Below, piece after piece: positions 1-64,000 of a stretch of 64,000 nucleotides of DNA. Origin of the DNA: Schmidtea polychroa (Eukaryota); assembly GCA_044892525.1 (NCBI GenBank), contig CM097887.1, positions 31,992,001-32,056,000 on the forward strand, in the 5' to 3' direction. Under the pieces are notes generated by a model. The model had not been told where the DNA came from. It saw only the letters and a program-made list of their open reading frames with translations, and did no database searches. The stretch's first letter is position 1; every line of letters begins with the position of its first letter. The translations under genes and the position numbers were made by a program.

Positions 1-2276
1 TTAAAAATATTATTTTTCAATCCGATATTAATCACATTAACTTTGATACTGTTTTGACACATGTGAGAGTTGAACAGGTACCGAAAATAACAAAAATATA
101 GACCCTATCGATGTCACTTTCAAAAAGAAATTGAAAAGTGGCTGATATATCACAAACTTATCAAATTTATTTCAATACATTTTTAATTTTCATATGATAA
201 AAATTATAAACAGCTAAACAGCTTAATCTAAACAAAATCTGAATGAAATTCAATAAAACTTAACTTTAACTAAGTTTTTAACTTTAACTAAAATATCAAC
301 TTTAGTCCTTATCATTCCTTAATATATAAAACTTGGGCCAGATGGATAATTTTATTAGCATATTTTCATATAAAAATATGAATAATTACATTACAAACCG
401 TATAAAAAACAACGAATTATGATAATAAAAAAACTAATAATTGAATTCCTAAGAATCAAGATAACCATATGTTATTGATTATTTATCAATTAAAACAAAA
501 TTTAATTATTTTTTTTAATAATCAAAAAATGAGAAAAATAGAAATTTAGTTAATTGAATTATAGAAGAATTTAAGATAAAAGTAATTTCTTAAAAGAGAT
601 GGAACATAACATAAAAATCCTTTGAATACAAATAACAGATTTATATCAGTGATAAATGCACAATTTAGATTAATCTACACACAAATATAACGGCGAGATA
701 AATACTTACATTAATTAAATAAAAAATAAATTAAAACTATTTAAACCAATAAATTTGCAAATATATAGAGAAATTTAACAATATTTTTTGGATTTAGATA
801 AGGTTGTTCCGGATTTTGTTTATCTATAGCAGTAGACTTCAACACCTAGCTTAATATATAATTATAATATAATGATAATATAAATGTTTGTTGTTGATTG
901 ATGATGTTTGCCGAATTCCCAAAGTGAAAAGAAATTCTTCAAGGATATTTATTTTATTTACAGAATATTTTAAATAAATATTAATATTTGAATCTTAGTT
1001 ATAATAATGTGGCTAATAGAGAATATTAAATAACGGATATTAATATATTTGCCAAGAAAATTTTAATTTTAATCTAATGAAGAATATTTGTTTTCAAATC
1101 GAAAATTTAAAAAATAAAATATTAGAAATCATAAAAGTCAATGATAACAGAGAAAATTAAAATGATAATTTACAAAATTATTATTACTAAATTTAGCAAA
1201 AACTCGTATAATTTGATAAAAAATTAATTTTAACAAATTTTTAATCTAATCAAAATTTTGTATATTTTTTGAAAAAACTTTGTTATCTATAATTTTTAGA
1301 AAATCTACGACTATGGCGGGTTGCAAGTGATGCTATTTCCCTTATTTTCAAAGATCTTGCAAATTTTGAGTATTCTTTAAAACGAAATAAGTACATCAAA
1401 ATTATACGCTAACACTTCGCACAAGTACATATATTTTATTTTTAACTATTGATGTTTGAATTGAAACATTTAATACTTCATCATAAACCTCATTATAAAT
1501 AATATGTACCTTTATTACTATTATTATCCTTAGAAACAAAAAATATTTCCAGAAATTATCTTCGAAAGATAAAATATAAACAAGTTATTAGTATAATTGT
1601 GCAAATATTTAATGAAACTTTTTCGACTATATAAAACTTTTAAAATGTTTATTTTGTATACAAGATTTTTTTAATCTTTAAAACCTTTTTAACACAGTCA
1701 TATATCGAATTGTTCAAACGTTTTCTATTATATTTAAATCAAGAGTACGGTGTCCAAAATGGAACTCCTTAATTGTTGTCTCCAACAAATCCTATAGTGT
1801 TCCTTGGTTTTTATATCCTGTAATGGTTTAAATAATAATTTCAAATGATATTTTGAGATAATTACATTTTATATTAATTTTTATTTAATAGTATTTATAT
1901 AGAATTTAGGGAAACGAATTTGTAATTAAAAATTTTATATTTGAATTTGACAAGGAGGTATTATTTTGGACTTTAATTAATATATTAACAACAAAATCAT
2001 TATGAAAATAGAACAGAAAAATGTTATTTTCTAATACAAATGAAGTTTATGTAAATGATGTGAGTGAAGATTTTTGATAAAAAGGAATTAAGATAATTAT
2101 TAAATGCTTCATTGTATGAATTCTGTGATGAGTTAAGAAGCAATTTATTATTTAAATACCTGAAAAAGACCGTGAAATTCATATTAAATAAATATATATT
2201 GTCTGAAAAAGAAATAATAGAATTCATAATGATACTAATAGACAAAGAATGAAAAAGATAAAGGATTTTACAGACA

Positions 2277-2522
2277 CTGCCCTCCTTATCAGATAGACCG
2301 TAACTGACAAAACTACAAAAATCGAGTTAGAGGCGTCAACTGTATGCAGTTGCAATTAACCTTCATTCTGCTTAGCGATAAGACCGTATCTAGTCCGATA
2401 TAATAACAAATATAAATGGATGATTGGTTTAGGTTAACTGGTTGGCAGAATTGAAAACACGTTTTGTTATTTATCTCCTAAGTGTATTTTTGCAGTTACG
2501 GTCTATTTGATAAGGAGGGCAG
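2277..2522. mobile_element. MITE with 30-bp terminal inverted repeats and apparent 4-bp TSD (GACA); superfamily unassigned
   Basis: Left end CTGCCCTCCTTATCAGATAGACCGTAACTG (2277-2306) matches the reverse complement of the right end (2493-2522) with 1 mismatch. GACA flanks both sides (2273-2276, 2523-2526). No ORF. Confidence 0.8.
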
Positions 2523-3320
2523 GACAGTGCTTATATTTGAATGTTTTAATTTCGAACGATATTCATCACATTTTGTGTTAGAACAGAATTCTGAATAAAA
2601 ATTAACATTTCTTTTAATCCAAAAATAGTGGCAGTTGTTTTTGAGATTATTCATTAAATATCTTTTAGTTGTTCATTTTTTCCGAAAAATAAATATTTGA
2701 GCGCTTAATTTGAAAAAGAGTGAATTTGCGATTGAAATAATTTTTATATTTATTTATTAACTGACAACAAATGTAATTTGATACAAATAAATTCTTAATC
2801 GTAACATATTTTCTCCGAAATTTCCTGAACCTAGAAGAAAACTTATGATAATTTTATTCGGGTTTCATGACCAATTTGACTTTTTTCATTACATTTCATT
2901 TGTTTTTATCTTTAAATTATCATTGTAAAATTAATTAAACTTAATTTTTCCTTTTCCTAGTTCATACGAATGTAAATTGATAGGATTTGATTTTATCAAA
3001 AATAATAATTTGGATTTTGAGTTATGTTTAAATATTGAACATTTTCAGAATTGTTTATATTGGAAAAATAAACATTTTAAACTCGTTTTGGGATTTTATA
3101 AATTTATAAATTTGTGATTATTGAAATTACCGGATATTTGCAAATTGTATATACGAGATATATTTTTAAAAATTAAATAAATTTAGAAATTGTTGAATAA
3201 TAATTAGTTTAAATGATATTTGAAAATAGAATGTTAAAATGTAATAGTATTAAAATTAAAATATATATTTTGATAAGACTTAATTTAAGCTATGTTCTCA
3301 ATATCACAAGTACGCCAGCT

Positions 3321-4590
3321 TATAGAATAGATTCTTCCAGTAGCCATATGCTTAACTCGGAGATAAGGCCGTAAATTTCTTAATAAACTGAAAAGGACTT
3401 TAAAACCGTAGACGGCTCGTTATAACAGCAATGGTCTGAGAGATTCTATCATTTTACCACTATAGCTAATATTTTTAAGAATGCCGTGACTCACATATTT
3501 ATTAGATCAATATCAACATTCAGGTATTTCGGTGAGTCTGAATAATTTATACTCATTATGTACGACCTTTATTTGAGCAATTTATTGAGCAAATAAATCA
3601 CTACAGTTAGAACAATATAGTCAATCTTAAGATTTATTATTCAAATAACATAATTATACAACTCTTTAAATAGAGTTTGCCTAATCACTAACTAATTTTA
3701 TTGGATTACGCAATGTACAATTTAGTTGATAGTTCATTCGTTCTTTGATCTTTCATGCAATAACTCCTACAATATTTGTGAGAAAATGGAAATCAGTGTT
3801 TTATTCTACAGGAGTCTGAAAATCTGCGACCGTATCCACGAAAAGCAACAGGCACCTAATTATCCTATACCGGTTCTGTGAGGTAGTGACAAAAAATAAC
3901 GAGATGGATACTAGTAGTTTTATAATTGAAAATAGAACATTTTAAATACTTTGTTAATTATCAATTGAAGGACAAAGCTGGTGCCAAAGGCTCAGAAATT
4001 CCAGCTCCAATATTAAATTAGTTGCTGTTAAAAACTCAGTTTAAATTAAGGAAATGTGTGGTTTTAAATATGTAATTGAAAGCAATATTTGTTTCTTCGA
4101 CGAGATGTATACCTTTGATGCTCTTTAATTTGTGTTGAAGATGAGTGACAAATTAACTTTAATAAAACTTCAAGTAAAAATGATAATTAGGTGATTATGA
4201 AAATAAACTTATATACAAAATATATACAAAATCTAGTAATCCTAAACTTCAAATTCCTTGTTTTGGCAATTCTTTAGTTAATGAAGGTGGGGAAAGTTCT
4301 TTGTTGACAATGTAAATAATTCTATTAAATCTTTGGGTTTTGATAATGTTACGCACAGGTAATGAATTAGTACACTTCAGGAATTGTGAAACATTTTCCT
4401 CCTATGAATTGTATAACGACATTGAAAATTACGTTAACATCCAAAGAAGACTGTTAAACGAATTGTCATTAGACCAAAAATTGTAAGTTATATGAATCAG
4501 ACCGATTTTGTTAACTTCTAAAATTTACCTGATGAAAATTTTATTTTTATAATACACTATCAATAACATCGGAATAAGTTTCATTTTTTT
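3321..4590 (+). pseudogene. Degenerate, internally deleted 18S (SSU) rRNA gene copy
   Basis: Colinear eukaryotic SSU landmarks: 5' end (GATTCTTCCAGTAGCCATATGCTT, 3330-3353), exact GAGGTAGTGACAAAAAATAAC (3880-3900), GGTGCC...AATTCCAGCTCCAATA (3980-4012), V4 GATGCTCTTTAATT...TAACTTTAATAAAA. The 530-loop GTGCCAGCAGCCGCGGTAA is corrupted to GTGCCAAAGGCTCAGAAA. The match is strong to about 4170 and weak after that; the 3' boundary is approximate. Confidence 0.8.
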
Positions 4591-6451
4591 CGACCGCCGC
4601 TTTCACAAAGAGCAAAATAAATAGCTTAGCATTTGATATATATTCCACTCGAATATGTCGCTCCTCGTGTTTTACAATATTTAAATAAGAGGGAATTCTA
4701 AGCATTTCACGAACTGGACAAGTGTGTTCAATAATTCATGGAATAAGCAGAATTGCATATCTCATAAATCGAACTAATTAATTATCTGTATGTAACAGAT
4801 ATACGCCAATTCCAAATTGAATCTACTATAAGCAGACAATTTGTTTGTCATTCTCATATGATATACTTTTAATTTTATATCGATGGGCAATGTACCAATG
4901 GGTAAATAACTTAAAGTGTGTGCAATTTTATTTGATTTCAATGAGTACAATTTGATTGCATTTGATTGTATACCACCGACAAGAGTAAATGTTTGTGTCA
5001 GACAGTGTACATATCTTTTCTGGTTATAGCAAATTGAATTTAGTACTAGTATATATATATATATATATATAATTTCTATATTTGTGTGATCGAATATTTG
5101 ATGATAGAATAGAAATATTATCACCGATACTGTTTGATGTTACCCGTTAGTATTATAATACATTAATAATAAGATAATATGATCAAAATTAAATAATTTA
5201 GATAAAATAATTTTTCTTTTCCAAAATGAAATCCATTATTGTTTGATGTTCCGCTCGTTATTGTGAAAGATTTTATTTTAGCAAGCAAAAATTAACTGCC
5301 TTCCGCATTCAATGAATACTTGAATCAAACTCAAGCAAATGTAGAATTATGTAAAAATTTTTGAACACAATGTTTTTATTTTATTTTAGTTCTCAACGAA
5401 TTCCATACCGGAGATGATTCCTCTACTCATATGGTTACGTTTTACGTGTTTTTTACACGTTTTTAATCAAATATCCCATCGCTGAGTTATTTCATTTGCG
5501 CTGATAAATCACATTCTCCTCGTAGATTTGCAAACTTTGACACGACATTCAAAGAAAAATGGAAAAGTAAATCATAGTAAATAATTAACATAGAATGAGA
5601 AAATATAAAATATAATTAACTGTTATTTATTTTGATTTTGTTTTCAAATTATTTCCAATTTTAAACTGACATTTTCAAAGTACAGATTTAAATATATTTT
5701 TCATTTTAATTTCAGTCGAGAATTTCGATTTTGTTTACGTCATGACTTGTAGAATATATAGCTGAATAAATATTGCTACGATAAAAAAAGATCGGCTTAA
5801 ATAGATGTAAAAGATAGAGGTAGGTTAACAGTAATAGATAAGCATACCTTTATAATATATGCTGTATATTGGTGGCCTGATTTAACATCGGTACTGCGTA
5901 CGGTATTTATGATGCTCAAGTTTGAAATGGAGTGTAGTAAATCTATTTTTGGAGATTCTGATTGGTCTTTATTCTGAAAATTAAGAAATTGCCAATAATT
6001 GATACGTTATTTAATAGAGAATTAAATTATTATGGAATTTTTAATCTAATACAAGTTTGTAAAAAAAACAATAGATAAATCATAATTTGTCAGCAATTAT
6101 TTTTCGATTTTTTTTACAAAACCATCCATATCTTGTCTTCGACTATAAATACCAAAAGAAGCAGGAGTAAACTTTGTCCCCAAGACATTAAGACATCACT
6201 TATTAAGTATGTGTACAAGTGTCATCTTATTTGCGTTTTTAATAATTGCGCATAGTTTAATTAGTATATAAATAAAAATGACCTAATATTTTCTTTTTAA
6301 TTTATTTTTTTAATACATTTTTAGTTTAGATAAATCTAATGTTGCGGAAATATATACTTCTGTTCTTGTTTTGTAACTTTAAAACGAAAAAAAACATACA
6401 TATTATGAACTTTTAGTAATTACACAAAAGTCCGATTAATAATGGCTAAAG

Positions 6452-6500
6452 CAGCAGTGGCCAACCTGCGGCCCGAGACGTTTGAAAATGCGGTACGCCA
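6452..6500 (+). mobile_element. Isolated hAT-type (Charlie/SPIN-like) terminus
   Basis: CAGCAGTGGCCAACCTGCGGCCCG resembles hAT Buster/SPIN terminal sequences. No partner end with a matching TSD was found. Confidence 0.5.
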
Positions 6501-6862
6501 AATGATTTGAATTTTACAAAAAAAATGCATTTAACTAATAAAATATAAAATACTAAAACTGCTCATAAAGTTTATATGCAATTTTGGTGTACACTTAATC
6601 CCGCTTAAATAAATAATAAGCTTATACAATAGTATGATTACGGGATTAAGTGTTTTAAAGGCACGAATATTGGTGATTAATTTTGATCTTATGAGAACTA
6701 GCACAGACCGGATTGGCCGAAATTAAGAAAACCACCATAACTCCCAATATATAAGTCAGAGAGTTTCTTGACTAACTCATTTGGAATAGTATTAATTGAA
6801 TAATAATATTAATATTATTGGTAATATCATAACTGTAGAGTCTACAAAAAAAATTATAGTCT

Positions 6863-7440
6863 ATGGCTGACAAGATCACTTTTGGTATAACGTCGAAAGG
6901 CAAGCAAAATTACTACACAAGCAATATGAATTCGTCATACATAGGGAGTGTACGAATGGGACAAATCATTGGCGTTGCAAACCTTACCAGAAAACCAGAT
7001 GTCGTGCACGTATTACTACCAAGAATGATGAACTTATACACGGTTGAGATTCTGAACACAATCACGACGGAAACAAGATGTCGCTGATATGAAAAACAAG
7101 ATGGGAGAAATTTCGGCAACATCTAAAGCTGTCATTGGAGAAGTAAGTACGCATCTTGATAGTGGCGTTACAAATTCATGCCTGCACCGGGTTCGATACA
7201 TCTACCACCGCCTCCGAAAGATATGACTTCCTGCGTTCATCAGCAGCTTCAAAATATGATTTTACATGATTCAGAATCTGGAAACGAAAGGTTGCTTATT
7301 CTCGGTCATAATGAACTATTGGATGGATTAGCGAAAAGTGGAACATTCGAGATAGTACCTACGATTTTTTTTTCAGTTGTACACCATACATTTCAAACTA
7401 GTGCCTGGAATCCCCATGGTCGCTACAGATGCAGAAAACG
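6863..7440 (+). pseudogene. Mutator-like (MULE) transposase pseudogene with FLYWCH-type zinc finger
   Basis: Across frameshifts: NHWRCKPYQKTRCRARITTKNDELIHG*DSEHNHD (W-R-C...C...HNH), then MILHDSESGNERLLILG and GTFEIVPTIFF-QLYTIHF (MULE 'DGTF..P..FYQLYTIH' motif). Confidence 0.8.
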
Positions 7441-7675
7441 CGTGTCTATCTGCGTGTCTATCTGCGTGTCATGGTTTACCTGTCACACATTTAACTTTTT
7501 AAATTTATAGTTCTCTATTTTACTTTACATTTAACTTGCAGACTTCTGATTACCTTTTATTAAATTGCGTTAAATACATTTGTTATATTTTCTTATTTCA
7601 GTCTTCTCTGTAGGAGGAATTAAGTGTTACTAAGTCGCAATTTTTTATTTTACATAAGTAATACTCATAAATATA

Positions 7676-7937
7676 CGGCGTGTGATCAAAAGATACGGTG
7701 AATGAATTTTTACAGCAGCAACTGCTGACGTTACATTCATTTGATAGCCTGATCCGTTGAGACGGGCAATGTCAAGTTTGAATATGTTTTGATTTATCAA
7801 TCAGCTGCCAGAGTCGCTAAAGTGAGGTTGTGTGGATTTCGAGGTTAAGTGCATTGAAGGAGATTAAATCAAATTTCATGTCAGCTCATTACTTTTTGTA
7901 ATAAAAATTATTCACCGTATTTTTTTATCACTCCTCG
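7676..7937. mobile_element. Tc1/mariner-type MITE (about 260 bp)
   Basis: Imperfect TIRs TA|CGGCGTGTGATCAAAAGATACGGTGAAT ... ATTCACCGTATTTTTTTATCACTCCTCG, resembling mariner termini. Confidence 0.65.
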
Positions 7938-8007
7938 CACATTTACATAAGTCCATTTATATATATTTTTCATATGCTCAACTTTTTGCATTTTGCATAT
8001 ATGTATT

Positions 8008-8512
8008 CAAATTTATCTCTTTTTATCATCAACCAATGAAAAGTTCCCAATTTACCCATATCTCATTTATACCTCCCGCCCGTTATATTTCTTAACGAAC
8101 CATTTTAGGCTTCACTAATTTAACTTGAAAACACTTTTTAAGCTTAGAAGAATCCAAATTTATCTCTTTTTAGCATCAACCAATGAAAAGTTCCCAATTT
8201 ACCCATATCCCATTTATACCTCCCGCCCGTTATATTTCTTAACGAACCATTTTAGGCTTCACTAATTTAACTTGAAAACACTTTTTAAGCTTAGAAGAAT
8301 CCAAATTTACCTCTTTTTAGCTTTAACCAATGAAAAGTGCTCAATTTATCTCTATCTTATTTCTACCTTCCTCATCATTTTATTTCTTAATGAACCATTT
8401 TAGGCTTCGTTATATTAACTTGAAAACACTTTTTAAGCTTAGAAGAATCCAAATTTATCTCTTTTTAGCATCAACAATTAAAAGGGTTCCTTTGACATCT
8501 CATTTTATCCCC
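8008..8512. repeat. Tandem repeat, 147-148-bp unit, about 3.4 copies
   Basis: Units start with CAAATTTA(T/C)CTCTTTT at 8008, 8155, 8302 and 8450. Copies 1 and 2 are nearly identical; copies 3 and 4 are more diverged. Confidence 0.95.
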
Positions 8513-8725
8513 TTGCATTTGATTACTTACCGATGAACTTCATGATTCGCTACAAATTTAGAAGCATTGTAAAAACGTATTTTTATAAATATAGTTCCTG
8601 TAATTTTGTGTTTCTGGGGTTGAGGGGTTGAGTAGAGGGGTTGGTGGGGCGGGGCGGGGGGCCCAATTAACAAAACAATCCTGTAAAATTCATTTTATTT
8701 TAACAATGTTAGTGATAGTTCTTAC

Positions 8726-9628
8726 TTTAAAACTGTTTATAGACAGACTTTCCGACAATGATACGCTGGAATTTCCGATTTTAATCGTATCGTCGAGGAA
8801 GAGCATTTCAATAATCGGTGTTTCCTTCTTTGTCATTTGTTTCGATAGACGTAATTCATGAACTTTTGTCACATATTCCTGAATGTCATCCTGATCTCTG
8901 ACAAGAAGTGCAATAACACTATTGAATATAATAGTTGGCGATTGGATGAGATCTAATAGAGGCACAAATACAGAGATCGAGAGCATTTCTGAGAGAAATT
9001 CACGCAATTCAGTGAGATTTACGTCTTCTTCGTCAAGCAATTTCGGTAGAATTTCGAAAATTGCAGATGAGAAATATTTCTCTTGATCGACTTCGGATAT
9101 CTTCTTCATTAGACTGCTATTTCTATTTCTCGCCATTCCAACTTTCAACCGAATTACAGTAAGAATCAAGTTGCTGTAATTTAATAATTTAAATTTTTCT
9201 GCTAAAACTTCGAGAATTTTAGATATTTTATAACGGCAGAGTATTTCAAAATTATTATTTGGTGATAAATAATTCCACCAAGATGAGATGTAGTTAAATA
9301 TTATGCATTCACGGATTTTTCGCAATCTTTTGGACATTTTAATTTCCCCATCTTTAATAATTGTATCGGGTAAACTTTGGTTATAAATATTGCTAGCAGT
9401 TTTAATTGCAAAACGTCTCACATCAATGTACAAATTATTTATTATAAATATTAATCCATTTTTCTTCACAATTAATGTAAAGATTGTTGTAAGAGAGAAT
9501 ATAAATGTCATAAAGCTAAGCACAAAAAATGTATGAATAACCGGAAAGCAATCTAAATAATATGCAATTACTAAAAGTCCACAGATGATATATGATATAT
9601 ATTTGGAAAATATCAGCCATTCCTTCAT
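8726..9628 (-). CDS. Sorting nexin of the SNX13/14/19/25 (Mdm1/Snazarus) type: N-terminal transmembrane helices + PXA domain; probably the first coding exon
   Basis: 312-aa ORF (8690-9628) with hydrophobic N-terminal segments, then PXA-like IRECIIFNYISSWWNYLSPNNNF and EILPKLL...LREFLSEMLSISVFVPLLDLIQSPTIIFNSVI. Acceptor TTTTAG lies just upstream of the ATG; a GTAAGA donor at 8725 gives a phase-0 exon end. The subfamily is not resolvable. Confidence 0.8.
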
Positions 9629-9835
9629 TGGCAGTCTAAAAATACAAAATTTTTATAGGAAATTAATTAAATTTAAAAATTTTTTATAACAAATATACTT
9701 TAATCAATTTTAAATAAAAATAACTTTTTTAAATATTTGAAATATCACTGATTATATATTTATTTCATTGTGATTAAACAAGGTTTCTTCAAATATTAAA
9801 ATGTATATATATATATATATTTAATAAAATTAATA

Positions 9836-10246
9836 CCCTAAGTTCTTGTCTATAAGCCGGACTCGTGCATAAACCGGTTTCTCTAAATCACATATATTAA
9901 AAAAATTTTTTTTATCTTAGATAAGCCGGACTCATGGATAAGCCGTAAAGTTTTTAAGTAATTTCGCGCATATTTATTGGACCTCAACGTGCGTAATGGC
10001 ATCCCGTTGATCTTTTACAGCAAGATAGTCTACAATCAGGAGAAGAATTTGATGGCTTTGATTAATCGAGAATTTAAATTAAAAGGAAAATTATTAGTGG
10101 GCAAATATTTTTTTAAAAATGCATAACCTTTTCATTTAATATATTTTGTGTATAAGCCGTACTTATGTATAAGCCGATACTGTTTTTATGAATGTCGGGT
10201 TGATTTTTTTTTAGATAAGCCGCGGCTTATAGACAAGAACTTAGGG
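9836..10246. mobile_element. pogo/Tigger-like non-autonomous element with TA TSD
   Basis: Perfect 24-bp TIRs CCCTAAGTTCTTGTCTATAAGCCG / CGGCTTATAGACAAGAACTTAGGG, TA on both sides, and internal ATAAGCCG repeats. An internal QDSLQSGEEFDGFD* (+) resembles a pogo transposase acidic C-terminus. Confidence 0.9.
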
Positions 10247-12464
10247 TAGTTGAAATGATTAAATCATTAGAAATTATTAATAAAATTAAAAATATATTTG
10301 AATATAAAAATAATTATTTCTTAATTTACAAGTACTTCTTTTTGAATTTTGTGTCATTTTCTTATAACGGAAAGCTAATTTCTTACACCAGAAACACAAA
10401 CTTAACAACAAAATAGTAATATAGTAATATAGTAACAATATAGTAATTATAAATAAAATATTAAGTACATATATAAATGGGTTTCAAAAACGCAGAAGGA
10501 AGAGTAAAAGATATTGTCTGTGTAAATCGATATTGATTATAAGCAATCGACAATTCAGAAAACACCAACTGTTCAGAGAGATTTTAGTATAAAATCTATT
10601 ACCTCTAAGAAAGAAATTGTAGCCTTGTGAATTAATGAAAATTTTTAACTAGGTTACTTTATCTATTTCATTTAAATTTTTATAAATCAATACACCTGAC
10701 CACAGATACCAACATTTCGGTTGATTTAGCTGTGCAGATAAAATATTAGAAGGGATAAATTAGGTAACGTTAGAACGATCTTGCAAATTTTTGGACTCTC
10801 CCTTCTTGATCCTGTATCATTAGATCAGAGCTGTGAACCAATTAGCCCCAGTTTGTGAGAACTTTAACTTAGGGTGGTTTGTATAACCTATTTCTAATCT
10901 TCATAATAGGGGCATTTTTGGGTATTTTATAATTTATTATTTGTGCATAAACCAATATATATTTTTAAACAAAAAAACTAGTGCTGTCTTAATAATTCAT
11001 ATTATCATATTTTAATTACTTACACGCCAGAGGGTTTATCTTTGGAGTCAGATAAAACAGTGTTCTGTGTTAAACGTCTTAGTTCACTAGATCGATCCTA
11101 ACACTTTCACTTTTCCAATTTTAGTTTATAAATAAACCCTCGACTTCCCTAATAGTCTATCTATTTTTAAATCTATACTTACTACTTACTAATGATTATC
11201 ATTTGTTTCATTAATTTTTGGTATTCATCTTATTTTTTAAATTTCCTTTTACTCCTACTTCTAGGAATTTTGGGACAGCATTCCCTTTATTTTTTTATCC
11301 ATTTCTTCTAAATCATTTTACGCATTTTAATCATTATTTTTTACTATTATTTAGGTATCCTCAACAATATTATGAAGTCTTTAAAGTTAAATAATTTACA
11401 TGTATTCTAATTATCAATATTGTAATTAATAATTAATAAACTAAGAATATAATAAATAACTTACCAAATTATTAATACCTAAGTAAACAAATATAACTTA
11501 ATTTTAATTGACATTTTAAAATTAAATTCAATATATACCAATTGTTTTAAATTATCATTGTTAATAAATATGTTAAATGTTTATTTTGAAACGCTTAAAG
11601 AAAGATATTAGATCGCACTCTGATGTAAATAATCTATTAATTGATTCCATAATAATTTTTGTTCAGACTGTTTTTAGAAATTTTGGCACGGTATTTAAAT
11701 TTCCACTTCAGATATATAATATCATCTACTTTATCATCAGTTGCTTGACAGGGGCAGGAATATTTATTGTAAGTATAATTGTTTACTTATTTTATTATAT
11801 ATTTTTTTAAACAAATACGTTATAATTTATATATATTTTCAATAAATATATAACAAACTTTTAATCATTGTTACTTAATTATGTATAATCAAATTCTGGA
11901 AAATCAATTAATGAGTTTGTAACTAAGAATATCAATCATACATAAACATCTATTCGATGAAATTTAAACATACATCATCCTCATTAATTTTGGACATTCG
12001 TGATAGAGGAGCAATATCAAAAAACACAATTTAATATGAACTGTTATAAATTCAATAAAAATTTTATTATTTCGAAAATATGTTCATTGAATTGCGATTA
12101 TATTATATATATTACGATTATATATACCTTTCAATTCTTGTTTTATCTTACCACGTATATTTAATGCAACACTAATACGTCTTTTTTTACATTTTGTGAA
12201 TTTATAGTAAAGTTCGGTTACGGAATTTGAAGTATAGGTTACAGTATTTCTAAAGCCAGATTCTGCAAAAACGATAACGGTCACGAGTTCAGTACAAGTT
12301 CTTTTTAATATAGCTGGATTTATACTTACCTAACTTTATCTTAAACATTTTTTGTTATATTATCCGATGTACTTTGCTCTTTTTTATTCGGAATGTGAAA
12401 TTTAGAACAAAAAATATTTAAATATTGTCGTGATGAATTTCCCGCAAATATTTGGTTATATAAA

Positions 12465-12790
12465 ATTGTATGATTGGCGAATCTCAGTTCTATTTTTATT
12501 TTCTTAAAAGAACACTCTTCGTAGCCCCAAAATTAAATGAATTTGACCAACAAGTTCAAAGATATATGTAAAGATTGTTCCCTTGAGAAAACTCTCCTCT
12601 CTATTGCAGGAGATGTAACATCCATCCATATCTACATCTTATTTCATTTTTACTGAATATTTCTCATGTATCTTCCACAGGAGGAACAAGACGTTTCACA
12701 ATAAAGAAGGCCGACATTTTTGCAAAGATCTACGGATTTTTCGCCGTTTTCTCTAGGTGCAAAATACAATTTCCCCAAATTAATAGTTGT
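12465..12790 (-). pseudogene. Merlin (IS1595/ISXO2-like) transposase N-terminal fragment
   Basis: DLCKNVGLLYCETSCSSCGRYM ... CNREESFLKGTIFTY ... IKIELRFANHTI. The CxxC zinc ribbon and 'S..KGT.F' motif parallel the copy at 50.1-50.7 kb. Stops and frameshifts present. Confidence 0.55.
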
Positions 12791-15398
12791 TAGGTTAATA
12801 GAATTCACGCCTCAAATATTTATTTAAAATTTTAGATAGATTATTTAATATTTATTTATTTTTATTCGTTGAGAGAATACTGCAGAAGTACTAAAAGTAT
12901 TTGCCTTTTATTAAAAATAACTAACGACGAATTGAATAATTATTTTAGTCAAACTTAAAAACAAAGTGTTCCTGAAATAATTAAGGTTAATATTTCATTT
13001 TATTACGTTTTCAGTCCCTGAATGTAAGTGTACTCTTTCAGTAATTCCTTTGAATGAATCAATATATTTTGATACTGTCGCTTCACAAATATTTATAGCA
13101 TATTGAGTAAATATTTTATTATTAAGGGCTTTTAATGTAAGTGTATAATACTCTATCAACAATTCTTTCGAATAGATCATTTGAGTTCAGGTAGTCTTTT
13201 TGACTTGGCTTCACAAATCTTTGTTTTGCAGCTTTTCCAAAGTTACATTATTTATTATAATTTTTTGCAATATAATATAGGATTTTCAAACGTACATATT
13301 TGATTGGGACTGTCCTAAGTTCAACGAACAAATCCTGAGTTCCGAATTGCCTCTGGAAAACCCGACTTAGCAAAATTATTTAATATATCTTGCAATATTG
13401 ACCTTTTATACAAAGATGTCTGTTTATTAATCAAATTTTAACTAAATATGACTGGAATAAACGAGAAAAACAATAGATTAGAAATGGATAATATTTTTTA
13501 AAGATCTTTCAGTTTGCAATAATTTGGATAAAATTGTGGCCCACATACCCTTAATTCCACATTCCAATGTAATATATTTTATGGTTATGATACATTTGTA
13601 CTGGTTCCATATCTTTCTTGATTTGAACCGGTTTCGTTTCAACTATTTTCTTAATTAGACTTGCTGATTTGAATATATTAAATCTAAAAAATTTAAATAA
13701 TTTATATATTTATTTTCTTAGCGTTTTCTTTGACAAACTGATCAATAATATCCCTTGTATTTAAGTTATCAAATAAATCTTTCTCAATTGATGAAATAAT
13801 TAAATCATTGAATTTGCACTATCCAAAAGAAGATCGTAAATAATAAAACTAATTATAAAACTAATAACTAAATGGCTAATAACTAAATAACTAATAATAA
13901 CTAATAATACATCGCAAATAAAAATTGCCGCCTTCTAAATTATTATTTAGATTTAATAATATTACAACCTAATATTTTCAAAATTAAATTCTATTACTCA
14001 CTGTTGAGATATAAATATCTATTCTTCATTAAAAATTAACAATCAGTCAACTAATTTAACTAGATGTAAACATTAAGTTATATATTACCACATCATAACG
14101 TCTTGTTCCTAAAAATATATGTTTTAAGTATCATTATTATTATTTCATTTAAGATATATTTAAAACCACGATGTTTTAATTACAACAAATTCATGATCAA
14201 ATATTGATTAAGACTATTTTTTTAATAATTTCTGTCTATCAGACACAAACAAAAGAGAACACATAGACATTAGAAAAATTTCCTTTCTCTTAATATACCA
14301 ATATGAAAAATCTCAAGGATTCAAATCATTTTTAAATTCATATTTTTTTTCAAAATTCAAAAGGCCGTTAAAATTTCAAGTTTTGGCCCTGTCAATACAA
14401 CTTCGATATCTTAGTGTGTGTGAGTGTGGCACCAAAAGTTAATAAAATGAATTGTTATTGACTGCAAGTCAATTCGTCAAGTTTCAGCTAAAACGGATGA
14501 CTGGAAGTGGATTTATTAGCCCTTACAAGATTTTTATTACAATCATTTATTCATTCAACCTCGACGAAGTTAATTTAAGGGATTTTGAAATATTGAAGAT
14601 TGAAAAATTATTTTTTACACCACAAAAATGTTTGCTGTTGAATTAGGTCGTTTAAAATTAGTAATCATACTTTTAATTTATTTCTTTAAGTTTTACATTT
14701 TTGGGTTTTATTTTTGTAAATTTTACATTTAGTTTTTGAAAAATCCCTATAATATATGAAATTGTAAGAAACCTTTAAAAATAAAATTGTTATTTAAATA
14801 GGCTCCGTTTTTTGGAAGGCAGCACAAAATTTTTGCAATTGGTTCTGTGCATTCCTGCGTTTATATATAAATTACTTTATTAAAATCACAATTTATCTAT
14901 TCTTTTCGAAATTGGTTGGGTTTGCAGCTTTTTTAATATAATTATTACTTTTAAACATCTTGTTCTTGACACCAAAATCAAAGATTTATTTACCATTTTT
15001 TGCCAATACAATTCCGACATTATTACATAATATTATTCTTAATAATTGAGGTTTTACTGAAATGTTATTATTAAAATTCAAAATATATTACAAAATTTAT
15101 ATCATATTTTTAAATACAAATTTCAGATTCTACTTTTCATTGTCGATTCATTTCACCTTTTCTACTATAAATATTCGTCAAAAGTTTCACAATTCTCAAA
15201 TAGAACATCGATAACCTCTTCAGTTAGTAGTGTTTTAAATTTTAGTTAATGATGACATTTAATTAATATTAAAAAATTATCGTTTTGTTAATATATCAAA
15301 AAATTGTTATAACCAGTAGTGAGCTATAGGACTCACTAGAGCCATTTGTTAAATTATTTTGATAATTTGCGACCTTGTTATTTCAGGATTTTTTTTTA

Positions 15399-16164
15399 TT
15401 ATAATTTTCTATAAACATTTAATTTTATATGCAACTGTAGGAACATTAGACTATTTGGTAAAATATATTGATCATTATTGGTTTTATCAAGTTCTTCATA
15501 AGTGGATCGAGTAGATTTGAGTAACTCCGACGTTTCCATTTCTATTGGATGATCGGATTCCACATCTTTGTACAAAGTATATTTGGTGTTTTTGAGATTT
15601 TGCTTCACAACACATTTCTTTGAGAATCTTTGATCAATAACATATTGTTCCTGAGAAGATATGATATTTATAAAGTATTTAACTGATTGTCTATTGTAAT
15701 CGATTGATTATCGTTTTTCTGATTCTCATTTACGGTATTGACTTTTTGATGTTTGTTAAAATGTTGAGTCTATCAATTCCATTGTTGAACCAGTTTCAGT
15801 AGTTCCTTTAACAATACATTTGTATGAAGCTAAATCCTCTCTTATCAATTCATCGAAAGTAATCTTTTCATCATTTCTAATTGATTGACTGTTAATGTAC
15901 CAAGTGTATTTTTCAAGTGTATATTTTCAAATTTAGGAATAACCTTTCTTTGCATACTACTCCTATCTTTAGGTTGTTTGGATATTTGATTGCGATGGGG
16001 TAGTCTTCATTATCCGAGCGTGATAGTTGATTTGTTCTTGATGCATCCATTGACTGGATGTTCTGTGATCCGACGACGAGTAGGAGGCACAGCATCAGCG
16101 TTACGAAATTTATTGTTTGTAATGTAAATTCGAGATAGAGGTGATGCATTTGATTGATCCTCAA
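15399..16164 (-). pseudogene. Disrupted secreted or surface immunoglobulin-domain protein
   Basis: Hydrophobic leader (MLCLLLVVGSQ). After removing a 13-bp tandem duplication (about 15901-15927) the frame reads VVCKERLFLNLKIYTWYINSQSIRNDEKITFDELIREDLASYKCIV (Ig C...W...D-x-x-x-Y-x-C). Further frameshift and stop downstream. Confidence 0.6.
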
Positions 16165-16704
16165 ATTGTTCTAGTTACAGAGTTTTGAGCACATTTTTGA
16201 ATTAAAGAAGAATTCGACAATATATTTCGACAAACTCACTGTCATCTTCAGGTAGAATTGTAATTCAAACTAAATTAATCTAAATTTACTCTTTTTTAAA
16301 CAAACTAATTCATTAATTTTTTTAAATAAAATTTTGCTAAAATATCATAAAATCGTGTTTTCTCAATTCAAACTTTCAAAATTCACAAAAGTTGAAATCA
16401 AACAACATTTCAATAAATTTTTCACAAAATTGTGTTTACTAATATAGTGCCTCTTTTTACTTATTTATTTATATATAAGATTATAATTTACTTTTTGGAT
16501 ATATATCTGTAAACTTGTAAACATGGCGTATGAAAATAACCTCTGGAGACCAAAACATAGTCTATACACAGATATTTTTTCTGTGAATTAGCTGTGATGT
16601 GATTTCCAATGTACCAGGTAAAGTATGCAATTTAGTTGATTTAGCATTATTAGCATTAAGTATACTTACCTGGCGCGAAGAGAAATCTTCGCGTCTCCTG
16701 CGTC

Positions 16705-16740
16705 GTACTGATGAGAGCCAAAAGCTCGAAACTAGTCTAC
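16705..16740 (+). ncRNA. Minimal type-I hammerhead ribozyme
   Basis: GTA-CTGATGA-GAGC(CAAAA)GCTC-GAAA-C-TA-GTC-TAC: complete CUGAUGA and GAAA core, 4-bp stem II, palindromic stem III (ACTAGT), GUC cleavage triplet (C16737), and stem I GUA/UAC. Confidence 0.85.
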
Positions 16741-17399
16741 TATTGGGATTTGCACTGGGTATCACAAAGCTTGTAATGTTTATATTATTCAAATGTTAGA
16801 CATCCGTAAAAAAAAAAGGGTTCACTGTATAATTAAAAATCGTTTTCTATTTTGAATAATGATGCATTTATTTATGTTAGTATTATCATTAAACTTTAAC
16901 AGCATTGATCATAAACATAAAATGGAACCCAGTGCCCACAGAATTTAGTTTGACCCCTACAAAATGTTTTGGTTTCTCAGCAACACTCATAAAAAAGCTA
17001 CAATAATAATGATATTTTTATCACTTATTATAAAAATACAAATAAATAAACAAATAATTTAAAATACTCAAGCATTTACAGTTGCATGATTGCAGTTCTA
17101 ATAAATTTTAAATAAAATCTAACTATTTTATTGTATTAAATATATACAGGACCGCTTCTAGCTGAAATTGGCCGCTCTCATTAAAGCAAATGTTTTATAC
17201 AAAATACATTTATGTAGCTTTTATGCAATATAAATAATGAATAAATAATAAATAAAAAAAAGTTTTTATTTTTGTTTAAATAAGCGGAAGATCGATCTTT
17301 TCAATAACGCACGAAATAACAAATCCAGCAGCAACAGCCAAAACCCAATTCAATGAAAAACTTGGAACAGAATACGAACCATCTCATCTATACAATCGC

Positions 17400-18420
17400 A
17401 AATAACTATGAAAATTTTATTATCGAAGCTTTTAAGTGTAATAAAATTTTATACTATGTTGCACTTGCAAATTCATCTATCTTTCCAATTATTAGCTTGC
17501 TGTGCTAAATTACTTAATTCTAAGTTTTCTTATGTAAAGTACATGTCAGACTATATCATTGCTTCATTTTCAAAATTTTCGATTTTATGTATAATTTGTA
17601 ACACCAACTTTTCTACTTAAGTTTAACGATTGAGGTTACTAATTTGAATTGAATGTACTGAAATTGAACTGAGCAGTCTTACTTTCACAAAGCGACATTT
17701 TAAAGAATTAATTATTGAGTCAAAATATGGTATAAATATAGTTAGCTCAAAATAATCTTCCATATTTGATGATCTAGGATTGTTCCGGTGTTTCTGTTTG
17801 TTATAATTTTGTGTTCGATTAAATTCATTATTTAATTGGTTTGATAATCTAGTTACCCTGTTAAAAATGTCAGTTTTAAAATACGTCTTGACGTTTGCCC
17901 TGTAAAGATTAAATACCACTGAAAGCTTCTGTGCATGATCTTGTACTTGAAATATATTTAAATTTTTTGTTTGAAGTATTTGTGCAATAGGTTCAAGTAA
18001 TGACGAATATGTGGATATTATATTGAAACAAAATAAAAAAGTTGACGAATTGTACGAACAAATTAATACTATTGCCATTGGACGTCGTTGCAAAAGATTT
18101 TAACCTATTAAAAATATGCTGATAATTTTCATAAAATATCCTAACACTCTTGTATTTACTCATCCAGTGAGTTTCACAAAATAATGCTATGTTTGGAATC
18201 AACGATCTTCTTAAAGAATTCACTGAAGATTACGATTATACAACTCATAGTTCCTATGGTATTTCGAATCTCAGGAACAATATTGAGAAATTTAACTACA
18301 AAACTCCCCGTGTGAGAGGCACGATAAACAAAGGCAACTTTAGGATAATTTTTTTAATAATTGTTTGAACGCCATCATTTTTGCCAGCCATGGCAGAATA
18401 TCCATCATAACATTAGTCTA
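17400..18420 (-). pseudogene. hAT transposase pseudogene (ZMYM1/THAP12-PRKRIR-like group)
   Basis: SAMAGKNDGVQTIIKKNYPKVAFVYRASH (GQ.YDGA..MSG...GVQ...CxxH region), LFCETHW (LCETRW), QKHRNNP...EDYFELTIFIPYFDSIINSLKCRF. Multiple frameshifts. A hAT-like terminus CAGGACCGCTTCTAG lies at about 17147. Confidence 0.8.
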
Positions 18421-18589
18421 ATAATGTGTCAAGGTTGAAACTTTGATTGATTAATCATACAGAATAATGTAAAATATTGTTTACATACCCTGTACTGACT
18501 GGATAATTTGTTAAATGTTATAAAACATGAAAGAGAAACTAAGTTGTTTTAATGATTTGATTGAAAGAGAGCCAAAGCTGTAGAGGGGT

Positions 18590-18800
18590 AAAATTGAGAT
18601 CTTATTGAGATTTAGAAAGTAAGAAATTCTCTGTTGTGTGTGATATTTCAGAAATGTTTCTACAAATATGATTAGAGAAAAGAATGTATTGTATTTGAGA
18701 TTTTGAAGTTTAAAAAGATAGTGAAGTAGAAATGTATAACCTCATCAGATTAATATCTGGACTTAAGGCGCTTCCATTACAAAATTCAAAATCAAGTCAA
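18590..18800 (+). pseudogene. Bel/Pao LTR-retrotransposon reverse-transcriptase fragment
   Basis: ILLRFRK...FSVVCDISEMFLQI matches the Bel/Pao RT motif 'VLLRFR....A..ADI.KMFLQI'; stops present. Confidence 0.65.
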
Positions 18801-19366
18801 TGTTTTACTTGAAAAGACATGTGAAAAATTACTGAAAGTCGAACAAAATTATAATGAAATTACGTAGTCTTATTTCAAGAAAAGATCTAATGTATAATTG
18901 GTTCTTGGAACAAGGTTTTGGTGAAGAAGATTTAAGGTTTTAAACATATTGGAGGGGTATCTTAACTTGTATTAAAAGTTCAAAATAATTCAGGATCTGA
19001 GAGGAAGAAAACATTACAATATTCAAAATTTCCGTAGATTTGAAAATAAGGGATTCGAAAGAAGAAAAGGAAGATAAATATGACATAACATATAATATAC
19101 AGATAAATGTTTAAAATTACGTAAAATGCTTTAGAAAATAAGATTAAAGACTTTTGATTAAAATAACTTTTTTAAATCACTAACTTCGACAGCATCAACA
19201 ATACCAAGTCCTTTTCATTTTTCTGAATAAACACTTCTGAAAAAATTTTTGATTCTTTCAAAATTAAATTAGAGAATACGGTTCGTCACTATCTTGAATG
19301 CGTTGACTATTAAAATATGCCATAACTTATTCACGACATATTTTCAGAATATTTTCTCTACCTTTC

Positions 19367-19481
19367 ACTAATTAAGGAAATAATAAATAACGCGCTCTTG
19401 ATCAAAGGTTAGGGTTGTCAGGACTAAGCTTGATAATCACCTTTGATCAAAAGTGACTTGTTTCCTATTTTATTAATTAGT
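19367..19481. repeat. Small imperfect inverted repeat (possible mini-MITE)
   Basis: Core arms TTGATCAAAGGT (19398-19409) and ACCTTTGATCAA (19439-19450); outer arms ACTAATTAA / TTAATTAGT. Confidence 0.55.
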
Positions 19482-21828
19482 CACAGATAAAAGAAATTGT
19501 AAATGAAAACAGATCAAAAGTGAAGAAGATAAAATATTTCAATTATAGATAAATATGGATATGATGTCAACTAATATTTAGAGTGCAGAATCCGATCTGT
19601 TGATCGAATTGTCTCATACTGATTCATTCCTAGATGCAATTATTAGTGATCATGACATAGTTAATCTTAACTACGAATCATTTTTTTTAAATGAAGACAA
19701 CAATGTCAAATGACATATTTTTATGATTCTATTTTAAAATTTTATTTCTTTACTGAATTATTTTATTATGAAATATATTTTCGTTTTATTTAAATTAAAA
19801 ATAAAATTGTGATTAAAGCAAAATTATACAAATTATCTTTATAAATCGAAGGTTCTCATTATTCACATGATCTTTGAAAATTTTTAATGTCTTATGTATT
19901 TTTAAACTCCATTGATTCATCAATTGCTAGAGTGAATTATATTGCGCTCTACACCAAACATAAAAGTAATTGAAATTTTAACAAGTCACAAGCCTTACTT
20001 TTCATTACATTATTCATACTGATCCAATAACACGGTATCCACTTATAAAGGCGCAGCAATAAAGTTCACGCTGTTTTATTCGGGTAAACCCTTAATAATA
20101 TTCCTTTAATGAAATGTCAATTACGTAACAACACTGACAGACCTCTATAATATTTTGCAGAATCACATGTATCAAAACTATATATTTTTACTTGATGACT
20201 CTGGAATTCTCAAGATATAAATAACTTTTGACTGTCATAGATAGCGTATTCTTCCCCGTGATTCATAAATTCATCATGGTCATCGATAAGACTCTTATCC
20301 TCTTCTGATTCGAATTAGATCATAGAAAAATATCATGTACGTGATAACGTATTCTAAATACGTTATTATTTATCAGAGTAAATTAATCTTGCTACGATTC
20401 TTATAAGTTAGCTTGTAGTGCATTTTACCGTGGAATTCTTGACAAATACAGTTTTTCTCTCTTTGAATCTGTCAAAATATTTTCTAAAAAAATCGGTAGT
20501 TTTACTTGGACAATTTATTTTCTTCGAGCTTAATTTTATCTCACCTGAACCAAAGACATAAATTATATAAAAATACGAGGATCACTCACGGTTCTTTGGC
20601 TAAGCATTCTCTATCTATGATTTCGTTCTATGATCTCATTTTCCGGATGATTGATCTTCACATTTAAATTTTAAATTAATATTTCATTTCAAACATTGCC
20701 GTCAAGTCGGTTTCCGTTATCTGAATAATTCTTCAATTTTTCTTGAAATACCTTATGAATTTTCATTAGTTTGATTTCTCCAAATAATAAACTGACTTGG
20801 TCCACAGTTGAAAAAATTAATCATTCATAATCAGCTAACCCATCCCAATCGCCGAAACCTATATAATGGCATTCTGTGCAATTCTTAACTATTTACTTCT
20901 GAAGTCTATGAATTTTTCACTTCTGGTATTTTTGTTTTTTTTAAATGATTTTTGGAATGACAATTTATGATGTCTCCCACTGTCATTTCTTTTTAACACA
21001 ATTAATTACACCACTTTAAACATTTTCCTGACACTTTGATTAAATGACATTTACGGGATTTTTTGAAATATTTACAAGATGAAATAATGATCTTATGATT
21101 CAATTTTCAATAATTCCCTGTAAGTTACTAAGCAGTATGTTTCAAAAGTTTCAAAAGTCACTAAACACAGCTATCTGTTGACAGTTGCAGTATCATCCGG
21201 TAATTGATGAATTTTGATTTTCCACTCCAATGCCAAGTTTATCTCGTTGAGCTTAGTCTGTAAATAGGTGACAGTAATGTTTCTTGCTTATCCATGACAG
21301 ATCTAACCATGAAAGCTTTCTTGAAGAGTTTCTCATCGAATATATCGGTAAACATTATAAGACGGTGGATTATTTTTTGTTTATCCATATTATAATGTTA
21401 TTACATCATTCGATGCTCTACAAATTTTTAACATTCAGTTCCGAAATATAAGTCGATATTACACTTTTCGTGCACTGATATAATAAAAGAACATAAAAGA
21501 ACATAATTTTAATAAATATCTTTTTGAAATATCTTTCGACAGCTTATAGGTTCATAAGTAATTACAAAATTATATGTGCGGAATTCTATAAAATTAATTT
21601 AGCGCTATAAAAATATAAATGTGTGGTGATTTTGGAGTTAAATGATATTATCATCAAAACCTCACAAGTAATACGTTCTCAATAGTTTTTGATTATTAAT
21701 TATAATTGTAAATTCTAATAATAAATTTTATAAAATTTAAATATATCAGTGTTTCTCAATCGCAAGTCCGAGAAAAACTTTAAAAATATAAGTCGGTAGA
21801 AAGGGAAACTGCATATATGTGTGTGCGT

Positions 21829-22260
21829 CATGGGCGTCCGCAAGGGGGGGGGCACTTGCCCCCACCCCCTTGAATTTCCCAAACCATTATATTTTTCGAT
21901 TAATTTAAGCACATTTTAATAGATGCGCTCAAACAATGTTGAAAAAACCCATGACAAAAAAAATTAATAAAAAAATTTAATTTAAAGAGTTTTCCTGTTT
22001 TTTTTAAAGTTATTAATTATATCTGGAAATCAATGATTTCAAATCATCTTATTTGTATAAAAACTTTCAAACGTTCTGGTTTTAAAAAAAGTGTTCTATT
22101 TTGTAAATTAATGAAAAAAAGTCCTATTTTCTATAATTCCCCAAATATTTATTATACACATGCATTTTTTTCAACTCTCTTCCCTCCTAGAAAAATTGTA
22201 TACTTGGTAAAAAAATATTTTTGCCCCCCCCCCTTGGAAAAATTCCTATGGACGTCCATG
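21829..22260. mobile_element. hAT-family MITE (432 bp) with perfect 8-bp TSD
   Basis: TIRs CATGGGCGTCC / GGACGTCCATG. TSD GTGTGCGT at 21821-21828 and 22261-22268, inside a (GT)n tract. Confidence 0.92.
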
Positions 22261-22627
22261 GTGTGCGTGTGTGTATGTGTGATTGGTAGAGAATAAATAA
22301 ATAATAAATATATATTGCTCAATGTAGTTGTAGTTTTTTTTACAAGAATTTTTTAATAAAAAATATTATTATTACCGACCCGCATATAAAAGCAGATATT
22401 TTGCGGTCCGCGATGAGTAATGTTGAAAAACACTGATTTAGATGCAATCAGCACAATATGTTATATTTATAAAAAATTAATTTATCGTAAATTGAAAATA
22501 GAACAAATTTGATAATAATTTTCATTTATTTAATTATTATCTAATAAAAATCTAATAAGTTATAAAATCTCATTACCACAAATAATCAGAATAAGTCGTT
22601 TTTAAAAGAAGTGATAATAATAAAATC

Positions 22628-23467
22628 TCAGTAATATAGATATGATCTCTCAATATTCGAATATCCATTTATCAAATACTGTGGTTCACAAGGTACATTA
22701 GTTATTTGTCCACTTGGACCCCGAGTTAAATAGAATTCATCTTTATCAATTTTCGAAGGTTGACACTGCTCTTCCTCCTCGTGAGTTATTGATAATAAGT
22801 TGAAAAACACATCGAATGTTTCTTTTCCAGTTAAAATATTTTCTTGATTGTACTGATCGACAACATTCCCATTTTCATCAATCCAAGATATTTGCGGCTT
22901 GTCCATGCGGCATCTCCTCATAATATCTTGAAGTTTTCTGTTATCTTTTAATTTTGACATATCAAGGTCAATCATTCGGGTTAATCTGACGGTTTTTTTT
23001 CTCCAATTGTCTTCGAGTGGATTTATATTGTGGAACATTTCGACCAAGATTTCAATTTTTATCAACGCTTTCAAATCAGAAATTCTTAATGTTACGTATT
23101 CTGTTACAGATTTGAAATTGTTGGTTTCAGATAAGTTTTCAATCCGCTCCCCATTAGCGTCATAAATGAGCGGGGTGTGCAGTAACTCTTCGTCTTCGTG
23201 ATCAACGTGAAAAGTTTGTTTCAAGCAATCCGTTGATCTCAATATTGGTTTATGTTTTTTGCTTAACGAATCATAAATTGATTGAATAACTCTCTCGGAT
23301 GAATGATATTTTCCTGGAACATTTTCCGAGGTTGTACTAGCCAAATTTTGTAACTTTTCAGTCTTAATGGGATCTTCGTATCGATAACTATAATGATCGT
23401 ATATTTTGGAAGTATATGGATATATCACATTACCTAATATAAATAATATTATATTTCTTTGCCGCAT
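22628..23467 (-). CDS. Intronless 279-aa ORF of unknown function; weak N-terminal hydrophobic leader and possible degenerate Ig-like C-terminal segment
   Basis: An 840-nt open frame in very AT-rich DNA. N-terminal IILFILGNVIY; C-terminal RCRMDKPQISWIDENGNVV resembles an Ig C/C' strand pattern (weak). Confidence 0.65.
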   Translation of the reverse strand: MRQRNIILFILGNVIYPYTSKIYDHYSYRYEDPIKTEKLQNLASTTSENVPGKYHSSERVIQSIYDSLSKKHKPILRSTDCLKQTFHVDHEDEELLHTPLIYDANGERIENLSETNNFKSVTEYVTLRISDLKALIKIEILVEMFHNINPLEDNWRKKTVRLTRMIDLDMSKLKDNRKLQDIMRRCRMDKPQISWIDENGNVVDQYNQENILTGKETFDVFFNLLSITHEEEEQCQPSKIDKDEFYLTRGPSGQITNVPCEPQYLINGYSNIERSYLYY

Positions 23468-24539
23468 AAGTTTTTATTGTTTAAATAACACTTGGATTTG
23501 TATTAAATAGAAAACATTGATCTATAGTTGAAAACTAAATGAAAAAATATTTGACAAATATATATGCTTTATAAGTAAATGTTTATACCAATTCGCATTG
23601 TTGAGGATTATAAACTAATTTGTGAAATTAAGGCCAAGTCGATTACAATATAGTTAGTAACTATTATTCTTAAAACCAGCGGATAATGGTTAGATTCGGT
23701 CAAGAGAGTTTAGGTCGACTTGATATTTCAAACAAAAGAATCACGTATTTTGGAGAAACTGATAATAGATCGCCCGGAGAAATATAAGAAATGGTCACTA
23801 GTTATTTATCAATTATAATGTCTTTAATGCATATGTTGCCCACAAAAATGGATATCAGCCTGATTTTTATTTTAAGTTCTGTCTAAATAGATATACCACT
23901 TACCACCACTTTTTGTTTCTGAAATTATTAGCCCATTTATTGGATGGTATGGATAATGTTAGAGACATAATCATCCCCTTTAACAATTATAGAACGGACC
24001 AAAACATATAGAAAATTAACATTGTGTCGAAATGGAAGAATTAGAGAAAGAAAAAATACGCGAGGATGATCAGATAAAGTGGGCCGAATATTAGCATCAA
24101 TATTTGCAAATAAACAAAAGTATCAACAATAATTCTTAAATTTAATTTCTTTTGTGAAACATTTTAAGAAAAAGAGTAATATCTTGTGCCTATTACAGAG
24201 GTGGATAATCAAAGTAATGGTGCTTTTAACCCATTGTGATACCATGGTAGAATTAAGATTTTTGTTAATATAGTATGTTAACTCGTTCATTACCAACCAC
24301 ATAAAAAATATGTCAATAGCATTGAATTGACACTAAAGTTTGTTTTTTATGTTCATTGTATCCCTTTCATTTGGCCGATTTTCAATTGTTTCCAGAATTT
24401 GCTAGAAGTTGATATGGTCTATTCAACGAACACTGGTAAAATGTACCACTATAACATACTATTTATAATTTGCCCAAGATAAAACAAAATAACTTCAAAT
24501 TCAAATATATTCGAACAGAACATTCATTAGATGAAGTCA

Positions 24540-24700
24540 ATGTCTATGATACGTAATAAAACACTTTCAATCGAGTCTGTTTGCACTTAACGCATCGAAA
24601 CAAATGTGTTTCTTCCACATCAAGTTTGTCGAAATAGTCCTTCTGTCTAAAACATGTCCCACCCTATCATAATGAATGTCAGGAAGTTGCGATTAAGGAT
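24540..24700 (-). pseudogene. piggyBac transposase C-terminal fragment
   Basis: PDIHYDRVGH ... KCFITYH, matching the PGBD 'RYD..GH' and cysteine-rich-domain '.CF..YH' ends; degenerate. Confidence 0.55.
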
Positions 24701-25369
24701 TTAGTAGGATTACTTTTGCTCCTGATAAATCTTACCTCCTACCAGAGACCTGCACTGGCCAGTAAAATTTTTACCCGACCCGGCGTTTAGTAAAATAATA
24801 TAGCTCAATCATAAAGACCGTATTAGACGAAATCATATTTATCAAGAATTTTGAACTAGATTTTCAAGTCCATGGAATCGAAATGCTGTCATTTACGTAA
24901 ATTACAATACAAAACTTTTTAAAAAATTATTTTGTAACAATTCTTTTCGAATATTGAGCGCAAAGCGAGTGCCCCCAACTCTTTGGTGCCCTTGGCAAAT
25001 GCCAATTTCGCCCTAAGGAAATTATTTTTAATTATTTGTTAATTACTAAATTATAAATTATTAAAATATATTTTCATATTTTCTCAAATAAACACCTTTT
25101 ACTAACTGAACCGTTTTAGTTATGTAACGTTTCAAAAAAATTCGGTTTTAAATCATTTCCCTTTTGATAAAGAATTGAAATATAAAATATGAAAGTAAAT
25201 TAATGAAAAATAATTTCTTTTCTAAGCTATCGATTAATATTTTCTTATATCAATAGTTTAGAAACGAAATGAAAGAAAAAAGGAAATCAAAAAACGAGCA
25301 ATGGTGAAAAGATAAAAGATTTTAGAGAAAGTATGAAATATATTATTGTGAAATAAAGAATATATTTAC

Positions 25370-26932
25370 TTGTTGAATTTCCTTTTTGTATTGTCGAATC
25401 GGTTGAGGTGGTATAAACGGGAACCGTAAGGAATTCGGTCCATTCGTCTTTCATTATTACTGAATCAGATTGCCTGGTTTCATTAGTATTATACATAGTT
25501 GGAACATAACTGTTGTGAGTCTCATATGAGTCTTTAGTTCTTATTTCAAAATTTAAAGCTTCCGATGGTTTTTTTTTATAGTCATTGAAGTTGTTATTGA
25601 AATACATATCATTAGAATTCCTAGATCTTATACTATCGATGGGATATAACATTTCGGTGTCATAATTTCTTTTTGTTTCTATGCGTTGATTTGTTGATTT
25701 TGACGTTTCAGTCGGTAGTTGTTGATATTCAAGCCATTCTTCTTTCATATTTACTGAACTTGGTCTGATGGGAGGTTTATAGTCATTATTAACCTTTAAG
25801 TTGACAAAATCTATTTCCGGTTTAGGTGAATGGATTTTCATTTCAACTGTCGATGATTCTGTAACATGGAGCCGTTCTTTTTCCATCGGTTTAACCGTGT
25901 TGTTGTATTCTTGAACTTTATCAATCGTGAAAATTAGATTTTTTTCCGGCTCTTTAATTTCAATCTCAGATGTTGAAGAGTGCATATTTTGTGGATGGTA
26001 TTCAGTCCATGTTTCATTCATTACAAATGAATTCGATCGAGATGATTTGTTATCGCCATTGACAGATGTGATATAATTTATATTCAAATTCATATGTTTT
26101 CCCATGTTATTTTCAATATGAAAATGGTCAACGGTGTCAGGAGGATTTTGTATATTTTCTGATTTACTGTCGTTTACTAAAATAAAATTCGAATCTTGAG
26201 ATTTTAAGTAATCGTTAACTTTCTCTAGCGATTCTTGTTCGGATTGAAATTTTGGTAATAATCTAAATTCATCATCAGTTGACTTGATAGACTTAATCTC
26301 CCAATGTTTCTCGTCTTTAACCGAGTGGACTGAACGGGTATCTTGGATAATATCATTTGGAGGTTTATGGTTCAATTCAACAGAAATAGTATCAAATTCT
26401 TTGTTATTTACCACTTTTAAATGATTTGAGCCATTTACATTTTCAGTCACTTTTCTCTCACTTTTAATGATAGTTTGAATATTATTTATTGTTTCCAATT
26501 TATTAATCTCTTCTAAATTGTCTTCATCAACAGCAGTTATCGCTACAGCCACAATTTGCTTTTGAATAGCAGAATCGTCTAATTTTATTATATGCTGCCC
26601 GTTCAATGCATTTATATTTGCATTATTTATCCCATGCCCAATATGCATTTCTTGGTGAGCTTCAATAAATGAACCGTTATCATAAAACTCAGTCTGATCC
26701 TTTATTGACTGGACTTTTTTGGTGATGGTAGATTCAATAATTTCCTCATTTTCAACCGAACCGTTTAAATATGTTGGTGATTTATTAATGATAACACTTT
26801 CAACGTTATTGTCATCAACTGGATGTATAGTTATATCTATAATTTTCTTATGAATCATTGTCTCATCTTCCTGAGTTCCATGATGTGTTTTTATAACGTT
26901 TTGAATTCGCCGCTGTTCAATTACTTCAGTCA
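25370..26932 (-). CDS. Large internal coding exon (1,563 nt, 521 codons, phase 1-1) of an unidentified host gene; low-complexity N/E/S/T/K-rich protein
   Basis: 548-aa open frame with a TTTTGTTTTAG acceptor at 26933-26934 and a GTAAAT donor at 25369. The resulting exon length is divisible by 3 with matching phases. The ORF-track GTG start is the splice acceptor, not a start codon. Confidence 0.8.
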
Positions 26933-27802
26933 CTAAAACAAAACGAAAATTGTATCATGCAATGTTAGACGTAAAAATTTGAATTAGTCAATAATTTATC
27001 CTATAATTAAAAAAAGATTTTGAATTTATGTTGATAAGATGGACAAATTCAACGCTAAGCAAACTCTGTAACATGGGGAAATACCTTCCAAGTGTTGTAA
27101 GATTATATCGCTATAGACCTGTGAAGATCAAAAGAATAATTAGATTGCAATTTCACTGATCATTAAAACAAATATTTTGTCTTGGTCAAATCATCAAAAT
27201 TGCTAGATAAAAAAATATAAATATTCTAAAAAGAATAAATTAACTTTTTTTTAAATTAAAAGTCGTCAAATAATTTTAAAAATTTTGAAATTAAAATTTA
27301 AAAAATCTTACTTTGAAAAATTCAAACTGTCAATATTGAAAATTTAAACTGATTTTTATGATTAAATAATATCTGGTATTAAAATGCTTGAATGCATGAG
27401 AAATGGCCATTAAACTGGTGTATTGCTTCATAAATACATAAAGATGAATTTTAATTAATAAAAACATATATTCCGTCAAGCCAATCAAAAAAGAAATTTA
27501 ATTAGATTTTGTTTTCATATTATATTGAAATTAATAGCTTTTTCACAACCCATTTTTAGATTAAAAGATTAAGGAATTGTTAACAATTCCATTTTCACTC
27601 GATGCAATTTATCTCTTTTGGAAAAATTCAACGAAAAATAATTAATCAAATTATAAATTCATTAATTTAATTTTCATTAATGACATTCAATTTAATTAAT
27701 TATATTAATAAAATTAATATTAATTAGTTTTGAATTGATTTTAATTACAACTATTTTTTCAATGAATATATTTTTTATTAATTTTAAAATTTATTATTAT
27801 AA

Positions 27803-27806
<4 letters not shown>

Positions 27807-27892
<86 letters not shown>
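27807..27892. repeat. (TA)43 microsatellite
   Basis: Uninterrupted TA dinucleotide run of 86 bp. Confidence 0.99.
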
Positions 27893-27895
<3 letters not shown>

Positions 27896-28059
27896 TTCAG
27901 ACATCAACAAACAATAAAAATAATTGATTCACTCCATTTGCGGAATTTCATTTATTTATTTCTATATTTCATATGGGTTGAAATATTATTATTTGAAATA
28001 TTCTATCAGCTTCTCGTAATTGTTGTCTTCTTTCGTCTTCTCTTCTGTATAAAAACACA

Positions 28060-28672
28060 GATGAAGACGACAGCGTTCCGCATTTGTCATTCCCTTGTTG
28101 GTTCTTGCTGCCATGCGTTTAATTGTACGATGGTTCCGTTCTATTATGCCGTTTCCTGTTAGCCGATAAGCACATCTAAACACACATTTCACACCCCATT
28201 TGCGACACAGTACTTTCATTTGTGTCGACCGAAATGATGTCGCATTATCAATCACCAGATCATCTGGGGAACCTCGTTTTCTAAAGATCTGTTTAAGAAT
28301 CTGTGTAAATGGCGTCTTCACTTCTTATTTCTCTCCACAGAGCGAAACGACCTAGTCCACAGTCAATCATAGTTAAATAAAGCTTACTTAGATAGTGTGT
28401 AACATACATAGCCAGTCTCTTTCACGTCTCCTTAACGTTTAACTCTCTATACTCCCATTTTACAAGTGACGGATCGATAGATTGACATTCTGAACATTCA
28501 CCAATTACAGCCTTTACATCCTCAAGTGTAACGCCCGGGGAAAGTTGCTTTGCAAAATACAACGTCTTCTTGGCACCGAAATGGTGCCGTCTATGACTTT
28601 CTTGTAACACTTGGCTCACAACAGCAACGGTGCTTGCAGTTGGTTCGACACACGAATTAACCCATATCAGTC
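28060..28672 (-). pseudogene. Gypsy element A: integrase (HHCC zinc finger + rve core), 3' half of a split pol
   Basis: QESHRRHHFGAKKTLYF...ECSECQSIDP (HHCC) and IFRKRGSPDDLVIDNATSFRS...WGV...AYRLTGNGIIERNHRTIKR (rve D..E); frameshifted. Confidence 0.9.
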
Positions 28673-28675
28673 ATA

Positions 28676-29052
28676 TTATAATTTTATCATAATTACAAGT
28701 CAAAACAGAACCTCAATTAGGTTTTGTTTTTACTCCCGTTATGGCGCCCTTAACGTCATGAAATAAAGTCTTTAAAAAACTATATAGCGATAATTTACTA
28801 TAGTAAATTATCGCTATAGTAAAAATGAAAAATCAAAAAAAATCAATAGTCAAAAGTCAATTATATAATTCAAGAGACAATTACCAGAAAATTTGCTATC
28901 TTACGAATTTTTCATCTGAAATTTCGCCCCCGATCTTCAGAAAATAATTCAAAATATATCTAGATATATCTATCAAACAAAACGAAGGATTGCGAAACAT
29001 TTTCTAAAGTAAAATTCCTCGGAAACTATTCGATACCAAACATTTTGGTACA
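28676..29052 (+). repeat. 5' LTR of element B (first about 12 bp missing)
   Basis: 4 substitutions and 1 indel versus 38971-39358 by manual comparison; ends GGTACA. Confidence 0.93.
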
Positions 29053-29207
29053 TCCTCCACTATAAGTTTTTTTTTCAGAATACTTATTATAGAAGTATAA
29101 AGGATAGTGACTCTTTTGACTGAACACAGTAAGCCATATCCTTGAACAATCTCAATTTTTTCTAGCACTGCAAACAATAAAAAACGAAGACATCAACAAA
29201 ACAAATA

Positions 29208-30383
29208 ATGGCATCAAACCAAACAAACCTCACAAATATTCCACAAACACCCAATAATGACGAAAACACACACATGATGGAAAATACGAATTACTACTAT
29301 AATCCAAACACCAGCACGGATAATACACACACCATAAACTCAGTAATTAACCCGAAAACAAACATACCAAACTATTTCAGCGATGAAAATGATACATCCC
29401 AAAAATGGCTTGAATTCGCAAAATTAATCCTAACCTTATCAGGAATAAAGTCGACGAAAGCACTATGCTCGAACATAATCGCCGCACTTCCAAGTAGCAA
29501 ACTGAACGAAATTGCTGACCAAATTGAAGAAATTTCAAAGAGCGAAGACCCGTTCAACAAACTTTGCAACGTTCTTACAAATAAAAACAAAATCAACAGG
29601 AGGCAAATGCTGGAATCATGCCTCAACAATACACAACTTGGCGACAATAAACCAACAGATTTTCCATCGCCAACTAAAACAAAAATTGGAGTACCTCCAA
29701 CCAAACATCACTAATTCGGGATCAAACGAATTAGTAAAAGAATTTCTCATGCGAGCAATGCCGCCAGAAATAAGACGTATTCTCGCAGCTAGTAACAATT
29801 CGGACGTAGAGAACTAGCAGACATAGCAGATAAAATCAATGAAGAAATTTATCCTACTATATGCAGCACACAAAATTACAACAAAAACAAAACAAATTAC
29901 AACAACCAATCAAACAACAAAAACACCGAACGAAATGAAACAACAAACCGACTAATAAACACTTTGATTAGCAAATTCGACGAAATAATTGTCGAAAACA
30001 GACAAATAAAAGCGGAACTAGCCGAAATAAAAGAGAAATACAATAGACAGAATACCAATCCAAACGAAAACAGAGACCTATACAACAGAAAAAATTTCAA
30101 CACAAACCAACTATCAGAGAATCATAACAGACAAAAGTATAACCAGTCATCAGACGGAAGCAACAGGCAGAACTACAGCTGCAGACAATCCCCAAACGGC
30201 CACTACAGAAACCGGTCAAACTTCCCGAACCGATACAACAATTACCGAAACAACAGCCCAGAAAAGGATTCAAGAAATGATTTCCTAAACAAAAACCACT
30301 GCTACTTTCATAACAAATTCGGCGACAAAGCATACAAATGCGTAAAACCCTGTGACTATCATAAAACAGAGCAGGAAAACTAA
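29208..30383 (+). pseudogene. gag of element B (frameshifted across three ORFs)
   Basis: ORFs 29208-29714, 29512-29817 and 29964-30383 contain LGDNKP, FLMRAMPPEIRRIL and the C-terminal CHCC zinc motif. Confidence 0.9.
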
Positions 30384-30900
30384 AAAAGTCATTAATGATA
30401 GCACCCACATTAGGTAACAAAAGCAATACATTTTTGGTGCACACAAATAACACAGAATTTCTAATAGACACCGGTTCGGTGATCTCATTACTGCCACAAT
30501 ATATGTATAAAAATACAAAAATTGCAGATAAACCTAGAGTTTGCAAAAAAACCGGTTTTTGCAAACCGCGGTTTTCGGTTTTTCAAATTTGAGAAACCGC
30601 GGTTTTCGGTTCGGTTTTCGGTTTCTAAAAAAGTAAAAGGAAATAAAAAGGCATAAGTATATTTATTGCTTTTTCAATAATATATTTCTATTTAAAAGTA
30701 TAATGTATTTCATACAAGAAATATATATAATAAAATCATAGCTGCAACATATAAAATAGTAATAATGTTGTTTAATAAATAATATAACAATATTCCTATT
30801 CTGTCGACAATGCAGATATGAATTTCTAATTCACTTACATTGTTCACAGAGAATATAAAATAACACAGATAATTAATAGTATTTTGTTTATACATATATA

Positions 30901-32417
30901 CTGTCCGACACTATTTTTAGCACAGTAAGAAATTTCGTTACAAAATCATGAATAATGTAATAAATGAAATAAATTTTGTATGATTGTAATTAATATAGTA
31001 ATACTTTTAATAATTATCACTACTTAGACATATATTATTTTTTGTTTAAATAATATTTGAATTCTTAGGTTTTTTAAAAATTAAAATACGACACAATTTT
31101 TAGCACACTTTATTTATACACACTAATACTTAACAATTATACAAATTTCCGTGATTACTCAGAACTTTACACAGTCTCAATCTTATTGATGCATAGAAAT
31201 CCAAAATTTTATGTCTCCTGGTACAGTTGATAAGAGATATGACATCCGTAATTTTTTTTTCTAAAACAGCTATGTTTAAGAACTGCGGTCCGTCATAAAC
31301 CATATCTGAAATCATCTTCCAGACATCCTCAACTATGTTCAAGTCTGGACTTCGTGACGGCCATGTAATCGTTGATATATTACTTGATTTCAGATAATCT
31401 TGGACAATCCGTGCTTTGTGTACTGTGCAATTGTCTTGCTGGAAGTAAAAATTCCTCTTTACGTTAACTTTCATTATTGGCACAGCAAAGGTCTTCAACA
31501 GGGTAATGTAATCGGTCGACTTAAATTTGCCAGTTATCATGTGGAAAGATAGAAGTCCGTTAGGAAGGATCATCAGCCAGACCATAATTCCACCTCCATG
31601 ACATTGCCGAATATTACGCACATATTTTGATGTTTTCGGAATATATGTCATCCAACAATCTGGTCCATCAAGTGTGAACCTTTTTTCGTCTGAGAATATA
31701 GTATTCTCCCAAATGTGATTGGTCGAAATCCATTCTGTTATCACTTTCATTCTTTCTTCCTTGTGTTTCTTAGATAGGATGATTTCGTGATAACTTTTTG
31801 CGTATTTCATACCAGCAAGCTGCATATACCTTTGTACTGTCCTTGTTGATACAGCTAGCCCACAATTTCTCTTGATCTTGGGCGAATTAACTTTTTCCTG
31901 TGCTCTCGTTATCCGTGCAGTTTCTCTTTTGATGGATAACGCGTCTGCTTTACTTATTTTTCTTCTGTTTCCACGTTTGCGTTTATGTAACACATATTTG
32001 TAGGTGACTAAATTCTTAACAGCATATCTAGACATGCCCAAAATGGTGCCAATTGCACCATAACTGTTACCTTCCTGTTTCATCTTTATAGCAACTTTCT
32101 TTAAATCTGGAGATCTCATAATCAATTCTAAAATTATTATAAACATTAAAATCATGTAAAGTAGTATAAAAAAATAGGTTAAAATTATTAATACTTAAAA
32201 ATCTTTAAAGTGTGCTAAAAATTGTGTCGTATTTTAATTTTTAAAAAACCTAAGAATTCAAATATTATTTATGCAAAAAATAATATATGTCTAAGTAGTG
32301 ATAATTATTAAAAGTATTACTATATTAATTACAATCATACAAAATTTATTTCATTTATTACATTATTCATGATTTTGTAACGAAATTTCTTACTGTGCTA
32401 AAAATAGTGTCGGGCAG
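30901..32417 (-). mobile_element. Complete Tc1-family transposon with about 210-bp IR-DR terminal repeats, TA target
   Basis: TIRs 30901-31112 and about 32206-32417 (few mismatches), each with two ACAC(T/A)ATTTTTAGCACA direct repeats. TATA flanks both ends, so the terminus may be 2 bp further out. Confidence 0.96.
31130..32119 (-). CDS. Tc1 transposase, DD34E, intact (329 aa from MRSPDL; ORF track starts at 32155)
   Basis: N-terminal HTH-like region, FSDEKRF, FQQDNCTVH, WPSRSPDLNIVE; 34 residues counted between the second D and the E. Confidence 0.95.
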   Translation of the reverse strand: MRSPDLKKVAIKMKQEGNSYGAIGTILGMSRYAVKNLVTYKYVLHKRKRGNRRKISKADALSIKRETARITRAQEKVNSPKIKRNCGLAVSTRTVQRYMQLAGMKYAKSYHEIILSKKHKEERMKVITEWISTNHIWENTIFSDEKRFTLDGPDCWMTYIPKTSKYVRNIRQCHGGGIMVWLMILPNGLLSFHMITGKFKSTDYITLLKTFAVPIMKVNVKRNFYFQQDNCTVHKARIVQDYLKSSNISTITWPSRSPDLNIVEDVWKMISDMVYDGPQFLNIAVLEKKITDVISLINCTRRHKILDFYASIRLRLCKVLSNHGNLYNC

Positions 32418-32582
32418 TATACTATAGTTCAGTAATATTAGTATATGTATGTAATCGTACATTTGTACAACTAATATAAATAAAAATTAAAATAAATAAA
32501 ATAGAAAATTTCATTTAGCTGTTATTGGAATACAATAACCAAAATTATATTGCATTATTGCAGATTTTTGTTATTTAGTTAA

Positions 32583-34415
32583 TTAAGAACTATTATTTAT
32601 TCGATAATGTTTCAAAAATACTAAAGAATTAAGCGAATAATCACTAAGGCGTGATCTTAATTTTCTACTAAAGTTCGAAGACGTGGAAAATATCCGCTCC
32701 GATTCTGTAGATGTTGGGCGTACTGTTAAAATAGCATCGTATAGTTGTTGAAGAACTGTTGTTCTTTTGCCTGTTTTCTTATATATAGCAAATTCATCTT
32801 TAAGAGAACTAAATGGCTTTGCAGCTACTTCTTTTGCAGCAGAATTAATAGCAGCATTTATTTCATCTGATAAAGATGTAAATGTAATATTCTGATCAGT
32901 TGGAGAATTGGTTTCACACAGAAATTCTTCACAATTATCGATTTGGTTTGGATACAACCTATTCAATAAACGAGTGCCAAAACTTAAATTTTCTTTTGTG
33001 GGTACAACTTGTTGAAGAAGGCATGACAACAAAGAACTCAATTCCCGATTCTGTCTTGAATTTAAGCGTGTTTTTATATTTTCTCGTAATTGGGTTAAAA
33101 TTATGTATGTATCTCCCGCACAATTCGATTCGATACCATCGAGCTTCTTTAACAGAAATATAATTGCACCTTTTGCTGTTGTTAGATTAGCATCTTTTCT
33201 TCCTAATGCAATTACAGTTAGTTCTAGTGGCTTCAATATACTACACAACAACTTAACTACATCAAAGTCTATCAATGAAATTAAATTTGTGGGGTTTAAA
33301 TCATTTAACACTTCCCTTATCGATTCGCTAATTTTTAGAAATTTTTCTAGCATGGGATGGATAGAGTTCCATCTGTGTTGAACATCTAATTCTAAATAAA
33401 GTTCATGACCTAGCTTATCCATAACGTTTTTTTGCAAAAGATCATTACGGACTGAGGACAATTTAAAAAAGCGAACGATAGCTCGTACTTTTTTTAGAGT
33501 TTCAGCTATTGAAATTCTCTCTCTAACTTCTTCAATGGTATTATCTTCGCTCAAATTAAAATCACAACTATCGCTACTAAATTCGTCTTCAGTATTATCA
33601 TCGTCCTCAGTATAGGATTCTTGATTTTCTTCACTATTTTGATTATCGTCAATTTTGGAATAAAATGTGTCGCACACTGCAAGGTGAAGACCATGATTCA
33701 AGCATAATTGGACTTCTGCTGGACATTCTCTTGCATATTTCACCATGACACTAGCCCCGTCATTGGACGTTGCAACAATGTCTTGCTCAAACGAAAGATG
33801 AAACATTTTTAAATGGTCAGACATAGTTGATATAATCTTGGCTGCGTTACAAGATCCAAAAATCCTGACTAATCCAAGATTCATTACTTTTCTTTCTTTA
33901 TTATGGGCATTGATGTTCATATAACGACGTTGTCGTGAGCTAACCCATTCGTCCAAAGTGATACTAAATTTCTCTCCCTTTTGTTTTTCTTGGTCAAAAA
34001 AGTTTATATACATTTTTTTCTTTTTCTCATATTCAAAATGAATAAGCGCCATTGTCCCATTTTCGCTTTTTGGTAATTGAAACCCCTTATCACTAACAGC
34101 CTTTCGAATAAAATTAGAATTTGTTATTCCACGAATAGTAAAACCATCTTTTGTGGCCAACTCGTCCACAATCTCACCAAGTGTTAGCTTTGGAACATAA
34201 TTGAAAATTGTTTTTTGTATTAACGCACTTGTGCTCGCAACAGCTGTTCTTTTGCAAGAAATTTTGTGGATATTTCGCATGTGGTTTATCATAGCAGAAG
34301 TCGATCCGTTCGAATTAGTTATTTCTACTCCACATTTATTACATTTTGCTTTATTGTCGGATTTGTTTGATGCTGGTATTTTTATAAAATATTCCCAAAC
34401 CGTTGATGACATCAT
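32583..34415 (-). CDS. hAT transposase, intact 610 aa
   Basis: BED finger (VWEYF...C..C...STSAMINHMRNIH), TLDEW, DGASVM, CLNHGLHL (CxxH), RWNS, and the dimerisation motif PTSTESERIFS. A probable 5'-UTR intron (GTGAGT about 34532 to TTTCAG about 34436). Confidence 0.96.
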   Translation of the reverse strand: MMSSTVWEYFIKIPASNKSDNKAKCNKCGVEITNSNGSTSAMINHMRNIHKISCKRTAVASTSALIQKTIFNYVPKLTLGEIVDELATKDGFTIRGITNSNFIRKAVSDKGFQLPKSENGTMALIHFEYEKKKKMYINFFDQEKQKGEKFSITLDEWVSSRQRRYMNINAHNKERKVMNLGLVRIFGSCNAAKIISTMSDHLKMFHLSFEQDIVATSNDGASVMVKYARECPAEVQLCLNHGLHLAVCDTFYSKIDDNQNSEENQESYTEDDDNTEDEFSSDSCDFNLSEDNTIEEVRERISIAETLKKVRAIVRFFKLSSVRNDLLQKNVMDKLGHELYLELDVQHRWNSIHPMLEKFLKISESIREVLNDLNPTNLISLIDFDVVKLLCSILKPLELTVIALGRKDANLTTAKGAIIFLLKKLDGIESNCAGDTYIILTQLRENIKTRLNSRQNRELSSLLSCLLQQVVPTKENLSFGTRLLNRLYPNQIDNCEEFLCETNSPTDQNITFTSLSDEINAAINSAAKEVAAKPFSSLKDEFAIYKKTGKRTTVLQQLYDAILTVRPTSTESERIFSTSSNFSRKLRSRLSDYSLNSLVFLKHYRINNSS

Positions 34416-35123
34416 TTGAGGGTTTATTTGGCCACTGAAAGTGTTTCAAAAATTTGTTTAGTAATAAAAATCTACGTATTATCTTAAAAGAATTATATAA
34501 GTACATATTCAAAATTTTAATTACCTACTCACCTATAGTTTTAAAACAATATATAATACGTATAAACAACCTATAATTTACATCAAATCATTCAATAAAT
34601 TCAACAAGAATCAAAATAATTATCCAATTATACAATCCAAGAAAGTAAATTAATGAATTATAAATTTTAATTTGTAATCAATTTTAAAGTTTTTACAAAT
34701 TTATTTGACAGCTATAATTTTATAGTGAGCATGGATTCTGACTGGTGGGCATGGATTCCGACTTACTATAAAGTAGGAAAAATTGCATACAATCAGGCAA
34801 AATTAATATTTTGAAAGAATTTTTTTATTTTACGTAGCTTTAAATGAAATATTTTTTGAAAACCGAAAACCGCGGTTTCTGCAGACGGTTTCCGGTTACG
34901 GTTTTTTGAGACGAAAACCGCGGTTTCGGTTTCCGGTTAACCGAACCGTGCAAACTCTAGATAAACCTTAACAGCAGCCAACGGAACAAGCATCAAAACA
35001 TTCGGACAACAAACACTAAATCTGAATATAAACAAAAAAAATTACAACTGGACATTTACAATAGCTGAAGTTCAACAAGCAATAATAGGAGCAGATTTCC
35101 TAACAAAATACAACCTCCTAGTG

Positions 35124-37767
35124 CCGTGGTCGCCAAATTTTAGTACCGAAGAGCACATTCCAAATTATCGATGGTGTAACGGGCACCATTTATTTTTTCA
35201 AGGTAAATTTATAGTGACTTTCAAATTAACATTTTAAAGGCCGGCATTTCGAAAATCAATACAAAAATGACGCCAATTCGAGTCATCGGCCATCAAAGTG
35301 TTAATAACGCAAATATTGTACAAAACAACATATTTAATTTAACGTATATTACCTTTATTCAATATAATTATATATTTATTAATCATTATGTATATCTATA
35401 ACTAACTAAAAATACAATACCAAACAACTTTTATTAAGTCAATGTGATTTTTGGCACTGAGTATCAGTGGCCAATGTCTCATAATTAGGGATGTAAGCTG
35501 ATATTCCAGTTCGTAGACAATCATCAAGATGCTCGTCGGTAATTCGAGATCTGTGTTTGGATTTTATTATATTCATTGTTGAAAACAACTATTCGCATAA
35601 ATATGTGGAACCGAAGAACAACTTTATTTTATATGCCGCAATTTTTAACAATGGAAACTTTTTTTGTCAAGTTCCAAAATTGTTCATCTGTTACATACGA
35701 TTTCAGCACAATATCATATTTAAGATTCAAAATCTCAAGTTCCAGATGCTCTGCTCTTTTTTCAATAAGTATTCCAATTGATGTTGCTAATGCTGTTACA
35801 TTTTCCTGGCTAGTAAATGGATTTACAAGAAAGATGACTATTGGTTCTATAATAGCAAACTGTTCAAATCTTTTTTCAAACTGTTCTTTCAGTGTTTCAA
35901 GATGAATAATAAATGATGACGGGTCAAAATTTCCATCACTTACCAGTTTAATCATATGTGGGAAATGCACGAGGGATTTAATTTTCAAATGAGATATCCA
36001 TAAATGCAGCTTCGATTTAAATGAATTGATAGCAAAATTGTTTTTCTTTTCCCTGCAGTTCTAAGTTTAAAGCGTTCAATTTGTTCATGATATTTGTGAG
36101 GAATCCAAAATCTAATAACCAGGAAGGATCTTGCAATTCATCAAAGTGTTGATTTTTAGATTCGAGGAATTTTTTTATTTCATCTATCAAAAATCTTGTA
36201 AGCACTTTGCTTTTACTGAGCCATCGTACCTCTGCATGCAAGATAAGATCGGAATGCTCATCTTCAGTACCTTCCAGTAAGGCTCTGAACAGTCGGTGTT
36301 GTAAAGGCGCTGCTCGAATAGAGTCAACAATTTTCATTACGATCTTCATAATGTGAAAAAAATGAAAGTATTTTACTGCACAATACTTCCTGATGGATAA
36401 TACAATGGTACGCTATAAAATAAGGAAAGCATTTATCTTTCTTCCACAGGACGACAAATCCGTTGATACTACCCACCATTATTGGTGCCCCATCAGTGGT
36501 GATAACAGATAGCTTGTGGAGATGTATATCTATTGAATCTGCAAATGTTTTGAATATGTTGAAGATATCCAGATCTGATGTTCGTCCTTGCATTGGTAAT
36601 ATTTTCAACAGCTCTTCTTTTATAGTGAAGTCATTAAAAACCATTCTCACCATCACTGCCAACTGTGCTGTATCTGATATGTCAGATGACTCGTCAAATT
36701 GCAATGCAAACCAATCACATATTTCTAAGTCATTTTTTAGTTGAGTTTGCATGTCTGTTGAAATTGCATGTATTCTTCTTATAACCGTATTGCCTGACAA
36801 CTGTAAATCTTGTATTGCTGACATAATTTCAGGCTTGTTTGAAAGTCTCTCAAATAAGCACTCAGCGCCAGCAAGAAATGCTTCTTTTATCAGCTCACCG
36901 TCTTGGTATGGTTTTTTCTTCTTTGCGAGCACGTGGAAAATTTTTAAAGAAGCAATGGTGGCATTTTTAGATTTTACCAAATGTCGAGTGAAAATCGATT
37001 GCTGGCCAGATAAATTTAATTTAAAGTCTCTAATTTTGTTCTTTCTAATTTCTGATTTAGCTGGATAATTAGTATCAAAAGTGCTATGGTTAAAATAGAA
37101 GTGACGTTCAACATTATGTTTTTTTGCCACTGCAACTGTACTAACGCACAATAAACAAACAACTTTATCTTTAATACTGACAAAACAATAGGATTCATCC
37201 CAATCTGTGTTAAAATTATACGTTCGTTGTCTTTTACTTGCACTCATTTTAGAATTAAAAATTTTTTTCACTTTTGACTTTATAACCTTTCAACTGAATG
37301 ATCAGAGAAATAATAAATTACAATTTGATACATAAATTTAATCTAATTTAAAAACAATAAACAATTAGTGGTCTTGCAAGTGTACAGAAAAATAACCAAT
37401 TTAAAATCAAAAAAGAGGCGAGTATCATTATGAAAACAAAAGATTAAATAAAGAAAATATATAAACACAAATTACAAATAAACCACTTTTTTGGATGAAG
37501 GAGTTGACCATAAAATTAATTTAATGGTTTTTAAGGATAGATAATTTTTTTTAACCATATTTTTATAAACAACGAGGAAAGAAAAATTATAAAAATATGC
37601 TTATTATTATCTTAAAATTGCAAAATATATCGATTTTAATTTTTTTTAAAATTAAAAAATTCGATCAAATTTCAATTATTTTGATTTATTTACTTTTTTT
37701 CTGGTAGCACACATAAAACAGCTGCCGGGAGCCATGGCACCCGCGGGCACAGGGTTGTCGACCACTG
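35124..37767 (-). mobile_element. hAT transposon hAT-2 (SPIN/Buster, GTF2IRD2-like) with frameshifted transposase
   Basis: TIRs CCGTGGTCGCCAA / TTGTCGACCACTG; 8-bp TSD TCCTAGTG (35116-35123, 37768-37775). ORFs 36324-37271, 36017-36349 and 35629-35988 give CLLC..KKHNVERH, LQFDESSD, ITTDGAP, HCIIHQE, EVRWLS. Confidence 0.95.
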
Positions 37768-37775
37768 TCCTAGTG

Positions 37776-38635
37776 GATTGCAAAAACAAACAAATATTAG
37801 AAAATACTGATACAACAACATCACAATACATCACGAGCAACAGAGATAAACCAAAAATTGACATAGGGTAGTAACTTTAAACACAAAAAACAAAACTAAT
37901 CTGGAAAGAATTACACCAGAAATCAAAAAAATCCTAGAACGATACAAAGAACTAATGGAATCAGTCCAATTTGACGACAAATCAGAACAAACTACCGAAC
38001 ACGCAATACTGACAAATGGAAATCCAGTACATGCAAAAGTAAGATCACTAGATCCAAAAAAATAGAAATTACAAAAAACATTTTCAACGAACTGTTGAAA
38101 AACAACATAATCAGACAATCAAACTCTGAATGGTTTTCAGAATTGATGCTAAAACAAAAAGCTAATGGTGAATGGAGAGCTTGTGGCGAGTGCAGACTAC
38201 TGAACAAAATAACAGAACCAGACAGATATCCACTACCTACAATAAAAGATATAATAAACCGAATAAATGGTGCAAAAAACTTCTCAAAAATAAATTTGCA
38301 AAAAGCATATCACCGAACAGAAACCAAAAGGAATTTTAAAAAGGAGACCGCGCTCTGAATTGGATGGAAAAACAGTACTAACAACAGATTTCATCCTAAT
38401 AAAAAAACCTTTCACAAAATGTTTCGAATCCAAATACGAAGGTCCTTTCAAACTCCTAGAAATCAACAAAAATGTCGCCACAATAATTAAAAACAACAAC
38501 AAAATGAAAATAAACATAGGACGAATAAAACCCTACCACTTGAACGAAAACCCGCAAAACAATCCACCAGAAAACAAAACACAAATGAAAACACAACCAA
38601 TTCTCAAAAACATCACATTCAACTACAAAAACTGA
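37776..38635 (+). pseudogene. Element B pol remnant: N-terminal RT fused to integrase C-terminus (large internal deletion)
   Basis: HAILTNGNPVHAK...IIRQSNSEW...WRACGECRLLNKITEPDRYPLP...FSKINLQKAYH, then directly KYEGPFKLLE...INIGRIKPY. No YxDD, RNase H or rve core. Confidence 0.88.
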
Positions 38636-38970
38636 ATCAAACTATTTGACAAAGACACAATAATCACACCCCTATACAAAAAACGATACAGCGATTGTCT
38701 AAAATAAAACAGAAACATAAAAAAAAACAAATCACACGCACAAACAACGCTGACTGTACAGTTTTATTTATTTCCTTGTAATTACGAAACTGGTTTTAAA
38801 TTTTTTGTTTTATCCAAGTTGTATATAAAAAACAGAAACGAAATACATACAAAATATACAAAAAGACAAACAAAACATACAAAGAAAAAAAATGTTGCCG
38901 AATTTTACCGTTCATGTTATTTTTATTTTTTATCGTTCATGTTAACCTCCGGTTTTAAAGGGGGAAGTTA

Positions 38971-39358
38971 TGTAGTAGAATGTTATATTTTTATCATAAT
39001 TACGAGTCAAAACAGAACCTCAATTAGGTTTTGTTTTTACTCCCGTTATGGCGCCCTTAACGTCATGAAATAAAGTCTTTAAAAAACTATATAGCGATAA
39101 TTTACTATAGTAAATTATCACTATAGTAAAAATGAAAAATCAAAAAAAATCAATAGTCAAAAGTCAATTATATAATTCAAGAGACAATTACCAGAAAATT
39201 TGCTATCTTACGAATTTTTCATCTGAAATTTCGCCCCCGATCTTCAGAAAATAATTCAAAATATATCTAGATATATCTATCAAACAAAACGAAGGATTGC
39301 GAAACATTTTCTAAAATAAAATTCCTCGGAACTATTCGATACCAAACATTTTGGTACA
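38971..39358 (+). repeat. 3' LTR of element B (388 bp, TGTA...TACA)
   Basis: Starts TGTAG after the polypurine tract and ends GTACA. Confidence 0.95.
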
Positions 39359-39649
39359 TAATAAGGTTTTTTTTTACTTTTATAAATAAAAGTTGTATTG
39401 TTATTATTATTGTTATTATTATTTAGTTAAATTGTAATAATTTTTTTTAAACTTACATACATTCACCCCAGCTGTCACGAGACAGTTTATTTACTGGTGA
39501 CTCGGCTGGGCTCTTCAAATTTCTTTACACACGCACTCACTTACTAACACAAATAAAATATATTTTATATAAACAGACAATTAAGTATACGCATCCAATA
39601 CCCACTTACACCTATCAGTAGCGTTTACGAACATAATATCGAACTCAAC

Positions 39650-41290
39650 ACTGACTCTTGTGAGTGCATCTGCTTTGTTTTTGTCTGTCGGGACAAACTC
39701 AATCGAGATCGTTAAGTCATAACCTTTTCGTAATTCACAAATGATCTGCAGACGTCTTCGGACTAGCATCTCAGCAATTTCTGGCAGTATCCGTTAAAAC
39801 TGAATATATCCAACTCCTGACGGTAGCGGAATCTGTTACTACAACTAAGTTGCTTCTTTCCCAGCTGATGGATAAGTTAATTCCCTTTATCACAGCGTCT
39901 AACTCTGCAAGGTTTATATGAGCAAAATCGTTTTCTTCCTCATCCATTTTGCATCTTCGACGATTTTTCCTGATATTTCTAACATAACTCCTAATGCCAG
40001 ATTGCTCGCATCGTACCTGACAATCGTAGATCCGTCCTTATTTACGTGCCACTCATCAGACACCGGATCGCTCTCTTTCACACGATATATCATTTCGTTG
40101 ACCATTTTTAACGCGATGTTTCCAATCGTATCATTTCACTTACTTCCAGCACTGTGTGGTTTTATATAGCTACTTGCTACTCTTAACCATCCAGCAACAG
40201 GATAGTGACCAACGAGTTGACCGCAGAGGGAAAATAACTCCCTTCTTGACATAGTTGTAAACGCACAGTGTGGCAAAATGTTTCCACATGCCACGTACGA
40301 CCGTTAATACTTGTTTGAAGCCGGAGACCTAGCACTCTTGTATCATCAAACTCTTCCGGTGGCTTTGTAATTAGCCCGTATGCTGCTAAATGGCTTATTA
40401 CTTCATTGACGTTTATTCTTGACTGGTTGACAATAATGTCATCAATATAACTATCCACTGCTTTCCTGATATCTTCTCTTAAACATAGTACCTTCCGTAA
40501 TATTGTAGACTTATTTTCGAAGCCACATTTAATCCAAAACCGAGTCTCGTTAGAAAGTATCCGTTCCCTTTGTAACTAACCCTTTGGTGCTCCCGTAGGT
40601 CTTCATCAACATGTATCTGAAGATAAGCATTTTAAGATCAATTAACATAAACTGTTCGCCCATCATTCGCTATTGCCTTAATGATTTGCCACATACATCA
40701 CTTTGTCCAGTATGGCTACTAACATATTTATTTAGTTCTCGAAAATCCATTACCGGACGAACTTTTCCTTTGTTTACTTGCTCTATTGCCAATAGCGGAA
40801 TTTTTCCATACACGATGTATTTCGTTGGAATTAGCCATTCTTCTTGAATCCACCGTTCAACCTCCGTGTCAAACTTGTGCTGCAGCCCTGGATCGATTTT
40901 ATAATTTGAAATTCTATTCAATAGTACAGCTGGTTCTGCTTTCCATTTCCACTTCACGGTGCACTTGCCGTCACCGGATGCTGCCGAAAAATTACCATCT
41001 TCAATTCGCGAATTCTCATTTAACTGATTCTCAGCCACGCACGATACGTCTGCAATACCTGAAAAAGATACACCGGTCTTATCAATTTTAAGACCTCCCA
41101 GCATCCCTATTACGTCCATTTCTAAAATTATTTCAATAAACTACCACCAACAATCAGTTGAACTTTCACATCACGCATACACTTGACTAGTGATCCATCC
41201 GCAGTCATGATACTCCCATTCCGTATAAATCGTTTCTTCGCAATTCTGGCTGACACAACTGATTTGAAACATCCCGAGTCAACCTTAATT
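39650..41290 (-). pseudogene. Gypsy element A: protease-RT-RNase H (5' half of the split pol)
   Basis: KVDSGCFKSVV (protease), GKIPLLAIEQVNKGKVRPVMDFRELN, SYIDDII (RT), YDASNLALG, NLAELDAVIKG, VTDSATV, NKADALTRV (RNase H); many frameshifts. Confidence 0.9.
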
Positions 41291-41464
41291 TATAATAAAT
41301 ATTTTTTATATATTTATAATTAATATTTACTAAATAGTAATTTATTTATACCAATTATATAATATTTCTATTTATAGTAATTATTTATTTATTTATATTA
41401 TTTATTAATTTATCTTATAACCAAGGCCCTTATGGCTACTATTTTTGCAAACCCAACCTCAACA

Positions 41465-41745
41465 CAATAATAGTTGTCCATATAAATTGTATGTCCTTTT
41501 TCCAAGTATTCCTTAATAAGTTCAACAACGACTGCATAATAATTTCCTTTTTTATTGGTAACGGCACCTTTACTATAAATGAGCACATCAATCGAAAGTT
41601 TTTCTTCACCAGTAAACTTCATATTCAGACTATCCCTCATATTTTCACAATATTCCTCTGCTAAATAATCTTCTTCAAATTCCACACTTTCTTTACTTTC
41701 ACTATCCATGCAAAAGCTACTTCCAGAATCTCCAAAAAAAATCAC
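41465..41745 (-). pseudogene. piggyBac transposase fragment
   Basis: EKLSID... and VVVELIKEYLEKGHTIYMDNYY match PGBD catalytic-core motifs. Confidence 0.75.
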
Positions 41746-42038
41746 TTTCGGTGGAATTTAATGCAGCCTCGACAATTTGCTCTACAGTTAATTTTTTATT
41801 TCCCCTACCCTCTATTTTGAAATAAATCTATAATAAATCTAAATTGTTAGAATTATAATAGTAAACATAAACAAATTATAAAAGAAATTCTTATTTATAA
41901 ATTTTTAAATTCAATATCAAAAATACTATTTTTTTGTAAGAAAAATTCACAACTTTACTCTTTAAAAACATTACTTTTATGACATGAAAGCAATATAGTT
42001 TTTTACAAAAAAATTAAGAAATAACGCAAAAAACACAT

Positions 42039-42450
42039 TAGGGTTGCCAACTCACACAACCTCGAACCCGGGAGATTTTAAAATTGCGAACAGTATAACA
42101 CTTAAGAAATAATATAACGGGTGTTTTTTCACTTTTGGTTTACACATGTTACTAGTTTTTAAACATTAAAATTTTAAAAGTGAAAAAAATCCTGACAGTG
42201 ATAGACTAATAACGTAGGTAAAAAGAAAAACATAAAATCGCTCGTCGCAAACAAACAACTTAAACTTCCTTTGACTGTGAGCAAAAATAAATCTTGACTA
42301 TCATTATTTTAGAGAAATCAAATAAAAGTTAAAACTTCAAAAACTGCACTTTTTCTTGAAAAATTGTAAAATATTGTAAAAACGGAAAGACGGGAGACGA
42401 AAGTCGATTCCGAGAGACTCCCGGCAAAAATGGGAGAGTTGGCGAGCCTA
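42039..42450. mobile_element. hAT-family MITE (older; TSD not preserved)
   Basis: TIRs TAGGGTTGCCAACT / AGTTGGCGAGCCTA; subterminal CCCGG/GGGAGA motifs. Confidence 0.75.
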
Positions 42451-45400
42451 TCTATATAACTTCTTGACTAATCTGCAAACCACTGGACACAAATATGTGG
42501 CATTCTACCAGAAACTAAAAAGTACAAGATTACTTTACCAACTTCTGCGAAATTGGAACATCTCTAATAAAATGTGATCCATATGTATGACATGAGTTTC
42601 AGGGAAAACTATAATGTCACAAATAAATGAAGCTGAGGAGCTAACGTATTAATTTAGTCATTATTATTTTTTTATTTATATTTTATTAATTTGACTGTTC
42701 TTTAAATTTATTTAAATTATTATTTATTATTGCTTACTACTGACTAAAGTCAATAGGTAATATATTTTGAGCATTAAATATTAAATTTTCCAAAGAAACA
42801 AATGTTTATATAAAACAGCCGAGTCATACTTTTGAAATTATCGCTTAAAAATAAATAATACTTAATGTAAAAAACGAAATGTTTATGATTATGCAATATC
42901 ATAAAGACATTTCGTAATGTCATACAATAATTGCATTTTCAAAGCCTTTGATACAAATTATAGCCTATCCACCTATCAGGATATTACTCGCTCCGATGTC
43001 CTTCATTTTTGCATTAATTCATTTTATTCTGTAGTTTTTGATTTTTGTAAATAATCATTTCTCTCGAACCGTACGCTGATTATGTGAATTTGATAATTAT
43101 TTGATATAGAGTGGCTTTGAGTTCCACTTCATAACATTTGCAATACGGGTACTGATAATAACGGTTATTGTAAAATGTGATTCAACACAATCATAGTATG
43201 ATCACTCACCATAATCGTGTTACAACATTACTTCATCGGGTTAAGGACCATCAGAAATTAAAATTTTATAAAAATAAAGATAACATTTTGAAAAGTTACG
43301 CTTAATATGGGAAGTTAAATGACTACATTTAAACAAAGTGTTTGTGAAAATATATTTGAATGTATAGCAAAAAGTAAGTTGATAAATAAGACTCCACATT
43401 CCGTATTTGATATCGTGTTGGGCAAGATCTAATTTTGACCCAAATTAAGAGAGAATTTGGACCGGAATGTTTTAGAGTTTAAACATGAATAAATGAACAA
43501 ATATATCACCAGAATCAAGTAACATAAATAAATTACAACAAAAGACAAACGTAAGCAGTAAAGCATAAAATAAACACAAAAATAACATAAATAATACAAA
43601 TAATACAAATAAATAATACAAAGTCAGGTACTTTCCTAGTATAGAAGATTATAAATAAAATAGGGGATTATAACTAATGCAGGGAATTATAAAATAATAA
43701 ATTGAAAAATTGAAACATCCGTACTTTGAATACAAAACCAACTAAAAGATTTATCATTTGTAATGTGCATTCGATATATATGTGAAGCATTCCGTTAATC
43801 CACAAATTGTTCGAATTCGAGAGTTTTGACCACATTTTATTGATTAAAAAGATGGGGATGTTTGAAAGGAAAGTTTATATATAAGAATATTAAAACAAGG
43901 TATTTTAATTTAATTAATTTAATAATGTATTTCAAATTAATTAATTAATTAATATATTTATTAATTTGAAAATCAGAGGCACTACAAATTGATTTAAAAG
44001 AATTTGAATTTGTTTTAATACACTCATGGATATACACTAACTAAAGCACCCAAATAAGGCTATATATACGAAAGCATTTTAGTCAGAAATTAATCAAGTC
44101 TTATCTTATTTGAGTTTATGCCAAAATTTCCCAACTTTGATTTATTTTTATATAAAGTCTAACTTCTATAAGTGTGGCACTTTTTTTTAAAACATATCTA
44201 ATGGGTATAAAAATTTAAATGTGCAAATAATTATTAGAAATAGTAAAGAAAAGCTGGAAATTTGAAATCAAAAACGTTAAATAAACATGCTAAAATATAT
44301 TTATACAAGACCATATTTAAACTAGGATTTTTAGTAATAGTATTAATGTTATTTTAATGCAGAAAAACAAATGATATAATGAATAAATAGATATTATAAG
44401 AATTTTTTTCAAGTTTTTTAATAAATACAATAAATAAATAATAAATGAATAAATAGACATTTTTTATTCACAAAATAGACTTATTTTTGTTATTTTATAA
44501 GGCTGGTAGGTATTTCTATATTAGACAATTTAAAATTTTAATAAAAGAAAATTAAACCAAATAATAACTAACCAAAATAAGTTGCCTCGCTATAAAAAAC
44601 AACACTTCATATGATAAAATAACTTTTTTATAAAATGTTCCGCTTGTAGAAGTTATACTGTAGTAATTTGTAGATAGTAATTTCATTTTGTGTAATGTTA
44701 TTACTTATAAATTCTGATTAAATTTTCATCTTCAATTTTTATGATAAATTTTCTTTCTTTTTTTATGTTAAGCATTTGGAATCATTTTCATTAACAAATA
44801 AATTAAAACCTTTTTCCGACCCCCAGCCGGACAGAAACACTCATGCAATATACACCCGTTTGCAGTGAACAAACACATCTATAATGTTTAAAAAAATCAA
44901 TGTGTATATTATATAAACATACAAACTTACCTGTGTGTTGATTTTTAGCGTTGCAATAAATAAACGCATTTAATATAGAAAGTGAGAAAGTGGTGAGTGA
45001 GAAAAAAATTAACTGACACACACAAACACAACACATAGCAAAAATTTCGATAAATATTCCCAAAAACTCAACTTTGAGTTGTATAGATAATGAAGACATT
45101 ATTTCGTAAGATTTATCTTAAAATTTTTAATAAATTTAATAGTTTTTTAGTATTTTACATTACCCTGAAATTTCAACTTTGCCGTCTGATGTTGATGTTG
45201 GGGAAAAAATAGAAAATCGTAAATTTTATTAACCTAAATTTAAAAATTAATATTTCTATAGAATTTCAAAAACTATTTTCAACACATCCACCGTTTTCCC
45301 CTAAAAGATGTAAAAAAATAGATATTTTTGGAGATTAATAAATTCTATTTGTTACTTAATTACTTTAAAAATAATAAAATTCACATTATATTGAAATAAT

Positions 45401-48400
45401 TCCAAATTTTTATTAATAAACATCTAAAAATCCTGAAAAATTAATTTAAAATAATTATTATTTAAATAAGTATTATAAAAATGATCTCATATCTACGTGG
45501 ATCAAAATTCAAACCTTAAAGTTTACTTTAAATAAAAAAATTACTTGAAAGCCATTTCTAAGATAGCTAAATACATATAGTTAAAATACACCTAAATTCG
45601 AAATATAAACAGAATACATATAATCCATATAATCCATATAATCCATATAATACTACTAATCCATCACAAATAATGACGCATCTATAATTGGTTGTACACA
45701 CCAGCCCATATTATAGATGCTTTCAAGTATTTTATTTTATTTAAAGTAAATTTTAAAACTTGAATTTTAACCCATATAGATACGAGAATATTAGTCAAGC
45801 TCATAAATATTACTTTTTATCAACATTTTTTATTATAAATTATTTATAATTTAATTTCAGATTTTTTAGGATTTTGGAATTATTTTGATATAATGTAAGT
45901 CAGATATATTTTTAACTATAAATAAATAAAGTAATTCCCAAACACAATTCTCATTTCATCCAAAGATGCATAAAAATTGTATTCTACGAAATCCAACAAA
46001 TTATTTCCATGTTCTTCTGAAATAATTTGTCTTCTGCTACCTCTTTCCTGTTTGCAAATTTCTCCATATTTTTTATATCTGTAAATTATTGTTCCAATTG
46101 ATTGTTTGTGATTCCAAGTAATCCTCCAAATTCTTCTGAATTTTCAACATTTTTAATTTGATATAGGCGAATTTTATCATGTTCTATATTAATATTAAAT
46201 TTATTAAAAATTGAAGATAAATCTGACGAAATAATGTCTTTATTATATATACAACTCAAAGTTGTAGTAAAATAAATCAGCATATTCGAACCATTAGGAT
46301 GTTGTGGCAGTTGTCCTGTCATCTACCACCAATCCGGGAAACTCCAGTGCCGCAGTGGATAAAGGTTTGATTAATCAACTGCAAGCGCAGGCTATTCAGG
46401 ATTAAGTGGAGATTCCAGCAATAAAGATAAAAATATGTCAATTGGAAGCTCAAAATTATCAAGTGTGTGGTGGCCATAAAGAATAGATCAGCATTTGTTG
46501 CAATACATTCAAATTAACGTTTATTTGAAATATAACTGTACAAGAAAAATTCCAATTTAAAAAAGATTTTTTGGATATCGATCAATATGTCAGAACTCAA
46601 GTTCAACCTGTGCCCTACTTTGAAATTTTCCTATCGGACCGTCCAAATCAACGAACGGCTGAACCAAGAAACTGAATGTCAGATCGTAAGGACGATGTAA
46701 TCCAGGTAAAAAAAAAGGGACGCGTCCGACGCCGTGCTTAGAAAACGGCGTGGATAGTAGATCGTGTTTGTTAAAGTCAGAAAATATTCACCTGCAAGAT
46801 ATACTCACCGACCTGTCATAATTCAGTATTGGCGCGTACTGTTCAAAATAAATGCAATATAAAAGCGATTGACCGAGTTTTCAGTAATAAATTTTGGTAA
46901 CATTCTCTAAAATGATGTTGCTACTTTGTGATCGATTATATTAAATAATATTTGTTTATTTATTTTTGTGATGTATGTTGATGATATAGAACGATGAACG
47001 AATTGAATGTTGTGATGCAGTGATAATGAATAACGTGGTATAGGAAATGAGGGAGGGAGAAACACTCAATAATTTACATTTACCATTGTTATTGTTACAA
47101 ATTAAATATAAAAACATTTAAATAATTAGTCAACACATGCGAAGGTGCACAAGTTGGAGACAAGTGCGTTCATAAGCACCGGAACGCTGTTTTGTGTAAA
47201 AATGAAATATATTATTGATGTGATAGGAATCGTCGATTCTTCATTTTGACTGTTCGGACCTAAAATAAAGACATAGACCTTCAAACGGCAATACACCGAC
47301 GCATTCGAATACTTGCCGATTACAGTGCACTCACTTTTATCAAGAATTCTCCTATTCTACACATTACCAACGTTGCTCATTCAGGGGGCGTCGAGTAGTA
47401 ACGAGTATCTATATCCTAGGTTGAGGTAAAAAACAACACGAAAGGTAAAATGTCAGTTACCTACAACCTCTCAAATCGTAACAAAAAGAAGGCATCGCAC
47501 ATGAATGTCCATCTAGCTATACATCAAGACTTCAGAATGTATTTTGTTAAATTTTCCTTTAAAAAATTTCATCATTTAGTTGACGCACTGTGATGCAGGT
47601 ATCTTTGCACAAGTGCAACGGCGGATCAAGTTTCGCATAGGGAAGGTTGATGTACAGGTTGTACAGAAAATAATGCTTTAGAAGTGGAATATGGAGTGCA
47701 CTAGGCCTAATCACTTATTTCTGATATTGTGCTTATTAAGTTGTACATTTAAACATGGAACAGTATGAATACAACTATTTTTACATCTGGTATGTTTGAC
47801 TTTTTATTGATGTTCCAAATTTGTAGTTGTCATCCAGTTACTAAGTTTTTGTAGCAATGTAATTAGTTTTTATTTATTATATTTATCCTCTTAAAAATCA
47901 AGAAACTTTCACAAATAAATTAATACCAAAACAAAAATTCATTTATCTGAATCGAGAACGTGATTTATTTCCGTTTCAGGTTTTCTATTTTCTATCATTT
48001 CAATTAATATTTATCAATATTTTAACTGTATAACAAATTCTTTATTATAATATTACCTGATAAAATATCATTTATTATAAAAAATATTTACCTATGTGAC
48101 CTTATTTCATTTAAGTCCAACAAGCCTAAACAAATAAACAACAATCCACATGACAAATGAATCATTTCTAACAGGCCTAAAAGCTTTCACAAACCGATTT
48201 CATAGATAATTGTTAATAAATATATAAATGCCAATGAATATTGTCCTTCAAATAGAACCAACTAAATTAGTCAACAATCAAATTATGAGAGATAATTCTT
48301 TAATAAATTAATTAATTTCGACATCAAAGCCATGTTTAAAAATTAAACTCACAAATCCATTTAATTATTGCTTCATTAAAACATTGAAATTCAATTAAAA

Positions 48401-50111
48401 TTATTTATGTGAATATTTAACATTCACATTAATGCGATTATAAAATATTGTCTTAATTTTCTTTAAAAAAACCTAGCTCCACTGTAACATCAAATTTCAT
48501 TAATATTTCATCATATTTAAAATTGAAATTAAAAACAAAATTACAAATGTATTAAAACGTAATAAAAACATTGAAAAAGTAGCTGCTTCATAGACAATAT
48601 CAATAATGCTAAATGATACAATAATTGTGTTATAAATATATATATCACCATCATTCTCATCACAAGTCCAAAGGAAAATAAGTTATTCAAGTCGGCTGAT
48701 TATGTATAAAGATATCTACAAAGAATAAATACAAGGCAAGAGAATTCAATCTCTAATTTCTATGTACATTACACATCCAATATGTATGATTATCATATTC
48801 ACCACTAATTGAGACTGAAAAAACAAATCATTTATTAATGGTTTCAAAACAATTGAATTATTAATAATGAAATATAACCTTTAAATTTGAAAAAAAGATA
48901 TTACAAACAATAAACGGTCAAAACTTGTATTTTATGTTTTATCTGTATTGTTAGCTAATTAGTCAGTTAGTTAGCCCCCCTTTCATTCACCAATATAAAT
49001 TATAAATTAATCATTTTATAACTCTTACAATTTGATTAACTCGATTTCTTAATAATAATATTAATGAATCAATCGATTAAATAGTTTAAAGAATAATGAA
49101 ATAAACTTATGAAGATTTCAATTCCTACAATTTATCCTTACTCCGTAAATAAATTATAGCAATGCTAAACTTTTGCACTCTAAGTATTCCTCCCAGGCAT
49201 TGACAAAGATGAAGCACGATGAAATGCACTACAGGACCAAAACAGTTGGAATTTATAGTTGAATTTTAGTTGCATCATGTTACAGCAATAAACCCAGAAA
49301 GTGCGAGTTATTGTAAGTTTTACTGAAGAAAAAAAAGTCCAAGAAAAAATAAAATTAATTTGTTTTTAAGTATTTTCATGTATTATTTTATTTTAGACTA
49401 TATAGTGTCAGAGATTATATTGACGTATAAACATATATAGGTTGAATAGCTAGGTCAATTATTATGTTGCATGATTTCACGGATATGGTCAAATTTAAAC
49501 ATTCATGATTTTTAATGAAATTGATTTTGATAACAGCTCGGATTTAATATGCCTGTGAATAATATATTCATAACATATATTTTAATTTAGGAGTAACTAG
49601 AGTATTCGGTAAATATAGTTTAACTTATTCATTCTATATAATCTACATATGTTATATTATTCACTCACTTGAAACAATCATCATTTTCTTCAGAGATGGT
49701 TTCTAATAATGGCGGACTAGCAGTTTGAAAATTACTAAGACTTTTACGACTAATGACCCATAACAAATGATTCCGACTAGATTCGATTGACTTTTTTGCA
49801 TGAATATTCGAGTAATGTTCCCCAATCAAAATGCTTAAGTATTTGATCAATTCCCAATCCTCCTGAAATTAGTCATTCAATCAGTAAAATTATGCAACAA
49901 TTATTTTTAATTTAAAAATATTTTGTTCATAGGAATTTATATAATATTTCTACATAATCTTTGTGCGTATGTTTGAAATACCCTGTAAATAATTGTAAAA
50001 ATGCAGGATAAACTAGAAATTAACTGATTTTTTACCTCACAAATTTATCAAATAAATCTTTTTGTTAATGTCTGTTTTTAAAAATCTAATTTTAAAATTA
50101 TAGGAGGAAAG

Positions 50112-50675
50112 TGCAGCAAATTTAATGGCGTTTTTTAGAGAAAAAGAAATCTTAAGAAGCACAGTAACTTGTAATTATTGTTTACTGACAATGGTTGAGG
50201 TTCAGCACAATCGACAAAAAGATAAATATGTCTGGAAGTGTATGAATCACTTTGCAATAAATTTAAAACTACAAAATCTGTGAGATCAGGTTCCTGTTTA
50301 GCAAAATTTGATTTAGACCTTAAAACTTATTTGTTAATTTTGTGATGCTGGTTTTCTAATCACTCTAATAAAAATGTCGAGAAATAACAGGTTGTTCGGA
50401 ACCAATAATAATAAATTTTTTTGATCTTTTAAGATCAAGAATTGCATTATTTTTTAATTTTGAAAATGAGAAACTGGGTGGTGAAGGTATGATCGTACAA
50501 ATAGATGAATCCATGTTTAGACACAACCCTAAAATCATCGTGGAAGGTCCATCGGTGATGAAATATAGTTTTTTGGTATGGTTGATACAATTTATATTCC
50601 TAGATAGATCTCAAAAAACCCTATTACCAATAATTAACAAAATGTGTTTGACTGGATCTATTGTATGGTCTTATT
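50112..50675 (+). pseudogene. Merlin (IS1595/ISXO2-like) transposase pseudogene
   Basis: TCNYC...VWKCMN..C...SVRSGS; KLGGEGMIVQIDESMF; DRSQKTLLPII...GSIVWS; stops and frameshifts. Confidence 0.88.
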
Positions 50676-50689
50676 AACTATGAAACTGG

Positions 50690-51000
50690 AACACATACAC
50701 AAGCCATTGAAGGTTACTGGGAAAAACCAAAACATCCTGTGCTTTACTTTGAAGTTCAATAAGATCATCTTTGAGTAAATCTTCATTATCAATGTCATAT
50801 TGAAAATAAATGAATTTTGTATCCATCTCCGATCCATACCAATTTTTACTGTCGAAAAAATAACCATCAAATGATTTGCTTAATATTTGCAAATGATGTT
50901 TAATTTCTGAACAGATAATAGTGCGGCACAACTAAATGTCACAATAACTACTCCAATTTGACTGTTTCGTCCCGTACCATTAGTGGTGCATGCACCCCTG
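50690..51000 (-). pseudogene. hAT (ZBED5/Buster-like) C-terminal fragment with terminus
   Basis: HLQILSKSFDGYFF...DDLIELQS; terminus CAGGGGTGCATGCACCACTAATGGTACGGG on the minus strand at about 50970-50999. Confidence 0.65.
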
Positions 51001-52148
51001 GTTTAGATTAATAAATGTGTTTACTTACGTTTTATTTTTTAGGGGCGATTTTTTAGTTGATCCAAAATGCAATAAATTGATATAAAAAACTCCATTAATA
51101 AAATTTAAATTTTTTATATGCATATAGATATAAATTGCTTCTTAATTTGTTAACATCTAATCCAGTCGTTCGTTCTTAAACATACTATAAGAACCACGCC
51201 CTAAAAAATTGAAATCTGCGTACCACCAAATAAAATTTTAACTTTTGCCCTATTTTTAGTGAAATTTAAAAACAAATTCAATATAAAATAGGAAAAAATT
51301 ATTTGCAATCAAAATTCACTTTTCAAAAAAGGAATTCTCAAAACACTTCAGTGTTGGTTATAGATAATAGAAGATTCCATCATTGTAGAGTTGAAATAAT
51401 ATTTGATTTTGCAAAATTTTCAAGTCATTTTTATACAAGCAAACTTGAACCATATTTTCATATATTAAGACTCGCCTAAATCGACTCCTTCTCAATACAC
51501 AAATAAGAGAAAACCTTCAAAAATCAAAATTGAAACTGTTATTAGTGATTTGGGTAATTTCTCAGAATATTATCAAAATTTATTAATCCAATTAACAACA
51601 AAGATTTGTAGATAAATGAATTTGTGAAACAATTTTGTATTGATTTATATTAATATATAAAAAATAAGTTAAAGTAAGAAATAATCAAAGAACGAAGACA
51701 AAGTTTTATAATAGAACATCCCCAACTAAGTATATTAAAATATAACATTGCTATATATTTCGACCGTTAAAACAATCTTCTTCGGGCTAAGAATCGTACT
51801 AATAACAACGAAATGAAAATAAGAATATTCAAACGAGTTAACAACTAATAATCGCAATCAAACTGTATCAAAAAGATATTTTAAGAAAATTTTTAAATAT
51901 AAAAAATAAATTTAAAAATTGTTTTTATACAAAAATTTAACAAACAACATCATCCCAAATATTAAATATACAAGTTAAATTATTTAAATTCATTCAAAAT
52001 CTCCGTGGGCTTGGCACTTTGAATATTAATTATAGGATTTAAAGATCTAATTAATAACGCTTCGCACGTTACTCATTCCCAGTTATTACTCAAACTCTTC
52101 GACAAGATCTTAAAATGAGTAATACTTATTTTTTTACTGGTAATCTTC

Positions 52149-52430
52149 CTAAAATGATATTAATGTGGTCAATCCATTCCGTCGGCAATGCCCATGAACT
52201 CGAGTGCAGAGATGACGCGCAGTCTCTCCGATGTATGTGGTATTACACCTATTACTTGAAAATTGATACACGAGTTCTGAACACAGACAAACTAGAGTTG
52301 GAGACTTATTAGTGAACATGCTACCAATCTTGCAAGCCATTGAAATAATCCTAAATATAATCTTATCTACATGTTTAAGGATCTTATGCTTGAATTCTCT
52401 GAAAGCTTCAGAATAAGGTAATACCGACAT
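52149..52430 (-). pseudogene. GIY-YIG endonuclease fragment (Penelope-like)
   Basis: SELVYQFSSNRCNTTYIGETARHLCTRVHGH matches the PLE motif VVY...C..C...YIG.T.R.L..R..EH. Confidence 0.88.
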
Positions 52431-52541
52431 ATATTTTTGATCAGTGGGCTTAGATCTTAAATATCTTTTTGATACAGTTTTATTACGATTATTAGTTGTT
52501 AATTTGTTTGAATATTATTATTTTCATTTAGTTATGATTAA

Positions 52542-52775
52542 CCCATTAAGGCCCACATTTTTTTTTGCGAAATAGATTTAATTGGTCATCAAAACGAAGT
52601 AAAAATTACCTAAAAAAATTTTGTTTATTTAGCTGTAGAGATAAACTTGATAATATCGGTGATGACGGAAATAGGAAAATGATCGGAAATGATGACCATG
52701 GGTCTTAAAGGTAACTAAATAAATTCATATTAACAAATGAAAAATATAAACAATGACTATCATGGGTGCTATGGG
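52542..52775. mobile_element. piggyBac-like MITE, TTAA TSD
   Basis: TTAA|CCCAT..GGCCCA ... TGGGTGCTATGGG|TTAA; its removal restores the PLE inverted repeat. Confidence 0.8.
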
Positions 52776-53067
52776 TTAATACGATTCCAAGCCAGTTAAA
52801 CGTTGGAAATATATAGCAATGTTATATTTTAATATACTTAGCAATTTTTTATTATAAAAAAGTAAGAAAATTAATTTTTTTAATTTGCCTTAAATTTTAC
52901 AATATAATAAAATATGCTTTAGAAATAATTTGTAAATAATGATAAAAATGCCTTCGAAGTTTTATAATTTGTGAATGTATTGATATTTGTTTTTAAAAAT
53001 TTTGATTTTTATTTATGAAATTACTGTAATAAAACAATTTTGGTGAAAAATATATTATTTGCATTAA

Positions 53068-53275
53068 CCTCTTAAGTGGCTATGACGGATATATACGTCA
53101 TCAACATATGCATTACAAAACGCATAAGACGAATAAAAATATATCATAAATATTACTTTTGTTAACATATCATCCAATAAGATATTATTTTATTTTTTGT
53201 AACCCTACGCTAGCGGATAACAAAACTCGCCGCTGAGGAGCGCATTTCGTTTGACGAAATAAACCACTTAAGAGG
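53068..53275. mobile_element. piggyBac-like MITE, TTAA TSD
   Basis: TTAA|CCTCTTAAGTGG ... CCACTTAAGAGG|TTAA. Confidence 0.88.
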
Positions 53276-56200
53276 TTAATATATAGATCAATGAAATTTG
53301 AAATTATATTTTTCCTATTATATTTAAACTATTGAAGAGCTCCTCAAATTTTATTTAACATTAGGTAAATTTGAAATTTCTAAATTAATAATTACTTAAA
53401 ATATTACGAGTAATAATTTTAAATAAAATAAACTATTAATAGAATTTTAATTATTAAAATTAGATTAAAACTAAAATTTAATATATGTAGAAAGAAATTC
53501 AGTGAAAACTAATGTTTTGCCCATAATTTTGTTATAATAAATAATTCGTTAAAGCAACAATCTGAAAATTCCTCAAATGTGGTAACTATTGGGATTAATA
53601 TCCACCCAGAATAAAATAACGCTTGAAAAATCCATCTGATAAAAATATTCATTTTACTTATAATAACTAGAAAGACGAATATGACGTTTGTTTGTATATT
53701 AATATTCAAATAGTTATCTTACAAATTTGATTTACTTTATTTTCGTATTCGACCAGGAAGCATAGATTCGATGGGATTAATTCTCATTGTCAATCTCGTT
53801 TTTTAATAATAGCTTTCAGAATTAGGTACTTCCGTGTTATCTTACCCCCAAAAATTAAATTAAAAAGGAACACATAATTATTATATTTATTTTCTAAATC
53901 ACAGTTACAAACTCAGCAAATGTTTGTAAAGAGTTTGTAAATGGTCATCCAGGTAATGTAATCAGTATTTTAAATTTATTTTCTATAATTTTTCTATTTC
54001 TTTATTTTATTAGTAAAGTTTTGTAATAAAAAATCCCTTTTGTCACTGAATAAAATTTAATCTTTACATAAAACATTGACTGCCTACTATGAGATAAATC
54101 TTAGTTAACATATCAGAAATAGTCAGAATTTCAGTGAAGGTGTCAAGTACAAGAGAAATCAGCATTAATGTCAAATATAAACTTTATTAAATATTGAAAC
54201 AATAATTTAATTGAATTCTAACTACAAAATTAAATTAAAAGAATATGCCTCTCATATTGTATATGTTACTTAAAATTGTTTTGTTTACGTGATCATATTA
54301 ATTCATTTTAGTTTATATCGAAACCATTAAGGAATGAGATACGCAATACGTAAATAGAAATTGATCAAGTTTTCAATGAAAATGTTCAAGTCATTGATAC
54401 AAACAATAATTTCAAAGACTTTCTAATCTTACCACAAATTACATTCATATGTAGAAAAGTTGTTTGTCTCGTTGTTTATTAATAAACGGCATTAGCAAAT
54501 AGATATAAAAGTATGTTCTAATAAATGATTTGAAGTAATAGAAAATTTTGGGAATTCTACCTGAATCAATTCAAAAATAGAAATTTGTTTACAAAAATAA
54601 AAGTACAGGGAAATTTAATATGAATAATTAAAAAAATATTTAAATCGTCCAATTCGTCTCGTTTCTGTCAATTTTCCCAGTTATTAAATATTGATGACAT
54701 CAATTAATAATTCATATGTATTTTGTGCCTTATCCTATATCAAAGGTTCAATTCATTGAACTGAAATATTTGGATGGAAATATTTGAAATAATTAATTAG
54801 GATATTAGTGATAGGGATTTATTCCTAGCATTATAGAAATTTCCTCAAATTGGGTTGGAAAATTTGTTATGATTTTACTATATTCGGATCGCATCCTGCT
54901 TCGTTTTAGGCATAAAAGCGTTATTTATTGAAATAAATTAAATAAACAAAAAGTATTCAACAGTTGAGAATAGTTTTGAAATTGTCATTTTCTACTGAAA
55001 GTTTCAATTTTGCCTTTCTGACAGTATATTGAAGTAAAACAATTGTGAGAGATTTATATTTGTAAGCAATTATAAAATTAAACTTCTAGGGCAATTTTAC
55101 ATATAGTGCAAAACAGCTCAATAAATTATGATCAGAGGACGTAGAAACATTTTTATATTAAAACAAATTTCTTACTGTACAAATAGTACTTGAGCCAAAT
55201 TTAAATAATACTTTACTATTCAAATAAATTCTAATTATTTTTTAATTGGATATATAAAAATGTTTTTCTTGATATGATTCAATCAATATGTTCTCTTTTG
55301 CATATTTATGATACTTGTCTGACACTGGAAGTGGGAGAAAAATTAAGAATATTTCCAAATGAAAATGCCTAGATATCATAGAAAAATATCTAGAATGAGT
55401 GCTGCAGATAAATTCAACATTCCTTATTCAACATTCCTTACCAAAAAATATATCTAAAAAAAGAATTTATTAAAAATATGCTTATTGAAAAAAAGAAAAA
55501 ATTTGAAGAAAAATCAAGCGAATGTCTAAAATTATGAATGATGCTATTACTGAAAAAAAGAAATAATTATAGGAAAACCTAAAGTTTTAATCAGCAATTA
55601 ATGAACGTAAGAAAACAGGTAAAGTTATTTATTACATCAGGTATTAAAAAATTGTAATCTGTGTATGGAATGCAAATGATCCATTAAGAATAGAATGAAG
55701 AGGATAAAAAGATTTCTTCTTTAGAATACATGAAAGAAATATCGAACGTGTGAAATGTTATAATTATCGTGGATAACTTAACCTTTCATAGGTATTCGGA
55801 AGCAGTCTAAATATCACAGAATTGTGTTTACCCCAATATATTCCATATACTTTATGCTATCTCATTGAAGAGCATTGAAGAGCATACTCCCCAGAAATCC
55901 ATTACCGATATTTAATTAATGCGATATATCAAGACAAACAAAAAAAGCAATCAAGAAATTAAGTAAATAATGTAGTTTTCCAAGAATTAAGTTATTTCCT
56001 TTATTTGAATTAGTATATATTCTGATAATTTAAACAATATCAATTTTATATTTGTTATAATTATGCTGTGTCAGGTTCATTAAGTAAGTTCCAATTTAAA
56101 ATGAATTAAAAAAATATATATCTTTTCTTAAACTAAGTTTTGAAACGAACATTGACAACATAAATAATCATGAAATCTTTTGTTGTTTGTTTACTTTGGT

Positions 56201-56521
56201 ATGTAGTAAGGATGACATCACTATCAATTGAAGAAAAACAGCATATATTTGCATCTAAGCTGGTAAATGACCCTTCAACTGCGTAATTATTTGATAATAG
56301 AGAAGACCAAATGTCTCTATCGTCTTATGAAGCCGCAAGTCTAAGCTAGCCATATAAATTAATGGATATCCAAAAGAACTGTCAATTACAAAGCGTCTCC
56401 ATTAAAAAATTCATAGATTGTAAAAACAAGACAAGGGAATTTAATCGAAAATAAATTAAGATGTCATTAATGATTATAGTATAAAGTGATGATTTCTTGG
56501 TAGCAGCATTTATTATTTAAA

Positions 56522-56672
56522 ACAATAAAGTGATAATTTAAGCCTTTTGCTGCAAATAATGTATTTAATGAAAAGATTTTCGATTATAAGATAGTCCTTG
56601 TCAATCTTAGTCAACATATTTTTCATTAAATACATTATTCGCAGCAAAAGGCTTAAATTATCACTTTATTGT
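56522..56672. repeat. Long foldback: 53-bp arms (1 mismatch), 45-bp spacer
   Basis: 56522-56574 is the reverse complement of 56620-56672. Confidence 0.93.
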
Positions 56673-57399
56673 ATTAATGATTATAATAACGTTATCTACT
56701 ACATAAGATAAGCGTACTTATTAATAATTGAATTTGTGATAACCGATCTTTTGCTATAACTTTGTCGTCATAAAATGTAATTATCTATAATATAGATTTG
56801 CATAAGAACAAAACAAAACTTTACCGGTTTATCTGTTCAGTAATGTATTTAGTTTGATTATAAAATGTTTTGATAGTAAAGAAATCCCAAATTATATCTG
56901 TTTTTATCGCTATGAAACCGTTTATTTTTCATATAAACTAATAACTCTTCCATTTCACTTTTTTAACATTCATTAAACATTTTATTCAGTATTCATATAA
57001 TGCATTTTTTCGATGTCAATATTCTAAATCTTCTTTGTGATCTTCATCAATTGGTAAGGAAGAAGTGTTCAATGTAGATGTGTTAATTCTGAAAAGGCTC
57101 TATATAAAAATTTATATTTTACAAAAAAAATTTCTGCTCAAAAATTATTGAGTGTTTAGTAAAAAAATTCGTCAATGTTTTTGATAACATTGATATCAAC
57201 TGTGTTTTGACAATTTCTTCAATCGGTACTGAATGGTCAGTCATGGAGTTTGGATTTTTGGTAACTGAACTTTATCCATATTATATCTCTTTTCATCTCA
57301 ATTTTTATCAGCGATATTTTCAGAAACTAGAATCTCTTCGTCAATAATATTTGCAGAGTCCAATGTCAATTTTTTCTTAGGCAGTGTTTTATTTCTTGG

Positions 57400-57800
57400 A
57401 AATTGTTAAATAGATCTCTGAATGCCTAAAGCAATTGGTAATGATTGTGCTTTGTACATTATTCCATGATGCGTCTATAGATTTAATTGCATTTTAAAAA
57501 TTCTTTTGCTAAAGCGATGCATCAACTACCAATGTCTTTATTTGAATGTAAAAAGATCAAACTTTATTTTTTATGTCAACTTCAGCTTGGCAAGGACATT
57601 TCGATTTAGTTTCACATTGCTAAATCCAGGTAATAAAGATACTTAAATAAATTTTATATAAAATTTCCAGGAAATAACTTGTAGAAGAACACCGTTAAAT
57701 GCTCGAAACATTACTGCCTTTTACCAATTACTTATGGTTGAAAAATTTCACACGTTGAACAAATTTGGTAAACATTTAGGCATTCTTTACAAAATTTCAA
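57400..57800 (-). pseudogene. pogo/Tigger (DDE_1) transposase remnant
   Basis: AIKSIDASWNNVQSTIITNCFRHS matches the pogo/CENP-B 'AW..V...TI.NCF' motif; heavily degenerate upstream. Confidence 0.55.
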
Positions 57801-58460
57801 CTATTGGCTTTTCCTTTTAATCCTTTCAATACTGTAGGGACATATTGTCCCAGAGAATTTCTAATAATTACTAAAAATAATTTAAACGCTTACGAATGCA
57901 TTGGGATCTGAGATTTTAGTACTGTACGATCATAGGCTCGTAAATAAGTCCAAACCTGTCTGCTTTGTTGCTGTTTGCTGTCTGCTTTTTTCTTTTCTAT
58001 AAAATTTTGTGAGTCTAATGTTGCTAATCAATTAAAATAAAAAAATCGTATTGAAAGGGTTAAGTTAAATTTTTTGTGGCGATCAACAAAAAAACAAACC
58101 AATATTATCTATGTTACATATGAAAAATGTATCCTTTAGTAATATGAGATACGTTTTATCCAGTTCTTTTGGGCATGATAATGCTTGAATTTCTATTATT
58201 CGAATTGACTATAAATTATAACGCTTTTAGGAAATTGTATGATTTTTCTGTCTCTACATACGTATACAAACTGTGGAACCCTGTAACTTCAGGACTTTAC
58301 TGGACAGGATTTAGCTGAGAATTCTATATACCAAAAATATTGAAGGTGAGATTAAGTAAAATGAATAAAAGATGAAAAATCAGTTTACAAAAGATATTAA
58401 TTTATTGACTGCATACAATTAATCTAACCTTCTTACAAAAAAATAATATATAATTTACAC

Positions 58461-59948
58461 CAGTGCTCCGCAACCGGTGTCCCGCGGCACACTGGTGTGT
58501 CGTGAGCCCGCCCCAGGTGTACATCGGTAAAATTCGGTAAAATTTAAAAATATGTTAAAATTTTTAAATTTATAAATCTAAATTATAATTAATTTTTTAT
58601 TTTTAGCCTATTTATATAATTAATTATTTAATTTTGCGTTTTTATTTAACTTTATCATCTTTCGTCAAATTTTCATCTAAATTAAAATGTATTTAAATAT
58701 TTATATTTCTTAAATTTTTTAAATTTATATTTATATCTTTGAGACGGTTTATACCTTCACATTTTTAGCTTAATTTTTTCACAAATTTTAAGCCAATAAG
58801 AACTCTTAAATAAATATTATTATTTAAATAATAATAAGTTATTTTTTAACAAATCAAACCTTTAAAATTTTAAATTTAAATCAATATTTAATCGTTTTTT
58901 AATGATTCTTTAATGATTAAGTTTATGATTAAAAAATAATTTCAAAAGTATTTTGTGTAAATAGCAATTATTTCTGAAAATTGTGTAAAATGAATTCTCC
59001 TTAATAAAAAAATGTAAGAGTAAGAAAATTCAAATTTTGTAGACATGTCTAACTATGCAGTTATTCTTTTTAACTCAAAATAATCTTAATTATTAATTCA
59101 TTCTTCTATTTTTCTATTTTAGATCAATTTCAAGTAGTGAGTGCTTCATAATAACCTAATTAATTTAGTAGCAGTGTATTTCTTTAAATATGGAGAAATT
59201 TTTACGTGGGACAGATGAATCTTTAAGTAGGAATATAGAAGAACCCAGGCCAATTGTTACAAAAAAACGAAAAAGGTAGTGAAAAGAAATTACGACAAAG
59301 AGTATATTAAATACGGATTTTCATGATGTAGTGATTCAAACCCACAGTGCATTATTAGCGGCGAATAGCTATCAAACGAATCAATGTTATCCACTAAAAA
59401 AAGCCATCTAAATTCAAGCAAATGCAATAAATTAGACGAAATCATTGCCTCTGCAAATTAGAGAATAATTTATAGATTTAAGTAATGACATGACGTTACA
59501 ACTTCACTTCCGAAGTTCCATTAGATGTTTTTTGGGTTTATGTTAAAAAGGAATATTCTCGCATTTCTGAAAAAGCAATATTAACTCTTTTTTCATTTTC
59601 GACAACATATCTATGTGAGCAAAGTTTTTCAACTCAATTATTAATTAAAAATGATAAGCGGTAATGCTTAAAAGTTCTTGGCGAAGAGCTTCGGCTAGCG
59701 CTGTCGAAAATGGAGACGAACATTAAAGATTTGTGTTGATTATAACAAGCACAGATATCACATTAATTATTATCTTATAGATAGCGTTATATTTGTATAT
59801 GTTGTACTTGAACTTTTCTTTGAAATAAAAAATTCATTGTAAAATTTGTGTTTGAATTTAAAACCTATATAATTTAGTTTTTGTTGTGCCGCGAAATTCT
59901 AGGAAGAATTTTAGTGTCTCTTAGATGAGAAAAGATTGTGGACCACTG
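58461..59948 (+). mobile_element. Non-autonomous hAT (ZBED5/Buster-like) internal-deletion derivative
   Basis: Ends CAGTGCTCCGCAA / TTGTGGACCACTG; TSD ATTTACAC (58453-58460, 59949-59956). Retains an N-terminal KRNYDKEYIKYGF...PQC...LSNESM and a C-terminal FSTTYLCEQSFS...ELRLALS. Confidence 0.93.
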
Positions 59949-61120
59949 ATTTACACTATCATATTTATCTTTATCTTTTGATTTCACCTTTGATCTTTTT
60001 CTCAAAATTCAGTAATTTTCATAATAATGTTTGCAAGACTATACATCAAAACAATATTTCCTTTGATAAACGTTATGCCGAAATATCGTGAACTTTACAT
60101 ATTGTTTTGATCTAGTCTTACAAACATTAATAATGAAAATTATTGAATATATACTAATATACTAATATTTCATTTTTTCAAGATTTTTTGAATGATCTAC
60201 GTTTGAAAATGGTGATATCCATAAATTGTAAGATATGAATTCAAGAACCCACCAAAGACAATGTGATATCTACGTATCCAAGAGCCATAATAGACACCTA
60301 GATATCTGATATTTGTGAAAATTGTGAAAAATAAATGAACTTTAAAATTTAAAAAAATAACAGAAAAGTAGTTAAATATTTAAACCGAATTCACCATGTG
60401 TTAAAAGTTCATATTTTAATTAGATAAGATATAGTATCAATTCAATGCGAGAATGACTTGGTGTATTTCAATGGCTTTTTAAATTTTTCAATTGAACAAT
60501 ATCAAGCATATTTAACGATTCACAAGAACGTATTGTGGAATAGTTCTTTTTAAGATGGTCTTTTACAACCATTGATTTTTAAAACACGACAAAACTCACA
60601 AGATTTCATAGAAAACTAAATTATTGATATTTATAATAAATAATTTATTTAAAAAGAAAATCACTTAATAATAATAATAATAACGAAGTTGTCGATAAAC
60701 ATTAGAGAATTTATTTATATATTAATGATATAAACAATTTTAGAGTTTGACTAAATTGAACTTTGAATGGCTTATCGTTTCGGTAATACTTTCATCAATA
60801 ATTTTGTAAATAAAGTTCGAACACATGACATATTTTCATGTGGTGTGACACTCTTTAATCTTCATAATACCTTATTAGGAAAGTAATTCAAAAACACTTA
60901 ATAAATTCCAATTTATACACAGAATTCCATTTAGGCTCATTCCTGATAAATGTGCTACTCTAATGTGAGTTGAGTTGTCCTATGCCGCTACAATTGTCCA
61001 GTGGTTTTGCAAACAAAAAGGTAGTTCCATCAAGAAAAGATCTCTCAACTGTCAAAAATGTGCTTTATCTAGGCAAGCAATTCCCAATACCGATGGTATT
61101 GGTACTATTTGTGGTATTAA

Positions 61121-61349
61121 CCCTTTCCAGCCAGTGATTCCAAATGGAATCATTAGTTAAATTGATCTTAAATCCATCTTACGTATGGTACCTATGTGCC
61201 CAATGTTGCCAAATGGAATCATACTGATTTTTTCTAAGGGGGCAACAAAAAAATGAAGTAAAATATTTTTATGATAAAATAAGTAGTTTTGGTACCTACT
61301 TACTGCATATATTTTTTTTTTGTTTTGAAAAAATTTGGGCTGGAAAGGG
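61121..61349. mobile_element. piggyBac-like MITE, TTAA TSD
   Basis: TTAA|CCCTTTCCAGCC ... GGCTGGAAAGGG|TTAA. Confidence 0.9.
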
Positions 61350-62649
61350 TTAAAGAAAAAATCGAATCTAGATAACTTGATTTTAATATATTCCCTAAAA
61401 CGCAGCATTAAAGTTGGAAATTTCTCTAAAAAATATAATTGAAACAATAGTGAAATAAATCTGTCTAACTTGTCTTTACATATTTATAGATATTCAGCAT
61501 TTATTTGCTAAAAAGAAGCCTCCAATTACTTATTATTCATTTTAAATGAAATAAATTTATTCATGATTGGCATTAAATTTAATTTTTTATAAAGATGATA
61601 CGCTAATATTTTTCAAGCAAAACCGGAAAATTTAGGAATACGCTACCAAAAAAAATGTTACGATAGTGTTGAATTTAAATAAAAAAGTCAAAATTGATAT
61701 TTGGAAACGCAAGTCGACATTAAACAATAAATAAATGAATATTTTTAGTAATTAAATTAGTAAAATTGAGAAAGTACTGATAAAATATCTTTTCTAGTTT
61801 TAACTAAAAGTATTAATCAATTAAAATACATAAATTTAATCATTTCGTTTTAAATTTTAACAACGTGATGCTGTCAGGTTAGCGAGGGTCTTGAATGTAT
61901 TATATGAAATGTCAATTTTTGAAAAAATATTTCAAATTTAAAAACAAACTACACACATGCAGAATTATTGAATTATTTGCCTTATGATTGATTATAAAAT
62001 CTAAATAGTTTTATTGTATTTTAGAAAAGGTTTAAAAGTTTTGAATTTCTAAGAGGATTTTTAAAATTTTTAAAGATTTTAAGAAACCTAGAAAATTTTG
62101 AAGAAAAATTTAAAATTATAAGTTTTTAGAAACAGCAAAAAATATTGATTTTTCATTAAAGTATAAAACACGTCTCTCAACCGCCGACAATGCTTCAAGA
62201 TAATTAATTCGAATTTTTCAATTTTTATGTTAATTTTTTATTGATTTCATAAAAATTAAAAATGTTATAAAAACTTTTATTTTCTGGCATTAATTTGACT
62301 CCTAAAGACAAATGTTAAAAAAATGTGAACGAACATGGAAGGTTAATCTTATATAATATATATTTAATCTACTTTTAGATATCAGTATTACAATAATGTA
62401 TGAGTTTTGTTAACAAAAATGTGGTTCAAGAAATGAATATTTCGGTTGTACGCTTTTTTAATTCGCCCAATGAAAATAACTCCATAAAAGTTGATTTTGA
62501 TATTGTATTTGATAAGTTTATCGATAATAACAATAGGAAAATATCAATATCAATCTCTCTCTCTCTCTCTGTCTCTCTTTTTCCCAAAGGAAAAAACTTA
62601 AATAGCTACCTCAAGGAATCCAATTTTTGATGACTTTTTCAAAGAAATC

Positions 62650-63130
62650 TGTCCTAATGTCATGAGTATTCAATGTTGAATTTTTGTGTTTGTGGTTTGT
62701 TTTGAATAAACCATTGATTTCAAATAACGCTCAAAAGTAAACCAAATGAGTTAAATCATCAGTTATTGGAGTCTGTTTAACAGTTACACTTCTTGAAATT
62801 ATCGGTTTACCAAGCTTTACTTGCAAAATGTTAATAGTGATATTATCAGTATGACATGAGGGGTTATCATCTTATTGGAACGGCATGTATTCAAATCATA
62901 TCCATCCAGTTTTGGCCACAAAGTTTCGTGCGAGTAAGAAGGAATCGATAAATCTGCACCTTCTATAACACTAGCTCTTACAACAACAATATTCTCTTCA
63001 CGTCTTTCATTTCCATGTCATTTATTTTGCAATTTTTTCGAATTTTACAACGATTGACCGAATATCAAGCACAGTAGGTCGATTATTCGAACTATAATTC
63101 TGATTAAATGCACGTTGAGCATTCACAAAA
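62650..63130 (-). pseudogene. Tc1/mariner-superfamily (maT/DD37D-like) transposase remnant, internally deleted
   Basis: NAQRAFNQNY...RSIVVKFEK; LWPKLDGYDL..FQ*DDNPSCHT; IISRSVTV...DLT...YLKSMVY; degenerate. Confidence 0.6.
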
Positions 63131-63254
63131 GATCGATTATTTTAATTAAATTATTGGATAATTAAATTATCCAACATAGTGCAAGCGTGTATTTTGATAT
63201 GATGAATTGTATATTAAAAACAAATGACAACTAGTAACATTTATGGCATTGAAA

Positions 63255-64000
63255 ATAGGGAATCCATTACCGATATTTCGGTATTAAACCTGGTATTCAA
63301 AGAAATTAATTGAATCACACTTTTTTCAAAAATTATTCATATTTGTACTGGTAATGTATAAAAATTTACATTTATTTATTTTACAATATAAATTAATAAA
63401 AATAATTCATTAAACAAAAAAAGGAACTTAAAAATCACAATTCATTAAAATATATTTCAATAAAAATTTTGTTGATCTATTTTGTAGAATACTTATCGAA
63501 TCGTTATTTATCTCCTTTGAAATATCCTCTTAAAAAACAAAGAGCATCCAAAGTTATGTCATCCATTCTGCATCGCAACTTATTTAAATTACACCCGCTG
63601 CAGAAAAACCCCTTTCGGATTCAACACTGGTTGGACGAACCTGTTGGAAATATTTTCCCCACACACCATCCTAAAACAGGCTCATTACTTTTTTTAAGCA
63701 TTTGGTTGGATGCCCTGCGCGTTCTGGTCGTTTTCCGACTTTAAAATTTTTCTTGTTTCAAAATGGCTGCTTCTAACTAACTGTTTCTTCAATAAATTTT
63801 TCAGACTTTTCTGTTGTTTCATCAATCTCAACCTCACTGACCTCTGAATCTATAATTTTTTTATACACTTACAAATTATTCAATCATTATCACTATTTAA
63901 GAAACCAATCAACATTGAGAAAAGTAGATAAATGATAAAAATATTAATGAAAAAATGGATAAAAAGTAAATATTGAAATACCGAAATGCCCGTATTTAAC
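63255..64000 (-). mobile_element. 3' end of another hAT element (runs off the window), related to hAT-1
   Basis: QVRPTSVESERGFSAAG...KLRCRMDDITLDALCFLRGYF* (frameshifted); terminus TAGGGAATCC with ATACCG/CGGTAT subterminal repeats. Confidence 0.8.

Follow-up and report, generated by a model that had tools for sequence, protein, structure and literature searches.

The hammerhead motif at positions 16708-16737 of the window, the 64,000-nucleotide stretch of Schmidtea polychroa DNA analysed here, is assigned with a probability of roughly 0.85 to one truncated, 5'-inverted copy of a non-coding repeat of 371-383 bp, which has at least 873 copies in the genome and is most likely a non-LTR retrozyme, predicted to spread through a Penelope-type reverse transcriptase (RT) acting in trans. 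This most likely assignment, made from sequence and calculated folds, rests on the unit itself, its copy number and layout, the insertion signature, the stem lengths, the predicted fold and the presence of an intact Penelope element in the genome. The family is a new, non-coding representative of a known kind of element, with one added part, a fragment of the 5' end of U1 snRNA. A hammerhead alone would be ordinary, such repeats having been described across animals. The U1 fragment points to a single base, 76 nt before the cut, where capped 5' ends would bear on what transcribes retrozymes. The coordinates of all features are collected in Table 1.

Table 1. Features of the retrozyme copy in the window and the basis on which they were placed
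Feature	Position	Strand	Basis or remark
5' piece of the insertion, about monomer positions 132-214, inverted relative to the rest	16503-16572	-	BLASTN against family loci
Direct part of the copy, running from near monomer position 220 across the hammerhead and into the next unit as far as about +76	16568-16815	+	BLASTN
Upstream arm, imperfectly complementary to U1 nt 1-12 and to the bases immediately 5' of these	16614-16631	+	Minimum free energy (MFE) and alignment folds of family copies
U1 snRNA 5' fragment	16662-16680	+	Identical to host U1 over nt 1-16; differs from the tandem-array U1 variant at one of nt 1-19
GAAA-capped 9-bp hairpin, 5' strand formed by U1 nt 12-19	16673-16694	+	Sequence, folds
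Type I hammerhead	16702-16743	+	Sequence, Rfam, copy alignment, fold
Stem I	16702-07/16738-43	+	Window copy damaged at 16702 and 16704
Core CTGATGA	16708-16714	+	Sequence
Stem II GAGC/GCTC, 5-nt loop	16715-18/16724-27	+	4 bp, sequence
GAAA of the hammerhead	16728-31	+	Sequence
Palindromic stem III ACTAGT	16731-36	+	Sequence
Predicted cut after C17 (C16737), end of the GUC triplet	16737	+	Sequence
Tail past the predicted cut	16738-16815	+	Ends within the second 3'-end cluster of the family (+74 to +97)

The first-pass annotation, which had proposed a stand-alone, minimal hammerhead ribozyme with an intact catalytic core, was right about the parts of the motif: all core nucleotides, the 4-bp stem II, the GAAA, the palindrome and the GUC triplet are present in the sequence. 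With a core of the CUGANGA type, the GAAA, an NUH triplet and three stems, the motif has the composition of a type I hammerhead, and its palindromic stem III is as described; it is regarded as real and above chance. The GC-richer surroundings were also confirmed (30% GC in the 1-kb bin containing the hammerhead versus 26% in the bins on either side), and no second copy lies nearby, this core being present once among 10 loose core-pattern matches in the window. A comparison with Rfam, proposed as a check, did return hammerhead matches, all of which fell below the gathering thresholds: Hammerhead_HH9 for the window copy (16693-16757, 22.7 bits against 52, E 0.41) and Hammerhead_1 for family copies (L070, 27.4 bits against 34, E 0.0025).

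Across 70 copies, a sample partly picked for an exact core, the hammerhead core is nearly invariant. The family ribozyme has a stem I of 6 bp, a stem II of 4 bp and a palindromic stem III of 2 bp and is, by its sequence, of the canonical metazoan form, unlike the minimal form found in Penelope elements (the two forms are defined in the available text of PMC4209133); with a 6-bp stem I in the family, the description as minimal is misleading. Intactness, for its part, extends to the core of the window copy and stops at stem I, where 16702 departs from the A of the family (68 of 70 copies) and 16704 is a C unique among the 70 copies, 67 of which have A. Stem I pairing is predicted at no more than 0.07 in the window copy versus 0.95-1.0 for five of the six pairs in two family copies. 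Because of these two substitutions and the predicted loss of pairing, the ribozyme of the window copy is probably inactive. Two copies of the ACUAGU palindrome could form a 6-bp duplex (predicted, -6.2 kcal/mol), which is the arrangement required by cleavage as a dimer.

A search of the genome for the 30-nt core yielded 873 exact matches versus none for the reversed control, and a search with 16560-16860 gave 1,553 candidates; among the 40 that were scored, the best show 85-91% identity over about 250 bp. In the 65 loci mapped, 5' extensions re-enter the sequence found 3' of the hammerhead, so that the unit of 371-383 bp is closed. Spacings are 383, 383, 371 and 378 bp; one locus (L070) is a trimer with identical units, the longest array among the loci mapped, and four others (L078, L124, L125 and L126) are dimers, while most copies are dispersed and truncated. 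The unit is low in GC (37%), and no shared coding sequence or ORF adjoins the copies at any of the 65 mapped loci. The family thus combines the attributes of a retrozyme, namely a non-coding unit and one type I hammerhead in each; tandem repetition with two or more complete hammerheads is seen in the trimer and the four dimers, and not at the window copy. The proposed check of copy number and tandem arrangement was therefore positive, and the earlier suggestion that the motif marks a retrozyme-like family is borne out, whereas its stand-alone character is contradicted by its position within an insertion of 313 bp (16503-16815) belonging to a high-copy repeat. The two parts of this insertion meet at an inversion junction which, as read from the sequence, is a short overlap at 16568-16572.

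The first-pass annotation had also considered a self-cleaving RNA retained by the host beside an Ig-like gene. Two points would be in keeping with a domesticated RNA that regulates the neighbouring minus-strand gene: a minus-strand ORF whose start resembles a signal peptide has its first methionine near 16149, with the insertion lying about 355 bp upstream, and the U1 piece reads as a consensus 5' splice site on the minus strand. Such a role is nevertheless extremely unlikely, since the copy is a 5'-inverted, truncated insertion at the identity to its best matches given above, carries private damage in stem I together with a 9-bp deletion and an 8-bp insertion, and gives no sign of being better kept than other copies.

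Variation within the family is unevenly placed. Differences between subfamilies affect none of the 19 columns of the U1 head and none of the 36 columns of stem I and core, and are found in 37 of 210 columns at unit positions 41-250. In an alignment of 30 copies, the hammerhead stems scarcely vary, and several subfamily changes are one-sided and preserve a pair. Covariation, suggested earlier as a check, is weak: both-sided changes occur in 2 of 76 predicted pairs, none of them within the hammerhead stems, and the covariation term is -0.31.

The marks left by insertion are of the Penelope type in appearance, with clustered 3' ends, 5' truncation, adjoining inversions and AT-rich targets. Among 83 distinct 3' sides, a tally skewed to long tails by 30 loci picked for likeness to the window copy, 9 enter the next unit, and the others stop past the predicted cut, 32 of them at +46 to +61 and the remaining 42 at +74 to +97. 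An AT microsatellite lies within 40 nt of 29 of 74 3' ends, and the 3' flanks are 86% AT. The 5' ends of 105 heads (tandem units counted singly, copies selected for an intact head) are scattered across 0-550 nt, and an inverted piece of the element adjoins 34 of them. Penelope-like elements are known for partial tandems, adjacent inversions, tails and microsatellite targets (Craig 2021, PMC8557442, as far as the available text goes), and the available part of Frangieh 2024 (PMC11167929) describes a Penelope protein that initiates reverse transcription internally in its RNA at AT-rich targets. At several loci (L073, L075, L080, L128 and others) the 5' end or an inversion point lies at unit positions 325-346, a GC-rich hairpin 5' of the hammerhead, as if reverse transcription had stalled there.

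The genome contains a Penelope family with an intact ORF of 862 aa, in which the RT is matched with an E value of 4.7e-12 and the GIY-YIG match is weak and below cut-off (E 0.012). Loci of this element (L121-L123, L130 and L131) include tandem and inverted copies with a minimal hammerhead, across which the frame remains open, and the family is apparently young. The ribozyme of this intact Penelope family differs from that of the retrozyme unit, and BLASTN of the unit against 35 Penelope loci, all retrieved with one GIY-YIG query and hence representing one Penelope clade, gave no match at E<0.05. Because the sampled Penelope differs in ribozyme and has no DNA similarity to the unit, the partner Penelope is a putative one. 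The window itself holds a Penelope relic at about 51.7-52.5 kb on the minus strand, with a different, minimal hammerhead-like motif; the earlier statement that the two are unrelated in sequence proved correct.

The unit might, alternatively, be a solo pseudo-LTR of an unseen autonomous Penelope family, as the first-pass annotation had allowed. The insertion signature, which matches that of Penelope elements, would fit such an origin, as would the derivation of retrozymes from pseudo-LTRs put forward in the available text of bioRxiv 10.64898/2026.07.22.740005, and the Penelope sampling covered a single clade. This is judged decidedly unlikely, given that the 5' extensions at the 65 loci wrap round a closed unit and in no case enter a shared coding sequence, that the sampled Penelope loci lack BLASTN similarity to it, and that the hammerhead is canonical and not of the minimal Penelope form. 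In addition, a pattern search for further hammerheads sharing this stem III gave 115 matches, and among the 100 listed nearly all are, by eye, single-base variants of the family.

If the element is a retrozyme, its tandem arrays would be transcribed, and hammerheads in the transcripts would pair through the ACUAGU palindrome, each cutting after GUC and freeing unit-length RNA that would then be ligated into a circle. A Penelope RT/GIY-YIG protein would nick AT-rich DNA, and cDNA synthesis would begin within the RNA, either about 50 or 75-95 nt beyond the cut site. All copies read across that site, so the template would have to be circular RNA or a multimer left uncut. The 5' truncations and inversions could then result from early stops and strand switches.

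These properties may be compared with those of described hammerhead elements, as given in the available texts. Metazoan non-LTR retrozymes have units of 150-450 bp, and of 350-390 bp in mussel (Cervera and de la Pena 2020, PMC7229834). Like them (PMC7229834; Li, Clavereau and Pollet, bioRxiv 10.64898/2026.07.22.740005), the present family has a non-coding unit with a single type I hammerhead, tandem and solo copies, low GC, strong predicted self-pairing and Penelope elements in the same genome. Unlike them, it consists mostly of dispersed, truncated copies with Penelope-type inversions and arrays of at most three units among those seen, and it carries the U1 5' fragment, which is mentioned in neither main text as available. 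With the hammerheads of Penelope pseudo-LTRs (Cervera and de la Pena 2014, PMC4209133; PMC8557442; PMC11167929) it shares, according to the accessible parts of these sources, the palindrome in stem III that suits cleavage as dimers, tails 3' of the ribozyme, truncated 5' ends, adjoining inversions and AT-rich or microsatellite targets, but it differs in having no ORF in the mapped copies, stems of 6/4/2 bp and no sequence in common with the sampled Penelope.

The U1 fragment, overlooked by the first-pass annotation, starts 46 nt 5' of the hammerhead core and 76 nt before the predicted cut. Positions 16662-16677 are identical to the first 16 nt of U1 in 4 of the 13 host U1 loci examined, and 18 of 19 nt agree with the tandem-array U1 variant and likewise with a decayed U1-like start in an snRNA gene cluster. 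The chance of the U1 match is 5.6e-8 per monomer, and that of nt 13-16 alone is 0.001-0.004. A pattern combining the U1 head with the start of the core has 1,076 genomic matches versus 0 for the control; the 100 listed among these were all recognised by eye as members of this retrozyme family, and 70 of 87 hammerhead copies carry the head in register. Contigs of a further organism (organism B) hold a diverged form, in which the U1 head is kept, the 3' strand of the GAAA-capped hairpin is changed and the triplet is GUA. The match is limited to nt 1-19, the U1 body (stem-loops I-IV and the Sm site) being absent and Rfam giving no match to U1; by its sequence, the piece was very probably derived from host U1. 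A candidate remnant of U1 stem-loop II at 16749-16757 was rejected, as it comprises only 7 nt and the folds pair these inside the unit. A retrozyme with a U1 fragment was found neither in literature titles and abstracts nor in the main texts looked up, a range that stops short of the PMC7229834 supplement with its retrozyme sequences; the term snRNA occurs once in the available main text of PMC7229834, in the reference list, and not at all in that of bioRxiv 10.64898/2026.07.22.740005.

The U1 genes of the host (L031-L043 and L155, located at C1:78.84 Mb, C1:80.76 Mb, C2 and C4:74.0 Mb) are themselves unusually diverse, with at least five sequence types. Some begin with AAAC and not ATAC, and some are altered inside the tip that pairs with splice sites. 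One type forms a tandem array of more than 30 units of 1.77 kb, and another is linked to U4 in a 2.07-kb array. The decayed U1-like start lies on the minus strand of L033 (679-701), within the snRNA gene cluster, and is followed by non-U1 sequence without a hammerhead.

The resemblance to U1 might instead be fortuitous: if the sense strand had carried a splice-donor-like motif that was folded back in copying, its complement would necessarily resemble the 5' end of U1. The upstream arm is indeed a near-complement of the head and contains CAGGT in some copies, and the complement of U1 nt 1-11 is a donor. However, CAGGT is present in only 13 of 64 arms, the arm matches the complement of U1 worse than the head matches U1, the arm offers no template for nt 13-16, whose match has the low chance given above, and two U1 variants as well as the decayed U1-like start in the snRNA cluster agree with nt 17-19. 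An incidental origin is consequently considered very unlikely.

With regard to what the U1 letters do in the retrozyme, predicted folding offers the most immediate information. The fold of the 383-nt monomer has a z score of -9.35, none of 100 shuffles being equally stable, and in the circle at 20 C 74% of the unit is predicted to be paired. For family copies, the prediction is that the upstream arm binds the U1 fragment in circular or tandem RNA: in the full-unit folds, the partner of U1 nt 1-12 is the arm, at about -47 to -30, and that of nt 12-19 is the 3' strand of the GAAA-capped hairpin, so that the fragment is paired on both sides in all of them. In organism B, the 30 nt before the U1 head differ, yet they read as a 12-bp hairpin, as judged by eye from the majority string of 7 contigs (agreement 0.75), and the predicted flanking hairpin is preserved there through compensatory change. 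Capture of the U1 piece on a single occasion by RT template switching, followed by its retention as part of two helices beside the ribozyme, is tentatively put at somewhat under even odds. Because the full-unit folds pair the fragment and organism B retains the hairpin, such a structural role has more direct support than capture of a promoter. The arm, on the other hand, has drifted, with four variants common among 64 copies and a pair lost in two of these variants, while the U1 letters are fixed; this suggests constraint on the letters themselves and counts against a purely structural role. Some other role of the U1 letters is unlikely. If the piece is only a captured fragment, it would still document that an RT once switched template to a spliceosomal RNA and that the product was fixed, in two or more organisms, within a ribozyme circle.

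In the main rival account of the same retrozyme, the U1 piece is the captured start of an snRNA gene and the unit possesses its own snRNA-type promoter, from which Pol II would start at U1 +1 and read round the unit, the released circles carrying the promoter internally. This is a possibility of appreciable weight, though well short of an even chance. The first matching base is U1 nt 1 itself, preceded by a pyrimidine like that of every U1 gene examined, and organism B keeps the U1 head while the neighbouring sequence changes. A W-ATG-Y-A-W motif is found upstream in 10 of 13 host snRNA promoters, at -70 to -68 in six of them, and a variant stands at -67 in 4 of 5 copies of the element; but this variant alters a base fixed in 10 of 10 host sites, the pattern was loosened after the site had been seen, and the weight-matrix scores at -67 fall short of significance, with tail fractions of 0.07 for the old subfamily, 0.38 for the young one and 0.83 for the window copy, where the site is lost. 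In 26 comparisons with the 13 snRNA promoters, the lowest p being 0.05, no upstream similarity was detected; of 105 insertion 5' ends, a single one is placed at +1, and the region from -45 to -1 is accounted for by the RNA hairpin.

Among the host U1, U2, U4 and U5 genes (L031-L041, L136 and L146-L155), the octamer-like motif near -69 is the sole shared upstream feature seen (10 of 13) and is a candidate proximal element of this animal group. A Gibbs motif search of the 13 promoters gave no clean positional motif. An insect-type PSEA proposed at 16600-16620 was discarded, as the host snRNA promoters look unlike it.

Precedents exist, to the extent that the available texts describe them. Satellite 2 of newts is a hammerhead repeat of about 330 bp that cleaves as a dimer (PMC7229834) and is reported to have an internal snRNA-type Pol II promoter (PMC2220036, citing Coats, Zhang and Epstein 1994), which favours the captured promoter. 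The present element resembles it as a hammerhead repeat, its promoter being putative where that of the newt is reported, and differs in its U1 coding fragment, which the citing accounts available do not mention for the newt. SINEU elements are crocodilian SINEs with heads derived from U1 or U2, for which acquisition of snRNA pieces via template switching has been discussed (Kojima 2015, PMC4494074, available in part). Like SINEU, the element is a non-autonomous retroposon with a U1-derived piece and with transcription that is likewise unexplained. SINEU, however, has 5' heads, is linear, is flanked by target-site duplications and has no ribozyme mentioned in that text, whereas the present U1 piece, of 16-19 nt, is internal to a closed unit and is located 76 nt 5' of the cut.

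Taken further, the promoter account would have a selfish RNA circle firing from its own snRNA-type promoter at U1 +1, with the hammerhead shedding a capped RNA of 76 nt, which is rather doubtful. If true, retrozyme transcription would be explained, and about a thousand loci would be able to make a U1 decoy: the free U1 tip of the 76-nt RNA could pair with 5' splice sites, while in the circle the arm would mask the U1 letters.

On the opposite strand, 16662-16674 reads as a consensus 5' splice site, on the same strand as the neighbouring host ORFs, and the same applies to about 1,000 other copies. A 5' splice site consensus placed in this way at more than 1,000 dispersed positions could affect host transcripts.

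Other repeats were observed elsewhere in the window. An element of about 215 bp with terminal inverted repeats lies between TTAA sites at 53064-53279 and resembles a MITE of the piggyBac type. The stretches 28860-28990 and 39170-39300 are identical; they lie about 10.3 kb from each other and enclose a region containing Tc1-like and hAT transposase frames. A decayed fragment resembling small-subunit rRNA is located at 3695-4011 (Rfam E 6.5e-4, below the gathering score).
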